The notes under the pieces are model-generated. The model saw only the letters and a program-made list of their open reading frames with translations, did no database searches and was not told where the DNA came from. A program made the translations under genes and the position numbers. 64,000 nucleotides of DNA from Candidatus Kapaibacterium sp. (GTDB taxonomy: Bacteria; Bacteroidota; Ignavibacteria; Kapaibacteriales; UBA2268): assembly GCA_041675005.1 (NCBI GenBank), contig JBAYUQ010000011.1:15270-79269 (forward strand), written 5' to 3'. Shown here in pieces: positions 1-64,000 of this stretch. The first letter of the stretch is position 1, and each line of letters opens with the position of its first letter.

Positions 1-130
1 GGTTTGAACAAGAAAGGAGATTTATTTGGAATAACTAGAGCAGCAGAACAGGTTCAAGAGTACTCCTATGAAACTATCCTCAATAGTGCTACATATACGG
101 GTCTGACTGAATTATTAATACATACGTCTG

Positions 131-796
131 CTAGTCCCGTTTTATATGTCCTTTGACTTTCATTTCTTCTATGACACTTTCGGCGAATTTCTCTATAATG
201 GTCTCTATATCCATCCCAATCATATTTATTTGAGCAGAAGTACTCGAATATCCTCTCCATGCAATCTTGTTAGTATTTACGTCTATTAGGTCAGCTTGGA
301 ATTGATTATTCATATACACATCCACGTCCTCTGTAACGTAAGTATTAGACTCTGTTACTGTAGCATCTTTGCCATTCTTTTTCTTAATAGTTCTAGTCTC
401 AGTATTAGTATGTACTTGTGGTGTAATTCTTTCGTTCACATTCTCATCTATTATTTCAATTTTAATAAACCCCTCAATACCATTTTTTGATAACTGCGAT
501 TGATAATCTCCCTCTTCCCATATTCTAGTAGGTGGGAAAATCATAGAACCTTCTACAGCATATATACCAGCTTCTTGGAATTCTTTAGCGAAGACTCTCT
601 CTATTAAAGCACGTCTATTGAGGTTTTGTTCTACAGAGTAAATACAGAATTTATCGAATTTCTTACTTATAAAATCTGGGTCGGAATATGATGTTGTCTC
701 AATAGACACACAGGAAGTAGCAACAATTGATAATACTATTATCAATAAAAGATTTTTATAATTGTTTTTAGCTTGTGATAGTATATTAGTGTTCAT
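131..796 (-). CDS. putative lipoprotein of unknown function (tandem paralog A)
   Basis: 221-aa ORF with a hydrophobic N-terminus ending in a lipobox-like VATSC. It aligns by eye with ORF 872..1474 (shared TSC, SYSD, C-YS-E-NL, EGS-FPPT, IDV-TNK-AW-G and C-terminal KGHI motifs). Confidence 0.75.
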   Translation of the reverse strand: MNTNILSQAKNNYKNLLLIIVLSIVATSCVSIETTSYSDPDFISKKFDKFCIYSVEQNLNRRALIERVFAKEFQEAGIYAVEGSMIFPPTRIWEEGDYQSQLSKNGIEGFIKIEIIDENVNERITPQVHTNTETRTIKKKNGKDATVTESNTYVTEDVDVYMNNQFQADLIDVNTNKIAWRGYSSTSAQINMIGMDIETIIEKFAESVIEEMKVKGHIKRD

Positions 797-871
797 TTGA
801 ATCCTAATTATTTAGATTGTTTGATTTTAAAATTGGAAATACGAATTATAAGAATTTAAGTTTCTGATTAT

Positions 872-1474
872 TTACTCAATATGGCCCTTTTGTTGTAATT
901 CTTCTATCACACTTTTTGAAAACTTCCAGAAAAAATCATCTCTGTTAAACTGATTGATCTTGTAATAGTTAATTGGCTCAGAACTACCTACCCAAGCTAG
1001 TTTATTAGTTTTAACATCTATTAACTTTACTTCGAACCTATATCTTAAATTTGAATTCATATCGTTATTATGGAAATTATCTATTTGAATTTCACTCTCA
1101 TAAGCATCACTGTTTGTATTGATATTCACTACTTCAAACTTTAAAAATCCATCTACATTATTTGCCAATAATTCAGATTGAAACTCATTTTCATCTCGTT
1201 CTTTAGTGGGTGGGAAAAGCTCTGAACCTTCCATAGCATCTACTCCAAGTTCGTATAATTCCTCAACCATAGTTTTTTCTAGTATTGAACGAAAAACAAG
1301 ATTCTCTTCATATGAATAAACACAAATTTTATTATATTTTTTTCTTTTAAATTCTTTGTCGGAGTAAGACGAAGTAGTTATTGAATAGCAGGAAGTTACT
1401 AAAGTTGAAACGATTAATAAAAGTATAATATTCTTATAACTGCCTATTAGTTTAATTGGTATGGTACTTATCAT
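872..1474 (-). CDS. putative lipoprotein of unknown function (tandem paralog B)
   Basis: 200-aa ORF with a signal/lipobox-like LVTSC. It shares the motif set of ORF 131..796, on the same strand and directly adjacent. Confidence 0.75.
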   Translation of the reverse strand: MISTIPIKLIGSYKNIILLLIVSTLVTSCYSITTSSYSDKEFKRKKYNKICVYSYEENLVFRSILEKTMVEELYELGVDAMEGSELFPPTKERDENEFQSELLANNVDGFLKFEVVNINTNSDAYESEIQIDNFHNNDMNSNLRYRFEVKLIDVKTNKLAWVGSSEPINYYKINQFNRDDFFWKFSKSVIEELQQKGHIE

Positions 1475-1608
1475 TTTGCTCTCCTTATAGAGTTGTTAAA
1501 CTAGTTCACTGAATGTAGTAATTCAAAATATTTTGTTTTCTACTACTTCATAGCATGTAGTACATAATAAAATAATAATAAGTTTCACATAAAATAGGTA
1601 TATAAAGT

Positions 1609-1998
1609 ATGAATTACTCATATAGCACAAAATTAAAAGGCGAATTTGAAGAAGTAATAGAAAGAGTAACGGCTGAACTAAAAACAGAAGGGTTTGGTGT
1701 ACTAACTCAAATAGATGTTACTAAAACTTTGAAAGAAAAAATAGACGTAGATTTCAAAAAGTATCGTATATTAGGAGCGTGTAACCCGCATTTTGCTCAT
1801 AAAGCACTATCGCTAGAAGAAAAAGTAGGTGTTATGCTTCCTTGCAACGTTATAGTAGTAGAAGCTGGCGAAGGTGAATTCGAAGTCACAGCCGTTAGCC
1901 CTATGGCATCTATGCAAGCTGTAAAAAATGAAGGTCTAGCAACAATAGCACTAGAAGTAGAAGAAAAACTAAAGTCTGTTATCAATAGGTTGAAATAA
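1609..1998 (+). CDS. DUF302 domain-containing protein
   Basis: 129 aa. The pattern F..V..V...L...GFGVL..ID...TLK.K......YRILGACNP..A..AL........LPCNV.V is the typical DUF302 signature as I recall it. Confidence 0.7.
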   Translation: MNYSYSTKLKGEFEEVIERVTAELKTEGFGVLTQIDVTKTLKEKIDVDFKKYRILGACNPHFAHKALSLEEKVGVMLPCNVIVVEAGEGEFEVTAVSPMASMQAVKNEGLATIALEVEEKLKSVINRLK

Positions 1999-2619
1999 TT
2001 GAGATTTCTCGTAACTATAATTTTACTATTCGCCGGTAGCTCTCTGTATTCGCAGGAGTTACCCGGTGGACAGTTCGATAGATATGAGATAGAACCGATG
2101 AAAACTAATGCCAAAAACAAGGCGATGATTTCGGCTGAGTATAAATATACGACTAATGATGCCTACTCTATGAATGATATTGGAATCAAGCTCGGTATAT
2201 ATGCCACAGATGATTTGGTAATCGGGGCTCATTATTTTTATTTGTTTGATAAATCTGTGATTTTTATTCCTAACGAAGATAATCTGAAAGCAGCATTGCT
2301 TTATGATTTATATGGTTTAAATGTCGATTATTTCATTTCTAATAGCTACTCACTTCCAGTTTCAGTTGGATTGAATTTGGGCTTTGGTCAAGCTACATAT
2401 ACTAGCTTTGGTAACTCCCCCGTAACCGATGACCTGACTGGAGATTGGTTATTCAATATAGAACCAGAGGCAAATCTATATTTCCACCTCACCAATAGTA
2501 TCTTAATTAATTTTAATATTGGATACCGTTTTATTTCAGGAATCGAATATGGTGGAATCGAAAATTCTGATCTATCAGGATTTGTTGGTGGTGTTGGACT
2601 TACGCTTACTATTCAATAA
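1999..2619 (+). CDS. hypothetical secreted protein, possibly an outer-membrane beta-barrel
   Basis: 206-aa ORF with a TTG start abutting the stop of the upstream gene. It has a signal peptide (LLFAGSSLYSQE), alternating hydrophobic beta-strand-like segments, and is Gly/aromatic rich. Confidence 0.55.
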   Translation: MRFLVTIILLFAGSSLYSQELPGGQFDRYEIEPMKTNAKNKAMISAEYKYTTNDAYSMNDIGIKLGIYATDDLVIGAHYFYLFDKSVIFIPNEDNLKAALLYDLYGLNVDYFISNSYSLPVSVGLNLGFGQATYTSFGNSPVTDDLTGDWLFNIEPEANLYFHLTNSILINFNIGYRFISGIEYGGIENSDLSGFVGGVGLTLTIQ

Positions 2620-2772
2620 TTTTTTAAACCCTCTTAATCCCTTTTAAAAAAATGCACTTACCTTAATCTGCTGGGGAAGTAATTTTGATTTTAAATTTTA
2701 TTTGCGTTACTTGCTCATTGGATATAAGTCGAAAGGCATATTTCTAATATTTCTAACAACCATTAGGTTCTC

Positions 2773-3483
2773 TTGGATTTATCTATACTATTTGGATTCT
2801 TAGTTGGTGTTGTTTTGGCTCTTCCTCCTGGACCTGTTGGTGTTTCAGCTATTGAGATTGGCTTATTCCAAAACAAAAAAGCGGGCTTTCATCTTGCTCT
2901 TGGCAACGCCATAATGGACTTTATCTACTGTTTGGGCGTTATATTCGCTACTTCGGCGGCTATATCTACAATTAGTAGTTTTTCTAAAGATTATCCAGCA
3001 GCATACCTAGTATTCCAAATCGGAGCAATTTCTGCTTTATTCATTATTGGATTCTTAAACTTAAAATCCAAGAAAAGAAAAGTTAAAAAAAGCGATGAAG
3101 CCACTAGTGGCTACGCTTCCAAGCTAAGTAAGAAAGGACCTCTATTCTTAGGTATAGCTATTGCATTAACAAACCTTGCTAACCCTACGTTTTTACCTTC
3201 GCTAGCATTCGTTACTGTATGGGTACATGAAGCTGGTTTGACAACTGGTGGAGCAATTTCCAACTTCTTATTTGCTCTTGGTTTCGGTTTAGGTAATTTG
3301 TTTTGGGTCAATTTTATTGCCTCTATAACTAATAAATACAAACACAAATTCTCTACTAATATGATATTTAGAATTAAGCAAGCGGCTGGTGTTACATTCA
3401 TTGGCTTCGGTACATTCCTTGGATTTAGATTGATATCTCTTTCCAAATGGCCTGAAATGCTTCGCTTCATTTTAGCTTTCTAA
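2773..3483 (+). CDS. LysE/RhtB-family translocator-like membrane protein
   Basis: 236 aa with about 6 hydrophobic helices. The N-terminal L..GF..G...A.PPGPV motif is typical of LysE-type exporters. Confidence 0.6.
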   Translation: MDLSILFGFLVGVVLALPPGPVGVSAIEIGLFQNKKAGFHLALGNAIMDFIYCLGVIFATSAAISTISSFSKDYPAAYLVFQIGAISALFIIGFLNLKSKKRKVKKSDEATSGYASKLSKKGPLFLGIAIALTNLANPTFLPSLAFVTVWVHEAGLTTGGAISNFLFALGFGLGNLFWVNFIASITNKYKHKFSTNMIFRIKQAAGVTFIGFGTFLGFRLISLSKWPEMLRFILAF

Positions 3484-3521
3484 TTTCATAATAATTCTAC
3501 CTATTATTCGCCTAACAATCT

Positions 3522-4673
3522 ATGAAAATGGAATATGATATTATAGTTTGCGGTGGTGGGATGTCGGGACTAAGTCTAGCTTATAGGGCATTGCAATCAG
3601 GCGTTTGGGCAAACAAATCAATTTTAATAATCGATAAAAGCGACAAATCTTCCAATGATAAGACTTGGTGCTTTTGGGAAAATTCTACATCACCCTTTGA
3701 AGAAATTATTTTTCGAAAATGGGATGAGATGCGCTTTATTAGTGTTGATAATAGAAGCTTTCAGCTCGATACTGGTAATTATAGCTATAATATGATACGC
3801 AGTATTGATTTCTATAAACATACATTAGAGTATCTGAAATCACAACCAAATGTCACCATTGCGAATGAGAATATAGTAAGCTCAAATACCATTAATAATA
3901 GTTGCGTAGTAGTAACTGACGTAAGTAAGTACCAATCTGAATATGTATTCAATTCCATTTATGAAAAACCAAAACTAGAGGAAAAGCACACCTACCTTCT
4001 CCAACATTTCAAAGGAGTTATGATAGAGTCCAATGAGCTAAGTTTGGATCCAAAAGAGATATACCTGATGGATTTTCGAACGAGTCAAGAAAATGGCAAT
4101 ACCTTCTTCTATGTACTCCCAACTTCAGAGACATCGGCTCTTGTCGAATATACACTTTTCTCCGATAAGTTATTAGCAAAGGAAGTATATGACAAGAGAA
4201 TAGAAGAGTACATCAGGGAAGTGCTAAATATCAAGGAATATAAGATAATAGAAAGTGAATTCGGGATTATCCCTATGACTGATTACCCATTTATTAGGTC
4301 AAATGGAAATATTATAAACATAGGCACAATGGGTGGAGATACACGCGGTTCTACGGGCTACACTTTCACAAATACCCAAAAAACAATCAGCAAGATTATA
4401 GCTAGTTATCAAGAGAGCGATACTCCACACTTCAAAGAAGAACACATAACAACAAAGCATAAACTCTATGACAGTACTTTGCTGAAAGTGCTAGCAGATG
4501 GTAAATACCAAGGACATCAGCTATTCACTGACATGTTCACTTCCGCAAAAGCATCTGATATACTGGCATTTTTAGACGGCGAGAGTTCACTAAAACAGGA
4601 TTTCAAAGTAATCAAAAGTCTGATCCCTCAATATTTCATAAAGCCATTTTTCCGAAGTTGGTTGGATAGTTAG
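3522..4673 (+). CDS. lycopene cyclase family protein (CrtY-like FAD-binding)
   Basis: 383 aa. It has an N-terminal dinucleotide-binding motif (YDIIVCGGGMSGLSLA) followed by KTWCFWE, as in CrtY/CrtL-type lycopene cyclases. No other carotenoid genes are in the window. Confidence 0.7.
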   Translation: MKMEYDIIVCGGGMSGLSLAYRALQSGVWANKSILIIDKSDKSSNDKTWCFWENSTSPFEEIIFRKWDEMRFISVDNRSFQLDTGNYSYNMIRSIDFYKHTLEYLKSQPNVTIANENIVSSNTINNSCVVVTDVSKYQSEYVFNSIYEKPKLEEKHTYLLQHFKGVMIESNELSLDPKEIYLMDFRTSQENGNTFFYVLPTSETSALVEYTLFSDKLLAKEVYDKRIEEYIREVLNIKEYKIIESEFGIIPMTDYPFIRSNGNIINIGTMGGDTRGSTGYTFTNTQKTISKIIASYQESDTPHFKEEHITTKHKLYDSTLLKVLADGKYQGHQLFTDMFTSAKASDILAFLDGESSLKQDFKVIKSLIPQYFIKPFFRSWLDS

Positions 4674-4852
4674 TTGGATAAACTAGTCAAAACAAATCTA
4701 AAGTAAAAGTATCAATGTAGAAAAACCACTAAATGGAATAGCAAATGTCAAAAATATGATTGTGATTAGTTTGATATTGATCTGCTTATTAAATGTACAT
4801 TATAAAATCATTTATCAAATTAACAAAATTCAAACTATTTTAAAAATAATAT

Positions 4853-5020
4853 TCAACCCCTACGGGGCTGATTGGTGTTGTGGGTTGACTATTTACTACA
4901 GATATCTAGCCACTACGTGGCTAGTTTAGTATAATTCAATATTGCATTAAAGCCACAGAGTGGCTTAATATCTGTAGCATTAGAATTGAAAAAAGAGTCA
5001 GGAACCCCAGAGGGGTGATA
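4853..5020 (+). repeat. modular hairpin repeat, type A copy 1
   Basis: CCCCTACGGGG hairpin, then a 10-bp closing helix CTACAGATAT (4896..4905) / ATATCTGTAG (4968..4977) enclosing hairpins CTAGCCAC-TAC-GTGGCTAG and AAGCCAC-AGA-GTGGCTT, then ACCCC-AGA-GGGGT. It is collinear with 23569..23745. Confidence 0.85.
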
Positions 5021-5051
5021 TAACAGAATAGAATAAAAGGTCAATTCCGAT

Positions 5052-5083
5052 AAAAAAAAGAGAACCTTTTTCAAGATTCTCTT
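5052..5083 (-). terminator. rho-independent terminator candidate for the hutU-SDR unit
   Basis: The minus strand reads AAGAGAA-TCTTGAAAAAGG-TTCTCTT followed by a T run, about 30 nt downstream of the stop of ORF 5111..5719. Confidence 0.55.
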
Positions 5084-5110
5084 AAATTATCATTATTCTA
5101 TTTTATGTAA

Positions 5111-5719
5111 CTACTTCGGTTCGTAGCCATCTACGTAGAAAACATCGGCACTTTTACCGCTTTCCAATGCTTTGGAATATGACTTAGCTACTACGCTTGA
5201 GTTTGGCCATGGGTCTGTTGGCATTCCCATTTTTTCGGCTGACTCTGATAGTAGCGGCGGATGAGCTACCATTACTCTTCTACCATCTTCCATTTCCAAA
5301 GTTGCTCCTAAGGCAAAGCCTTCCAGCCCTTTGTTCACAGCAGCCAACATTGAAGTCGATGGCCAAGGTGCATAAGCGAACATACCACCAGTTAAGATTA
5401 TAGCTCCATTTTCTTTCAGATTTTTCAATCCATATTTAGCTACTCTTAACTGACCTGCGAACTTGCTATTCAAGCTCGATTGTATTTTCTCTTCGTCCAG
5501 TTCACTCACTGGAGCGAATGCAGCACTTCCAGCTGCACAAATAATTGCATCTACCATTTCTGTACTTTCGAAGAAATTGTGAACTGATTCGGGGTTATCT
5601 ATATCAATACTTACAAGTGAATTTCTGTGACCAGATATTACTTCGTAACCTTTACTTTCTAGTTCTTCTACTATTCCTTTTCCTATTGTGCCTGTAGCAC
5701 CTATTACTATTGCTTTCAT
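5111..5719 (-). CDS. short (about 200 aa) NAD(P)-binding short-chain dehydrogenase family protein
   Basis: 202 aa with an N-terminal Rossmann motif (MKAIVIGATGTIGKGI). Its start lies 1 nt after the hutU stop, so the two are probably co-transcribed. Confidence 0.7.
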   Translation of the reverse strand: MKAIVIGATGTIGKGIVEELESKGYEVISGHRNSLVSIDIDNPESVHNFFESTEMVDAIICAAGSAAFAPVSELDEEKIQSSLNSKFAGQLRVAKYGLKNLKENGAIILTGGMFAYAPWPSTSMLAAVNKGLEGFALGATLEMEDGRRVMVAHPPLLSESAEKMGMPTDPWPNSSVVAKSYSKALESGKSADVFYVDGYEPK

Positions 5720-5720
5720 G

Positions 5721-7379
5721 TTATTTACCCATTGGTATATTTATATCGAATTTTTTTGCGTTGTCTGTGGCTCTGTCGTAGCCGGCGTCTGCGTGTCTTA
5801 GTATTCCCATTAGTGGGTCATAAGTCAGAACTCTTTCTAATCTGCATTTAGCTTCTTCGGTACCATCAGCGACTACGACCATCCCTGCATGTTGTGATAG
5901 CCCCATACCTACTCCACCGCCGTGATGTAATGAAACCCACGAAGCACCTCCAATAGCGTTCAGTGCGAAGTTTAGGAACACCCAATCAGAAACTGCATCT
6001 GAGCCATCTAGCATTCCCTCTGTTTCTCTGTAAGGTGATGCAACTGAACCGCAATCCAAGTGATCACGACCAATTACGATAGGAGCTGAGACTTTGCCAG
6101 TTCTTACTAGTTCGTTGAATAGTTGGCCTGCCAACGCTCTTTCTCCATATCCTAACCAACAGATACGAGCAGGCAACGCTTGGTAGCGAATATTAGCCGC
6201 AGCATTATCTATCCATCTATGTAGTGGTTCGTTATCTGGGAAAAGATTCTTGATTGCTTCATCAGTAACAGCAATATCATCAGGATTACCCGACAATGCA
6301 ACCCAACGAAAAGGTCCTTTACCATCGCAGAATAGAGGACGTATATATTCAGGTACGAATCCTTTGAATGCAAAGGCATCTTTGTATCCGCCATTATCCT
6401 GAGCTATACCACGTATATTATTTCCGTAATCAAATACTACAGCACCTTTCTTCTGGAATTCTACCATTGTTTCTACGTGAGTAGCTATTGATTTATATAC
6501 TTCTGATAGGTATTTCTCAGGGTCAGCTGCTCTTAGCTTATCAGCTTCTTCTTTGCTATATCCAGCTGGATAGTATCCGTTCAGTGGGTCGTGAGCAGAC
6601 GTTTGGTCAGTTACAATATCTGGAACAATTCCTCTTCTCAAAAGTTCAGGTAGAACCTCTGCGGTATTCCCGATTAGCCCAATTGATTTTGCTTCGTTAT
6701 TATTCTTAGCTTCATTCATTACTCGCAATGCATCGTCAAGATTATCAACTTTTACATCACAATACCCATCGTGGATACGCTTGTCTATTCTAGTCTCATC
6801 TATCTCGACTGTGATAGAAGCAGCACCAGCGAACTTAGCAGCAAGTGGTTGAGCACCACCCATACCACCCATACCGCCAGTTAGTAGGAATCTTCCATTC
6901 AGTGTACCACCAAAATGTTGCCTAGCACACTCTGCGAAAGTCTCGTAAGTTCCTTGTACTATGCCTTGAGTACCAATGTAAATCCAGCTACCAGCAGTCA
7001 TTTGGCCGTACATCATTAATCCTTTCTTATCCAACTCACGGAAATGTTCCCAATTCGCCCAGTTAGGTACTAAGTTCGAATTGGCTATTATTACTCTAGG
7101 AGCAGCAGTATATGTCTTGGCAACGCCAACTGGTTTACCTGATTGGACTAAGAGCGTTTCGTCTATGTCCATATTCTTTAGCGTGTTTGTAATAGCATCA
7201 AAGCTTTCCCAATTTCTAGCGGCCTTCCCCAGCCCCCCATACACGATTAGCTCTTCTGGCTTTTCAGCATTCTCAGGGTCTAGGTTGTGGTGTATCATAC
7301 GGTACGCGGCTTCTAGTTGCCAGTTTTTACAAGTTAATTCCGTACCTCTAGGTACAGTTACTGTTCTTTTTGTAGTCAT
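5721..7379 (-). CDS. hutU: urocanate hydratase
   Basis: 552 aa, recognisable along its full length as urocanase ([60 protein letters not shown]). Confidence 0.93.
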
Positions 7380-7518
7380 TTATCAATCTCAATTTATTTG
7401 TTTTCACGAACTTGACGAATAACAAAAATAATAATTTATAATGACATAAGTTTGGCTTCATATTTGTAGGTGTTTAATTGTCATTATTCGATCGAGCGTT
7501 TTTATAAACGACGATACT

Positions 7519-7562
7519 ACAGGACACTTTCAAACCTCCCCCGTTTGTAGTGTCCTGTTTTT
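7519..7562 (+). terminator. strong orphan stem-loop plus T-tract (terminator-like)
   Basis: ACAGGACACT-TT-CAAAC [CTCCCCC] GTTTG-T-AGTGTCCTGT followed by TTTT. There is no plus-strand CDS upstream. Confidence 0.45.
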
Positions 7563-7615
7563 GTGTTTGGATTTTTAAATTCAACAAATTTATATAATGC
7601 TAATCTAATAACGGA

Positions 7616-7660
7616 GCGAAGCAAGTGAAGAGTCCATTTTTCAGAACAAGATTGTAGGAT
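7616..7660 (+). repeat. dispersed repeat modules B and C
   Basis: GCGAAGCAAGTGAAGAGTCC (7616..7635) and TCAGAACAAGATTGTAGGAT (7641..7660) recur at 21096..21114 and 21008..27 in the opposite order. Confidence 0.8.
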
Positions 7661-7811
7661 GGATAAGATAGACACGATAATTTGAACTATTGCTGTCTCT
7701 TTTTTCTGAATCATGGATTAAACAGATTTGTGGATTGCATAGATTATTTATTTTAACACAAAGACCACGAAGGTTTGAAACTTCATATTATACACTGAGG
7801 TCACAAAGTTC

Positions 7812-7989
7812 TCGTCACTCAGAGGAAGCGAAGCGAGCGAAGAGTCCAGGAGAACTGCGGAGCTGTTCAATATTAGTAGCATCTGTTGACAGACCTAACA
7901 CAACAACTTCACTAGGAGTTGAATAGTAATGGGACTAAAGTCCAAAGTTTTTTTTTGTTGCCTATTTATCCGTTGGCTGAAGCCAACGG
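7812..7989 (+). repeat. composite hairpin repeat (short version)
   Basis: TCGTCAC..GCGAAG..CCAGGAGAACTGCGGAGCTGTTCAATATTAGTAGCATC ... GTTGAATAGTAATGGGACTAAAGTCC ... CCGTTGGCTGAAGCCAACGG. It is collinear with the reverse complement of 23503..23878. Confidence 0.8.
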
Positions 7990-7996
7990 CAATACT

Positions 7997-8305
7997 TCAA
8001 TCCGTTCTTCGTTTAAACGAAAATAAGAATATTAATTCGATAGTACCAACTAACCAATATATTGGCCATTTGAGCCAAAGATATAGGAGGTTAAAACCAT
8101 CTACTACTTCATTTCTAGAATGGACTAAATACGATTCTAATTCGGTTGATAAATATGGTAGTGCGAATAGAAAGGAAATAACAAATAATGTAATAGTAAG
8201 ACTTGAGAGTGTAATTTTACGTTTCTTAGAGATAATGCTAAGGTCTACAATTATTATTAGTAATAGAATAATTAAATCGAAATATGTAAATAAGTCAGTT
8301 ATCAT
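7997..8305 (-). CDS. small membrane protein (about 3 TM), hypothetical
   Basis: 102-aa ORF with three hydrophobic segments. It starts 19 bp downstream of the S24 peptidase gene on the same strand. No recognisable motif, so coding status is uncertain. Confidence 0.45.
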   Translation of the reverse strand: MITDLFTYFDLIILLLIIIVDLSIISKKRKITLSSLTITLFVISFLFALPYLSTELESYLVHSRNEVVDGFNLLYLWLKWPIYWLVGTIELIFLFSFKRRTD

Positions 8306-8324
8306 TTAGATACATCCTCATTAC

Positions 8325-8753
8325 CTACACCTCATGTATAATATGCTTTACTACACCTTGTATTTCGAATTTGCAATATCCAGTTATTTCTATTGGTAAG
8401 TATTTTTGGTTGGCAGAAACTAGGTATATCTTGCCATCTTTGCGGCGGAGTTTCTTTACTGTCATCTCGCCATCGAGTGAAGCGACTACTATTTGACCTT
8501 CTTTGGGCTCAGTTTTAGCATCTACTATTAGTATATCGCCTGTGAATATATTCTCGTCTATCATACTGTCGCCAGTAACTCGAGCCATATACACATCTTT
8601 GCTTCCTGTGAGCAATAAGTTGCCTAAGTCGATAGATGTCTCTATCGATTGCAACATAACCGAACCACGCTGTATGCTTGCTGGCAATAGCGGTGCTTCG
8701 AATGTGAACCCTTGTATAGGGTTACCATATTTGTCTGCTCTTAGTCTATACAT
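8325..8753 (-). CDS. UmuD/LexA-type S24 peptidase domain protein: catalytic dyad intact, atypical cleavage-site region
   Basis: 142 aa. VTGDSMIDENIFTGDILIVD (Ser nucleophile) and GEMTVKKLR (Lys base) align with E. coli UmuD GDSMIDGGISDGDLLIVD and GEFTVKKLQ. The position of the UmuD Cys-Gly site reads SIQRGSVML. No HTH domain. Confidence 0.8.
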   Translation of the reverse strand: MYRLRADKYGNPIQGFTFEAPLLPASIQRGSVMLQSIETSIDLGNLLLTGSKDVYMARVTGDSMIDENIFTGDILIVDAKTEPKEGQIVVASLDGEMTVKKLRRKDGKIYLVSANQKYLPIEITGYCKFEIQGVVKHIIHEV

Positions 8754-8813
8754 ATTCTTTTTCTATTTCGTTGGACTTGCTTTTTATTTAAGTCCAACAA
8801 TTGCTGTGCCGTT

Positions 8814-9242
8814 TTAGAGAGAATGGATCACTTTAGTAACTGTTCCGAGTATCTGAAAATCTATCAATGACTTATTCTCGTCCAAAGGCAAAAACTGTCC
8901 TAGATGAGACTCTAAGAATCTACTTCCATCTATCTCACGGTAGAATCTAACAGCCAAATCATCATTAACCGAAGCTATGACAAACTTACCATCTGTTGGG
9001 TCAATAGACGTATCAATTATAAGAATATCGTTGTCTGATATTCCAACTGATTTGAGCATATCACCTTTTACTTTCACGAAGAAAGTTGCTGCTGGATGTT
9101 CTACTAAAAATTCGTTCAAATCTACTTCTCTGTCAACATCCCCCTCGACAGGAATAGGAATACCAGCCGCTACGGACATAGTAAAGAACGGAATCTTTCT
9201 ATCGGATTTTGGTAAAAAACCGATTACTTCGAATTGTTGCAT
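8814..9242 (-). CDS. UmuD/LexA-type S24 domain protein, predicted catalytically inactive (Ser->Met, Lys->Arg), canonical Ala-Gly cleavage loop
   Basis: 142 aa. FFTMSVAAGIPIPVEGD..VDLNEFLVEHPAATFFVKV matches the UmuD/LexA cleavage-site region. The catalytic motifs read KGDMLKSVGISDNDILIID and DDLAVRFYR. Confidence 0.8.
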   Translation of the reverse strand: MQQFEVIGFLPKSDRKIPFFTMSVAAGIPIPVEGDVDREVDLNEFLVEHPAATFFVKVKGDMLKSVGISDNDILIIDTSIDPTDGKFVIASVNDDLAVRFYREIDGSRFLESHLGQFLPLDENKSLIDFQILGTVTKVIHSL

Positions 9243-9393
9243 TGTAAAACCTTAGAATTGTGGAAAACTTCCTTTATGCTATCTCAAATATATGATAATT
9301 ATGAATATAATGCAAATGAAAATGTTAACAAACTCAATTATCTTGTAATCGTTTTATAACTTTTGAGACGTATTCAATACGTCTTTACACTGC

Positions 9394-10182
9394 TTATAAG
9401 CACCCCAATCTACCACCATCTACAGGCAGATTCACACCATTAATATATGCTGCAGCAGGAGAAGCTAGGAATGCAACGGCATTAGCTACTTCTTCCGGGT
9501 CAGCAAATCGAGCTGCTGGGATAGTGGCAAGCATTTCCGTTTCTACTTCCCCCTCCCCTATTTCACGATTTTCGGCTTTCTTTGCTATTAAGCTCTCTAG
9601 CCGTCCAGTCATAGTGAATCCAGGTAATACATTATTCACAGTTATACCATACATTGCTATTTCGTTAGCTAATGTCTTTGACCAACTCGCCATAGCACCA
9701 CGAACAGTATTGGATACACCAAGACCTGAAATTGGGACTTTAACTGAAGTTGATATGATATTTACTATTCTACCATAGCGGCTATCTTTCATTCCTTCGA
9801 ACAATGTTTGAACAAGATAATGACTGCATTTGAGATGCATATCGAAACCTCGATAGAATGCATCTACATCTGCATTTAATAAGGCACCAGCTGGTGGACC
9901 ACCAGTGTTATTAACTAGAATCTGAATATTTCCATTCTTACTTATATACTCTACTGCCGAATCTCTTACTTGTTCGGGATTAGAAAAATCGGCGACTATA
10001 TAGTCATGCTTTTGCCAATGATGGACGGGAAGTTCGCTCAGTACCTTTTTCAGTTTATCTTCGGAACGAGCCATTAATACTACGTTTGCACCTAATGTTG
10101 CAAGCTCAAATGCTGATGCTTTACCTATTCCATCTGTTCCGCCACAAACCAATGCTGTTTTACCTTTAAGTTCTAAGTTCAT
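9394..10182 (-). CDS. SDR-family oxidoreductase (FabG-like fold)
   Basis: 262 aa with the motifs LKGKTALVCGGTDGIGKA and NNTGG. At the usual YxxxK position I read SNTVR, so it may belong to an SDR-like subgroup lacking the classical Tyr/Lys. Confidence 0.75.
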   Translation of the reverse strand: MNLELKGKTALVCGGTDGIGKASAFELATLGANVVLMARSEDKLKKVLSELPVHHWQKHDYIVADFSNPEQVRDSAVEYISKNGNIQILVNNTGGPPAGALLNADVDAFYRGFDMHLKCSHYLVQTLFEGMKDSRYGRIVNIISTSVKVPISGLGVSNTVRGAMASWSKTLANEIAMYGITVNNVLPGFTMTGRLESLIAKKAENREIGEGEVETEMLATIPAARFADPEEVANAVAFLASPAAAYINGVNLPVDGGRLGCL

Positions 10183-10366
10183 TTTTTTCTCAATTTATAA
10201 TACTAAAAAGTCAATATAAGAATTATAGTTGTATTTGGTGGACAAAAGGAGAAGAAATTTTAAATTATTGCTAATTATTTCTTATTATGTACATTGTGCA
10301 TACACCAATTACTGAAAAAAAACTTATGTCTTATTCGTTCAGTATGATACTAGATAAGAGGGTACT

Positions 10367-12340
10367 TTGAGATATTCACTTCTCATAGTATTCTTTGTAG
10401 CTATTGCTATAATCACAACCCCTCTCCAATCACAAAATAGAGAGCAGGCAAAGCTTGAATTATTGAACGAAAAACTAAAAACAGCAGTAGAAGACACAAA
10501 CAAAGTAACGCTCCTCAATCTGATGTCATTCCAATATAACTCGATAGACCCTGAACTTGGAATCAAATACGGCAAACAATCTCTAGAATTAGCCGAAAAA
10601 CTAAATTGGCAAACCGGAATTGCAAAATCATATAATTCAATAGGTGGTAATCTATATGCTTTAGGCAATTTCGAAGAGGCACTCAATTATTTCAAAAAAG
10701 CTCTAAAGCTAAACGAAGAGCGCAAGGATAAACAAGGTATTGCTAAAAATTTGAGTAATATCGGGAATATATATTATAATCTATCGAACTATTCTATTGC
10801 ATTGAACTATTACCAGAAAGCATTGAAGATTGATATAGAGATTGGTGAGAAGGAAGGCGAAGCAGATAATAACGGTAATATCGGGAATATATATAGTGAT
10901 CTTACCAATTATAAAAGTGCACTAAAGTACTATAGTAAAGCTTTAAAAATACACGAACAGATAAACAACAGACGCGGTATCGCAACTATTCTCGGTAATA
11001 TGGGTACAGCTTATCTCGACTCAAAGCAATATGACAAGGCACTAACGAATTTCAGCAAAGCATTAGAACTATGGGAACTTTTTGGAAATAAATTCGGAAT
11101 AGCTACTAATCTTGGAAATATTGCTAATACTTATAATTATCTTTCAGATTATCAGTTAGCTATAACTAATTATGAGAAAGCACTTGCTATTAATGAGGAA
11201 ATAGGAAACAAGTTCGGAAGTGCTGCTATAATGGGTAATATGGGTGGACTATATTACAACCTAACACGGGATACAGTAATATCTAAGTTGAAGGAAAAGA
11301 ATAGTACAATTCTTTTGGACAAAGAATACAATATAGAACGATCAATCAAATACAGTGAAAAAGCAACAGAACTCGCAGAATTAATCGGCTCTAAGGATAT
11401 GCTCAGAGAATTCTACGGATATTTGGAAAAGGCATACGCACTTAAAGGCGATTTTAAAATGGCACACACTTTTCAAAAGAAGTGGATTGAATTGAGAGAT
11501 TCTATTTTCAGTGTTCAGAAAACAAAAGAAATAGCAAAGCTAGAGGCAACAAAGCAAGGTGAGTTAAATGAGAAAGAAATCAAATTAAGAGATTTGGAAC
11601 TTTCTCGTAAGAGCAATGAGCAATATGTACTAATTCTCGGATTTGGTGGGGCTGCTATTATGCTCTTACTTGTCTTTTTCGAAAGACGAAAGTCAGAGAA
11701 ACTATTATTGAATATCCTCCCTGCGAAAATTGCAAAACGATTAAAGAATAATGAAAAAAGAATAGCGGATAGATTCGAAAATACAGCTATTATATTTCTT
11801 GATATAGTTGGGTTTACTAGCTTTTCGAAGGACACTGACCCTGTGAAAGTAGTATCTGTACTTAACGAAATATTCACAAAGTTTGATAGTTTGACCAAAA
11901 AGTACGGTCTAGAAAAAATTAAGACAATTGGTGATTGCTATATGGCAGCAGCTGGTTTACCAGAACCGCACCCACATCCTATACTATCAACTGCCAAATT
12001 TGCACTTGATGCTCAAAGATTAATGCGAGATTACACGACGAAAGAAGGGCATAAGCTTAATTTCAGAATAGGAATTGATGCTGGACCAGTAGTGGCAGGA
12101 GTAATCGGTGAGCGTAAATTTAGCTATGATTTATGGGGCGATGCTGTAAACACTGCATCCCGTATGGAAAGCACAGGACTACCTAATGAGATACAAGTAA
12201 CTGAGAATTTTGCAAAAAGTCTAGCTGGTTATAATATAACTTGTGAAGAACGTGGCGAAATAAATATAAAAGGTAAGGGTTTAATAAAGACTTATTTACT
12301 CAAAGATCAAACCATTCGAAATAAAAGGTCGGGTAAATAA
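10367..12340 (+). CDS. TPR-repeat sensor / class III adenylate cyclase, tandem paralog 1
   Basis: 657 aa: signal peptide, about 8 TPR units (A...Y.KALKI.E..G), a coiled coil, one TM (YVLILGFGGAAIMLLLVFF), then a cyclase domain (FLDIVGFTSFS, KIKTIGDCYMAAAGLP, FSYDLWGDAVNTASRMESTG). The Lys in KTIGD and the Asp in YDLWG indicate ATP specificity. Confidence 0.88.
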   Translation: MRYSLLIVFFVAIAIITTPLQSQNREQAKLELLNEKLKTAVEDTNKVTLLNLMSFQYNSIDPELGIKYGKQSLELAEKLNWQTGIAKSYNSIGGNLYALGNFEEALNYFKKALKLNEERKDKQGIAKNLSNIGNIYYNLSNYSIALNYYQKALKIDIEIGEKEGEADNNGNIGNIYSDLTNYKSALKYYSKALKIHEQINNRRGIATILGNMGTAYLDSKQYDKALTNFSKALELWELFGNKFGIATNLGNIANTYNYLSDYQLAITNYEKALAINEEIGNKFGSAAIMGNMGGLYYNLTRDTVISKLKEKNSTILLDKEYNIERSIKYSEKATELAELIGSKDMLREFYGYLEKAYALKGDFKMAHTFQKKWIELRDSIFSVQKTKEIAKLEATKQGELNEKEIKLRDLELSRKSNEQYVLILGFGGAAIMLLLVFFERRKSEKLLLNILPAKIAKRLKNNEKRIADRFENTAIIFLDIVGFTSFSKDTDPVKVVSVLNEIFTKFDSLTKKYGLEKIKTIGDCYMAAAGLPEPHPHPILSTAKFALDAQRLMRDYTTKEGHKLNFRIGIDAGPVVAGVIGERKFSYDLWGDAVNTASRMESTGLPNEIQVTENFAKSLAGYNITCEERGEINIKGKGLIKTYLLKDQTIRNKRSGK

Positions 12341-12341
12341 A

Positions 12342-14285
12342 TTGATGAATAAAATGTACATATTCCATATCTTAATCTTATACTTTTTGATGACAACTCC
12401 TTTAGTGCCTTCTAACAAAGGTGAGAAGACAATTGACTCGCTAATGTCCAGATTATCTAATATAAAGGATGATACTAACAAAGTCAATTTGCTTTGTTCA
12501 TTATCAGCAAACTTCTACACTATAAGTCCAGACTCTGGGATAAAATATGCCGATTTAGCAAATAATCTATCCGGGAAAATAGGGTGGGAGAAGGGTAAAG
12601 CTAAGGCATATAATAACCTAGGCGTTAACAATTCGATTAAAAGTAATAACAATGAAGCTGTTACTTACTTTAAAAAAGCATTAAATATATACAAGGAACT
12701 AGGTCAAAAAGAAGGTATATCTCAACAACTTGGGAACCTTGGCATAGCGAGTATGAATCTATCAAACTTTACGGCCGCACTTGATTATTACCAACAGGCA
12801 CTTAAAATAGCCGAGAAAGATGGTATAAAAGCCAGTATAGCTAGACAAAATGGTAATATAGGAATAGTATATACATATCTGAAAGATTATAATAAGGCAT
12901 TAAAATATTATAGAAAATCTTTAGAGTTTACCGAAAAGCAGATAGAGAAGGATAAAATCTCAAAACTATTTGGAAATATTGCTTGGAACTATACTTTTTT
13001 AAAAGATTATGATAAGGCATTGGACTACTACCAGCGTGCCTTAGAACTAGACGAAGAATTAGGTAATGTCAAAAGTATAGCTATTCGATTAGGCAATATT
13101 GGCATTTTATATTGGGAAATGCTAGACTATGCTAAAGCTTATGATTACTATCATCGAGCATTGAAAATGAATGAAGAGATTGCTAGTAAAGGCGGTGTGG
13201 CCGTCAATCTTGGAAATCTGGCAGCATTACACTTTATCTTATCCCAAGATAGTGTGATTCAAAATTTAAAATCGAAGAATACAAATTTCAATTTAGATCG
13301 AAATTATAATTTAATAAAAGCAATAGAATATGCACATATGTCTAAAGATTTATCGCTAGAAATAGGTGATAAAAGACAGTTGATGGAAGTATATAGTACT
13401 TTAGATAAAGCAAATGAATCTATAGGGAATTATGAGAATGCTTATAAATATCAAACCCGATGGGCTAACATAAAAGACTCTATATTCAGCGTAGAGAAGA
13501 CTACCGAAATTGCTAACTTAGAAGCCAAAAAAGAAAATGAGATAAAAGAAAAAGAGCTGACGCTAAAGGATTTGGAATTACTCAGAAAGGTAAATGAACA
13601 GACAGCTCTTTTCGTTGGTTTGGCTGCAGTAGTGATATTACTAATCGTTATATTTATGCAACGCCGTAAATCAGAGAAATTACTTCTGAATATAATGCCA
13701 GAAAAAATTGCAAAAAGATTAAAAAGAAATGAGAAAAATATTGCCGATAGATTTGAGGAAGTCTCAATTATATTTGTGGATATAGTTGGCTTTACTTCCT
13801 ATTCTAGAGGGACCGAACCAGAGGAAATAGTATCAGCATTGAATGATATTTTCACTAGGTTTGATATACTATCTATAAAGCATGGACTAGAGAAAATAAA
13901 AACCATTGGTGATTGTTATATGGCAGTAGCTGGATTACCAGAACCACACGATAACCACACCCTGGCAACTGCTCGATTCGCACTAGAGGCAAAAGACTTG
14001 ATGCATAACTATGTAACTCCTGATGGACATAAATTGCTATTCAGAATTGGTATAGACGAAGGGCCTGTAGTAGCAGGAGTAATTGGTGAATCAAAGTTCA
14101 GCTATGATCTATGGGGTGATGCAGTTAATATGGCTTCTAGAATGGAAAGTACTGGTTTGCCAAATGAGATACAAGTTACCGAAAACTTTATAAATGAAGT
14201 AAAAGACTTCGGTATAAAGTACACGGAACGTGGCGAAGTAGAAATCAAAGGAAAAGGTAAGGTTACGACTTATCTACTTAAATAA
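12342..14285 (+). CDS. TPR-repeat sensor / class III adenylate cyclase, tandem paralog 2
   Basis: 647 aa with the same architecture: FVDIVGFTSYS, KIKTIGDCYMAVAGLP, FSYDLWGDAVNMASRMESTG. The true start may be the ATG at 12345 or 12354. Confidence 0.88.
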   Translation: MMNKMYIFHILILYFLMTTPLVPSNKGEKTIDSLMSRLSNIKDDTNKVNLLCSLSANFYTISPDSGIKYADLANNLSGKIGWEKGKAKAYNNLGVNNSIKSNNNEAVTYFKKALNIYKELGQKEGISQQLGNLGIASMNLSNFTAALDYYQQALKIAEKDGIKASIARQNGNIGIVYTYLKDYNKALKYYRKSLEFTEKQIEKDKISKLFGNIAWNYTFLKDYDKALDYYQRALELDEELGNVKSIAIRLGNIGILYWEMLDYAKAYDYYHRALKMNEEIASKGGVAVNLGNLAALHFILSQDSVIQNLKSKNTNFNLDRNYNLIKAIEYAHMSKDLSLEIGDKRQLMEVYSTLDKANESIGNYENAYKYQTRWANIKDSIFSVEKTTEIANLEAKKENEIKEKELTLKDLELLRKVNEQTALFVGLAAVVILLIVIFMQRRKSEKLLLNIMPEKIAKRLKRNEKNIADRFEEVSIIFVDIVGFTSYSRGTEPEEIVSALNDIFTRFDILSIKHGLEKIKTIGDCYMAVAGLPEPHDNHTLATARFALEAKDLMHNYVTPDGHKLLFRIGIDEGPVVAGVIGESKFSYDLWGDAVNMASRMESTGLPNEIQVTENFINEVKDFGIKYTERGEVEIKGKGKVTTYLLK

Positions 14286-14293
14286 GGAATAGA

Positions 14294-16387
14294 ATGAAAT
14301 TTAGAGTTTTGCTTTTATTATTTACTTTAACTATATCTATACAATCTCTTTTGTCACAAAAGCAAGGGCAAGAGAAGTTAGATTCATTACTCAAGGTATT
14401 GCCAAAGGCGAAGAATGATACAGCACATGTGAGTTTATTGGCCGAATTATCTAAAAGTATTCAAGCCACTAACCCTGATAAAGGTATTAAGTATGGGGAA
14501 AGAGGTGTTAAACTAGCCAGCCAATTAGATTGGGAACAAGGGATTGCAGATAACAATGTTTCCATCGGTTTAAACTATGCTTTAGGCAAATCAGATTTTA
14601 CAAAAGGGAAGTTATACTTTGATAAAGCCCTAAAGACTTACGAAGATTTAGATCTCAAACTAGAACTAGGTAAGACTTTAGTAAACATTGGTATAGTTTA
14701 TCAAAATCAATCATTATACGATAAAGCTATTGAGAATTATGAAAAGGCATTAGATATATTCGATAGATTAAAAGACAAAGAAAGAATAGCAAGTACATTG
14801 GGCAATATAGGTTTTGTATATAGAAGTCAATCTGATTATGCCAATGCCTTAGAATACTATCAAAGATCGCTATCTATGTTCGAAAAACTTGGGAATAAGA
14901 GTGGAATTGCCACTAACCTCGGTAACATAGGGATGATTTATGATTATCAAAGTGATTTCACAAGAGCTCTAGAATACTACAACAAAGCCATTGAATTAAA
15001 GCAAGAGTTGGGGGATAAAACTGGTGAAGCAGCATTATTATCTAATATCGGTTTGGTCTATTATTTTAAGAGTGATTATCCTCATGCCTTGGAATATCTT
15101 CAAAAGTCAGTAGATATATTTGATGATATTGGAAATAAATATGGAGTTGCATCTATACTTGGAAATATAGGTATCATTTATCAGAAGCAAAATGAGTTTT
15201 CGAAAGCATTAGAAAACTATAAAGAAGCTGTTAATATATATGACGAGTTGGGTAATAAATCTAGTTTAGCTAGCAATCTTGGCAATATAGGTGAGTTCTA
15301 TTATAACATATCACAAGACTCGGTAATAGTTAAAATAACAGAAGTTACAAACTATATCAGTACTAACAAACAAGTCAACTTAGAACGATCAATATCTTAC
15401 TATAATCAAGCAATAAAACTACTAGAGGAAATAGGTGAACTAGACACACGTTCAAGATTCCTGAAAGGTCTTTCTGACTCTTATAAACTCAAAGGGGATT
15501 ACGCCAAATCGCTTGAGTCTTTCAAAGCTTATATTAGTTTAAAAGATTCAGTATTTACTGAAAAAACTCAAACTCGTATAGCTAACCTAGAAGCTATAAG
15601 AGAAAACGAAATAAAAGACAAAGAACTAGAGATAAAGAACAGAGAAAACGAGATACAGAACCTAGAGATAACTAAAGCTAAAAATGAGAGATGGGCATTT
15701 ATAGGAGGTGCAATTGGGATAGCACTTATCGCAATATTAGTTTTCAGACAAAGACAAAGGTCAGAAAAGTTATTGCTTAATATTCTTCCTTTGAAAATAG
15801 CTAAAAGATTAAAGAGAAAAGAACGACTTATCGCTGATGATATAGAGTGTGCTAGTATAGTATTTATTGACTTAGTCGGCTTTACTGCCTACTCTAAAGA
15901 TAGAAAAGCATCAGATGTATTACAGATGTTGAACGATGTGTTCCACGAGATAGACGGCCTAATAGTAAAATACGGTCTAGAGAAAATTAAAACTATTGGT
16001 GATGGGTATATGGCTGCGGCTGGAGTTCCCGAGCCGTGTGATGACCATTCCGTTAGAGCAACGAACTTCTCACTTGATGTACATATAGTTCTGAAAGAAA
16101 TTAACGCAAAAATGAATACCGATATACGTGCGAGAGTTGGTATAGAATCAGGTCCAATTGTAGCCGGCGTAATCGGAGAAATGAAATTTGCTTATGACCT
16201 ATGGGGAGATTCAGTAAACACCGCATCGAGAATGGAGTCAACTGGAACTCCTGGGTTAGTGCATATATCATCAAATGTAAAAAGGGAACTAGATGGACAG
16301 AATCATAATTTCAAGTTCGATGAACTACCGCCGATGGAAGTAAAAGGAAAGGGCGAAATGATTACATATATGGTTCATAGAAAGTAG
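14294..16387 (+). CDS. TPR-repeat sensor / class III adenylate cyclase, tandem paralog 3
   Basis: 697 aa with the same architecture: FIDLVGFTAYS, KIKTIGDGYMAAAGVP, FAYDLWGDSVNTASRMESTG. Confidence 0.88.
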   Translation: MKFRVLLLLFTLTISIQSLLSQKQGQEKLDSLLKVLPKAKNDTAHVSLLAELSKSIQATNPDKGIKYGERGVKLASQLDWEQGIADNNVSIGLNYALGKSDFTKGKLYFDKALKTYEDLDLKLELGKTLVNIGIVYQNQSLYDKAIENYEKALDIFDRLKDKERIASTLGNIGFVYRSQSDYANALEYYQRSLSMFEKLGNKSGIATNLGNIGMIYDYQSDFTRALEYYNKAIELKQELGDKTGEAALLSNIGLVYYFKSDYPHALEYLQKSVDIFDDIGNKYGVASILGNIGIIYQKQNEFSKALENYKEAVNIYDELGNKSSLASNLGNIGEFYYNISQDSVIVKITEVTNYISTNKQVNLERSISYYNQAIKLLEEIGELDTRSRFLKGLSDSYKLKGDYAKSLESFKAYISLKDSVFTEKTQTRIANLEAIRENEIKDKELEIKNRENEIQNLEITKAKNERWAFIGGAIGIALIAILVFRQRQRSEKLLLNILPLKIAKRLKRKERLIADDIECASIVFIDLVGFTAYSKDRKASDVLQMLNDVFHEIDGLIVKYGLEKIKTIGDGYMAAAGVPEPCDDHSVRATNFSLDVHIVLKEINAKMNTDIRARVGIESGPIVAGVIGEMKFAYDLWGDSVNTASRMESTGTPGLVHISSNVKRELDGQNHNFKFDELPPMEVKGKGEMITYMVHRK

Positions 16388-16388
16388 G

Positions 16389-16733
16389 ATGAAAGAACGA
16401 TATAAATCTAAGGAATTTGTTCTTACTTTGTATATCTCCGCTATTATTCTAGTTTGCATATACAAACTGATAGAAATAATAGTAGAGTTCAATAGGCAAA
16501 CTAGCTACAACAATACTTCTGATATGACAGAATATGAGTGGGGATATTTGGCTATCTTCTTAGTCGTTTGTCTTATTATCTACGAGCTACTTATGTTCGC
16601 TTGGTCACTTATACTATTGAAAGAAAATCATCTACTAGAAAAAGGAAAATTTTCATTTATTATATTACTTTTCACTTCTTCTTTACCTATTCTACTTCTA
16701 ATACGATTATACTATTTACAGAATTTCAGCTAG
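16389..16733 (+). CDS. small membrane protein (about 3 TM), hypothetical
   Basis: 114-aa ORF starting 1 nt after the stop of cyclase 3, with three long hydrophobic segments. No recognisable motif. Confidence 0.5.
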   Translation: MKERYKSKEFVLTLYISAIILVCIYKLIEIIVEFNRQTSYNNTSDMTEYEWGYLAIFLVVCLIIYELLMFAWSLILLKENHLLEKGKFSFIILLFTSSLPILLLIRLYYLQNFS

Positions 16734-16934
16734 CCCTATCTACTATCTACCCATCCAATATATTAATTATTTTTAATATTTCAGAGCTGATAATTATTCC
16801 AATTGAATGAAATATCAGCATTTCGGAAGTCCAAATTAAAAATATTTAACAATTTTTTGTATTATGTATTGCAATTTTTTTATAAGTTGTAGTATCTATA
16901 AAAGTAATTCTTATTTATAATCTTAGAGGTATTC

Positions 16935-19900
16935 GTGAAAAATCTATTACTCAATTTAGGGGAACTCCCTAGTAAACTAAAGTACTTTACGTACTTACTC
17001 GCCGTCTTCTCGTTGCTGGTAATACCCACCAACGAAGCATATTCGCAACTAACATACAGTATAAGCAAAAGCAATAACGCCCCCACTCCTATTCAATCGG
17101 GGCAACCATTTACTTATACAATTACATATAATTGGTCGGGTGGTGCACCTGGTACATTATATATACAAGACGTAGTACCAGGAGCGTTAGATGTACTAAG
17201 TGCATTGCCATCGAGCCCTATTTCGACAATTTCAGGTAATACTGTAACTTTTGCTTTAACTGGATTAACAAACCCTAGTGGTTCTGGTACAGTTCAGATA
17301 AATGCACGGTTCAAACCTGGGGTCACCTGCGAAGGAGTTGAAGTTTGTAACGTAGCTCAGATATCAGACGATTTGAAGAGCAATGACTGGATCAAATCTA
17401 ACTCAAATTGTGTTATTTCTGATAAGCCAGAAAATAAATGGCAATTGAAAAAAGAAAAAATAGCAGGATGTGCTATTGATGATGAAGTCGTTTATAGAAT
17501 ATGCATAACTTCGCCTAGTGGTTCTGATATAGGTGGTTTAAACCTTTATATTGATTCTTTTGAAGATTTACTTCCAGCTGGAGCGGAAATCATAGATGTA
17601 AATGGAAGTTGGACTGGACCTGATGGAGTAACTTCGACAGGTACTTGGATTGGTTTAACTGGTGGTCCATTGGTACTAACTGTGAACCCTTACCCCGTTT
17701 GGTATTGTACTTATATAAGAGTTAAATACCCTTCTCCTACATTTAGCGTAGGTGATACAGTGAAGAATATAGCTAAATTAACTTATCACACCGCTTGTGA
17801 TGATGAGCCAAAAGTTTGGCAAGATACTGTATCAACTATCCTTTGTGAAGGTGTCTCCATGGGCGTATTAAATAAATACTTTGCTTATAATATTTCATTC
17901 TACAACAACCCATTTTGGTACCCTACATTCGCACCAGGTTGCTGCGGCGAATATAGATTATGGTACAGAAATATAGGAACACTTGCTCAAAGTCCTGTAG
18001 TTATAGAAGATACTCTTTCAGGAGATGTTGATGTAAATGTTATACAGACAGATATTCCCAATGACATAGCTATATTACCTGTTACAGTTGAGGTTTATAC
18101 GTGGAATGGTTCAAGCTGTAACACCATTCCTGCGGCAACATTCACATACACTACTGTAGGCGCAAAAGTAGAATCTACTCTTCCTGCCGATATATGCAGA
18201 ATAAAGTGGACTTATGATACTATACCCGTTAATACAATAGTAAGAGAGTACTTAGATGTTTGTGCTAGAACAACAAACTTCAAAACTGGTATTCCTTTAA
18301 CTCCAGGGTATATAGCCAACAACCCGATGGCGGTTCACGCTGATACATTACACCTATTTGATGAGGTGGATACTCCAGTTGATACAACTGCACCTAATGT
18401 AGTAGCCGTTAAGCTATTTACAGGCGAATGTGACGGTGGTGTAATTAACCCTAATGGTCCATTTATGCCGGGTGATACTGTTCGTTATAGAATGGCTGTT
18501 GCAAACGTAGGTAATCTGGACGCTAGTCTTGCTACAATAGCTGATATACTACCAACAGGATTTACTTATGTAGGTAATGAAAGCTATTTCTATGGTACTT
18601 TCAACTATAATGTGAACCCTTATAATCCGAATTGTAGTACATTTAGTTCAACTATACCGACACAAGTCGGTGGCTCGATAACTACTCCATCTGTTGGGGA
18701 CAATAGCTTATTGTGGAGCTTCCCAGTTCTACCGGCTAATTGTGATGGCTCAGTGGAGTTCTTCTTAATTGAATTCGACGTGGCACTTTCAGAAGATCCA
18801 CCAGTATTGGCTGGTCAGCATCAGAATACATTTGATTTCGATGCTAATAACTCACCTATTGTAACATCAAACATAGCTATAATGACAGTTAATGCTATAG
18901 CACAGTTGCAAACTAAGAAAGAAGTTCGGCTAAAAGGCTCTGGTAATGCTTGGGCAAATATTGCAAATATACCTCAAGGACAAACAGCTGAGTATAAACT
19001 AAGCGTTATAAACACTGGTAATACTCCACTTACTCAAATTTGCTTGCTCGATATAGCACCTTGGGTTGGAGATATTAGCGTATTACCTCCTTATAGCCCT
19101 AGAAATAGTCAGTTCGACTTACCTTATAATCCTGCTGATGGAGCAATTACTATTACTCCTGCTGGATTTACTACTACTTACAACACTTCTACAGTTGGTA
19201 TTCAGAAGAATCCATCTCGTACAAATGAGTGTGGAGGTTTCTGTGGTATTGCTGATCCAGTTGGTGCACTTGCTGGAACTTGGGGCGCATCCGCTAATAC
19301 TTATTCTTACAAAGTCAATGCTAACTCAAGTGTTTCACTTGCTGCTGGTGCTACTTTAGAAATATTAGTTCCTTCAACTATTCCTAGTACTACAGCTGTG
19401 AATGATACTGCATGCAATTCATTTGCTATACAGTCTGTTCCAGCTGGTTTACCTAACGTCTGCTTATCAACAGAATCTAACAAAGCATGTGTAGTAGCAA
19501 AGGAAAAAGAAGACGACCCTTGTCTAATAGTTGAGAGAGTACTAGTAGATTGTAAGAAAGTTGATGCTGATGGAAACCAGATTTATGGTCTGACTTTACT
19601 ACTACAAAGTAATCTAACATATACAACGACTGTTAACTTGACTTCTACTAATGCTAACTTCTTTAATATAGCTCCTATTACGTTGCCACCAGCGACGATG
19701 ACGACTATATTGTCTGACTTTACTTCTTCAGCTTCAGCTGGAGACACTGTTTGCTTTATTATAGAGTTGAAAGATAAAGAGCAAAGAACAGTTTGTAAAA
19801 AAGAAGTATGTATCGTTATTCCTGATTGCACGGATGATGATTGTTTGATATTAGAAAGAGCAAAAGTTGACTGTAAAGGTTTAGACCAGAAAGGAAATCA

Positions 19901-20900
19901 AATTTATGGTCTGAACTTACTATTACAAAGTAATCTTGCTAGTTCTGCAACTATTACTTTTAACTCGACTAATGCAAGTTTCTCAAACATAACCCCTACT
20001 ACGTTGCCTCCAGCGACTATGACTACAGTATTGGCTGATTTTATTACTACTGCTTCAGTAGGTGATACTATTTGCTTTGTAGTACAGTTGAATGACGCAG
20101 CTGGTAATGCATTGTGTAAGAAAGAAATTTGCATAGAAATCCCAGATTGTAAGAAAGATGAAGGCTGCAATTGCCCATTCGATATTAACGTGAAGCCACT
20201 AGAAGCAGGTCAGATCCAAGGTACTAGCTTCTTTATGACTAATGGTATTTATACAAGTGGTGCTAACTTGAAACGAGTAAGAGCTACTATAATAAGTGCT
20301 GTTATAACTGAACAATGTGGTGGTCAAGTTACTACTTATAATACAGGAGCTATATTCCAGAGTACTTCAGCTTGGGCTGGTATTAACGCTACTGGATTGA
20401 ATACTTCTTCTGTAACATGGGATAGTAAGGAATGTGACTCATTAGACGAGTTCTTACCTGACTATAAACTAGACATTCCGTTTACTTCGGCTGAAAAATG
20501 TAAGCTGACTGTTAAACTTTGCATTCGTTACGAATTCCTAGATTGCGAATGTTTCCACTGTGAAACAGTTCTTTGCACTGAATTTGAAATCAAAAATCCA
20601 GTGACAGGTATTGCTAGAGAAGATGGATTGAGCGAACGAACAATCAGTTCTACTGTTTATCCTAATCCAATATCTAGTATGCTGAACATAGATTACAATC
20701 TGAAACAATCAAGTAATGTGAGTATAGTAATTCGTGATTTGACCGGTAAAGCCGTTGCTACATTGGTTAACTCGGAACAGAAAACTGCTGGTGACCATAC
20801 TATTAATATGGAAACTTTCAATTTACCTGCTGGTGTCTATCTATATACTATAGAGACTGAGTCGGAATCACATACAAATAGATTTGTTATTAAGAAATAA
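16935..20900 (+). CDS. large secreted DUF11-repeat surface protein with a T9SS C-terminal sorting domain
   Basis: 1321 aa with a GTG start and signal peptide. It has several DUF11-like repeats (FTYTITYNWSGG..LYIQDVVPGAL, VRYRMAVANVGNLDAS.ATIADILPTGF, AEYKLSVINTGNTPLT.ICLLDIAP), two Cys-rich 107-aa tandem units, and a C-terminal VYPNPISSMLNIDY...GVYLYTIETESESHTNRFVIKK. Confidence 0.85.
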   Translation: MKNLLLNLGELPSKLKYFTYLLAVFSLLVIPTNEAYSQLTYSISKSNNAPTPIQSGQPFTYTITYNWSGGAPGTLYIQDVVPGALDVLSALPSSPISTISGNTVTFALTGLTNPSGSGTVQINARFKPGVTCEGVEVCNVAQISDDLKSNDWIKSNSNCVISDKPENKWQLKKEKIAGCAIDDEVVYRICITSPSGSDIGGLNLYIDSFEDLLPAGAEIIDVNGSWTGPDGVTSTGTWIGLTGGPLVLTVNPYPVWYCTYIRVKYPSPTFSVGDTVKNIAKLTYHTACDDEPKVWQDTVSTILCEGVSMGVLNKYFAYNISFYNNPFWYPTFAPGCCGEYRLWYRNIGTLAQSPVVIEDTLSGDVDVNVIQTDIPNDIAILPVTVEVYTWNGSSCNTIPAATFTYTTVGAKVESTLPADICRIKWTYDTIPVNTIVREYLDVCARTTNFKTGIPLTPGYIANNPMAVHADTLHLFDEVDTPVDTTAPNVVAVKLFTGECDGGVINPNGPFMPGDTVRYRMAVANVGNLDASLATIADILPTGFTYVGNESYFYGTFNYNVNPYNPNCSTFSSTIPTQVGGSITTPSVGDNSLLWSFPVLPANCDGSVEFFLIEFDVALSEDPPVLAGQHQNTFDFDANNSPIVTSNIAIMTVNAIAQLQTKKEVRLKGSGNAWANIANIPQGQTAEYKLSVINTGNTPLTQICLLDIAPWVGDISVLPPYSPRNSQFDLPYNPADGAITITPAGFTTTYNTSTVGIQKNPSRTNECGGFCGIADPVGALAGTWGASANTYSYKVNANSSVSLAAGATLEILVPSTIPSTTAVNDTACNSFAIQSVPAGLPNVCLSTESNKACVVAKEKEDDPCLIVERVLVDCKKVDADGNQIYGLTLLLQSNLTYTTTVNLTSTNANFFNIAPITLPPATMTTILSDFTSSASAGDTVCFIIELKDKEQRTVCKKEVCIVIPDCTDDDCLILERAKVDCKGLDQKGNQIYGLNLLLQSNLASSATITFNSTNASFSNITPTTLPPATMTTVLADFITTASVGDTICFVVQLNDAAGNALCKKEICIEIPDCKKDEGCNCPFDINVKPLEAGQIQGTSFFMTNGIYTSGANLKRVRATIISAVITEQCGGQVTTYNTGAIFQSTSAWAGINATGLNTSSVTWDSKECDSLDEFLPDYKLDIPFTSAEKCKLTVKLCIRYEFLDCECFHCETVLCTEFEIKNPVTGIAREDGLSERTISSTVYPNPISSMLNIDYNLKQSSNVSIVIRDLTGKAVATLVNSEQKTAGDHTINMETFNLPAGVYLYTIETESESHTNRFVIKK
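19512..20153 (+). repeat. intragenic tandem duplication, 2 x 321 bp (107-aa Cys-rich module)
   Basis: Units DDPCLIVERVLVDCKK...VIPDCT and DDDCLILERAKVDCKG...EIPDCK align without gaps. By my count 66 of 107 residues are identical, and Cys sits at positions 4, 14, 81, 95, 100 and 106 in both. Confidence 0.9.
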
Positions 20901-20930
20901 CAGGATCAACAATTCGATTTAAAATTAATA

Positions 20931-20967
20931 AGCCGAGATGGAAATTTATCCTTCTCGGCTTTTTTTT
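20931..20967 (+). terminator. rho-independent terminator
   Basis: AGCCGAGA ... TCTCGGCT stem followed by TTTTTTT, about 30 nt after the stop at 20900. Confidence 0.8.
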
Positions 20968-20980
20968 GGTGTGTTATGTA

Positions 20981-21114
20981 GAGATGTATTGAATACATCT
21001 CAAAATATCAGAACAAGATTGCAGGATACTTAAGAAAATCAAGTTGAGCTTCACTTCTATCAATGTAACTAAGAAGATACATCACTTTGAACAATGCGAA
21101 GCAAGTGAAGAGTC
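20981..21114 (+). repeat. dispersed repeat modules (palindrome plus modules C and B)
   Basis: GAGATGTATTGAATACATCTC palindrome (compare 9366..9384), TCAGAACAAGATTGCAGGAT (21008..21027) and GCGAAGCAAGTGAAGAGTC (21096..21114). Confidence 0.75.
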
Positions 21115-21254
21115 TAGGTGAAATAATCCCGATTGCATTGTACAGAAAATAATTGCAGGATCATTCTATATATCTAAGTCAGAATTCAATCCAATAAAAA
21201 ACCCCAACTTTGGTAAGTCAGGGTCTATAAAATAAATCAATTTTAGTTGTTCGT

Positions 21255-22607
21255 TTAAGGAACGATTCTATGAATAGTACGCGGCATAGGAATAGTCTCA
21301 CGTATATGCTTAGCGCCAGTTATCCATTTCACTGTTCTCTCCAATCCCATACCGAAACCAGAGTGAGGTACACTACCATATTTACGCAAATCCAAATACC
21401 ATTGGAATTCTTCCAAAGGTAAATCTTCGTGTTGTATTCTTTCTAATAACAAGTCGTGGTCGTCTTCCCTTTGGCTACCACCGATTAGCTCGCCTGCTTT
21501 CTCAGGGCCTAACATATCCATAGCTTTTACAACTTTCGGGTTTTCTGGGTCACGCTTCATATAGAATGCCTTTACCTCAGTAGGATAGTCATAGATGAAA
21601 CACGGTTGATCGAATTGCTCCATCAGTGCTTCTTCTTGCACAGTACCGAAATCTTCGCCCCAAGGAAACGGAAGTATTTCTTTATCAGCACCATCAACTT
21701 TTTGGATAAGTGGGATTTTGTTTTCGTGTAACCATTCAACAGCTTCCGTGTAAGACATACGAGGGAAACCGCCAACTACTTTCTTAAGTGGCTCTAAGTC
21801 TCTTTCTAATGTTTCTAATTCTTTCTCACAGTTAGCTAATACTTGCTTAACTATATAAACAGTCATATCCTCAGCTAACTGCATATCATCTTCCAAATCG
21901 AAGAATGCAGCCTCAGGTTCAACCATCCAAAATTCTGTTAAGTGCTTTCTTGTCTTAGATTTCTCAGCTCTGAATGTAGGGCCAAAAGTGTAAGTTCTAC
22001 CCAAAGCCATTGCAGAAGCTTCTGCATATAACTGACCAGATTGTGAAAGGTAAGCATTACCCAAATCGAAATACTTAGTCTCGAATAAAGTCGATGTTCC
22101 CTCACAAGCGTTTGGAGTCAAAATAGGTGAATCCATAAGACGGAAGCCACCATTGTCTAGGAAGTCACGTATAGCTTTAACTATAACCGAGCGTACACGC
22201 ATAATAGCATGCTGACGTGATGAACGCAACCACAAGTGACGGTTCTCTATCAAAAATGCATCACCGTGTTCTTTCGGGCTAATAGGATATTCATCAGCTA
22301 TCTGATATACTTTAAGTGAAGTTACATCTAACTCATAGCCACCAGGTGCTCTCTCGTTAGACTTTACTGTACCTGTAACGCTTATTGATGATTCTTGAGT
22401 TAGTGATTTCGCATTCTCGAAATCCTCTTCGCTCACATTCCCTTGGAATACTACGCATTGCGCTACACCAGAGCCATCACGAAGCTGGATAAATTGTAAT
22501 TTCCCTTTACCAGTTTTGTTGTAAACCCAACCGTTTAGGGTGATTTCTTGCCCATCGTATTTCGGCAAATCTTCTATGTATTTATATGATTTGTAACGTG
22601 AAGACAT
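21255..22607 (-). CDS. asnS: asparagine--tRNA ligase
   Basis: 450 aa class IIb synthetase. [41 protein letters not shown] closely matches the E. coli AsnRS motif 2 region ([28 protein letters not shown]). Confidence 0.85.
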   Translation of the reverse strand: [450 protein letters not shown]

Positions 22608-22730
22608 ATATTCTTATTCTTTTGATAATCTATAAAAACAAAAATACGAAGAAAATTGATAAAAGTTTGCATTTGTGGGATTAGGGGGAATTTGTTAGAT
22701 TATGAAAGTGATATTCAAGTAATTCTGGAT

Positions 22731-22781
22731 ATATTCCCTTCTTTTCATATTGGGGTGGATTGCATAGCAAGAAGGGTGTTT
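22731..22781 (+). repeat. single arm of the ATTCCCCT...GGGGTGG... repeat
   Basis: ATATTCCCTTCTTTTCATATTGGGGTGGATTGCATAGCAAGAAGGGTGTTT resembles both arms of the element at 33371..33573. Confidence 0.55.
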
Positions 22782-22818
22782 AAAATGAAAACAGTATGCT
22801 TTAAATTGAGAGTAAAAA

Positions 22819-23493
22819 ATGAAATATAATAACCTTATAAAAACAGTTTTATTCATTATCGGAATAGTAATATTAACATCCTGTTCTGTCTATGACAAAG
22901 CAACAGATTTACTCACCCCAGTCGATAACCCTATGGAATATCAGAATGTTTACTTCCCTATTAATGTAGGTATAATTAAAACTTACAATGTTTATAGTAT
23001 AGAAGAAGGAGAACTCCAATTTAAAAACAAAACTGAAAGGGAAGTAATTGACTTTAGGGATTCTGATGTTCGTATTGGGAGTAGAGAATTTAATTTGCCG
23101 GTATTTAGGTTAAAAACAAGAATATTTGAAGCAGATTCGTTAGTCTCTGAAGATGAAGAATATTTAATTAAGACTAAAGAAGGTATCGCAATTTCAAATT
23201 ATCTAACAAAAAAACACAGTGTAAAGTTCTTTGAACTAATACCTTCTTCTTCTAAGTATGTGTCAGTTCGAGATGGTTTTTGTTATGGTGAGGTACTTTT
23301 TAATGTGAAATTTGCACCATATTTAAAAGATGGTGATTATATGCAAATAAAATATGCCATGAAAATAAACTTTAGTACAATCACAACAAATTATTATTTT
23401 AGTAAGGAAAATGGATTAATTGCTATAATAGAAGATGATGATGGTGAAATAACAGAAGTCAAACTACTAGCAGAAATTGACTTTAATGAATAA
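22819..23493 (+). CDS. hypothetical lipoprotein
   Basis: 224-aa ORF with a signal peptide and lipobox-like ILTSC. No recognisable domain. Confidence 0.65.
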   Translation: MKYNNLIKTVLFIIGIVILTSCSVYDKATDLLTPVDNPMEYQNVYFPINVGIIKTYNVYSIEEGELQFKNKTEREVIDFRDSDVRIGSREFNLPVFRLKTRIFEADSLVSEDEEYLIKTKEGIAISNYLTKKHSVKFFELIPSSSKYVSVRDGFCYGEVLFNVKFAPYLKDGDYMQIKYAMKINFSTITTNYYFSKENGLIAIIEDDDGEITEVKLLAEIDFNE

Positions 23494-23502
23494 ATTGTAT
23501 TG

Positions 23503-23878
23503 CCGTCAGTTTTAACCGACGGACATATGATTTTTACACACCGGTTTCGGACTTTAGTCCCATGTTATTCAACCCCTACGGGGCTGATTTGCGTGGTGAG
23601 TTTGTGGCTACAGATATTTAGCCCCTCTGGGGCAAATCGGAGAAACTCAATAAACCTAAAATCGCCTCATCGAGGCGAAATATCTGTAGCATTTAATAAA
23701 ACTACCAACCCAAAGCCCCAGCGGGGCGATATATTGCATAACATCAAGTTGCAACACCTTGTTGTCTTACTCTATTAAGTTGGTAAAAAGATGCTGCTAA
23801 TATTGAACTGCTCCGTGGTTCTCCTGGGCGATTCACTTCGACTTCGCTCAACACAAGCACTTCGTTCAGTGTGACGAA
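23503..23878 (-). repeat. composite hairpin repeat (long version, inverted relative to 7812..7989) with an embedded type A copy 2
   Basis: The reverse complement reads TTCGTCAC..GCGAAG..CCAGGAGAACCACGGAGCAGTTCAATATTAGCAGCATC ... GTTGAATAACATGGGACTAAAGTCC ... CCGTCGGTTAAAACTGACGG. The internal stretch 23569..23745 is collinear with 4853..5020. Confidence 0.85.
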
Positions 23879-23887
23879 TTTTATCTA

Positions 23888-24451
23888 TTAACTCAAATTT
23901 GCTTTTATCACTTGCTCTAGATCGTTGAATGCCGTTTGTAATACGTCATTGAGGATAGAGTGATCGAATAGCTCCTTGTATTCAAGCTCTTCTTTTGCTC
24001 GTTCTAACCTAATATTAAGCTCTTCGGGGCTTTCGGTACTTCGCTTCTGTAAACGGCGTTGTAGTTCTTCGAAGCTAGGTGGATAGATGAATAATAGAAG
24101 TGTATCATCGGGGAAATTTCTTCTCAGTGATACAGCCCCCTTCACATCTACGTCGAATAGTATAGAGTTACCAGAGTTTATATGCTTTTTGATTTCTGAT
24201 TTCAGAGTCCCGTAGTAATTGCCAAAAATTTGCTCGTATTCGGCAAATTCTCCGTTAGCTACTTTCTCTTCGAACTCTTCTTTTGTGAGGAAGAAATAGT
24301 CTTTACCGTGAACCTCACCTTCTCGTATTTTACGTGTAGTGCAAGACACTGAGAAACGAATCTCTGGATACAAAGTCATCAGATAATTGGCTAATGTAGA
24401 TTTGCCACCACCGCTAGGAGAAGATAGAACTATAAGCTTTTTCTTAAACAT
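23888..24451 (-). CDS. gmk: guanylate kinase
   Basis: 187 aa with a P-loop (LSSPSGGGKSTL) and SVSCTTRKIREGEVHGKDYFFLTKEEFE. Its start overlaps the thrS stop (TAATG). Confidence 0.9.
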   Translation of the reverse strand: MFKKKLIVLSSPSGGGKSTLANYLMTLYPEIRFSVSCTTRKIREGEVHGKDYFFLTKEEFEEKVANGEFAEYEQIFGNYYGTLKSEIKKHINSGNSILFDVDVKGAVSLRRNFPDDTLLLFIYPPSFEELQRRLQKRSTESPEELNIRLERAKEELEYKELFDHSILNDVLQTAFNDLEQVIKANLS

Positions 24452-26391
24452 TATCCTTCCGCTTCTTTCTCGCCACCCGGCTGGTTGAGCTGTGCAAATA
24501 GCTCCATTATCTCAGTTATAGTGCCAGTACCTACGTCGCCTTTAGTGTGCTGACGTATAGAAACTGTTTCGCTTTCTTGCTCTCTTTCGCCAATTATCAA
24601 GGCATAAGGTATTTTTGCTTGTTCAGATTCGGCTATTTTACGACCTACACCTTCCGAACGATTATCGAATTTCACTCTATAACCAGAAGCTAATAGTGAG
24701 TTCACAATTTTCTCTGCAAAATCATTCTGTCTATCTGTTATAGGTAGTACACTTACTTGTACTGGTGCTATCCAAAATGGGAAATTACCTGCATAATGCT
24801 CTATTAATATAGAGATAAATCGCTCCATAGATCCGAATGGTGCACGGTGTATGATAACTGGACGGTGCGGAGCATTGTCCGAGCCGATATATTCCAACTC
24901 GAATCTCTCAGGCATTACGTAATCCACTTGCACAGTACCCAATTGCCATTTACGACCAATAGCATCACGTACGATGAAATCAATTTTTGGTCCGTAAAAA
25001 GAAGCTTCGCCCAAACCAATAAAATAGTTTAACTCCAAATGGTCAGCGACTTCTTTTACTACTCTTTCTGACTTTTCCCATCCTTCTTCGTCGCCAGCAT
25101 ATTTGCCTTCTTGGTCATCACGGAATGATAGACGAGTAGTTACTTCCATATCGAAAGTCTCAAACACAAGCTGAGTTAACTCTATACAGTTGATTAGCTC
25201 ATCTTTTAACTGCTCTTCTGTACAGTAGATGTGTGCATCATCTTGAGTAAATCCACGCACGCGCGACATACCGTTCAACTCACCTGATTGCTCGTAGCGG
25301 TAAACAGTACCAAACTCAGCTATACGCACTGGCAAATCACGATATGAACGCTGCTCTGAGCTATATATCTGATGGTGATGAGGGCAGTTCATCGGCTTTA
25401 GCATATACTCTTCTTCTTCCACGCTCATAGGTGCGAATTGCGATTCCGAATAATATGGGTAGTGACCAGAAGTTTTGTAAAGTTCTAAGTTCCCAATATG
25501 TGGTGTGATTACCTCTTGGTAACCACGTTTTAATAATTCTTCTTTGATGAACCCTTCTAATTTACGACGAAGTATAGTACCATTAGGTAACCAAACTGGT
25601 AATCCACGACCAATTTTCTGGCTTATCATATAGATGCCTAACTCAGGGCCTAATTTTTTGTGGTCACGTCTTTGTGCTTCGGCTCTCATTTCCAAAAACT
25701 CATCTAGCATAGATGCTTTCGGGAAAGTAATACCGTAGATACGAGTTAATGTTGCATTGTCGCTATCGCCTCTCCAATAAGCTGAAGCTGTTGATAGTAA
25801 CTTGACTGCTTTGATTTCGCCTGTGTTTGGTATATGACCACCACGACATAAATCTTTGAAATTACCTTGAGTACAGAAAGTTATTGGCTGACCTTTTAGT
25901 CCATCCAACAAGTCCAATTTGTACTCGTTTCCTTTCTCTTTGTAGAATTCATAAGCTTCTTCCCAAGTAGATTCAGACATTACAAAGTCCGATTTTAACT
26001 TAGCAAGCTCTTTCATTTTGCTTTCTATTTTCGGGAAATCATCTGACGATAGAGTCTCATCACCTGGCATATCTATATCATAGTAAAATCCACTTTCTAT
26101 AGATGGCCCTATACCGAACTTCACCCCTGGGTATAGCTCTTGCAGTGCCTCGGCTAATAAGTGAGCAGACGAGTGCCAGAAGAAATCTTTCCCCTCATCG
26201 TCATTAAAGGTTACAAATTTAATTGTGCTATCTTCGTTGATAGGACTATGGAGTTCATATTTTACATCTTTGTTCAGGACAATGCCTAGTGCATTGCGGG
26301 CTAAGCCGTGAGATATAGATTTAGCTATCTCGTAGCCGCTAGTGCCTTGAGGAAATTCCTTTACGCTGCCATCTGGAAATGTGATTTTCAT
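24451..26391 (-). CDS. thrS: threonine--tRNA ligase
   Basis: 646 aa with an N-terminal TGS domain (MKITFPDGSVKEF..GTSG.EIA.SIS.GLA), an editing-domain HSSAHLLA, the class II core (RVRGFTQDDAHIYC) and an anticodon-binding C-terminus. Confidence 0.93.
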   Translation of the reverse strand: MKITFPDGSVKEFPQGTSGYEIAKSISHGLARNALGIVLNKDVKYELHSPINEDSTIKFVTFNDDEGKDFFWHSSAHLLAEALQELYPGVKFGIGPSIESGFYYDIDMPGDETLSSDDFPKIESKMKELAKLKSDFVMSESTWEEAYEFYKEKGNEYKLDLLDGLKGQPITFCTQGNFKDLCRGGHIPNTGEIKAVKLLSTASAYWRGDSDNATLTRIYGITFPKASMLDEFLEMRAEAQRRDHKKLGPELGIYMISQKIGRGLPVWLPNGTILRRKLEGFIKEELLKRGYQEVITPHIGNLELYKTSGHYPYYSESQFAPMSVEEEEYMLKPMNCPHHHQIYSSEQRSYRDLPVRIAEFGTVYRYEQSGELNGMSRVRGFTQDDAHIYCTEEQLKDELINCIELTQLVFETFDMEVTTRLSFRDDQEGKYAGDEEGWEKSERVVKEVADHLELNYFIGLGEASFYGPKIDFIVRDAIGRKWQLGTVQVDYVMPERFELEYIGSDNAPHRPVIIHRAPFGSMERFISILIEHYAGNFPFWIAPVQVSVLPITDRQNDFAEKIVNSLLASGYRVKFDNRSEGVGRKIAESEQAKIPYALIIGEREQESETVSIRQHTKGDVGTGTITEIMELFAQLNQPGGEKEAEG

Positions 26392-26526
26392 AATAGTTAA
26401 GCTAGTTTTGGTCTTAAAATAGACTACAAATATAAAAACTAATGAGTAAATAATCGTAATAATATGTAAGTCTCGTATAATTCATTATTTTTGTAGTTGA
26501 TAAATTAATTAAAAATCGGAGAAGCA

Positions 26527-27312
26527 ATGAAAAGAATATTATTACTAATGTCGGTACTTATGTTACCGATGTTCCTAACGGCACAAGACGATGAGATAGA
26601 CAACCTACCATTCGATAACGAACCACTTAGAGATGAAGCTCGTACATATTTCGTATTAGCTGGTGGTATTACTTATGATTTCCTTATGATTAACGAAGAC
26701 AATTTGAATTCATTTTTAAATAACTCTGACGAATTAAAACTATCAGGTCCAATTCAGCTAACAGGTGGTCAAGGAGTATTAGGTATTCCTTGGATTAAAA
26801 ATCTAAGATTAGGAGTGTTTGGTTATGGTGGGAGTATTGAATCAGATGTTCTAGAAAGACCTGCTTATATTATGGTAGAGGGAGAACCTGATAAAGAAAT
26901 TTCAACGAGTTTTCAAACTAATTTAACTGCTAGTATGTTCGGATTTAGTGTACATTATGGTTATGTTCCTTTTGAGCATTTTGCTATACTAGGTGGAGTT
27001 AATGCTGGCTGGGGCGATGTTACGTATGAAAGTTACTTCGGCACTGATCAAATTAGTGATAAATTCTTTACTTCTTCAATTGGAACTAATCGATTAGAGA
27101 AAAGCTATTTCTTCGTTATGCCTAATATACAGTTAGAATATGCTATTACAAGTTATATTATATTGAGAGCTGACGCTAGTTATAATATGACTGTAGGACA
27201 AGACACAGACTGGACTTATAATAGTTTAGGTACTAATACAGTAAACCCAGACTTTAACTTAGATGGTATGAAAGTAGGATTTGGGGTTATGATTGGTTTA
27301 GCTAATTTCTAA
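26527..27312 (+). CDS. putative outer-membrane beta-barrel protein (tandem paralog 1)
   Basis: 261 aa with a signal peptide (LPMFLTAQDDE) and a C-terminal GFGVMIGLANF ending in an aromatic residue. It is highly similar to the next ORF along its full length. Confidence 0.75.
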   Translation: MKRILLLMSVLMLPMFLTAQDDEIDNLPFDNEPLRDEARTYFVLAGGITYDFLMINEDNLNSFLNNSDELKLSGPIQLTGGQGVLGIPWIKNLRLGVFGYGGSIESDVLERPAYIMVEGEPDKEISTSFQTNLTASMFGFSVHYGYVPFEHFAILGGVNAGWGDVTYESYFGTDQISDKFFTSSIGTNRLEKSYFFVMPNIQLEYAITSYIILRADASYNMTVGQDTDWTYNSLGTNTVNPDFNLDGMKVGFGVMIGLANF

Positions 27313-27320
27313 AATATAGA

Positions 27321-28097
27321 ATGAACAGCATGAAAAAAGTATTATTACTATTGTCGGTACTTATTTTACCTATGTACTTAACAGCACAAGATGAGGAGAT
27401 TGATTTGTCATTCGATAATGAGCCATTAACTGAAGATGCTCGCAGCTACTTCGTATTAGCTGGTGGTATTACATTCGATTGGCTTATGATAAAAGAGGAT
27501 TACTTAAATTCATTTTGTGATTGTCCCGATTTACTACTTTCATCACCAATTCAATTAACTGGTGGTCAGGGAGTGACTGGTATTCCTTGGGTGAAGAACC
27601 TAAGGGTTGGGGTTTTCGGATATGGCGGAAGTGTTGAATCTAATCAAATTGATCGTCCGATGTCGACAGCTAATGATTCTGTAATCAATGGAAGTTTACA
27701 AACAAGCCTAGCGGCTAGTATGTTCGGCTTTAGTTTGCACTATGGTTATGTCCCATTTGAACATTTTGCAATTTTAGGTGGAGTGAATGCAGGTTGGGGT
27801 GACATTACTTATGAGATATTTGCTTCCTCAACAACTATTGATGATGTAAAACAGCAAGGTGATTTTGGAACAGACAGATTAGTAAAAAATTACTTTTTCG
27901 CAATGCCCAATATCCAGTTAGAATATGCTCTTGCAAATTTTATAATTATAAGAGCAGACGCCAGCTATAACTTGACAATCGGTCAAGATAGTAAATGGAC
28001 ACATAATAATATCGGAAGTTCTACTGTTAATCCTAACTTTGATATATCAGGACTTAAAATTGGATTTGGAGTAATGGTGGGATTAGTAAATTTTTAA
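27321..28097 (+). CDS. putative outer-membrane beta-barrel protein (tandem paralog 2)
   Basis: 258 aa. It shares long identical blocks with 26527..27312 (YFVLAGGIT, PIQLTGGQGV, GVFGYGGS.ES, SMFGFS.HYGYVPFEHFAILGGVNAGWGD.TYE, MPNIQLEYA) and ends in VNF. Confidence 0.75.
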   Translation: MNSMKKVLLLLSVLILPMYLTAQDEEIDLSFDNEPLTEDARSYFVLAGGITFDWLMIKEDYLNSFCDCPDLLLSSPIQLTGGQGVTGIPWVKNLRVGVFGYGGSVESNQIDRPMSTANDSVINGSLQTSLAASMFGFSLHYGYVPFEHFAILGGVNAGWGDITYEIFASSTTIDDVKQQGDFGTDRLVKNYFFAMPNIQLEYALANFIIIRADASYNLTIGQDSKWTHNNIGSSTVNPNFDISGLKIGFGVMVGLVNF

Positions 28098-28176
28098 TAT
28101 TATTTATATTTGGAATTAAAAAAAAATTCTTATATTTGAAACTCTATTATAGACGAAAATGAAATAATAGTAAGTC

Positions 28177-28250
28177 GGGCCCATAGCTCAGTTGGTTAGA
28201 GCAACGGACTCATAATCCGTTGGCCGGGGGTTCAAGTCCCTCTGGGCCCA
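28177..28250 (+). tRNA. tRNA with CAU anticodon: elongator type, tRNA-Ile2 (lysidine) or tRNA-Met
   Basis: Manual cloverleaf: acceptor GGGCCCA/TGGGCCC, D-arm GCTC-AGTTGGTTA-GAGC, anticodon arm ACGGA-CTCATAA-TCCGT, variable TGGCC, T-arm GGGGG-TTCAAGT-CCCTC, discriminator A. CCA is not encoded. It is not an initiator (G1:C72 pair, no GGG/CCC anticodon stem). Confidence 0.9.
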
Positions 28251-28263
28251 CAACCTAGCGTTT

Positions 28264-28296
28264 AAAGCTCCTCGTATTACGAGGAGCTTTTTTTTT
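28264..28296 (+). terminator. rho-independent terminator after the tRNA
   Basis: AAAGCTCCTCG-TATTA-CGAGGAGCTTT followed by TTTTTT. Confidence 0.8.
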
Positions 28297-28320
28297 GGTC
28301 GCTAATAAGGGTTGCCTTCA

Positions 28321-28351
28321 ATCTAGTTTCTTCAATTGCATTCACTTCTTT
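28321..28351 (+). repeat. 31-bp direct repeat, left copy
   Basis: ATCTAGTTTCTTCAATTGCATTCACTTCTTT matches 44286..44316 at 30 of 31 positions (C/T difference at position 20). Confidence 0.9.
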
Positions 28352-28442
28352 TTTTATGATAACTAAGTATCATTGAATTTTAAATTAGTAAATCTTGATC
28401 TACTTTCAAAGCTACTACACCAGCATATCATTAATTTGCTGC

Positions 28443-28574
28443 CTAACTATTCAGGTAATGCTTCCTTACCTTCACAATTAAACTAGAAGAAACAGATAAA
28501 TGCCCACTAATATCACGAACAGATTTTCCTTGGTCTATTAATGATATAATCTTCTGCCTCTTTTCTTTCTCCAT
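28443..28574 (-). pseudogene. remnant of a transposase-type N-terminal helix-turn-helix ORF
   Basis: The minus strand reads MEKEKRQKIISLIDQGKSVRDISGHLSVSSSLIVKVRKHYLNS*. This fits the pattern (R.KI..L...G.S.R.I...L.VS.S.V.K) of the first HTH of IS630/IS3-like transposase ORFs. No catalytic part follows. Confidence 0.4.
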
Positions 28575-28784
28575 AAACTTGGTAATTGATTCAGTACTTC
28601 TTTTTCTTCTTCCTTTTGAAGTATTGTACTAATGCTGTAGTTACATCTTAGTATAAATTAAAGTAAAATAAACTTATAATTTTTTAATAAATTCATAATA
28701 TCTACTATTGTTTAATAGTATGGAATTAAGTAATTTAGAAGTGTTAAAAAAACTTACAATTTTAAATCACTTTTAGGAGTATAT

Positions 28785-31700
28785 ATGAAACATTCTCATA
28801 CAACCTTTAAAAACAAGGGCAAAATCATCAATTACCTTTTGGTCTTGATGATATTTTTCAACTTCCCCAATATTACAGATGCACAGGAAAACCCAATTGT
28901 AAAAGTTGTTGTTTCCGCAAAAGAAGGCGATAAAAATCCATTTATTGAAGTTAAATATGTTTTACGTGAATCAACGTTTATTCAAATTGACAGAATTGAA
29001 ATAATTGATCAGGATCTTAATTTTTACGAATTGAAAGAAAAGGATATAAGTGATGCTGACCTGAACGGTGATATCGGTTATACTGAAACTGCTAGTCCTT
29101 CCACAAAGACTTTCAATTGGTACTATGAGCCAACACTTACTGACAATGATATATCAGGTAAATTAAATGTTAAGATATACCTTAGTGCAAAATCATCCCA
29201 ACCCGCATCTATAAAGATTCATCTGGGTGATGTTATGCCACAATATGAAAATCAAACAGGTCCTGTTATCCTGAGAAATTCAGAGGGACCAACTGATAAT
29301 TATCAACCATATACAGGGCTTTCACCGTTGGGAAATTGGCATAATACTTTGCCGGATGCAGCTAAATTCTATGCAATAGGTTCAGTATCAGATTTCCCTG
29401 TTTACAGACATAGTTCAAGTAATTTTAATGGAAGGCCTACTTTGCCAAGTGGTTCTTCATTTTTTGCATTTAATGATGAAACAAAAACACGACAGATATG
29501 GATAAACGCAGCAGCTGGTAAAATGCAGGGACTTCCCGGAGCTCAAAAATTATGGGATTTCCAAATACATTATACCGGTGATGAAAAGTCTGGTACTGCA
29601 ATTGTAGGTATAGCAAGCGACGGAACTCCAGATTTAACATCAACATCAACAACTAATGCCACACTGGAGTTAGAATATTCTTCATCTGATGCTGTGGCTT
29701 CAAATGAAGTTGAAATAGATAAAAAACCTGCACTTAAGCTAATAGTAACTGCAGATAAGGATTATATTGAAAAGCCGGTTGCCCCTAATGATTCAGTATT
29801 TTTATATATTAAAGTAGATAAACCTGACGATAAAGGTGTTTTCAGCTCCGCTGAAGGTGCAAAAGTATTCGTTAGAAATGAGGTAAATAAAGATAATAAA
29901 TTTGTTGAACTTGGAGGGAAAACTGATGCAAATGGCGAGTTAGTGTACTTATACATAATTCCTGAAAATACTGAATTTGGTTTATACAGTATTCAAATTT
30001 ATGCAGAAACTAATGATAGTGATGCACTTAAATCTAAAACAGTAAAAAGCGTAATAAAAGTTGCACCAGAGCCGGATTTAGAGATTACCTCTGATGAAGA
30101 ATCGTACAAAATATTGCAGGAAGAAACAGTTGAAATAGATCTTATAGTACGAAATAAAGACGGTGAAATAGTAGAAGGCGCAAGAGTAACTGTAATTAAT
30201 CCTATAAATCAAGCTGGTTTTGAGGAATATCTTGGAAAAACAGATGCTGGTGGAAAATTATTATATAAATTTCCTATTCCAAAAGATACAAAAGATTCAG
30301 CTTATGAATTTACTTTCTACGCAAATGAAACACTTGATGAATCCCAAAAATCTAATCCATTAAAAGTAAGAGTTATAGTTGGTAAAATACCAATTCTGTT
30401 GATTAACATTACACCTAATACAGACTACAAACTGAAACCCAATGAATCGGAAAAAATTGTACTTACAATTACAGAAAACAAAGAGGGTGAAACAGTTCCA
30501 GTTGAAGATGCTCAAATATATATACAAGACGGTTTGAATGGAGATAAGTCTTTCAGATTTTTGGGAGCAACAAATGCAAATGGAGTAAGGCCGTATGATA
30601 TTCTGGTTCCCGAAGAAAAAGAAAAAGGCGAATATGAAGTAAAGTTCTATGCTTCAAAGGATAAATATGTTGATTCTGAAAAATCTATTGTAAAAGTTGA
30701 AGTAAGTATTGACTCTTGCTGGAAGCAAGGCGCTTTGGAGTTCTGCACAAAAAAAGGTTGGGAAGAGAAAGAAGGAGATCCAATTATAAAATCAAATGGA
30801 GAAGTCCTTATAAACAACTTGATTTCTTTTAGCGGAACAATGGAAATAAATAAAGAAACCCTGAAACTCAATGCAAATGGAACTTTCTCAGTAAAAAATG
30901 TTCCACTTCCTGGAGGCGGTAATGGAACCATCACATTAATGAGCGGTAATCTGGTTAACGTTGAACTACTAGGTTCAAATGGAAGTTTTACGAATTTATT
31001 GAATCAATCGCTTTCCGCTGCACCAAAAATATGCGGGGTGCAAGTTGAAAAAATAACGGATATTAAGTTGATAGGTGGTACAAATGCAACAGGTGTTGAA
31101 ATCAGTGCCTCGATTAAAATTCCGGGATTCGCTCCCGGATGTGATGAAGATGGAAAGAAACCGGTTGATACGGGCATAAAGGTAACTGGTTTAAAGATAC
31201 AAAGAAATACAGGTATGTATTTTGATGGTTTTGAAGTTACTAATTTATCTCCAGCTCCAAAATTCTGTCTTAACAAATTAACTTATAACTATGATCAGAA
31301 AACTGACAAACTTGATCTAGGAGCTGAATTCACTGTCCCATTTATGAAAGTTGGTGCAGGTGCATCATTCAGGAATGCAATGCTTGACAGTGTCGGATTC
31401 AAAGGTGAACTGGCAAAAGGAATACCAATTGGAAATACAGGGGTATGTGTACTAGGATTAGAAGGGAAAGCTCACGGACTTGCATTTCCACCTCTTGAAC
31501 TTACATTTGGCGGAACAGTAAATAACTGCTTAAACAAAGATCTGATGGAGATAACTGCAAGAGCTGGCTACAAAGCACCATCTACTATTTATATCAATGG
31601 TGAAGCAAACTTTATGAAATTGCCGGGTACTACTTATTGGCAAATAACAGGTACTCCTGAAATTAGGCTTGACTATAATAATGCGTTATTGAAATTGACC

Positions 31701-33233
31701 TCGCAACTAAAGTGTGGTACTTTTGACGGGAAAGCTTATGTGCTAAATGGAGCATTCGATATGGGATACAAGGCAGATGAAGGTAAATTTACCGGAAGAG
31801 TAAACGGTAGTTTGACTTTACCAGAACTAGCATTTAAAGGATTTCCTTATGATATTATTAAAGCAAGATTAAAGCTTCCTTATACTGCATCAATGAATGC
31901 TTTGATAAATATGTCTGAAAACACCCGTCATATTTACACAGAATGCAATTTTGCAGAACTTGGGAAATTTAATTTCCAGCTAGATTTGACAAAATCGAGC
32001 GACGACACAGAATTCTTTACTTATAACAAAGGTCAACAATATATACCATCTATTGTTCCTATAGGTAAAAAAAGCAATGATGGAAATTCAATACAAGCAG
32101 ATATAGAAAAAAGCATCAACATACCCGCAAATTCGGAGTGGATGTATGTTAGAATTAATAGCACATTACATGCTCCTAGTAGCAAACTGATAATGCCTGA
32201 TAAAACAGAGTTGACAGGACCTGATGAAGATGCAAATGTATTGCATTTTAATTCTGAAGATGGTTTAACTTCATTCTGGTCTGTTGAAGCTCCTATGGCA
32301 GGCGATTGGAAGATAGTATTATTAGATGGTTCTGAGTCCGATATTGTAGAAGTTTACATCACAGAAAGTGAAACTCCTTTCTCAGTTTCTGCTACTCAGA
32401 AAGATAATCAAGTTACATTGTCTTGGAATACAGATTCTTTTGAACCGACTGATAATATAGAATTCTATATAGATGACAATGGTGATGGATTTGATGGTTA
32501 TAAATTTGCTGAAGTTCGTGCGACTCAGGCTGAATATATATTCACAATGCCAGACACTTTGGGTTACTGTAATAACTACATATATGCTTATGTGCAGTCA
32601 GATAGTGAAGAGTTGCTTGCTACTGGCTATGCGGATGCACCAGTAATGAATGAAAAGACTTCATTACCTCCGCCACACGACATGACTGCCGTTTACTACA
32701 CAACAGGAAAGCTGATGACAGTTGAGTGGATGCCGAATAACATGGAAAAAGTGGTAGGATATTATGTTATAGTTACTGACAAAGATGGCAATGATTCAAC
32801 TTATGCTATAGTTTATGCAAATGACCATAAAGTTCAGTTCAATTTGGAAGATAATAAAGACATAACCATAAGAATGGCAGCAATTGATGCAGACTACAGA
32901 AGCGGATGCCCATCAGCACCAATAGATATTATTACTGATGTAGAAACAGATCCTATTACAGGTTTAGTTTTCGATGAAAGTAGAATTTCAATAGTACCTA
33001 ATCCTGTTACTGATCAAACTAATATATCATTTAAGTTGAATTGCAACTCTTATGTAAGATTAGCAATATATGATATGTTTGGTAATAGAATAGCATTACT
33101 TGCTGAAGGTTACTACCAAACTGGTATTATAAACAGCAAGTGGAATTCTCAAGGACTGGCAGCAGGTACTTATTTGGTAAAACTAGAAGCTGAGGACATA
33201 TACACAACACAGAAGCTAATACTAATCAAATAA
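28785..33233 (+). CDS. very large secreted surface protein with Ig-like repeats and a T9SS C-terminal sorting domain
   Basis: 1482 aa with an AGGAG site 7 nt upstream and a signal peptide. It has three consecutive ~105-aa repeats (..V.V.N......F..LG.TDA.G.L.Y...IP..T....Y....YA), FN3-like segments near the C-terminus, and the CTD IVPNPVTDQTNISFKL...GTYLVKLEAEDIYTTQKLILIK. Confidence 0.85.
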   Translation: MKHSHTTFKNKGKIINYLLVLMIFFNFPNITDAQENPIVKVVVSAKEGDKNPFIEVKYVLRESTFIQIDRIEIIDQDLNFYELKEKDISDADLNGDIGYTETASPSTKTFNWYYEPTLTDNDISGKLNVKIYLSAKSSQPASIKIHLGDVMPQYENQTGPVILRNSEGPTDNYQPYTGLSPLGNWHNTLPDAAKFYAIGSVSDFPVYRHSSSNFNGRPTLPSGSSFFAFNDETKTRQIWINAAAGKMQGLPGAQKLWDFQIHYTGDEKSGTAIVGIASDGTPDLTSTSTTNATLELEYSSSDAVASNEVEIDKKPALKLIVTADKDYIEKPVAPNDSVFLYIKVDKPDDKGVFSSAEGAKVFVRNEVNKDNKFVELGGKTDANGELVYLYIIPENTEFGLYSIQIYAETNDSDALKSKTVKSVIKVAPEPDLEITSDEESYKILQEETVEIDLIVRNKDGEIVEGARVTVINPINQAGFEEYLGKTDAGGKLLYKFPIPKDTKDSAYEFTFYANETLDESQKSNPLKVRVIVGKIPILLINITPNTDYKLKPNESEKIVLTITENKEGETVPVEDAQIYIQDGLNGDKSFRFLGATNANGVRPYDILVPEEKEKGEYEVKFYASKDKYVDSEKSIVKVEVSIDSCWKQGALEFCTKKGWEEKEGDPIIKSNGEVLINNLISFSGTMEINKETLKLNANGTFSVKNVPLPGGGNGTITLMSGNLVNVELLGSNGSFTNLLNQSLSAAPKICGVQVEKITDIKLIGGTNATGVEISASIKIPGFAPGCDEDGKKPVDTGIKVTGLKIQRNTGMYFDGFEVTNLSPAPKFCLNKLTYNYDQKTDKLDLGAEFTVPFMKVGAGASFRNAMLDSVGFKGELAKGIPIGNTGVCVLGLEGKAHGLAFPPLELTFGGTVNNCLNKDLMEITARAGYKAPSTIYINGEANFMKLPGTTYWQITGTPEIRLDYNNALLKLTSQLKCGTFDGKAYVLNGAFDMGYKADEGKFTGRVNGSLTLPELAFKGFPYDIIKARLKLPYTASMNALINMSENTRHIYTECNFAELGKFNFQLDLTKSSDDTEFFTYNKGQQYIPSIVPIGKKSNDGNSIQADIEKSINIPANSEWMYVRINSTLHAPSSKLIMPDKTELTGPDEDANVLHFNSEDGLTSFWSVEAPMAGDWKIVLLDGSESDIVEVYITESETPFSVSATQKDNQVTLSWNTDSFEPTDNIEFYIDDNGDGFDGYKFAEVRATQAEYIFTMPDTLGYCNNYIYAYVQSDSEELLATGYADAPVMNEKTSLPPPHDMTAVYYTTGKLMTVEWMPNNMEKVVGYYVIVTDKDGNDSTYAIVYANDHKVQFNLEDNKDITIRMAAIDADYRSGCPSAPIDIITDVETDPITGLVFDESRISIVPNPVTDQTNISFKLNCNSYVRLAIYDMFGNRIALLAEGYYQTGIINSKWNSQGLAAGTYLVKLEAEDIYTTQKLILIK

Positions 33234-33370
33234 TTAACTTATAACAACTAAAATACAAATCCCGATATTTGCAGAAAGTATCGGGATTTTTTTTGTGTCA
33301 AATGAGGGGGGTATTTTCATGTTTGACATTTATTTTATGGAAATACTTCACATAAATATTCATTGTGCTG

Positions 33371-33573
33371 AAATTCCCCTTTTTAAAAAAGGGGTGGCAG
33401 GCGCACGAAGTGTGTCTGACGGGGTATTTAAGTATTTTCATTATTTCATATTTTATAATTCTTAAGGCTTATTTTATACTAATCACTATTCTGTCTTTCT
33501 GCTTTTTTTAACACCCCGTCTCACGCCTTTGGCGTGATCCACCCCTCTTTCGCGTTGCTTAAAGAGGGGAATA
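33371..33573. repeat. MITE-like inverted-repeat element
   Basis: The left arm AAATTCCCCTTTTTAAAAAAGGGGTGGCAGGCGCACGAAGTGTGTCTGACGGGGTAT (33371..33427) and the reverse complement of the right arm (33509..33573: ATATTCCCCTCTTTAAGC..GAGGGGTGGATCACGCC..GGCGTGAGACGGGGTGTT) are collinear. They are separated by about 80 bp of AT-rich spacer. Confidence 0.7.
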
Positions 33574-33712
33574 TCATCGCTGATAACTTATCATGTAAAT
33601 AAACAGATAACCAATAGGGATTGTTTATATATAAAAATTTCTTCCGTATAGATTTATTTAATTTCATTCTAATACTTTTTACTTTAATGCTTTTTCTAAT
33701 AATATCCGATAC

Positions 33713-34321
33713 TTAGCGCTTTATTAATTCATCCTTAATTGCAGGAGTTTCAATTATTTGTATCCTTTTATTATCATTAACCCTATTGGTATCTTTTTTT
33801 AAATCATTTACAACTTCGAATAATATTTTTCTTAAGTTTTTATCATATTTTTCAGAAAAAGCAGGATATTTATCTTTTTGCTGAATACCAAGAGGCCAAC
33901 TGAACATAAACGATGTTGGAGTTAAATAAAAGTAGAAGAAGTCACGTATAAAATCGTTATCTTTTTCTTTTAAAATGTTAATTATTTCAATATTGTTCTC
34001 ACTAACAAATGAGCTTACTTTGTTAGCAAACATATTCTGTCCATCAAATGCCCAAAAGCTATTGACTCTTCTCGCACAAGACTGTGCAAATTTCTCAACA
34101 ATTGACTCGACGCTTATACAAGATCCGTTAAAAATGCTATCAATATACTTACTAGAGTTTATATAATCCTCAGATTCAGCGTAATGTCCATAGATATCAA
34201 GAGGAAGTTCATCAAAATAATTTTTAACTTCATTACAGCTTATCAACGGCGCACTAACATTGGATGAAAACATAAAACAAAATAGTATTGTGATAATTAT
34301 ACTTAATTGCAGGAATTTCAT
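33713..34321 (-). CDS. hypothetical small secreted protein, very AT-rich gene
   Basis: 202-aa ORF with a signal peptide (ILFCFMFSSNVSA). It loosely resembles the C-terminal half of ORF 34395..35015 (FF.FY....., FSEKY/F, K.IF.E.N..L.K). Confidence 0.6.
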   Translation of the reverse strand: MKFLQLSIIITILFCFMFSSNVSAPLISCNEVKNYFDELPLDIYGHYAESEDYINSSKYIDSIFNGSCISVESIVEKFAQSCARRVNSFWAFDGQNMFANKVSSFVSENNIEIINILKEKDNDFIRDFFYFYLTPTSFMFSWPLGIQQKDKYPAFSEKYDKNLRKILFEVVNDLKKDTNRVNDNKRIQIIETPAIKDELIKR

Positions 34322-34394
34322 TTATTTGTACCTCTATTTAATATAGTCTTTAAACATATTTATTCATTAATTATCTATTAATTTATAAATTATT

Positions 34395-35015
34395 TTAATG
34401 AGAATATTTTTCTAGGTTTTTGTTAAATTCATTAAATATAATCTTATAAATATCTGGGTCTGTTTTTTTCAAGTGTTCAAATTTTTCAGAAAAAACGTCA
34501 TCAGGATGCTGATTATCAAAGTAATAGTTCCAAAACGTAGCTTGACTCTTAATATCAAATCTCTTTAAAGTTTTAATAAATATCAAAAAATTTTCATTAA
34601 TTTTATGATAAAGATGATACTGAAACATTGCATGTGAATTCCATTCATCCAATTGAATAAATAGTTTAATAGTTCTACTAAAAAATAAACTATCATCAAT
34701 ACAACTTAATTGGAAATATCTTTCCACTACCTTCTCAGAAAAAGTAAATTGTTTCCTTCTTTCAATATTAGGATTGTTTAAAAAATATTTATAAAAATTA
34801 TTACTATCATTTGGAAAAAGATTAAAAAATTCTGTTTGATTCTTACAATCGACCGAATCGCTAGTTAAATTTTCAATTGCTGTAATCATTTTCTGCCAAT
34901 TGCTGTCACTTAAGGACATTGACGTATAACAGAAAGTGAAAAATATATAAATAAATATAATAAGGGTTTTGTGTTTCATGTATAATTTTATCTTCAATCG
35001 TGTTCTCAAGGTCAA
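34395..35015 (-). CDS. hypothetical small secreted protein, very AT-rich gene
   Basis: 206-aa ORF. The likelier start is the internal MKHKTLIIFIYIFFTFCYTS (around 34979), which gives a signal peptide. No recognisable domain. Confidence 0.6.
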   Translation of the reverse strand: MTLRTRLKIKLYMKHKTLIIFIYIFFTFCYTSMSLSDSNWQKMITAIENLTSDSVDCKNQTEFFNLFPNDSNNFYKYFLNNPNIERRKQFTFSEKVVERYFQLSCIDDSLFFSRTIKLFIQLDEWNSHAMFQYHLYHKINENFLIFIKTLKRFDIKSQATFWNYYFDNQHPDDVFSEKFEHLKKTDPDIYKIIFNEFNKNLEKYSH

Positions 35016-35085
35016 TTAAATCTTTAAATTCTTTAGTTTCATCAGAGTAATACGACCAACTCTTTTTGCTCTCTTAGTTTCAGTT

Positions 35086-38000
35086 CTACTTCACTATCAC
35101 CAAGCGAGTGTAATATATAATCTCTCCCGATTGCAAAATCACAGAATAAGTACCAGAGCCAAAATCATCGGCATCGAATTCTATTAAGTGCGTTCCTACA
35201 GTTAGATTCTTGCTTATATTTTTTATCTGAGTGCCGAGAATGTCAAATATCGTGATATTTATATCTCTTTTCTCTTTCAAGTATAACTCAAAGTAGCCAG
35301 TATTATTCACAGGGTTTGGTCTGATATCTAATACCACATTGGAGACGTCAACTAATCTCTTTTCAAATGCGCAGCACTCAGCTATCAGTATGCCATCTCT
35401 AGTGTTCACTCGTGAAAAACCATCAGCGAAATTGTCTATTCGTAACTCCAGTGGTGTCTCGAAATCGTCTCCAAGCAGAACTTCAGCATTCAATACAGCT
35501 AGTAGTCCATCTTGGTTAAGATTACCGTTTGAAGTAACATTTATATGATCTGGGAATACTGTCAGAGTTTCATTCCCTGCTATATAGCCTTCATTAACAG
35601 GTGTGTTGTTAAACCGGGCAATTCTAAAGTTGTGATAAATTGAAAATTCAATACCTGTCTTATTGGCATCGTTCATCAACTGAGCAATATCCTTTGTGGT
35701 AAGCCCTGTCCCTTCTTTCGGAGTTATTCTGACTGGAATATCAACATTTGTTCCAACTATACCAGTTACACTCTCCACATAAATATCAGCACAGACAATG
35801 CCTCTACCTCTTATCAGAAGCGTATCAGGATCTGCCAGCCAGTCGCCGTTACTTTCAAAATAAATCTTCTTTTCAAAATCTCCAATCTGTTGCGGAGTAA
35901 AGTTAATTGCAACTTCTTTGCTATTGTCCACCTCTATTGTAATCGGTAATCCGGCATTTACATTTATATTCCCCGCACCTGTTTCTGTTACAGATGTTAC
36001 ATCTAGATCACCATTTCCAAAGTTCCTAATAACTGCTGTGGTGTCTATAGACTCTCCAATACAAACCTCACCGAGATAGATAGCATTTTCTCTCATATTT
36101 ATAACGGGTCTGAATCCGCGGCCTGTGAGATTAGTGTTTTCTGGATCTTCACATATTGCTTTATCGTTCATAACATAGTCAAGAAATGCTTCTCTGTTTT
36201 CTTCATCCTGTGGATCAAATTGGATATCAAATACCTGGTTCTCTCCTGGAGAAAGGTATATAGGATAAGTAACCCCAGCTGGCAAAACAACAGTATAATC
36301 GTTCGGATGTACACCTCTGATTCTTATATCCTCTATCTCTACACCTGCTGATCCTGTTGAAGTAACAACTGCCTGCAATGTAGAAGAATTTCCTATTCTT
36401 ACATCGCCAAAAACTTTTGTCAACTCAGTTACCAATGAACGTGTTGCTACAACTGCACTAATATTTCTCGTCATCTCAAATCCTGAAGCTGTTCTGATTG
36501 TAACAGTACCGGTGTAGGTTCCTTCGTTGGTAAATTCGGCAACTATATTAGCATTAGCACTACCATTAGAAGGTATAGTGAACTTTACCGGATTTACTGT
36601 AAAGGCATTACTAGTTGATGTTATGAACACCGAATCTATATCCACAACACAAGCAGTTGGATTATCCAATTTAAGTGCGAAAGGATATTTTGTACCCGGA
36701 CATATAGTATCAAAAGCTACTTCGGTTTGCTGTATCTCAAATATAGGTAAATCCCCCCTGCCTATAATGACGAGAGTATCAAATCCGGGTGCAGATTGAC
36801 TTTCTATCACCAGTAAAGTCGTATCACTACCCTGAGTATTAGGAATGAACTGAATCAAAGCCCTGCCAATGGAGCCATCATCTGCTTTTGGTATTACCAA
36901 AGGAAAATCGGTAGCATTTCCAAGTGAAAACTGATTCAAAGAATTTCTGTAAAAATTATAATCTCGAATAGTTACATCACAACCTCCACGGTTGAGTATA
37001 GCCCATTCGAATGTAGCAGTATCTCCAATACATACAGCTCCCAGATCAAGTGTATCTGTTTTATCAGCAAAGTAAAATTCTTCGCTTTTACCCGTGCCAG
37101 ATATAACTGCAGTATCTCTTACAATTAAAGTGTCACCACCGGGGAAACCATCAAAATCTCTTATTTCCACTATCAGATTTACCTGATAATTGCCTAAAGC
37201 TCCAGGTTGAAAATGTATGTCAAGTGGTGTTGCAATATTGGGCTGTAATGTTCCCGGTAAAGTTTGTGCGATTTTGAAATAGTTTATATCAGGAGTATTC
37301 CCCTCTATATAAATATCTACAACATCACGGCATCTGACATCTTTTAAAAATACACGGGCTGCCATTGTGTCCGCCGTTGACGGACAAACAAAACCGAATT
37401 CCATATCAGGTATAGAGTCTCTGCTAAGAATTCCTGGTACTGTAATACATAACTCATCTATTGCAAGCGTATCATTTGCATTACCCATTAGCCGTATTGG
37501 TACTTTCAAATCAGCTGTATATAATCTCGGATCTGCGTGAAATGATACAACACCCACAGCAGATGTGCTTTCCTCGAGCAAGTCAGGCGTAATACTGTTT
37601 GAAGTCGCAACTGTATATAGTCCTGAAGGAAGAGCATCTATTTCTATTCTTACATTATTGAATGTGTTGTCTTTTGTGTTTGTAATTATGAATAAAACAT
37701 CTAAAGTGTCTGGATAATAAGGGTGATAATTCGGGTCATTACAATCTGTCTGATGCAATGTGTCAAACGGAACGCATCCATCTGGTCTTGCATAGAAAAT
37801 ACCGTCACCTGCACCACCTGACGGCCCACCACCAGTTGTTGAACCTGCATCGATTACTTCAAGAGAGTCAACTATACCAATTTCTGTTGAAGCAAGGACT
37901 TTCTTCTGCCCGGCTCCTACGGATTCCTCATCCCATATTAATAATACGGCACTATCTGTATAAGTAAGAGTGTTATCAGCATTTCGGTCTTTCCATAAGA

Positions 38001-38784
38001 ATTTTCCAAGACCTTTTAGGGTATTCTGCCCAGTATAATCTGCCCAGTTCCCAAACATAAAAAAGTCAGGTGCAATCAGCCCTTGTTCTTTCAAATTACC
38101 CCTTGCAGTCAACCCTGGTTGAACCGTACTACCTTCCAAGGCCAGCCAAAATTCAGGTATTCCAGGTGCCATCGCATCGGTGAATTGTTGTTCTGAGTTA
38201 TAATAACCATAAGATGTCACGATCGGTGTCCTATCATTGTTACCGATTTTGGTATCTATTAGTAGAAGTACACCAACATCATGAGCTTTAGAAGACGTAT
38301 CCGCAGAAACTGACATCTTAATAAATCCACCACTTGGTCTTTTACTCGGCTCCATTGAAAATGTAAATCTAACTTTTTCACCATCCGGCATATTGGCTAT
38401 TAATTCCGAGTTTATCCTTGGCTTTCCGTTCAATGTGTCTCTGAACAATCGGGAAACCGTCAAAGAGTTTTGAGGGGGGGGCATCTCTGTATTAGGGTCT
38501 TCCTCAAATGGCAACTGGAATATAATACTGTCTATCATCAAGTGAACATGAGAAGTAAAGTTTGGTGGTGTGATTCCATTGCCATCTTCATTATATATTA
38601 AAGATTTTGGATCAACAGTCGGATCCAGATAAGATGTATTAATATAAAAATGTCCATTTTTCAAAACAACCGCATCCAGTAAGTAGGGAGGTAGCATATC
38701 TTCCAGTTTCAACTCTTGCTGTGCCGGTAGCATTGATGGTGCAATAATCAATGCAAGTATGAATATTTGAAAAATTCTTTTCAT
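35086..38784 (-). CDS. large secreted protein with multiple ASH/choice-of-anchor-D-like Ig-fold repeats and a T9SS C-terminal sorting domain
   Basis: 1232 aa with a signal peptide (APSMLPAQQ). The repeat signature LDLGAVCIGDT, VAFDTICPGT, IYLGEVCIGES, FGDVRIGNS recurs, each followed by ..N.G..D/V.I. The CTD reads IRPNPVNNTGYFELYL...GTYSVILQSGEIIYYTRLVIVK. Confidence 0.85.
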   Translation of the reverse strand: MKRIFQIFILALIIAPSMLPAQQELKLEDMLPPYLLDAVVLKNGHFYINTSYLDPTVDPKSLIYNEDGNGITPPNFTSHVHLMIDSIIFQLPFEEDPNTEMPPPQNSLTVSRLFRDTLNGKPRINSELIANMPDGEKVRFTFSMEPSKRPSGGFIKMSVSADTSSKAHDVGVLLLIDTKIGNNDRTPIVTSYGYYNSEQQFTDAMAPGIPEFWLALEGSTVQPGLTARGNLKEQGLIAPDFFMFGNWADYTGQNTLKGLGKFLWKDRNADNTLTYTDSAVLLIWDEESVGAGQKKVLASTEIGIVDSLEVIDAGSTTGGGPSGGAGDGIFYARPDGCVPFDTLHQTDCNDPNYHPYYPDTLDVLFIITNTKDNTFNNVRIEIDALPSGLYTVATSNSITPDLLEESTSAVGVVSFHADPRLYTADLKVPIRLMGNANDTLAIDELCITVPGILSRDSIPDMEFGFVCPSTADTMAARVFLKDVRCRDVVDIYIEGNTPDINYFKIAQTLPGTLQPNIATPLDIHFQPGALGNYQVNLIVEIRDFDGFPGGDTLIVRDTAVISGTGKSEEFYFADKTDTLDLGAVCIGDTATFEWAILNRGGCDVTIRDYNFYRNSLNQFSLGNATDFPLVIPKADDGSIGRALIQFIPNTQGSDTTLLVIESQSAPGFDTLVIIGRGDLPIFEIQQTEVAFDTICPGTKYPFALKLDNPTACVVDIDSVFITSTSNAFTVNPVKFTIPSNGSANANIVAEFTNEGTYTGTVTIRTASGFEMTRNISAVVATRSLVTELTKVFGDVRIGNSSTLQAVVTSTGSAGVEIEDIRIRGVHPNDYTVVLPAGVTYPIYLSPGENQVFDIQFDPQDEENREAFLDYVMNDKAICEDPENTNLTGRGFRPVINMRENAIYLGEVCIGESIDTTAVIRNFGNGDLDVTSVTETGAGNINVNAGLPITIEVDNSKEVAINFTPQQIGDFEKKIYFESNGDWLADPDTLLIRGRGIVCADIYVESVTGIVGTNVDIPVRITPKEGTGLTTKDIAQLMNDANKTGIEFSIYHNFRIARFNNTPVNEGYIAGNETLTVFPDHINVTSNGNLNQDGLLAVLNAEVLLGDDFETPLELRIDNFADGFSRVNTRDGILIAECCAFEKRLVDVSNVVLDIRPNPVNNTGYFELYLKEKRDINITIFDILGTQIKNISKNLTVGTHLIEFDADDFGSGTYSVILQSGEIIYYTRLVIVK

Positions 38785-38791
38785 ATTATTA

Positions 38792-40831
38792 TTAGCGTTT
38801 TAATGGTGTTGTGATCTCTACTATAACTGTTCTGTTATAAAACCTGCCTTCCGGAAGGTCATTATCGTATATCAGTGTTTCTCCTACCCCTTTACTGAAT
38901 ATTTTTTCAGGAACTACTCTTTCTTTGATAGCTTTCTCAACTGATTTTGCCCTGTCAATTGAAAGCTGATTGTTGTACTCATCAGTCCCCAATTTATCAG
39001 TAAATCCAGTAATACTAACAGATGAATTCGTGTTTATTCTGCTTAAAATAGTTTTGAATATATTCTCATTCTCTTCATTTATCAAAGGCATATCATAGTC
39101 AAAGAAAATTAGATTGTATCTTTCTACGATAGAATCCTTTACTATTTCACCATCATAATATTTTGATTTTTTCTCATAAAAGATAGGTACTGCTGTACTT
39201 GCTTCGTCAGTATTGCCTTCATTGTCAGCCACTTTTAATTTTACAGAAATATGATTTCCCTGTACATCTTTTCTAGCCAGTTCAATTATATTATTTCTGT
39301 CTAAATCCCACTGCATTGAACTTGAAGGTGACCCATTGCCGCTTTTCTTCCATAATTGAGAGTTGTCTATATAATTGGCTTCTATATCCCAACTTTTTAG
39401 ATTTTCATCATACTTGACATTAGGTTGCAGTACAATTGACTTAGGGCTTACTTCACTATTATGCGTAATAAGTCTTACCGGCTCCAATATCTCAGAACTG
39501 TTTGAACTTAATTCAACTCTTCTATTCTCTTCTCTTCCTTCTGCAATTTTCCTGTTTGAAATTTCCTCAGGTAATTCACGTGATAGTGTTATAATCCTAT
39601 CCGCTGAAATTCCCCAGATGTTTACCAAATAATCTTTTACACTTTGTACTCTTGAGGAAGCAAGTTTATTCTGATTACCACCGTCATCTAACGGTTCTAA
39701 ACACCCTGTTAAAGTAAGATTTGAATTAGTGTTTTTCTGCATTCTACTACCCACAATATTCAGTATGTTATGATATACTGCTATTACAGAATCTTGCAGA
39801 GTTGATTCATCAAAGTTATTAATCTCAGAGCTATTAAGTGTTATATATCTGTTTTGTAGTTCCAAATCTCCAGCATCAAAGAATATATAAGGTAGGATAG
39901 GAACATAATTGTTATTATTTTCTTCTGTCACTGTTACTTGTGCAAACTCCAGCATTGTACTGTTTTCCAAAAGACCTTTGGCTTTAATTGATGCGATTGG
40001 ACTAGGAGTGAACTTAGGTTTTATTTCCTGTTCAGGTTCTGGTGCAGGTTCATTTATTATTACTTTTTCAGGACTACCTAGTTCATATTTAAGAGCCAGT
40101 CCTGCGTGTAATGTGCTTACCGACCAATCATTATTACTAAGAACATTTGTAAAAGGGAAAATGTAACCTGCTTCAGGGCTTAAATATAGATTTTCAGCTA
40201 TTGAAAAATCTGCACCTACCAACGCATGAACATTTATTCTTAGATTTGTCTCTGTGTTCGGATTATCATCAAAATTTGCTGAAGCAATCTGCCTGGTGCT
40301 TTCACCGTTTCTGAATGTTATTCCGAATGGCTGTTGTATCTCTTCAACTTGAGTATATGATGCATGTGTAGGTATAGCCACACCAGGACCAATAGCCAGA
40401 TAAACTTTATCAGATACATAGTAAGCTCCCAATGCTTCAATCTGTACATAATCTAAAGAAACATCTAGCTGATGCTCCGTTGAAAGGTAAACTAAGGTAC
40501 CGTCATCCAGAGAAACTCTGGGCTGATCTTTTGGGATACTCTTAAAATCACCATCAGCTTTATGAAAAAAAGCCCTTCCAAAAAATGAAAGGTTTGTGCC
40601 GAATGGTACTTCAATGCTGTTGCCGGCCATCCAACCTATTCCACTTCCATCCTCGAAAGTGCCACAAATAAGCATACCGTCATAGCTACTGAACTGACCC
40701 GAGTGCATATTCAAAGCTCCTGCACCAAACATTCCTATTCGTATATTTCTTTCTAATATTTTCTCTTGGGATAACAAAGAGTTACCCGCTATTAATACAA
40801 TAGCCGTTATAATTAGTATAGTCTTTTTCAA
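38792..40831 (-). CDS. outer-membrane protein with an N-terminal beta-barrel-like region and two OmpA_C-like peptidoglycan-binding domains
   Basis: 679 aa with a signal peptide. OmpA-like motif 1: LTGCLEPLDDGG.NQ.LASSRVQSVKDYL......ADRI....R....EENRRVEL. OmpA-like motif 2: ITGFTDKLGTDEYNNQLSIDRAKSVEKAI....V....I...G.GE.......LPEGR.YNRTV.VEI. Confidence 0.85.
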   Translation of the reverse strand: MKKTILIITAIVLIAGNSLLSQEKILERNIRIGMFGAGALNMHSGQFSSYDGMLICGTFEDGSGIGWMAGNSIEVPFGTNLSFFGRAFFHKADGDFKSIPKDQPRVSLDDGTLVYLSTEHQLDVSLDYVQIEALGAYYVSDKVYLAIGPGVAIPTHASYTQVEEIQQPFGITFRNGESTRQIASANFDDNPNTETNLRINVHALVGADFSIAENLYLSPEAGYIFPFTNVLSNNDWSVSTLHAGLALKYELGSPEKVIINEPAPEPEQEIKPKFTPSPIASIKAKGLLENSTMLEFAQVTVTEENNNNYVPILPYIFFDAGDLELQNRYITLNSSEINNFDESTLQDSVIAVYHNILNIVGSRMQKNTNSNLTLTGCLEPLDDGGNQNKLASSRVQSVKDYLVNIWGISADRIITLSRELPEEISNRKIAEGREENRRVELSSNSSEILEPVRLITHNSEVSPKSIVLQPNVKYDENLKSWDIEANYIDNSQLWKKSGNGSPSSSMQWDLDRNNIIELARKDVQGNHISVKLKVADNEGNTDEASTAVPIFYEKKSKYYDGEIVKDSIVERYNLIFFDYDMPLINEENENIFKTILSRINTNSSVSITGFTDKLGTDEYNNQLSIDRAKSVEKAIKERVVPEKIFSKGVGETLIYDNDLPEGRFYNRTVIVEITTPLKR

Positions 40832-40842
40832 TTCACATCTGC

Positions 40843-43800
40843 TTATTTTGTGAGAATTATTACTTTATTATATAATACCTGATAACCATCTTTTAATCTA
40901 ATCACATAAGTGCCATTAGATAGATCTACGGTGTTTATTTTAAACTCGGCTGCAGTTTTACTGCTTACATTCAAATTATTTTGATATACTCTTTTTCCAA
41001 TTTGGTCATATATTTCAATTTCAAATTCTTTATCCTCTTTGTCATAAAGTAGAATATTCATTTCATTCCCTACTGGAAGAGGATATACGTTAAATATAGT
41101 AGCATTTTCTGTAAGAATTTGACTGTCTCGCCCTCCGCAAAGACCTTCCACGTAAAACTCAGCATTATTTCCTGTTAGGCATACATTCTGTAAAGTTTTA
41201 TCTTCAATTCTGATAGTGGTAAAGTGTGAGTTGCCTCTAAGTACTTCATACTCAACACCAAATGCTGCACCATCTGCAATTAAACCATTTTGCCATGTAA
41301 CTGTCATTTCAGCACTATTTACATTTCTCAATGTAATCTCTGTATTTGCTTGATCCAGCGCTACTCCTCCGTTTAATTCTACAATTCTTAGAGGATATAG
41401 CATAGTTGAATTATAGCTAGTAGTCACTTCAATTTTTGTTAAAGGATTCCCCGCATCAATTCCACTGATATCATAAGGTACAATAAAACTTTCGCCAGGG
41501 TCATAATAATGTGCGATAACATTTGGCTCTATAACTATATTAGGTAATATTTCAGCTTTTACTGGGATATCGGTACTGCCAAATGACCCTCCTATTTCGA
41601 CTGTTTCGTTTATAATACCTGAGTTATTCCCTTTAATTGAAACAGTCAGAGTCATTGACTCCCTCGGGTTTAGTATAGTATCGATTGAACTTGGTATTAT
41701 TATTGGGGATAAAGGGTCATCCTTTTTAATCCGATCTATCGTTATTGTTTCAATACTGCTTGGATTTTCTATAAGTATGACCTTCGTTATAGAGTCACCG
41801 GAGCAGATGGTTCCGAAATCTAATTCAGAAACTGAGAATCTTATATTTTTTGATCTTACTACATAACATAAAGGTATTATTACTGTAGAATCCTGATTTC
41901 CGTCGTGCTCAAATTGAACATCTATTTTGAAAGTACCTTCGGCAACAGGGGTAAAGTCAACAAATATCTCTTTATCTCCACCTTTAGCTATATTAAAAGA
42001 AAAGTTATTTGTCATACTGTAAAGATTAACATTACCACCAATGAACTGATATCCAGTAACAGTAATATCTCTGTCTCCGGGGTTTTCGAGTATTATCGAA
42101 GTTTGATATGTACTTCCTTCTTCATAGACCAATGTGTCGCACCCGTTCGGACCATATCCGCTTAAATATTTCAATACACCTGTACCAGAAAGCCCGCTAG
42201 GATAGGATCTATCAGCAATATTTACAATTGCACTGCTAAGTAATCTACCTCTTTCAGAAGGATTAAATCTTATACAGATTTCTAGAGTGCTGTCCGGCGG
42301 TATATTTACCCTTCCATTTGGACTGACTACTGTGTAGTTACCACGAGGTGAAATTGAAATTGAGTCAATATAAGTAGTATCGGTTCCATTATTTCTAATT
42401 GCTTCAAAACAGATTGTAGTATCAGAACCAACAAATATTTCTCCGAATTCTTGTGAATTAGTAACTATTTCAATTGAAGATTTAATACCCGTTCCTGCAA
42501 GTTTGACTGTATCTGTCATGTAGCCAATATTAAATAAGATTAAACCATTGCGATTACCTTCTGCAGAGGGTCTAAACCATGAATTTATCCTACGAGATTG
42601 TCCAGGTTGCAATACAAAATCTGCAGTATCGCCGGTAAAGAAAAATTCTCCCGGGTTGCTCATTCTAAAACCATTTACTTTTACAGGCAACAGCCAACTA
42701 TTTGTGATTGTTATTGGAATGCTGTCAGATATTCGACCGACTTCTTCGGGGCTGAATGTAGCGTCATTTGCTGACAAAGGCTGATAAACTTCAACTCCGT
42801 TCATAGCACCATCAGAATTATTCTTTCCTCCGAATACCAGAGCTAAATTATTACCATCTATTGCTACTTCACGATTAGAACCTGATTCAACAAGGTCTCC
42901 GAGTTGTGACCAAATACCTGTGGGGGAAGAAGTAGTCGGTAGAGTATAATACTCTGTTTCCTTTATAGCACCAGATGAATTATTCCCACCAACAGTCAAA
43001 TATGAACGAGACGAATCAGTAATTCCACCTATAAAAGTGACGTCCGTTTCAGCCCTTGGTCGAAACATACTAGCTGTGTATTTCCAACCGGATTTTACAT
43101 CATACCACTCACAAGTGTTATGGGCATCACCGTTTTCGTTATAGCCACCTATAACTCTTGCAATACCACCTATATCAACAAAACTGGCTCCCAAATATCT
43201 GTATTCTCGTGGAGCAAAGGCATGGGAACTCCAATCATTATTTTCAAAAAGTTCTGTAGTAGTAGTGCCTTGCTCTCCCCCTGCTGTGATTACCAGATCA
43301 TCACCATTTGCATCTAGGATAGTACCTAGAAAATGACCAGCCCTCTCTTTTCCCATATTAGGTAATGAAAATAAACGGTTAGTCGAAATTTCAACGTATT
43401 CAGAAGATGAAACTTTAGAACCACTTCTAAGCTGACCTCCAGATTGCACAATTCCACCATTAATAATTATCCTATTAGATTTGTCCCAGGTAGCTCTGCA
43501 ATCGCCTCTTCCGATATCCATATCATCCAAACTAATCCAGTTAATATTGACCTGTCCATTTTGATAGTTTACCTTTTCTACTGATCTTACTGAGCTGTAG
43601 TTTCCCGAGCTTCCTGAGTATCCGCCAATCACAAAAATACTTGCACCGTTATTTTCAGGTATTACTACAAGTGAATGATATGCTCTGGATGATGACATTG
43701 AAGTTACTTTTCTGTATTCACCCGTTTTAAAATTGAAAATATAAGCTGAGTTTACGGCATTCCCTAAAGAGTTAATCCCTCCACTAATCAATATGTTTCC

Positions 43801-43941
43801 ATCAGGTAGAAGTATCGAACTGTGGCCATGGAGAGCTTCGGGAAATGGTGGTAATGATTGCCATTCGGGAATTGTGGATTGGCTATAATTCGTATAAAGC
43901 ATAAAAAGACAAGTGATAAAATATATTATTATTTTTTTCAT
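40843..43941 (-). CDS. Kelch-type beta-propeller / Ig-repeat secreted protein with a T9SS C-terminal sorting domain
   Basis: 1032 aa with a signal peptide. The N-terminal ~380 aa has repeated Kelch-like blades (HSSILLPDGNILISGG, AYHSLVV......IFVIGGY, AGHFLGTI......VITAGG). ASH-like repeats follow (QEFGEIFVGSDT, LDFGTICSGDS). The CTD reads VYPLPVGNEMNILLY...GTYVIRLKDGYQVLYNKVIILTK. Confidence 0.85.
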   Translation of the reverse strand: MKKIIIYFITCLFMLYTNYSQSTIPEWQSLPPFPEALHGHSSILLPDGNILISGGINSLGNAVNSAYIFNFKTGEYRKVTSMSSSRAYHSLVVIPENNGASIFVIGGYSGSSGNYSSVRSVEKVNYQNGQVNINWISLDDMDIGRGDCRATWDKSNRIIINGGIVQSGGQLRSGSKVSSSEYVEISTNRLFSLPNMGKERAGHFLGTILDANGDDLVITAGGEQGTTTTELFENNDWSSHAFAPREYRYLGASFVDIGGIARVIGGYNENGDAHNTCEWYDVKSGWKYTASMFRPRAETDVTFIGGITDSSRSYLTVGGNNSSGAIKETEYYTLPTTSSPTGIWSQLGDLVESGSNREVAIDGNNLALVFGGKNNSDGAMNGVEVYQPLSANDATFSPEEVGRISDSIPITITNSWLLPVKVNGFRMSNPGEFFFTGDTADFVLQPGQSRRINSWFRPSAEGNRNGLILFNIGYMTDTVKLAGTGIKSSIEIVTNSQEFGEIFVGSDTTICFEAIRNNGTDTTYIDSISISPRGNYTVVSPNGRVNIPPDSTLEICIRFNPSERGRLLSSAIVNIADRSYPSGLSGTGVLKYLSGYGPNGCDTLVYEEGSTYQTSIILENPGDRDITVTGYQFIGGNVNLYSMTNNFSFNIAKGGDKEIFVDFTPVAEGTFKIDVQFEHDGNQDSTVIIPLCYVVRSKNIRFSVSELDFGTICSGDSITKVILIENPSSIETITIDRIKKDDPLSPIIIPSSIDTILNPRESMTLTVSIKGNNSGIINETVEIGGSFGSTDIPVKAEILPNIVIEPNVIAHYYDPGESFIVPYDISGIDAGNPLTKIEVTTSYNSTMLYPLRIVELNGGVALDQANTEITLRNVNSAEMTVTWQNGLIADGAAFGVEYEVLRGNSHFTTIRIEDKTLQNVCLTGNNAEFYVEGLCGGRDSQILTENATIFNVYPLPVGNEMNILLYDKEDKEFEIEIYDQIGKRVYQNNLNVSSKTAAEFKINTVDLSNGTYVIRLKDGYQVLYNKVIILTK

Positions 43942-44006
43942 ATTATGAATCTTAAACGAATTTTAAATAATTAATTTATCTAAAATAACATATATTTCCA
44001 TATTAT

Positions 44007-44078
44007 GAAATAATATTTGAAATAATATTTGATATAATATTTGATATAATATTTGATATAATATTTGATATAATATTA
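44007..44078. repeat. 12-bp tandem repeat, 6 copies (GA[A/T]ATAATATTT)
   Basis: GAAATAATATTT x2, GATATAATATTT x3, GATATAATATTA x1, head to tail. They lie 66-137 bp upstream of the start codon at 43941, in the divergent intergenic region. Confidence 0.9.
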
Positions 44079-44285
44079 TAATTACTTTGTATTGAATATT
44101 AAATGCTAAATGTTTGAAGTTATTACCTCGTACAGGAATTAACAGCTAACGGGGTTTGATAAAAAGGTTGTACTTATTGCAGAGCTGAATTAATTGCACG
44201 AAAAGTTGGACAATTAGTTGATCGGATTACTTAACTGCCTTACTGTATAGTCATGATGGTGTGTAGCACTTTGGTGAGCCTTTCT

Positions 44286-44316
44286 ATCTAGTTTCTTCAA
44301 TTGTATTCACTTCTTT
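44286..44316 (+). repeat. 31-bp direct repeat, right copy
   Basis: ATCTAGTTTCTTCAATTGTATTCACTTCTTT matches 28321..28351 at 30 of 31 positions. Confidence 0.9.
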
Positions 44317-44429
44317 GTCTTAATTTACACATTATATCATATAATTAATGACTTTCATTTAGTAATGTTATATTTCTTCATTATATTACAAAAAATTAAA
44401 ATTTAACAATAATACCTTTGCACTGAACT

Positions 44430-46265
44430 ATGAGACCTATTCACATAATATTAGCACTAATAATACTTACAAGTCAGGGACTGATTTCTGATGAATTGAT
44501 AATAACAAACCCCAAAGGTGGTGAAGTATTAAGCCCGTGGAAGCCAATAATAATACAATGGGAGGGCTTAGAGATTCAAGAAGGTTATAAAGTAGAGTTT
44601 AGTTCCGATATGGGAGAAAATTGGGTAGTTCTTCAAAGTAATGTAACGGGCTATGAGTACAAATGGTTAGTTCCCAATATGGAACTGAAAAATTGCTTGA
44701 TAAGAGTTAGCCAGAAATCTTATGACTATATAGATATAGAATGGATGAAGTCTTTCGGAGGCAGTTCATCGGAAAGTCTAACAAGAGTTTTACAAACCAA
44801 AGATGGTAATTATTTACTAGCTGGTCAAACTAAATCAATTGATGGTGATATACTATCTAATAATGGTGAGTATGATATTTGGGTGCTAAAAATTTCTAAT
44901 ACAGGTGAAATATTATGGTCAAAAACTTATGGTGGAAGTAAAACAGAAGGTTTAACCGATATAAAAGAGAATAAAGATGGTATATTCCATATCACAGGTT
45001 ATAGTTTATCGATTGACGGTGATGCAGTCGGAAATAATATTGAAACTATGGATGCATGGATTCTAAAATTAGATAGTGATGGTGAGATTATATATTCAAA
45101 GTTTTATGGTGCTAGTAGTGCAGATTACCCATACTCAATTGTAAGCACTAATGACGGTGGTTCGGCTTTTGCGGGTATGACCTATAGTTCTGATATACAA
45201 GGTAGTAATAGCATAGTAGGTTTGTGGGTAACGCAACTTGATAGTGAAGGCGATGAGTTATGGTCTCGTAAATATGGTGGGACATTAATAGAAGCAGCTT
45301 ATTCAATGAAGTCCACTTTGGATAATGGATTTATAATTACAGGTGTTTCGTTATCAAATGATGGATTAATGAAAGGTAATTATGGGGCTTATGATATTCT
45401 AACTTTAAAATTAAATTCGGAGGGTAAAGTTGAATGGGTAAGTAACAATGGGAGTTGGCAAGACGATATTGGGTATGATGTAAATGAGACAAATGACCAA
45501 GGGTTTATAGTAACAGGCTACGCTAGCGCAAATGGCATAGATGTTACTAAAGGACGAGGATGGAAAGAAGGTTTGACTATAAAGTTTGATAAAGATGGTA
45601 ACAAGGAATGGTCTAATACTTACTCAACTGTAAATGCTGATTATCTTTATGGTGTAAATCAGTTAGAAAATGGAAGCTACTTAACTAGTGGGTACACCTA
45701 TTCTGTTTCTAAACAAGACACCAATATTAAATATTACAAAAGTTTTATTAATAAGATTGATGAAAATGGTGAACACGAATGGGTTAAATCTATTGATGAT
45801 AAATTACAAACTACTATAAATTCGCAGTTTATTACTACAGACGGAGAGTATATTTTTGGTGGTAATCTGATAAATTATAGTTCAGATAGTACATTATTAG
45901 ATGATAATAGCATCATTTTGATTAAAGCAAAGCCAAGTTTTAAGACTGCTTCTACAGCTATTACAAAATCTCCATTCTCAGTTTCAGCTCCTACTAGTAT
46001 AGAACAACAACAAAAACAATTAAATTCATTTTTTAGAGTGAAACACGATACTTATGAAAATAAGTTATATATTGAATTATTGGAAGAAGAACTGTTGAAC
46101 TCCAAGTTAGAAATCTATAATAGCGAAGGTCGATTTATAGAAAGCATTTACGTTGGTGCTAAATCTTTAGCTCATGATATAAGTATCTATAGTAATGGCA
46201 GATATTATATTAGTTTGTATACCCCAACGGAATCAGTTACTGAAATTTTCGAGGTAGTGAGGTAA
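44430..46265 (+). CDS. secreted beta-propeller-repeat protein with a probable T9SS C-terminal sorting domain
   Basis: 611 aa with a signal peptide. It has an N-terminal Ig-like module (ITNPKGGEVL....PIIIQWEG....YKVEFSSDMGENWVVL), about 7 repeats of ~55-60 aa (W.K.YGGS..E......T.DG....G.T.S.DGD..........D.W.LKL...GE..W), and a CTD-like tail (NKLYIELL...LEIYNSEGRFIES......GRYYISLYT). Confidence 0.8.
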   Translation: MRPIHIILALIILTSQGLISDELIITNPKGGEVLSPWKPIIIQWEGLEIQEGYKVEFSSDMGENWVVLQSNVTGYEYKWLVPNMELKNCLIRVSQKSYDYIDIEWMKSFGGSSSESLTRVLQTKDGNYLLAGQTKSIDGDILSNNGEYDIWVLKISNTGEILWSKTYGGSKTEGLTDIKENKDGIFHITGYSLSIDGDAVGNNIETMDAWILKLDSDGEIIYSKFYGASSADYPYSIVSTNDGGSAFAGMTYSSDIQGSNSIVGLWVTQLDSEGDELWSRKYGGTLIEAAYSMKSTLDNGFIITGVSLSNDGLMKGNYGAYDILTLKLNSEGKVEWVSNNGSWQDDIGYDVNETNDQGFIVTGYASANGIDVTKGRGWKEGLTIKFDKDGNKEWSNTYSTVNADYLYGVNQLENGSYLTSGYTYSVSKQDTNIKYYKSFINKIDENGEHEWVKSIDDKLQTTINSQFITTDGEYIFGGNLINYSSDSTLLDDNSIILIKAKPSFKTASTAITKSPFSVSAPTSIEQQQKQLNSFFRVKHDTYENKLYIELLEEELLNSKLEIYNSEGRFIESIYVGAKSLAHDISIYSNGRYYISLYTPTESVTEIFEVVR

Positions 46266-46343
46266 TATTTTAACCGTGTTATTTGTACAATATAATCCAT
46301 ATTATTAATTAAAATTTAACAATATCACTTTTGTAGTGAAAAT

Positions 46344-46699
46344 ATGAGTAATGATATTAGATTAAATTCGGATAAAGCACCAGAACCAGTAGGACTATAC
46401 CCTCACGCTAGACAAGTAGGTAATCTACTTTTCCTATCTGACGTAGGGCCAAGAGAGCGTGGCAAAAAGGAAATCCCTGGTGTGACTTTGATGCAGATGG
46501 CAATATAGAAAGCTACGATATAGAGACACAATGTCACTCCGTTTTCAATAATGTGAAGATGATTTTAGAGGCTTGTGGTAGTGATTGGTGTAACTTAATT
46601 GATGTTACAGTGTTTCTTACTAATATGAAAGATGACTTTCCGAAATATAATAAGATTTATGCTGAGTATTTCAAAGATAATCAGCGAGATCAAAGTTAA
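46344..46699 (+). pseudogene. RidA/YjgF-family gene, frameshifted and 3'-truncated
   Basis: Frame 1 reads MSNDIRLNSDKAPEPVGLYPHARQVGNLLFLSDVGPRERGKKEIPGVTL and stops at 46506. The homology continues in another frame (DADGNIESYDIETQCHSVFNNVKMILEACGSDWCNLIDVTVFLTNMKDDFPKYNKIYAEYFKDN) and ends before the usual PAR...VEI C-terminus. Confidence 0.7.
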
Positions 46700-47085
46700 G
46701 TTCAAGCGGTGTACCTTTTTCACTTTGAAATTATTCTTGATTATGGTTTTCATAAGGTTTTCGTCTAATCCAATGTGATAAGCGAAAGCCCCTTTCATCT
46801 GACCATCTTTATAATGGTAGCCCTCTACTGAGCAGAATATAAACCCATCTAACCACAATCCCAATAGAGATTATTTATAATTGGGTTCAGTGGGCTTGAA
46901 GCTGCAAATAGGTTAGGATTCTGGTGATTAATAGTAGAATCTACACCGAGTAAGAACCTAAGCTCTGTATAATCATCTTCTGGTATATTTGGCAAATCAA
47001 AACTGACTCTACCATCAGCCATATTAATATATGCAGCAGAAGAATCCAATACAATTTCCTCTCCACTACTATTGACTAAAAACAA
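46700..47085 (-). pseudogene. MbnP-like (metal-binding periplasmic protein family) gene fragment, truncated at both ends and frameshifted
   Basis: Two overlapping minus-strand ORF pieces read FLVNSSGEEIVLDSS...LPNIPEDDYTELRFLLGVDSTINHQNP...SPLNPIINNLYWD then W.DGFIFCSVEGYHYKDGQMKGAFAYHIG.DEN. This resembles the MbnP-family pattern ..F.LGVD...N....PLNP....MYW.W..GY.F.K.EG.........F.YHIG as I recall it. There is no signal peptide or start. Confidence 0.5.
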
Positions 47086-47246
47086 AGTTTGTCATAAGGT
47101 AATGTAGCAAGGAAATATTTTTAATTAATCTATTCATTTCTAACAATATAACATTCTTGTTTAATTTTTCAAATTTGTTTTTTGCCTAAATATATAATTT
47201 TTCGTATTTTGACAATTAGAATAAATATAAACGTAAAGAGATAATT

Positions 47247-47618
47247 ATGGATTTAGGTGCATTTTCAGTGAGTTTGAGCGTTAAAGATTTGGCTGTATCA
47301 AAGGAATTCTATGAGAATTTGGGATTCACCCAGTTAGGTGGTGGTATGGATATGAATTATCTGATAATGAAGAATGGAACTACACTAATTGGGCTATTCC
47401 AAGGTATGTTCGATGGAAATATACTTACATTCAACCCTGGATGGGATACTGTTGGCGAGAATGCTGACCCTTTCGAAGATATTCGTGAGATACAAAAGAA
47501 GCTAAAATCATCAGGGGTTACTTTGATGAATGAAGTAGATGAAAGCAGCGAGGGTCCGGCAAATTTCATCCTAACTGACCCAGATGGTAATGTGATATTG
47601 ATTGATCAGCATAGGTAA
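47247..47618 (+). CDS. VOC (glyoxalase/bleomycin-resistance) family protein
   Basis: 123 aa with FSVSLSVKDLAVSKEFYE.LGF ... FILTDPDGNVILIDQH, the typical VOC fold signature. Confidence 0.75.
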   Translation: MDLGAFSVSLSVKDLAVSKEFYENLGFTQLGGGMDMNYLIMKNGTTLIGLFQGMFDGNILTFNPGWDTVGENADPFEDIREIQKKLKSSGVTLMNEVDESSEGPANFILTDPDGNVILIDQHR

Positions 47619-47702
47619 ACGGATAAAAGTAGCAAAACTGGGTGTCACAAATATTAGGTTGAGATGATTAGTTTGTGTTATACTTTATTAAAGCTCAACA
47701 CA

Positions 47703-48137
47703 TTATCTCAACCACCCTCTTTTGGTAACTGATTCAGCATACCAAACAAGAAAAAAGCCGACTACTACTATCATGATAGGCATTATCAAAGCTGTTATAC
47801 CTTTGACAGCCATAGTATTACTGAAAAATATACCGTATGTCATCTGTGGTATTATACCAACAAGAGAGATAATGAAAGCAGTTTTAGCCCATTTTTTTCT
47901 CATTAGTAAGCCGACACAACCGATTGTACCTCCAAAAACAGCAATGGCGAATACAATATAAGTCCAAAAAGGATAACTATTGTAGAGTTCCTGTTCAGCT
48001 GATGGTAACGCCTGCATCATTTGATCTTTCATTACAGTTAGACTCAAAAAAGAGCCAATACCCATTAGATTCCACAAAAGGAAGATAACTGCTGCTATCC
48101 AATACCAAGTGGGTACTTGTATAGGTTGGTTTCTCAT
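47703..48137 (-). CDS. hypothetical membrane protein (4 TM)
   Basis: 144-aa ORF with four hydrophobic helices. No recognisable motif. Confidence 0.6.
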   Translation of the reverse strand: MRNQPIQVPTWYWIAAVIFLLWNLMGIGSFLSLTVMKDQMMQALPSAEQELYNSYPFWTYIVFAIAVFGGTIGCVGLLMRKKWAKTAFIISLVGIIPQMTYGIFFSNTMAVKGITALIMPIMIVVVGFFLVWYAESVTKRGWLR

Positions 48138-48434
48138 AGTTCTTGCTCCAAATATTGTTAATCTGTAATTAATAATATTCCTAATATACTATAATCTATC
48201 AAATTACAATGCTTTATCATTTGTTTTTTTTAAGTTGATAGAAGTAAATGTTGGTTCTTCAGATATATCTGTATTTTATCCAAATCTTATCCGTATTTTA
48301 TCTGAATCGGAAATACTAGATTTTACTCCGTTTTACATCTGCTGATTTTATTAGTATCTATTTCATATAATTTTTGCTTTATCCTTATTACCTTACTAAT
48401 TTAATAAATTATTATAACTAAATCCAACATAACC

Positions 48435-48971
48435 ATGCCACATATAAAGATAATAAAACACGAAGACGCTACTGGAGAACTCAGAGCCGCTTACGATAAT
48501 TTGGTAGGCACTAGGGGCAAAGTTTCTAATGTAATGGCTATACATAGTTTGATGCCAGAGACTATGACAGCTCATCTAGAATTATACAAGTCAATCCTAT
48601 TTAATAAAAAAGGGATAGATAGAAAATTAGCAGAGATGATAGCCGTTACAGTATCTAAATCTAACAAATGTGAATATTGTATTCATCACCATATAGAAGC
48701 GTTGTCTCATTTTCTAAAAGATGAAGGTGAGTTGGAGCAGTTTATAGCTGACCCAACTTCGGTGGAAGATGAGAAGTTGAAAGCAGTTGTTAGATACGCA
48801 CAGAAGCTGACATTACATCCAAGCGAGGTTATCAAAAGCGATATTGATGAGCTTTTGGAATTAGGATATAATGACTCTGAAGTGCTAAATATTGTTCTTA
48901 CAAGAAATTATTTTAGTTTTGTAAGTTCTAACTGGATGTTAGTGGAAAAAGTTTTTCTAATAACTAACTGA
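48435..48971 (+). CDS. carboxymuconolactone decarboxylase / AhpD-like peroxidase-related family protein
   Basis: 178 aa with SKSNKCEYCIHHH (AhpD-type CxxC..H motif) in a helical context. The last ~25 aa look atypical. Confidence 0.7.
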   Translation: MPHIKIIKHEDATGELRAAYDNLVGTRGKVSNVMAIHSLMPETMTAHLELYKSILFNKKGIDRKLAEMIAVTVSKSNKCEYCIHHHIEALSHFLKDEGELEQFIADPTSVEDEKLKAVVRYAQKLTLHPSEVIKSDIDELLELGYNDSEVLNIVLTRNYFSFVSSNWMLVEKVFLITN

Positions 48972-49008
48972 AAGTATATTATTACACATAAAACATATAA
49001 GGATACAG

Positions 49009-49449
49009 ATGAAAATATCTGAAAATGGCGATACTATCAAAGTACATTATACAGGCAAATTAAAAAGTGGCGATATCTTCGATTCTTCGGAAGGAAGAGA
49101 CCCATTGGAATTTCAACTTGGCTCGGGAATGGTAATCGAAGGATTCAATGACGGCTTATTAGGTTTGAAAGAAGGCGAAAAGAAAACTATCGAGATACCT
49201 GTTGAAAAAGCTTACGGACCTAAGAACGAAGACTACATTGTCGAAATAGCAAAAGATAAATTAGACAATAGCGATGAATTCGAGGTTGGTATGCAAGTTT
49301 CTTTCTCTAACCAAGAGCAAGGTGGACAACCGATACCTGTTGAAGTAATTGCAGTAACAGAAGACACAGTTACATTCGATGCTAACTCTCCACTAGCGGG
49401 TGAAGATTTGATTTTCGAAGTTGAAATGATTGGCATATTAAAGGCATAA
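49009..49449 (+). CDS. slyD: FKBP-type peptidyl-prolyl cis-trans isomerase, SlyD-like (insert-in-flap domain, no His-rich tail)
   Basis: 146 aa with VHYTGKLKSGDIFDSS....PLEFQLGSGMVIEGF..GL.GLKEGEKKTIEIP.EKAYG, then an inserted domain and NSPLAGEDLIFEVEM..I. Confidence 0.8.
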   Translation: MKISENGDTIKVHYTGKLKSGDIFDSSEGRDPLEFQLGSGMVIEGFNDGLLGLKEGEKKTIEIPVEKAYGPKNEDYIVEIAKDKLDNSDEFEVGMQVSFSNQEQGGQPIPVEVIAVTEDTVTFDANSPLAGEDLIFEVEMIGILKA

Positions 49450-49454
49450 TATAA

Positions 49455-50027
49455 ATGAAAAAAATAGTTTTATTAATAGCTATTTTCACTCTTATGATGG
49501 CTTGTCAAGAGAAGAAGAGTTTCGATGATCTCCAAACTTATTCTAAAGCAGGCAAGCCACATTTTATAGTGATGAACGCAGCTGGTTCTATTGAGAAATT
49601 CCAATATGATAATGAGTCCAATGGATTCAAAGTCAAAACAACTAATGGAATCAACGAAAGTATTAGTTTTTTGCCATACCCAGCAAACTACGGTTTCTTC
49701 CCTTCTACTCATGCCGATGGTGAAGATAAAGGTGAACTGCTTTATGGTTTCCTAATAGCTCCAGAACTATCTATCCAAACTATGGTAGATGTTAAGCCAT
49801 TGGGTGCTGTGACGATGCTTAAAGATGGTAAAGAAGTACAACTTGTACTTTGTATTCCAGATGATAAGTTGCTTCGTATTGATATGGAAGATACAAACGA
49901 ACTGCATGAAGACATGGAAACAATACTAGGACTATGGTTGACCAATGCATTCGAAGTGGATAGTATAGTCAATTGGCATGATGCTAACTATGCTAATGAG
50001 CTAATCAAAACTCGGTCTAACCGCTAA
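49455..50027 (+). CDS. lipoprotein with a degenerate family I inorganic pyrophosphatase-like domain
   Basis: 190 aa with a signal plus lipobox (LMMAC). YPANYGFFPST..DGEDKGE and PLGAVTMLKDGKE..LVLCIP align with E. coli Ppa YPCNYGYINHT..DGDPVDV and PVGVLKMTDEAGEDAKLVAVP, but several acidic/Lys catalytic positions are replaced. Confidence 0.6.
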   Translation: MKKIVLLIAIFTLMMACQEKKSFDDLQTYSKAGKPHFIVMNAAGSIEKFQYDNESNGFKVKTTNGINESISFLPYPANYGFFPSTHADGEDKGELLYGFLIAPELSIQTMVDVKPLGAVTMLKDGKEVQLVLCIPDDKLLRIDMEDTNELHEDMETILGLWLTNAFEVDSIVNWHDANYANELIKTRSNR

Positions 50028-50461
50028 TGACGAAAACCGAAATAAAGTACTTGTATAAGTATTTGGCTATGATGATAGTGCCTGCTAGCATTGTTTTCTA
50101 TTTGGTTGAATTATTATTCAATTTTCTTTTCAATGAGTCGAACTCTTCTAGTTTGCGTGAGCTAATAACGAAGACAACGACTCTGATTATCATAATAAGT
50201 ATGGTTAGGCTATTCCGAAAGGAAAATGATAAGTACTACAGTGAGGAGTATCTAGTGTCAGGTATATACCTGACCTTCAACTCCGTTGTATTTATGTTTT
50301 TGATCTTTTGTACTTATTATGGGATAGATATTGCCTTCAATTTAATTGAAGGAAAACCATTGTTAGAGTTCGACAATCTAGGCAGTCTAGCTCTTAACTT
50401 CGTATTGGTGTCTATATTCACTATGGTCAATCTAACTAAGAATATAAAGCTACTCAAATAG
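50027..50461 (+). CDS. hypothetical membrane protein
   Basis: 144-aa ORF with about 4 hydrophobic segments. Its start overlaps the preceding stop (TAATG). Confidence 0.55.
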   Translation: MTKTEIKYLYKYLAMMIVPASIVFYLVELLFNFLFNESNSSSLRELITKTTTLIIIISMVRLFRKENDKYYSEEYLVSGIYLTFNSVVFMFLIFCTYYGIDIAFNLIEGKPLLEFDNLGSLALNFVLVSIFTMVNLTKNIKLLK

Positions 50462-50462
50462 C

Positions 50463-51401
50463 TTACTCCCCACTCATATACCATTCTACCAAATCAATGA
50501 ATTTCTCTCTTTGGTCGATGAATACGCTGTGAGAAGCGTCTTTTACAATTGAGAAATTATCTTCGCCCATTAGCGATTTGAATTCATTGTATTGTGCTTC
50601 GTCGAAAAGACCATCGTCAGCACCAAAGATTCCGAATATCTTATTTTTAGCTGCTAATTTCTTTATCTCATCCGACATATCCATCAAAGTATATTTCTCG
50701 TTAGTAAAGAAGCCAGAGACTGGCTCCCGAGTCATATCCGACATATATTTTGCTTCTGGCAATTTCGATAATTCTTGGTATAATTCCTTAGATTCTGGGC
50801 TTTGATTTTTAGGTTGGTAAAGCCCACATTGCATAGCATTCATAAAGCAATATGAACTATACTCAAGTGTAGTTGTATCCATTTTCTCTAGCATAAGTAT
50901 ATACTGTAAGTTCGGAGATTTCTCTGTAGTATATTTTTCTTTACATCTACTGATAATAACTTTGAAAGATGCTTGATAAGAAAGTGGTGAATCAACCATT
51001 ATAAATTTGTTCACTTTATCTGGATATTTCATAGCATATTGTAGCCCTAGTGTACCACCCCAACTATGCCCCAATATACTTACTTTTTTTACACCGTATT
51101 TGCTGAGAATAGTATTGATATCGGCAAAGGCCTCTTCGAAAGTGTATTTTGAGTCCGCAACATCCTTTGATCTGCCTCCACCTCTTTGGTCATATACTAT
51201 TACATAGAACCCCTCATCTGCTAATTTCTGAGCAGTAGATAGCTCGAACGAAACTGAGTTGTATCCAGGCCCACCATGCATGAATAGCAATGCAGGTTTT
51301 GTTTTATCACCATAAGCTTTGGAATAGATTTCTTTTGCATTAGCAACAGTAGAAAAGAATGTAAATAAAACGGCTGAGATTATAAGAATTGATTTTTTCA
51401 T
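50463..51401 (-). CDS. alpha/beta hydrolase (prolyl aminopeptidase-like, S33 family), secreted
   Basis: 312 aa with a signal peptide, LLFMHGGPGYNS, the nucleophile elbow ILGHSWGGTL, and a C-terminal DASHSVF. Confidence 0.8.
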   Translation of the reverse strand: MKKSILIISAVLFTFFSTVANAKEIYSKAYGDKTKPALLFMHGGPGYNSVSFELSTAQKLADEGFYVIVYDQRGGGRSKDVADSKYTFEEAFADINTILSKYGVKKVSILGHSWGGTLGLQYAMKYPDKVNKFIMVDSPLSYQASFKVIISRCKEKYTTEKSPNLQYILMLEKMDTTTLEYSSYCFMNAMQCGLYQPKNQSPESKELYQELSKLPEAKYMSDMTREPVSGFFTNEKYTLMDMSDEIKKLAAKNKIFGIFGADDGLFDEAQYNEFKSLMGEDNFSIVKDASHSVFIDQREKFIDLVEWYMSGE

Positions 51402-51463
51402 TTGTTGTCTGTTTTTTGGTAAAGTATAAGTCTCAATATATAAAAATTAATGGAAAATCATTT

Positions 51464-52012
51464 TTATGTTTTGTAGTCTTTACCATCTAATACATATTTT
51501 TTTACATTTTGATAGAATGACCATTCCCCCGGAATAGTTGGGTATTCATCTACAAAACTAAAACCGAGTTTTATACAAAGCCGCTCTGGTGCAGGGTTTA
51601 GAGCATAGAACACTCCATATACTTTCTCTAGCTTATATTTCTCAAAGAAGATAGGAAGCGACATTCTCATGAGCTTCTCCCCCATTCCTTTGGCGATGTT
51701 CTTCTTGTCCCATATATGCGAATGTATATTAGCATATTCGCCAACAACTATTGGTGTAATATTGCAATGCCCAATTGCTTTGCCGTCCACTTCCCAAATA
51801 AGGATGTATGTGTTTCTTTCGTTAGGTGGTAATGATATCTGTTGTTCAATAAAATCTATAATTTCTTTTGTTGGCGGTATCTTGTCTAGGTCAATCCCCA
51901 GTTTAAAAGCATCATCAAAACTGAGATTCGTCCAATATTCAGTTATATTAGCTATATCTTCAGTGGTCGCCTCCCTTACAACATAAGATTTTTCTTCTTT
52001 TACTTTAGACAT
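51464..52012 (-). CDS. GNAT-family N-acetyltransferase
   Basis: 182 aa with IGHCNI.......ANIH.HIWDK....KGMGEK.M..SL..FF..Y.L.K.......LNPAPER...KLGF, a RimJ/RimL-like pattern. Confidence 0.7.
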   Translation of the reverse strand: MSKVKEEKSYVVREATTEDIANITEYWTNLSFDDAFKLGIDLDKIPPTKEIIDFIEQQISLPPNERNTYILIWEVDGKAIGHCNITPIVVGEYANIHSHIWDKKNIAKGMGEKLMRMSLPIFFEKYKLEKVYGVFYALNPAPERLCIKLGFSFVDEYPTIPGEWSFYQNVKKYVLDGKDYKT

Positions 52013-52054
52013 TATTTATGTAATTTTAAATCTATTAATCATAGAAATCAAGAT

Positions 52055-52639
52055 ATGAAATATTTATTATTTAGCATAATCATAATAGCCACATTCAGTT
52101 GTTCCGAATACCCAGCTACTGGCCCAGTCAATCCTAGTTTTGACCCACCAGTTGTGAACGAAATGCTTATTACATTAGAAAATGCTCAACAAGCTGGTAT
52201 ATTGAGGTTTGGTCCAGTTTTGGTTCCGATTACAGATACAGTTATCGTTGTTGATGACGTATTGAATACTCAAATGTATGTGTATCCATCGATTGCAACT
52301 TCCGAAATCACTCTGACATTTTCAAACGTAGAGACTACTAATAATCTTATGTACTTGGTACGTGCTAATATAAATTCATATCTAAGTAAAGAATTATATT
52401 TTGGTAGCTACATAGGAATAAGTAATTCGAAATATATCTATGTTATCGAGAATTCGGTTCGCGCAGCCGGAATTTTTTATTTTGGTCTCTCATTAAAAGG
52501 TTTGCCAGATGGTGTCTATGTGTTATATTTAAAGGATAATGACACAGGAGTTATAAACGGAGAAGCTGCATTTTTCAAAACAACAGAAACAAACAGAAAC
52601 AGAATTTATAAGAATTTGAATATAGGGAATTACAGATGA
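52055..52639 (+). CDS. small lipoprotein with a T9SS-CTD-like beta-sandwich tail, hypothetical
   Basis: 194 aa with lipobox ATFSC. VYPSIATSEITLTFSN ... LPDGVYVLYLKDNDTGVINGEAAFFK resembles a T9SS sorting domain but is followed by a further 18 aa. Confidence 0.6.
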   Translation: MKYLLFSIIIIATFSCSEYPATGPVNPSFDPPVVNEMLITLENAQQAGILRFGPVLVPITDTVIVVDDVLNTQMYVYPSIATSEITLTFSNVETTNNLMYLVRANINSYLSKELYFGSYIGISNSKYIYVIENSVRAAGIFYFGLSLKGLPDGVYVLYLKDNDTGVINGEAAFFKTTETNRNRIYKNLNIGNYR

Positions 52640-53127
52640 AAAAATTAATATTACTTACAATGCTTTTACCATTTTTACTATTGGCGGAAGAGAAGGTAGA
52701 AAAACCAGATATGGGATTCACTGTTGTTGTTCAACAATCGACATTCGATTTGCAAATACCTATGTGGCTATCCGATAGATTTATATTAGCTCCAGCAATT
52801 GGGACTAGATATCAGGATAATTTAGGAACTGAAATAGATTTTGGTTTGGGTGCTAGAATATTCACAAACGACAAATCAGCAAGACCATATTTCGGTTTGA
52901 AAGCCGGGTTAATCTATACTTCTTTTGAAGCTAATACACCTAGTTTGATGGATATAATAGTCGGTCCAAGCTACGGAGTAGAGTATTTTTTCAATTCAAA
53001 CATAAGTCTAGGTATAGAAGGTCAATTAAACTTTGTTTTCTTCGATGAAAACTCACTAAGATTCAGCAATCCAAGTGGACTCAATATAAACACAGCAGCG
53101 GTACTATTCGCTTCTATATATTTTTAA
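52636..53127 (+). CDS. small (about 8-strand) outer-membrane beta-barrel protein
   Basis: 163 aa with a signal peptide, alternating-residue beta strands (DFGLGARIF, YFGLKAGLIY, SLGIEGQLNFVF) and a terminal aromatic (SIYF). ATGA overlap with the upstream ORF. Confidence 0.7.
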   Translation: MKKLILLTMLLPFLLLAEEKVEKPDMGFTVVVQQSTFDLQIPMWLSDRFILAPAIGTRYQDNLGTEIDFGLGARIFTNDKSARPYFGLKAGLIYTSFEANTPSLMDIIVGPSYGVEYFFNSNISLGIEGQLNFVFFDENSLRFSNPSGLNINTAAVLFASIYF

Positions 53128-53132
53128 TAATT

Positions 53133-53618
53133 ATGAGAATAGTAAAATACACCCTAATAGTTTCACTCTTATCGCTGATGTTATCGTGTAGCGATGATAA
53201 AATTACTTATTCCAATACTCCTCGTTCGCAATACAGTGGTGTAAGCGAATATGATTCGCTAGGGAACAAACTAAGGCAAGTTGATAATGATTGGGAACCA
53301 AGATGCTACGAAGTTGTCAAATTTGGTAAACATCATTTATGTTTTTACACAATCTATCCTCTTCCAGCAGTTGATACTCTTAGAGTAAGCTTCGGTTCTG
53401 CTATAGTTGGCAACTATAAGATATGGTTAGCTCTGAACGATTCTACGGTTTCAATGCCAATAATGGAGGAGAAAAAGCAAGTAGGCCCTACTAGCTTAAT
53501 GATACCTTTTGACGACCAAAAATTACATAGAGATGTGGTTTATAGACTATTCGTCGAATCAACAGATTCTGTCACTAATCAAACTCAATTACATTTCGGT
53601 GATGTAATCTGGAAATAG
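53133..53618 (+). CDS. small lipoprotein with a T9SS-CTD-like segment, hypothetical
   Basis: 161 aa with lipobox LMLSC. It contains IYPLPAVDTLRVSFGS.IVGNYKIWLALNDSTV and starts 5 nt after the barrel gene. Confidence 0.6.
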   Translation: MRIVKYTLIVSLLSLMLSCSDDKITYSNTPRSQYSGVSEYDSLGNKLRQVDNDWEPRCYEVVKFGKHHLCFYTIYPLPAVDTLRVSFGSAIVGNYKIWLALNDSTVSMPIMEEKKQVGPTSLMIPFDDQKLHRDVVYRLFVESTDSVTNQTQLHFGDVIWK

Positions 53619-53683
53619 ATTTAGTTTTAAGATAATTAAGTCTTATTTTTGTAATTCATATTAGAATAAATACAGAAAAGAAA

Positions 53684-54904
53684 ATGAAATACTGGAAAAA
53701 ACTAACTTCAAAACAGATTAGAGATATTGTCTTTGCTGCACTAGATAAGAATGTGAATTTTGAGAATGACCTGAGTATTGGTATTCCCGCTTCTCATCTA
53801 GATAGCAAAGTTTTTTTCAGTCAAGCTCCATTCCTCGAAGATGCCCCATTTATGAATACTTTGGTGCATAATCCAAATCATATAGGTTGCCACACAGTCG
53901 GTGAATCCGAGGAGTTTTTCGAAGGTACACACGATATAGAAAGAGAAGCTATCAAGATATTAGCAGAGGATTTACTAGGTGGTGGAGATGATGAGCAAGA
54001 CGGCTACGTAGCATCTGGTGGTACGGAAGCAAACATACAAGCGTGCTGGATATACAGGAATTATTTCAAAACTGAGAGAAAAGCTAAGCACAAAGAAATA
54101 GCTTTGCTTTGCTCAGAAGACACCCACTATTCTATTCCCAAAGCTTCAAACCTATTGATAATTAGGAAGTACTCGGTTCCAGTTGTCGAAGACACAAGAG
54201 AAATAACTCCAGAAGCAGTTGCTAGCACTATAGAGCAAGCTAAAAAAGATGGCAGAAAGTACTTCATAGTAATAGCTAATATGGCTACGACTATGTTCGG
54301 CTCGGTGGATAATCCGCAAATATATATAGATGCTCTAAAAGCAGCTGGTGTAGAGTACAAACTCCACATAGATGGGGCTTACGGTGGGTTCATATACCCC
54401 GTAACTTCTAGTGACAAATCATTATCATTTGCTAATCCAGAAGTCAGCTCTATAACAATAGACGCGCATAAAATGCTCCAAGCCCCTTATGGGACTGGGG
54501 TTTTTCTTGCAAGAAAAGGACTAATAGGATATGTGTTGACGAAGGAAGCACAGTATGTATCAGGTATGGATTTGACACTTATCGGCTCTCGCTCAGGTGC
54601 TAATGCTATAGCCGTATGGATGATTCTAATGACTTACGGGCCTTACGGTTGGCTAGAGAAAATGCAGACATTAATTTATAGGACTGATAGACTATGTACG
54701 GAGTTAGACAAAAAGCAAATTAAATACTTCCGTGAGAAAGATATGAATATAGTTACTATCTTCTCTGATCAAATTACTATAGAGTTAGCACACAAATATG
54801 GATTAGTTCCCGAAACTCACGATGGTGATAACAAGTGGTGGAAGATAGTTATTATGGATCACGTAGATCTGAATATACTGATGCAATTTGTTAATGAGAT
54901 TTAA
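53684..54904 (+). CDS. pyridoxal-phosphate-dependent decarboxylase (group II, fold type I)
   Basis: 406 aa with SGGTEANIQACW, HIDGAYGGF, and a PLP-lysine context SITIDAHKMLQAPYGTGVFLARKG. Confidence 0.8.
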   Translation: MKYWKKLTSKQIRDIVFAALDKNVNFENDLSIGIPASHLDSKVFFSQAPFLEDAPFMNTLVHNPNHIGCHTVGESEEFFEGTHDIEREAIKILAEDLLGGGDDEQDGYVASGGTEANIQACWIYRNYFKTERKAKHKEIALLCSEDTHYSIPKASNLLIIRKYSVPVVEDTREITPEAVASTIEQAKKDGRKYFIVIANMATTMFGSVDNPQIYIDALKAAGVEYKLHIDGAYGGFIYPVTSSDKSLSFANPEVSSITIDAHKMLQAPYGTGVFLARKGLIGYVLTKEAQYVSGMDLTLIGSRSGANAIAVWMILMTYGPYGWLEKMQTLIYRTDRLCTELDKKQIKYFREKDMNIVTIFSDQITIELAHKYGLVPETHDGDNKWWKIVIMDHVDLNILMQFVNEI

Positions 54905-55546
54905 CTATTTCTCAGATGTTATTTCCTCTACTATTTTTGGAGGTAGTAATAAATTAAGGAGCATCAAATTATCTTTTTCGATATCTATAAACTTCCAATC
55001 TGTCATTCCATCATAAGATTTGGCGTAACTATCTTTAATTGAGAGTATATCGAATGAGCTATTATCGGCGTCATAGCTAACATTTTCTTTACCAAAAGTA
55101 CTTTCAAGATTAGAAAGAGTTAGGTTGTTTCTTAGTTCTTTTTCTTGTTGAGTAATTGAAGTATCTTGGCCGTCTTCAAATTTCATATACATATTATGAG
55201 AATACTCCAACTTGCAATAGTATAAGCTATCTACTAACCTAACTTCCCCGATATTCAGAATATTTGGCTCAGCTAGACTAATGATTATTCCAGGATTTTT
55301 AAATGTCTCTTCCATATTGTTTATCAACTGTTCTTTAGAGACAAGTTCGAATAGTTCTGGATAAAGATACTCAACTGATTCAGTGAATTCTTGATTAATT
55401 AAGAGATTGATATAAGTTAAAAAATCCTTCTTAATATTCTTCTGCGAAGTTTGAGAAATTAGATTAGATGTAGCAAATGCCACTATTAATGTTATAAGTA
55501 ATATTTTTTTTGTCATTTTTTTTCTTTTTTCAGTATTTAGATTCAT
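54905..55546 (-). CDS. hypothetical secreted protein
   Basis: 213-aa ORF. An internal MTKKILLITLIVAFATSNLISQ looks like the true signal peptide/start (around 55513). No recognisable domain. Confidence 0.6.
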   Translation of the reverse strand: MNLNTEKRKKMTKKILLITLIVAFATSNLISQTSQKNIKKDFLTYINLLINQEFTESVEYLYPELFELVSKEQLINNMEETFKNPGIIISLAEPNILNIGEVRLVDSLYYCKLEYSHNMYMKFEDGQDTSITQQEKELRNNLTLSNLESTFGKENVSYDADNSSFDILSIKDSYAKSYDGMTDWKFIDIEKDNLMLLNLLLPPKIVEEITSEK

Positions 55547-55565
55547 ACGAAATTAACTATTTATT

Positions 55566-56363
55566 CTAATATTTTTTAGCTTCATCCCAAAGTACATCCA
55601 TTTCTTCTAGCGTCATATCATCAAGAGATTTCCCTTGTTCTGCCGCCCTTTTTTCAATGTATTGGAATCTGTAAATAAACTTATTATTAGTGAAGTGCAA
55701 CGCCTCTTCTGCCACTATCTTCTCGTGTCTTGCTGCATTCACTAGTGAGAACAGTACATCGCCGAACTCATCGGTCATTCGTTCTTTATCTCCAATGGCT
55801 ATCATCTCTTTCAGCTCATCTATCTCTTCGAATACTTTATTCCACACATCGCTCTTATCATCCCAATCGAAGCCGACTTTCGCCGCTTTGTGCTGCATTC
55901 TTTCAGCTTTTAGAAGAGCAGGTAAACCTTTGGGAACGCCATCGAGTGCTGATTTTTTACCCTCGCTTTTCTTCAATAGCTCCCAATTTCTTACAACATC
56001 GTCCTCAGAATCTACTTTCGTATCGCTAAATACGTGTGGGTGTCTATGAATCATCTTTTCGTGGACGGCCTTGATAACGTCAGTTATGCTGAAAGCCCCT
56101 CTTTGCTCAGCTATTACACTATGAAGCAAGACATGTAGTAATACATCACCTAGCTCTTTGGCAAGCTCCTTATCATCTTCATTATCTATTGCGTCCATTA
56201 TCTCATAGGATTCCTCGATTGTCAAATGAGCGATTGATTTATTCGTCTGCTTTCTATCCCATGGGCATTCATTTCGAAGTATTCGTACTAATTCCATAAA
56301 TGCTTCGAATACATCTTTCTCTATTTCGGGATTATTTGGCTGTGGTGGTGTTATATTCTTCAT
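55566..56363 (-). CDS. mazG: nucleoside triphosphate pyrophosphohydrolase MazG
   Basis: 265 aa with a tandem MazG domain: LR.ECPWDRKQT..S.....IEE.YE..DAI, ELGDVLLHVL.H, HPHVF, and a second EFGDVLFSLVN.ARH. Confidence 0.88.
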   Translation of the reverse strand: MKNITPPQPNNPEIEKDVFEAFMELVRILRNECPWDRKQTNKSIAHLTIEESYEIMDAIDNEDDKELAKELGDVLLHVLLHSVIAEQRGAFSITDVIKAVHEKMIHRHPHVFSDTKVDSEDDVVRNWELLKKSEGKKSALDGVPKGLPALLKAERMQHKAAKVGFDWDDKSDVWNKVFEEIDELKEMIAIGDKERMTDEFGDVLFSLVNAARHEKIVAEEALHFTNNKFIYRFQYIEKRAAEQGKSLDDMTLEEMDVLWDEAKKY

Positions 56364-56486
56364 TTTTTATCATATTCTTTTTGAAATTTCAATTTCCAAA
56401 GATAAGGTACATAGAATTGAAAAAAAATTTTATTAACTTATAAATCTTAAAACGAACAAAATAAATACTTTTTCAAAAGGTACAGA

Positions 56487-57341
56487 ATGAGTGCAAACAA
56501 ACCTTATGCATTAATACTCGGCGCGTCGAGTGGATTTGGTAAAGCTACGGCAAGAAAATTAGCCGAAAATGGATACAATATCTATGGTGTCCACATGGAT
56601 TTAGGTCAAAACAGAGTAAAAGCTGAAGAATTCAGAGATGAATTATTAGCGCTCGGTGTTGACGTACATTTTTTCAATACTAACGCTGCAGATGATAGAA
56701 ACAGAGCCGCAGTAGTAGAGGCAATCAAGGCTAATGCTGAAATAGTAGAAGGCCATGAACTAAAATTATTAGTTCATTCACTAGCTTTTGGTACACTTAA
56801 GTATCTAGTTTCAGAATTCGAAGAAGCTCAATTATCGAAAAAACAATTAGAAATGACAATGGATGTTATGGCTAATAGTTTAGTTTACTGGACACAAGAT
56901 GTGTTCGCTGCAAAACTATTTAGTTATAATTCTAGAATATTAGCTTTCACAAGTGTTGGCTCTAAGAAAGCCATGTTAAACTATGGTGCTGTTTCAGCTG
57001 CCAAAGCTGCACTAGAAGCATATATCAGACAGTTAGCAATTGAGTTAGCTCCACATGGTATTTCTTCTAATAGCATATTCGCAGGTGTTACCAATACTCC
57101 TGCGGCATCTAAAATACCAGGTTTCCCTAGTATGATAGATTTGGCAAAAGAACAAAATCCTTTCGAAAGAGTTACTACTGAAGCAGATGTTGCATCTCTT
57201 GTATTAGCACTTTGTAATCCTGAATTACTTTTCCTAAATGGTGAAATCATCAGAATAGATGGTGGGCATGCCGTTTTTGAATATTTCAAATGGGACGAGA
57301 AAGCAGAGGGACGACCGAAACCTCAGCACGGGAAATTATAA
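56487..57341 (+). CDS. SDR-family enoyl-[acyl-carrier-protein] reductase, FabL-like
   Basis: 284 aa with ALILGASSGFGKATARKLAENGYNI. The active-site spacing is Y-x6-K (NYGAVSAAKAALEAYIRQLAIELAP), which aligns with B. subtilis FabL [25 protein letters not shown] as I recall it. Confidence 0.6.
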   Translation: MSANKPYALILGASSGFGKATARKLAENGYNIYGVHMDLGQNRVKAEEFRDELLALGVDVHFFNTNAADDRNRAAVVEAIKANAEIVEGHELKLLVHSLAFGTLKYLVSEFEEAQLSKKQLEMTMDVMANSLVYWTQDVFAAKLFSYNSRILAFTSVGSKKAMLNYGAVSAAKAALEAYIRQLAIELAPHGISSNSIFAGVTNTPAASKIPGFPSMIDLAKEQNPFERVTTEADVASLVLALCNPELLFLNGEIIRIDGGHAVFEYFKWDEKAEGRPKPQHGKL

Positions 57342-57365
57342 TCCTCACAAAATAGAAATAAAACA

Positions 57366-57400
57366 AAAGCCGAAATTATTAAAATAGTTTCGGCTTTTTT
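57366..57400. terminator. bidirectional rho-independent terminator between convergent genes
   Basis: AAAGCCGAAA ... TTTCGGCTTT stem, flanked by an A-rich run on the left and a T run on the right. Confidence 0.8.
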
Positions 57401-57426
57401 CTTGTCATTTATATATTATTAATAAG

Positions 57427-58836
57427 CTATTGCTTTATAAATTTATTTGTGATATTACCGTTCTTTGTTTGTGCAATTAAAATATATGTTCCAGTCATCA
57501 AAGTAGAACAATTCACTTCAAGATTATGATTTGAACCATTAACTGCTTGCTCTATTAACTTATTCCCTAATAAATCATATATAGTCAATGACTCTATTTG
57601 TATATCAGAGTTGGCTGATATCTGAAGAATATCATTTACTGGGTTTGGGTCTATTCTGATATTGACTAAGTTATCCGAATCCTCGACAGATGTGATTTCG
57701 ACGCTTTCTAATTTATATATCCAACCATCTTGACCGTAAGAATAAATTTCTTTATTGGCTCCTATAGAAATATTGCGTTTTGCATATCCATCACCAAATT
57801 CTATCACACTCAAATCAGATGAAATTATTTTTATTTCGGTGCCGACATCCAATAGATTATCTTTAATAAATGTATGGCTGTTCTTACCATATCCAAATGA
57901 CAACAGATACTTATCAGAATTAGGTATATTATGAATTTCTTGATCACCACCCGATTGTAAAGGATTAAACACAAATGTCCACGTCTCAGCATCGTCATTA
58001 GAAACATAATATCCTTTTTCGTGCATGGCAAGCACCCAAGTATCTTCGTCTAAATTATACATACCTTTTATAATTGAATTGGTTAAAACGCTATTATAAA
58101 ACACTTCATCAAAATAAGAAGCTGAAAAATCAAAACCCACCTTTACATTTCTATTTTCATCATAAAACTCAACTTTAGGAATATAGAATGCCTCATTATT
58201 CTTTTCTGAAAAAACCAATACTTCGTTCTCAACTGAGAATGAAAAATCAGTTATCCTATACTCTTCTGACTTTATAGATAACATTGCTTCTCTTATTACA
58301 TTATTATTACCAATCTGATAATCATAGATATTGGATTTAATTGTATCTTTCTCATTTACAGAATTACTGATATAAAAGCTTTCCAAGCCAAAGTGTTTGA
58401 GAGTCTGGAAAGAATTTGGAAAAAGAATAGTGCTAATTTCTTTAGTTGATACTTCTAAAATGATAATATTGCTTTTAGAAAAAATGTAAAATAAGTCTTG
58501 TTGTCGGTTATATAACATATATAAACTATTCCAATATATTTCATCTTCTAACATAACTTCAAGATTGCTTTTAAGCTGTGTATTTTCTTCGCCATTTATA
58601 ATCACACTCACTAAATATTCCTCATTATTAGTTTTACTAATAGCTATAATATTTAACTCATCTTTTACGGCCGATTTAGTCCTCATTTGAAATTCAGGAT
58701 TATCTACTATTAAGGTTTTCCGAACCCAAGCGTATTCCGAAGATATCATTACTGAGTTAATCAGAAAAAAAGCAAATACAATTTTAAATATAGTTTTCAT
58801 TTTAGCACTCTTATTTTCTCTATAAATCCTGAACAA
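57427..58836 (-). CDS. hypothetical secreted protein with a T9SS C-terminal sorting domain
   Basis: 469 aa. The likely start is the internal MKTIFKIVFAFFLINSVMISS. The CTD reads IRIDPNPVNDILQISAN...LTIYDLLGNKL......GTYILIAQTKNGNITNKFIKQ. Confidence 0.75.
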   Translation of the reverse strand: MFRIYRENKSAKMKTIFKIVFAFFLINSVMISSEYAWVRKTLIVDNPEFQMRTKSAVKDELNIIAISKTNNEEYLVSVIINGEENTQLKSNLEVMLEDEIYWNSLYMLYNRQQDLFYIFSKSNIIILEVSTKEISTILFPNSFQTLKHFGLESFYISNSVNEKDTIKSNIYDYQIGNNNVIREAMLSIKSEEYRITDFSFSVENEVLVFSEKNNEAFYIPKVEFYDENRNVKVGFDFSASYFDEVFYNSVLTNSIIKGMYNLDEDTWVLAMHEKGYYVSNDDAETWTFVFNPLQSGGDQEIHNIPNSDKYLLSFGYGKNSHTFIKDNLLDVGTEIKIISSDLSVIEFGDGYAKRNISIGANKEIYSYGQDGWIYKLESVEITSVEDSDNLVNIRIDPNPVNDILQISANSDIQIESLTIYDLLGNKLIEQAVNGSNHNLEVNCSTLMTGTYILIAQTKNGNITNKFIKQ

Positions 58837-59132
58837 TTTAATAACAGTTGAACTTTCAAATAATTACAAAAAAGGTTGTTTTTAATTTGGCTTCTTAATA
58901 CCCGCCCCACAATCCACCACTTTTTATCTAAAATCTTCGAGAATCGTTGTATTCATAATGATACAACCTAACGAAATAATTCCTTTTTGTAATCTATTTC
59001 AATATCACCCACTTTTACTCACAAATATTTAATTCCACAACTCTACTATTAGCAATGCATACAAAACTATTTTACAAATATTGATAAATATTTTTTTGTA
59101 ATTCAAATTATATTTGGTTAATTGCATGTACC

Positions 59133-59160
59133 AAAGTGGGTAAAAGTGGTAGAAAGTGTG
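59133..59160 (+). promoter_or_regulatory. candidate MraZ operator: three direct AAAGTG(G/T)(G/T) repeats with exact 10-bp phasing
   Basis: AAAGTGGG (59133), AAAGTGGT (59143) and AAAGTGTG (59153), ending 38 nt upstream of the mraZ ATG. Confidence 0.65.
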
Positions 59161-59197
59161 TCATTTTTCCTATTAGAGCAAAATACAGGTGTAAAAG

Positions 59198-59650
59198 ATG
59201 TCATTTTTTCAAGGTCAGGAGACGTATTCTATAGACTCGAAGGGTCGAGTGAATATTCCTGCCAAGATGCGAAAGATGCTATCTAACGAATCTAATGAGA
59301 CATTTGTAGTAACTCGTGGTACTGATAATTGCGTAGTCGCTTACCCAATGGATGAGTGGAAGAAATATCAAACACAACTGCAAGCACTGAACCAATACGA
59401 CGAAAAGAATAGATATTTCCTACGTGTATTGCTTATGTGGAGTGATGAAGTTAGTTTGGATTCGCAAAACAGAATCAGTTTACCCAAGCGATTAATAGAA
59501 TTCGCTGGGATAGACAAAAAAGTATTGATAATGGGGATGGTGGACAAAATAGAATTTTGGAATCCAGACACATTCGAAGAAAGTATAAATAACTTCGGCG
59601 AAAGCTACGAAGATGTTGCAAAATTTGTAATGACTAAAAAAGAAGATTAA
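59198..59650 (+). CDS. mraZ: transcriptional regulator MraZ
   Basis: 150 aa with duplicated SpoVT-AbrB/MraZ motifs (D.KGRV.IPAK.R and LDSQNRISLPK.L). Confidence 0.9.
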   Translation: MSFFQGQETYSIDSKGRVNIPAKMRKMLSNESNETFVVTRGTDNCVVAYPMDEWKKYQTQLQALNQYDEKNRYFLRVLLMWSDEVSLDSQNRISLPKRLIEFAGIDKKVLIMGMVDKIEFWNPDTFEESINNFGESYEDVAKFVMTKKED

Positions 59651-59655
59651 AGGTT

Positions 59656-60606
59656 ATGGCTAAAGAACGTGAATACGATTACCATGACCCGGTACTACTA
59701 AAAGAATGTTTACACTTTCTGATAGTAGATCCAAAAGGTTTGTACATAGACGGTACATTAGGCGGCGGAGGGCATACTGCGGCTATATTAGAGAAATTGG
59801 AGCCGGGGGGCAAACTAATTTCTTTTGATAAAGACCCAGATGCAATAGCGCATTGCCAAGAAAGATTTTCTACTCATATAGAAAATGGCATGTTACAACT
59901 AAGAAACGCAAGTTTCGATGAGGCATGCAGCATAAAGGAGAACGATGGAAAAGTATCTGGTCTTTTGCTTGACTTAGGTGTTTCTTCGCATCAGTTAGAC
60001 GGTAGCAGTCGGGGGATAAGCTACCGATTCGACTCCGAACTCGATATGAGATTCGGAACTGAAGGAGAAACTGCAAAAGAATTCTTGCACACTGCAAGTG
60101 AAGAAGAACTTGTCCAAGTTTTTGAGGAATATGGCGAAGAGCCATATTCAAAAAAGATAGCGCGACGAATCGTAGAGAATCGTCGTGCTTCTTCTCTTAG
60201 TACCACTACTGATTTGAAGGCATTGATAGCTGAGATAGTCCCAGAAAGATTCCTATTCAAATCATTATCTAGAGTTTTCCAAGCAATAAGAATACACGTA
60301 AATGCAGAACTAGATGTACTTAAGAATACATTGACTGAGATTATTCCTAAGTTAGATAGCGGGGGAAGAATTGTCGTCATGTCATATCACTCTCTAGAAG
60401 ATAGAATAGTGAAAGACATATTCAAGAAATACTCTGCTAAAAGAAGACCATCTGTTACTAGAGATGAGAAATACTATGGCAATTACGTAGCTATAGACCC
60501 TATACTAAAGACAATAACTAAAACTCCATTTGTACCAGGTAAGAAAGAGATAGAGCACAATAAGAGAGCTAGAAGTGCAAAGCTAAGAGTAGCAGAGAAA
60601 GTCTAA
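59656..60606 (+). CDS. rsmH: 16S rRNA (cytosine1402-N4)-methyltransferase RsmH
   Basis: 316 aa with HDPVLLKE, YIDGTLGGGGHT, LLDLGVSSHQLD, SYHSLEDRIVK, and a C-terminal ARSAKLRVAEK. Confidence 0.92.
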   Translation: MAKEREYDYHDPVLLKECLHFLIVDPKGLYIDGTLGGGGHTAAILEKLEPGGKLISFDKDPDAIAHCQERFSTHIENGMLQLRNASFDEACSIKENDGKVSGLLLDLGVSSHQLDGSSRGISYRFDSELDMRFGTEGETAKEFLHTASEEELVQVFEEYGEEPYSKKIARRIVENRRASSLSTTTDLKALIAEIVPERFLFKSLSRVFQAIRIHVNAELDVLKNTLTEIIPKLDSGGRIVVMSYHSLEDRIVKDIFKKYSAKRRPSVTRDEKYYGNYVAIDPILKTITKTPFVPGKKEIEHNKRARSAKLRVAEKV

Positions 60607-60618
60607 TCCAGATAGCTA

Positions 60619-63600
60619 TTACCAGCTACCACCAAACTTCAATTTACCTTCCCAATGGATCTGATTTTCATCAGTTTTCACAGTTTCAGGTGAGTTTACA
60701 TAAGTAAAGTTAAGCAAGATATTCAGCCAATCTTCCTCAGTCAAATTGAAAAAATCGTCTAATGGAATCTCTACTTCCAAGCGCGAACCACTAATATCAT
60801 TTACATTACCACCGAATGACCAACGAGCACCTCCTACAATATCTCCACCTATTTTCACACGAGCATCTTCAAAATTCTCATCAAAGTCAATTTGAGCACT
60901 AAGCCCTAGTTTACCTAGTTCTTGAGCAATTTGTTTAGTTATTATATCAGAAGCAATAGTACTTTGTAGATTTATATCTTGTCCACCACCGTTTCCATTT
61001 CCTGAATTAGGAGCTCTACCAGTTAATAATAGTCTGATAATATCTGATAATTTTTGCTCATCATCCCCAATACCAGTCTCTCCACCAATTTCATATTCGA
61101 ACCTTAGAGTTGGTTCTAATTTGGTTCCAGTAACAAATATTTCGATTTTGTATTTCTTATAATCTACAGTTGCACCTTCGTATTTTGCAATCAAATCTAA
61201 TGTAGGGTTCGAGATATTTCCAGTTGGGAAATTAATATCTCCTTCTATATCAAAAGTTTTGAAGAATGATAGTTTACTACCTTCTTTTAGTATTATTTGA
61301 CCATAGAGTTTAGCTTCTTTGCTATTTCTATTCTTCACGTACCGAATATTACGGAGATTAATAGGTGTACCTACTATGACACTCGTACTAAGGAACTGAT
61401 TAATTTGCATATCAATCAGAGTACGCCCTGTGAATTCGACATCCAAATCCATATTCAATAAATCAAACAGACTTTCAGTTACTTCTTGAGCTTTCTTAGT
61501 TTTAGTTACTTTTACGCTATCATCTCTACCATAAGTAGCAGTGATTACATTCCCAGTCCTTTTATATATAAACTTAGAGCGAACTAGTTGAATTTCTTCC
61601 TCATCAGGCATTTTCAAATCAGCCGACTCTAATGCTACATAACCATCTAGATTGGGTTTTTCGAAACTACCATAGAAATGTAAAGAGTCTTTCTCTGTTG
61701 ATATTATTAATCTTCCGAATAGATCACTCTTTGCCTTCTGAGTTTCATCATGCATTACAAGGAATCGTTTTGTTTTGAAACCTAAGTCAAGACCTGCGAT
61801 GTTCATTTCTTCTACTGTGACACTTCCCGTAACGTCTGCCTCACCTCCTCTCAGGTCATCAGGTAGATTATATAATTTCACATTATCTAGGTACACCATA
61901 TTTTCTTTTAGTATTAATCCACCTTTAGCTCTATAACCAACATTAGTTGCATCTACTAGAAATGAAGTATTGTCAAATCTAACTATACCGTTGAATTTCA
62001 AATCATCAGGTAAATACCCACTGACTAATAACTTTCCTTTTCCAATTCCTTTTAGGTAACTAATAGATGGTACAAATGGACTAATAATAGAAAGAGGAAG
62101 TGAATCAATAACGAACTCCATATCGGCTTCTTTTGTTGTAGATAATCTATTCTCAACTTCCATTAATGATAAATCAATCGGAAGTGAATTTATCTCGCCT
62201 CTTACTAACTGAGGCATATTCACTTTATCAGAATAGTGATTTATCACTAAACTACCTTTGATTTGCTTATCAGCATATTTCAAATCTACATCTACATCTC
62301 CCACCATTTGCTCATTTACACTTAAATCATTCGAATGTGCTATGAACTTCATTTTGGGATCTTCTACATCACCATTTAGCAATATATTCAGAGAATCGAC
62401 TTTACCATTCAACTGATCGAAAGCTTTTCTATTCTGTCTTGGTATAAATGATTTGATTGCTTGTAAATCGAGATTATTTAATTTAAGACTGAAATTATTA
62501 AATTGATTATTATCAGAATTGTACTCACCGCCAAGTGTGATTCTTTCTTTAGTATTTGGGTTGGTTAATTCCATCGAGTTGATAGTAAAACCACCATCAA
62601 CAAATTTGGCATCTATCGGCTCGCTAAGTGACAAGTGATATTCATCTTGATAAGACATATCCAGTCGAGAGAATCCTAGTTGAATACCACCAGGAATAAT
62701 CATTGTTTTTCCATCGAAGGCAATATCTAGCTGATTATTAAAATCCGTTTGTCCAGTAAATTTGAACTCTTTTCCATCGTATTCTAGTTGAACTGTAGGA
62801 AAGTTTAGTGTGTTATCATTAAATGTTAATTTCTCATTTGCTTTCGCTTTGAGTTTAAAATCAGAGAAAACTGCAGCAGAATCTTCTAAACTCATATATA
62901 GCCCACCTTCAGCAGAGAGTCCTCTGGAAGTCACAGTCAATGTACCCGAATTATAGTACAAATCCTCTATGTTCAAACTGTTGATATATAGCGAACTCTC
63001 ATCGTCTTTAGCGAATATGTGGAAGTTTAATTCCGTATTCATTCTTAAGTTAGTGCTATCCATAAATGCAGTAAGGAATGAGAAGTCAGACACATTTATC
63101 TTCAGATTAGCGTCTATTGGGTCAAAAGAACCAATCTTCTCTACTTCCATAAGTTCTAGCTTGTTAACTAGTTCTTGCTCGCTCGGTATTAGTTTATTTA
63201 CTTCATTTGCGATAAAATTATATAGCGAATATCCTTGATTTTGTAATGAAGATAAAGTATTCTCAAAATTATAATTCCCTTGAAGTACTATACTTCCGAA
63301 ATCTGAGTTAAACTCGACTTTCCTATCTTCATCGCTGAATTTATCAACTTTAAGAGAAAATCCAAATGGAAAGAAGGCTCTGTCTTCAAAGACAATATCT
63401 CTAATATCTGTATCAAACTCACCAGTTATATTATTGAGTTCTATGCCTTTCCCTTTTAATTTGGAGCTACCTGAAAGATAGGTCGGCATATTCTCGTCAC
63501 CTAATAATTGCTTCACATTGATAGCATTGAAATCCACATCCATATTATAAATAGAGTTCTCCTTATTCCTAATATCTAGCAAACCCTGTCCTTGTATATA

Positions 63601-64000
63601 ACTCTTTTCCAATTGCCCTACCATAGTAGAAGAACCGAATTCTGCATATAGAGTGTCTAATCTAACGATACTGAAATCTTCCGATTCCATGTCAATTTTC
63701 AATCTTGTCATTTTGTATTTATCAATGGAGTTGGCACCACCATCAAATCGGAGATTGATAATTGGGTTATTGCCTGTTATCCCTAATAGCTCAGTATGCA
63801 ATTCACCATTTATATTAGTAGCTATAGTATTCGGGTATAGTTTACTCGCATTGATAGCACTTACAGTACCATTATATTTAACATCAAGTTGATTGCTATT
63901 CTGTACTACTAAGTCTCCCTTCATATTGCCAACTCCAGAGTTCAAGTCCAAACCGAAATTTAGATTATTTGGCGTTCCAGTCATTCTCATAAGGTTAAAG
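60619..64000 (-). CDS. TamB-like translocation and assembly module protein (DUF490 C-terminus), 5'-partial at the window edge
   Basis: More than 1123 aa, with the reading frame still open upstream of the first Met at 63990 up to the window end. It is a long repetitive beta-rich sequence with a C-terminal ...LSAQIDFDE....ARVKIGGD......WSFGGN......RLEVEIPL......W.GKLKFGGSW typical of the TamB/DUF490 end. Confidence 0.7.
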   Translation of the reverse strand, partial: FNLMRMTGTPNNLNFGLDLNSGVGNMKGDLVVQNSNQLDVKYNGTVSAINASKLYPNTIATNINGELHTELLGITGNNPIINLRFDGGANSIDKYKMTRLKIDMESEDFSIVRLDTLYAEFGSSTMVGQLEKSYIQGQGLLDIRNKENSIYNMDVDFNAINVKQLLGDENMPTYLSGSSKLKGKGIELNNITGEFDTDIRDIVFEDRAFFPFGFSLKVDKFSDEDRKVEFNSDFGSIVLQGNYNFENTLSSLQNQGYSLYNFIANEVNKLIPSEQELVNKLELMEVEKIGSFDPIDANLKINVSDFSFLTAFMDSTNLRMNTELNFHIFAKDDESSLYINSLNIEDLYYNSGTLTVTSRGLSAEGGLYMSLEDSAAVFSDFKLKAKANEKLTFNDNTLNFPTVQLEYDGKEFKFTGQTDFNNQLDIAFDGKTMIIPGGIQLGFSRLDMSYQDEYHLSLSEPIDAKFVDGGFTINSMELTNPNTKERITLGGEYNSDNNQFNNFSLKLNNLDLQAIKSFIPRQNRKAFDQLNGKVDSLNILLNGDVEDPKMKFIAHSNDLSVNEQMVGDVDVDLKYADKQIKGSLVINHYSDKVNMPQLVRGEINSLPIDLSLMEVENRLSTTKEADMEFVIDSLPLSIISPFVPSISYLKGIGKGKLLVSGYLPDDLKFNGIVRFDNTSFLVDATNVGYRAKGGLILKENMVYLDNVKLYNLPDDLRGGEADVTGSVTVEEMNIAGLDLGFKTKRFLVMHDETQKAKSDLFGRLIISTEKDSLHFYGSFEKPNLDGYVALESADLKMPDEEEIQLVRSKFIYKRTGNVITATYGRDDSVKVTKTKKAQEVTESLFDLLNMDLDVEFTGRTLIDMQINQFLSTSVIVGTPINLRNIRYVKNRNSKEAKLYGQIILKEGSKLSFFKTFDIEGDINFPTGNISNPTLDLIAKYEGATVDYKKYKIEIFVTGTKLEPTLRFEYEIGGETGIGDDEQKLSDIIRLLLTGRAPNSGNGNGGGQDINLQSTIASDIITKQIAQELGKLGLSAQIDFDENFEDARVKIGGDIVGGARWSFGGNVNDISGSRLEVEIPLDDFFNLTEEDWLNILLNFTYVNSPETVKTDENQIHWEGKLKFGGSW

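Follow-up and report, generated by a model that had tools for sequence, protein, structure and literature searches.

A two-gene operon of Kapaibacteria-type Bacteroidota that probably divides the tasks of a UmuD dimer between paralogues

Error-prone DNA synthesis is licensed by the cleavage of UmuD, and whether the cut is made within or between subunits has been settled only by engineered mutants and a recent cryo-EM structure. The window analysed here, a 64-kb stretch of DNA from a Candidatus Kapaibacterium genome, raises the same matter in a natural setting, as it holds two neighbouring genes for UmuD-like proteins, one with a cleavage site and the other with an active site. The question is whether these genes, referred to here as A and B, form the two halves of a single UmuD-like dimer, and what the output of such a dimer would be.

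Gene A (the 'substrate' half, 8814..9242) and gene B (the 'enzyme' half, 8325..8753) each encode 142 residues on the minus strand. They are co-oriented, lie in a common reading frame and are separated by a 60-nt spacer (8754..8813), the median spacing being 54 nt across 56 pairs. Both proteins exceed the 23.3-bit cut-off of Pfam PF00717 (Peptidase_S24), A with 60.2 bits (2e-16) and B with 99.1 bits (1.7e-28), and both match E. coli UmuD structures at ~1e-18, A having been aligned to UmuD (PDB 8gmt) and B to UmuD′. PF00717 is the sole domain in each, giving a stand-alone S24 protein with an N-terminal arm as in UmuD, and identity to UmuD is ~30-40%. Profiles from Pfam and NCBIfam revealed no DNA-binding domain in A or B. 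These results bear out the coordinates and domain content in an earlier note on this DNA, which had described paired S24 proteins of this length devoid of a DNA-binding domain. Specifically, the winged-helix domain PF01726 was not found in either protein, so neither has the make-up of a LexA repressor, and the LexA profile TIGR00498 is matched through its C-terminal domain only, at 54.5 (A) and 86.3 bits (B) against a cut-off of 110.95. Scores against the NCBIfam UmuD profile NF007621 (91.3 and 101 bits) also fall below its cut-off of 110 bits. The AF2 monomer models nevertheless have UmuD′/UmuD as their top Foldseek matches and match UmuD′ and LexA C-terminal domains with a probability of 1.00; the model of B reaches a TM score of 0.84-0.87 to UmuD′/UmuD, and that of A has a UmuD′-like core with an arm (residues 16-37) of low confidence. 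Genes of these two types are now annotated indiscriminately as 'LexA family', 'S24 peptidase' or 'DNA polymerase V', and the assignments given here would correct this annotation. With respect to the wider setting, PADLOC returned no match for A, B or the membrane ORF that follows them, which led us to reject a link to anti-phage defence, and an Rfam scan of the window gave a single tRNA away from the A–B locus and nothing else.

The division of labour suggested by the two sequences becomes apparent when HMMER and MAFFT alignments against UmuD are used to assign residues. A carries a scissile bond at A26|G27 (codons 9162-9167), while the position of UmuD Ser60 is occupied by M62 (9057-9059) and that of Lys97 by R99 (8946-8948). 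B has an intact catalytic pair, S63 (8565-8567) and K100 (8454-8456), reads R29-G30 (8664-8669) at the scissile position and conserves the N-terminal motif FEAP. An active S24 peptidase requires a Ser nucleophile and a Lys general base, both of which are present in B and absent from A, and by its sequence A is a pseudo-enzyme member of the S24 fold family. Self-contained autocleavage of the UmuD kind would call for site and pair in one protein; A has the site without the pair, and B the pair without the site. The same substitutions had been read by eye in the earlier note, namely Arg at the scissile position of a B that keeps Ser and Lys, and Met for Ser and Arg for Lys in an A with a cleavage loop. 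The alignments reproduce each of them, and profile alignment to Peptidase_S24 and UmuD placed no catalytic Ser or Lys in A.

This complementarity extends well beyond the locus in the window. Non-redundant sets from Kapaibacteria-type bacteria comprised about 60 sequences of A and 59 of B. The V-x-A-G-x-P cleavage motif is kept in 60/60 A proteins, of which 12 have Ser60 and nine have Ser and Lys together; no alternative conserved nucleophile was found among these 60. Conversely, Ser and Lys are both present in 59/59 B proteins, where G58, S60, M61, V96 and K97 (UmuD numbering) are invariant and Ala-Gly occurs in 9/59. The nine A proteins with Ser and Lys, and the nine B proteins with Ala-Gly, show that in some lineages the division is incomplete. 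By comparison, canonical single umuD-like genes combine the cleavage site and the catalytic pair in 63/63 cases. The losses in A and B are strictly directional, the reverse pattern never having been seen. Thus the enzyme-only/substrate-only split claimed for this one locus holds family-wide, and orthologous pairs keep the complementarity although the replacing residues vary.

The two genes also travel together. Among species-representative genomes, A lies directly upstream of B in 22/24 B loci, and in metagenomes B lies directly downstream of A in 37 of the 39 A loci that could be evaluated; the metagenome set was found through A alone, and the state of the B catalytic pair in it is therefore unbiased. 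Solo loci amount to two A genes without B and two B genes without A. The pair is carried by complete genomes (e.g., OY761611.1, OW818654.1, JAVSMQ010000001.1 and Ga0610007_00001), and in a neighbour-joining tree A and B are each monophyletic. Taken together, A and B are a conserved two-gene operon of Kapaibacteria-type Bacteroidota in which the tasks of a UmuD dimer have probably been divided between paralogues.

In terms of how such a pair could work, the E. coli UmuD dimer on the RecA filament provides the closest guide, as the outer protomer there has its arm cut by the inner one (PMC9926225). Using the RecA contacts and protomer roles of that cryo-EM structure (PMC9926225), we found that the inner-protomer contacts are near-invariant in B (E93 in 54/58 and G92 in 55/58 sequences) and relaxed in A, and that the position of the outer-protomer residue F18 is aromatic in 58/60 A proteins and not conserved in B. 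At the level of aligned positions, this role-specific conservation matches the RecA–UmuD structure. Moreover, mixing an uncleavable but active UmuD with the inactive S60A protein gives efficient RecA-dependent cleavage in trans (PMC5342242). We infer, in line with the obligate heterodimer proposed in the earlier note, that A and B would pair as a UmuD-like heterodimer in which B would be the inner protomer contacting RecA, A would be the outer protomer presenting its arm, and the active site of B would cut this arm in trans at Ala26|Gly27. The product, A′·B, would be an activated UmuD′-type dimer with a single processed arm. In a model of Pol V, insertion into UmuC involves a single UmuD′ arm (PMC12926913), so the one processed arm of A′ may suffice. 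More weakly, we propose that the processed arm might have the same kind of target as in Pol V, namely a Y-family or translesion polymerase whose gene lies elsewhere in the genome. As a whole, this reading, from trans cleavage within the heterodimer through activated A′·B to a polymerase partner at another site, is the one we hold to be probably right, with considerable room for doubt.

A second and independent occurrence of the same split is provided by single-chain proteins with two S24 domains, of which we found at least 14 (P0243-P0258 and others; loci L149-L152). In at least 10/14, domain 1 has an arm that is cleavable and a catalytic pair that is degenerate, and domain 2 lacks an arm and has an intact pair in 14/14, so that the order within the chain, substrate N-terminal and enzyme C-terminal, is the gene order of A followed by B. 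Both domains score best against the canonical UmuD profile, above the A or B families, which indicates that the fusions arose independently of A and B. They differ from the A–B pair in being one polypeptide with canonical-like domains and in their linkage to umuC, which they directly adjoin in all four loci that could be evaluated. No published description of such a 'double UmuD' was found.

The genomic surroundings of the A–B pair are less readily interpreted. In agreement with the earlier note, a jackhmmer search of the window seeded with UmuC gave no ORF for a Y-family polymerase. Nor is the pair routinely placed beside a umuC-type gene, a circumstance that would have made this locus a mere rearrangement remnant: the flanks of 62 pair loci, ≥3 kb long on either side in 38 of them, contain no Y-family polymerase or umuC, whereas the same scan found umuC directly downstream of canonical single umuD-like genes at 36 loci out of about 56. 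A word-indexed search for a Kapaibacteria polymerase, with a UmuC from locus L050, recovered only close relatives of the query, from Spirochaetota, Thermodesulfobacteriota and one member of the Ignavibacteriales, and has no bearing on the matter. The missing linkage at the pair loci counts against the preferred reading and is consistent with an alternative in which A would be cleaved by B in the same RecA-stimulated manner, while A′ or the 26-residue N-terminal peptide would control something other than a polymerase. Candidates for this output would be a checkpoint of replication or cell division, the replicase or clamp, and transcription by way of a partner; the result would be a sensor uncoupled from translesion synthesis, as in the reading of the earlier note. 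Several further features fit such an output. The arm of A past the cut reads G-[IVY]-P-[VI]-P-[VA]-[DE] and has diverged from the canonical UmuC-contacting GFPSPA[DE]D, which also weighs against the preferred reading; the operon has a specific leader motif of its own; and E. coli UmuD has polymerase-independent partners that include the alpha, beta and epsilon subunits (PMC5342242). However, orphan canonical umuD-like genes lacking an adjacent umuC are common in the phylum, which makes the missing linkage weak evidence, and the fused analogues of the same architecture do adjoin umuC. In addition, all-against-all clustering of flanking ORFs from 26 loci gave no conserved neighbour beyond the pair that might point to another output, save for local synteny among close relatives, and the membrane ORF in the window is not conserved. 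We therefore regard a non-polymerase output as unlikely. The description of a module with no polymerase partner and an unknown output thus stands for the gene neighbourhood only; given the umuC-linked fusions, a polymerase partner elsewhere is no less likely than a new output, and by analogy with them it is plausible that the partner of A–B is encoded at another place in the genome.

A bolder version of the non-polymerase alternative would make A–B a polymerase-independent RecA-filament sensor and the primary DNA-damage switch of Kapaibacteria-type bacteria, acting for instance on a checkpoint, the replisome or partner-mediated transcription, joined to a general rule by which a duplicated trans-cleaving S24 dimer predictably resolves into a dedicated protease and a dedicated substrate. 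We consider this combination doubtful; if it were true, the natural pairs and the fusions would amount to evolutionary proof of intermolecular UmuD-type cleavage in vivo.

The conservation of the A loop bears on a further alternative, in which A would be a pseudo-substrate, decoy or regulator that gates B, its Ala-Gly loop sitting in the active site of B with no productive cut, and the true target of B being another protein, such as a LexA-like repressor or an orphan canonical UmuD-like protein encoded in the same genome. An invariant A loop and an invariant B pair would be equally expected of a tight binder, and at least one genome with the pair (OW818654.1) also encodes a canonical cleavable UmuD-like protein (locus L037) that might serve as a B target. 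Nonetheless, the A residues G27, P29 and P31 past the scissile bond are as conserved as those before it, which would be expected if the new N-terminus is functional, and neither P1 nor P1′ of A shows a change of the inhibitor type. The fused analogues also keep this layout in a Pol V context, where cleavage activates. A gating role for A is accordingly very improbable in our estimate. The notion that the pair is a decaying tandem umuD duplicate without a shared role, surviving from a umuDC operon since lost, would account for an A without catalytic residues and for the lack of a nearby umuC, but can be set aside with near certainty in view of the strictly directional pattern of kept and lost features, the retention of the pair down to ~45-50% identity over many genera and in differing genomic neighbourhoods, and the strong purifying selection on both genes (dN/dS 0.01-0.05 overall, 0.017-0.047 for A and 0.023-0.031 for B), with A varying less than the adjacent SDR gene.

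Returning to the preferred reading of trans cleavage within an A–B heterodimer, its nearest known relative is the E. coli UmuD2 homodimer (PDB 8gmt; PMC9926225), the top structural match of both proteins. Shared features are the stand-alone S24 domain with an N-terminal arm, the Ala/Cys-Gly bond, the Ser-Lys pair and, as proposed for A–B, the cutting of one protomer's arm by the other's active site. UmuD2 differs in that a single gene supplies two complete protomers, whereas A and B are two paralogues with one role each, which lack an adjacent umuC and score under the NCBIfam UmuD cut-off. The enzyme-only/substrate-only logic itself has been built in the laboratory. McDonald and colleagues reportedly engineered, in 1998 (PNAS 95:1478, as cited in PMC9926225), UmuD heterodimers from the inactive S60A protein and an uncleavable active variant. 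The combination of UmuD-delta18 with S60A is another such mix (PMC5342242). These heterodimers work efficiently in trans but are mutants of a single gene, while A–B occurs in nature, has a separate gene for each subunit and is conserved throughout a lineage. A′·B would also resemble the E. coli UmuD/UmuD′ heterodimer in having one processed and one unprocessed arm, and B retains an uncleaved arm segment (FEAP) as UmuD retains its ClpX and Lon signals (PMC5342242). UmuD/UmuD′, however, is an intermediate of inactivation and degradation, whereas here no product other than A′·B would be possible, barring a re-pairing of A′ with itself. Finally, Acinetobacter UmuDAb with DdrR and the non-canonical LexA of Bacteroidetes (PMC8565304) are S24 proteins in non-standard roles under atypical SOS control, but they combine self-cleavage with DNA-binding regions that A and B lack.

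The A–B arrangement did not turn up in literature searches on UmuD in paired, tandem, fused or pseudo-enzyme form, in keeping with the remark in the earlier note that the system was not recognised as a described one. The arrangement looks like natural, hard-wired inter-subunit cleavage, a version of the engineered UmuD experiment in which site and active site sit on neighbouring genes, lineage-wide and under strong selection. Together with the independent recurrence of the split in fusions, it lends evolutionary support to obligatory trans cleavage and to a functionally asymmetric UmuD dimer, and it offers a natural setting in which the roles of enzyme, substrate and RecA contact can be cleanly told apart. 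If the partner turned out to be something other than a polymerase, A–B would represent a new output of DNA-damage signalling.

In the region upstream of the operon (9243..9393, minus strand), the preceding SDR gene is followed by a hairpin; the region also holds a Bacteroidota-type -7 box (TATATTTG, 9285-9292) and the operon-specific leader motif AGCATAAAG (9272-9280), which is specific for A genes; GGAAGTTTTCC lies at 9262-9272 upstream of A. Promoter-like hexamers at 9331-9304 and 9316-9287 are not above chance. No recognisable SOS operator was found upstream of A–B, which counts against the preferred reading. The Bacteroidetes LexA-like box is GGA-N5-TCC (PMC8565304), and a match to it in the leader was rejected as an operator because the window contains 10 such matches against 8.1 expected, a chance frequency that carries no evidence for SOS control. 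Neither of the motifs enriched upstream, a G-run and AGCATAAAG, is palindromic, and the distance of the G-run to the start codon is often 4-8 nt, much as for a strong Shine-Dalgarno sequence.

Downstream of B, after a 19-nt gap, lies the hydrophobic 102-residue ORF M (7997..8305, minus strand), in which two segments pass the Kyte-Doolittle cut-off and a third is plausible. The ORF and its spacing are as previously reported, but its inclusion in the unit did not hold up. M was absent after B in loci L005, L001, L006, L087 and all more distant ones, where the gene next to B is unrelated and usually convergent, and synteny with L005 stops exactly at the B stop codon. A survey for the gene triplet thus recovered the A–B pair repeatedly and the triplet with M only in L085 and L086, two close relatives; with M limited to these loci, we rejected it as a third component of the A–B module. 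M has no match in Pfam or NCBIfam. Its amino acid identity with the copies in L085 and L086 is 79-82%, and its dN/dS of 0.25-0.28 indicates purifying selection; M is a real, lineage-specific gene and an unrelated local neighbour of A–B.

A (9242 to 8814, minus strand) and B (8753 to 8325, minus strand), the first and second genes in transcription order, each encode a 142-aa protein that matches the Pfam Peptidase_S24 family (60 bits for A and 99 bits for B; cut-off 23) and E. coli UmuD structures (~1e-18). The best PDB matches of the AF2 models built from the family alignments (pLDDT 69 for A and 73 for B) were likewise UmuD′/UmuD. In the HMMER alignment to UmuD, A reads MSVAA before and GIPIPV after the position of the Cys24-Gly25 bond, and its catalytic positions carry KGDML and AVRFY, as compared with SGDSM and TVKKL in UmuD. 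In B, the catalytic positions read VTGDSMIDE and TVKKL, and that of the scissile bond IQRGS. Every residue assignment previously made by eye is therefore borne out. The arm of A (residues 16-37) is modeled with a pLDDT <50, in line with a segment that docks on a partner. Both genes are functional: compared with close relatives, A has a dN/dS of 0.017-0.047 and B one of 0.023-0.031, synonymous changes being close to saturation, and A is less changed than the neighboring dehydrogenase gene.

Homologues of A were found in MAGs of Kapaibacteria, 'Chlorobiota' and 'Ignavibacteriae', and those of B form a small separate family beyond which LexA proteins are the next matches. The B profile was run against species-representative genomes and the A profile against metagenomes, and all S24 ORFs in the resulting loci (L-numbers) were classed by family HMMs. 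The scores were clearly bimodal: A-type ORFs reached 157-233 bits with their own model and about 70-130 with that of B, the reverse held for B-type ORFs, and lone umuD-like genes (canonical singles) scored roughly equally with both. An A-type gene lies immediately upstream on the same strand in 22/24 B-type genome loci, and a B-type gene immediately downstream in 37 of the 39 evaluable A-type metagenome loci, at a median spacing of 54 nt. The exceptions are solo B genes at L013:7971-8396 and L018:7935-8390 and solo A genes at L104:6004-6423 and L109; both solo A proteins lack the Ser (GNEL). These solo loci suggest that in one sublineage the pair may have become unlinked rather than lost.

The complementarity of the two families was evident in column statistics for non-redundant sets of 60 A and 59 B sequences and for 63 canonical singles (UmuD numbering). 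Val22, Ala24, Gly25 and Pro27 are present in 60/60 A proteins; Ser60 is kept in 12 of these (N, E, D, M, A, F and others in the rest), position 97 carries Lys in 48 and Arg in the other 12, and both catalytic residues occur together in only 9. In B, Gly58, Ser60, Met61, Val96 and Lys97 are invariant (59/59), the cleavage-site columns have an entropy of ~3 bits, and Ala-Gly is retained in 9/59. Cleavage site and catalytic pair are both kept in 63/63 canonical singles. The direction of loss is strict, as no A protein lacks the site and no B protein lacks the catalytic pair, and the pattern is not circular, since B proteins from the A-based scan were unselected on their active site. A neighbor-joining tree recovers A and B as separate monophyletic groups, and the two proteins of a locus share only about 39% identity. 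Taken together, these comparisons make a well-supported case that A-B represents a self-cleaving switch whose two tasks have been divided between a dedicated protease and a dedicated substrate. The division of labor put forward in the earlier note thus stands on comparative grounds, with cleavage itself being a prediction. Less degenerate pairs, in which B retains Ala-Gly, were seen at L113, L110, L132 and L103 (A at ~6001-6432, B at ~6490-6920); at L113, A too retains Ser and Lys. Such pairs may be intermediates in the division of labor.

With respect to mechanism, UmuD cleavage is intermolecular. The UmuD dimer is asymmetric in the RecA-UmuD cryo-EM structure: the inner protomer touches RecA via D91, E93 and a Y52/F94 pocket, and uses Ser60 to attack Cys24 in the outer protomer, whose arm is held by RecA (F18, L21, Q23, F26, P29) (PMC9926225). 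Efficient trans cleavage has also been described for active, uncleavable UmuD mixed with inactive UmuD S60A (PMC5342242). A-B would be the natural equivalent of this mixture, with the B active site engaging the A arm in trans, and the pair is predicted to work as UmuD2 does. In a strictly trans-cleaving dimer, loss of one protomer's site leaves the other's active site without a target and free to decay, and the invariant Ala-Gly of the nucleophile-less A has no rationale unless it is engaged by some other active site. Conservation tracks these predicted roles, with E93 in 54/58 B versus 32/60 A and G92 in 55/58 B versus 19/60 A; the aromatic character of F18 (58/60) and the full cleavage motif are retained in A and are not conserved in B. 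Strong conservation is also seen just past the A cut site, at Gly27, Pro29, Pro31 and the acidic residue that follows, which is what a functional new N-terminus would predict. We consider it fairly probable from these patterns that B cleaves, or at least engages, the A arm in trans.

The same split was found within single chains. When 1.84 billion representative proteins were searched exhaustively with a profile, 98 reached E ≤1e-30, and about 15 of the best 150 matches were two-S24-domain proteins of 246-301 aa. Four have a locus (P0248, L149:5001-5750; P0246, L150:4001-4837; P0251, L151:4001-4795; P0257, L152:1952-2719); the others include P0243-P0245, P0247, P0252, P0258, P0283, P0284, P0288 and P0332. 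In a domain-by-domain alignment, domain 1 has an arm with Ala/Cys-Gly in 13/14 and a degenerate catalytic pair in at least 10/14 (for example, RDDAM/VVRRW, GDAF/ALRRI, DGDMP and GDFT/YAQEL), and domain 2 lacks the arm and has G-x-S-[ML] and Lys intact in 14/14. The N-to-C order of the split is that of the A-then-B genes. Both domains score best on the canonical profile, above the A or B profiles, which indicates that the split arose independently in the fusions. The split switch would accordingly be encoded by a gene pair in Kapaibacteria-type bacteria and by a single fused gene elsewhere. No description of UmuD proteins that are paired, fused or pseudo-enzymes, and no published account of two-S24-domain single-chain proteins, came up in a full-text literature search.

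In terms of known systems, A-B is not a known defense system, with no PADLOC match, and the absence of a DNA-binding domain from both proteins sets them apart from LexA. Public annotations include 'LexA family protein', 'S24 family peptidase' and 'DNA polymerase V'. Unlike UmuD, A and B each lack one half of the autocleavage apparatus, miss the curated NCBIfam UmuD cut-off (as they do that for LexA) and have no adjacent umuC, and so neither alone qualifies as UmuD. Specifically, a jackhmmer search started from the UmuC of a canonical locus placed umuC directly downstream of 36 canonical singles, at 0 of 62 A-B loci (38 with at least 3 kb and 31 with at least 5 kb on both sides) and nowhere in the window, in agreement with the earlier note; a UmuC-query protein search matched relatives of the query only. 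Such missing linkage is weak evidence for an absent polymerase, because umuC-less orphan canonical umuD-like genes are common in Ignavibacteria, Kapaibacteria and Bacteroidota; the 4.5-Mb chromosome OW818654.1 has both such an orphan (L037) and an A-B pair (L145). Moreover, umuC with IMS, IMS_C and DUF4113 domains lies directly beside the fusion in 4/4 evaluable loci. The claim of a module lacking a polymerase partner, with an unknown output, therefore holds as to linkage, whereas by analogy the fusions point towards a Pol V-type role for A-B. In a Pol V model, a single UmuD′ arm inserts into UmuC, with the UmuC tail bound by the other subunit (PMC12926913); processing of one arm per dimer could therefore suffice. 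We put the chance that the output of A-B is a translesion polymerase at about even.

The orphans (L029, L031, L032, L034, L035, L037 and L053, at ~7.6-8.4 kb in the locus; Ignavibacteria, Kapaibacteria and Bacteroidota MAGs) have no umuC within their flanks, and their proteins (LPLFLESVSAGFPSPADDY..., GDSM, VKR) look fully functional; an aminotransferase-like gene follows several of them. At L146:7433-8563 (minus strand) and in the same region of L147, an apparent split XRE-HTH and S24-type repressor adjoins a solo A gene, with an HRDC-domain gene beside it. It comprises a 120-aa HTH protein ending in VAAGKLDD and, after it, a 103-aa S24 core that has GDSM and K; a cI- or LexA-like regulator is one possibility and a prophage remnant another.

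Comparison of 55 non-redundant A upstream regions (loci L003-L124) revealed two operon-specific motifs, a G-run (TTCGGGGGGA-like) in 38 and AGCATAAAG in 18, with neither in 7. Among the 361 genes in the loci, 12/15 G-run and 9/12 AGCATAAAG occurrences precede A genes. Neither motif is palindromic. In many cases the G-run lies 4-8 nt from the ATG, where it resembles a strong Shine-Dalgarno sequence, and in others 30-60 nt upstream. In the window, AGCATAAAG (9272-9280, minus strand) follows a -7-like box, TATATTTG (9285-9292, minus strand). GGAAAACTTCC (9262-9272, plus strand) fits GGA-N5-TCC, the box of non-canonical Bacteroidetes LexA; this is probably chance, given 10 occurrences of the pattern in the window versus 8.1 expected, and GGAAAACTTCC is conserved in the closest relatives only.

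M (8305 to 7997, minus strand), the third gene in transcription order, encodes a 102-aa hydrophobic protein with no family match. It recurs, at 79-82% identity, only in the closest relatives L085 and L086 (6939-7247 in each), and its dN/dS of 0.25-0.28 in that comparison marks it as a real gene. At the other loci the gene after B is unrelated and mostly convergent, and in L005, the closest species-representative genome (A 94-95% identical), synteny stops exactly at the B stop codon. The proposal that a small membrane protein belongs to the module does not survive these comparisons. Clustering of all flanking ORFs gave no further conserved neighbor, and the conserved unit is therefore A and B alone. 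A perfect 9-bp inverted repeat (7970-7989) follows the M stop codon. The window neighbors of A-B are urocanase, short-chain dehydrogenase and TPR-cyclase genes, the last being three tandem paralogues (10367-16387, plus strand; 657, 647 and 697 aa), each combining TPR repeats and a transmembrane segment with an adenylate/guanylate cyclase domain at the C-terminus.
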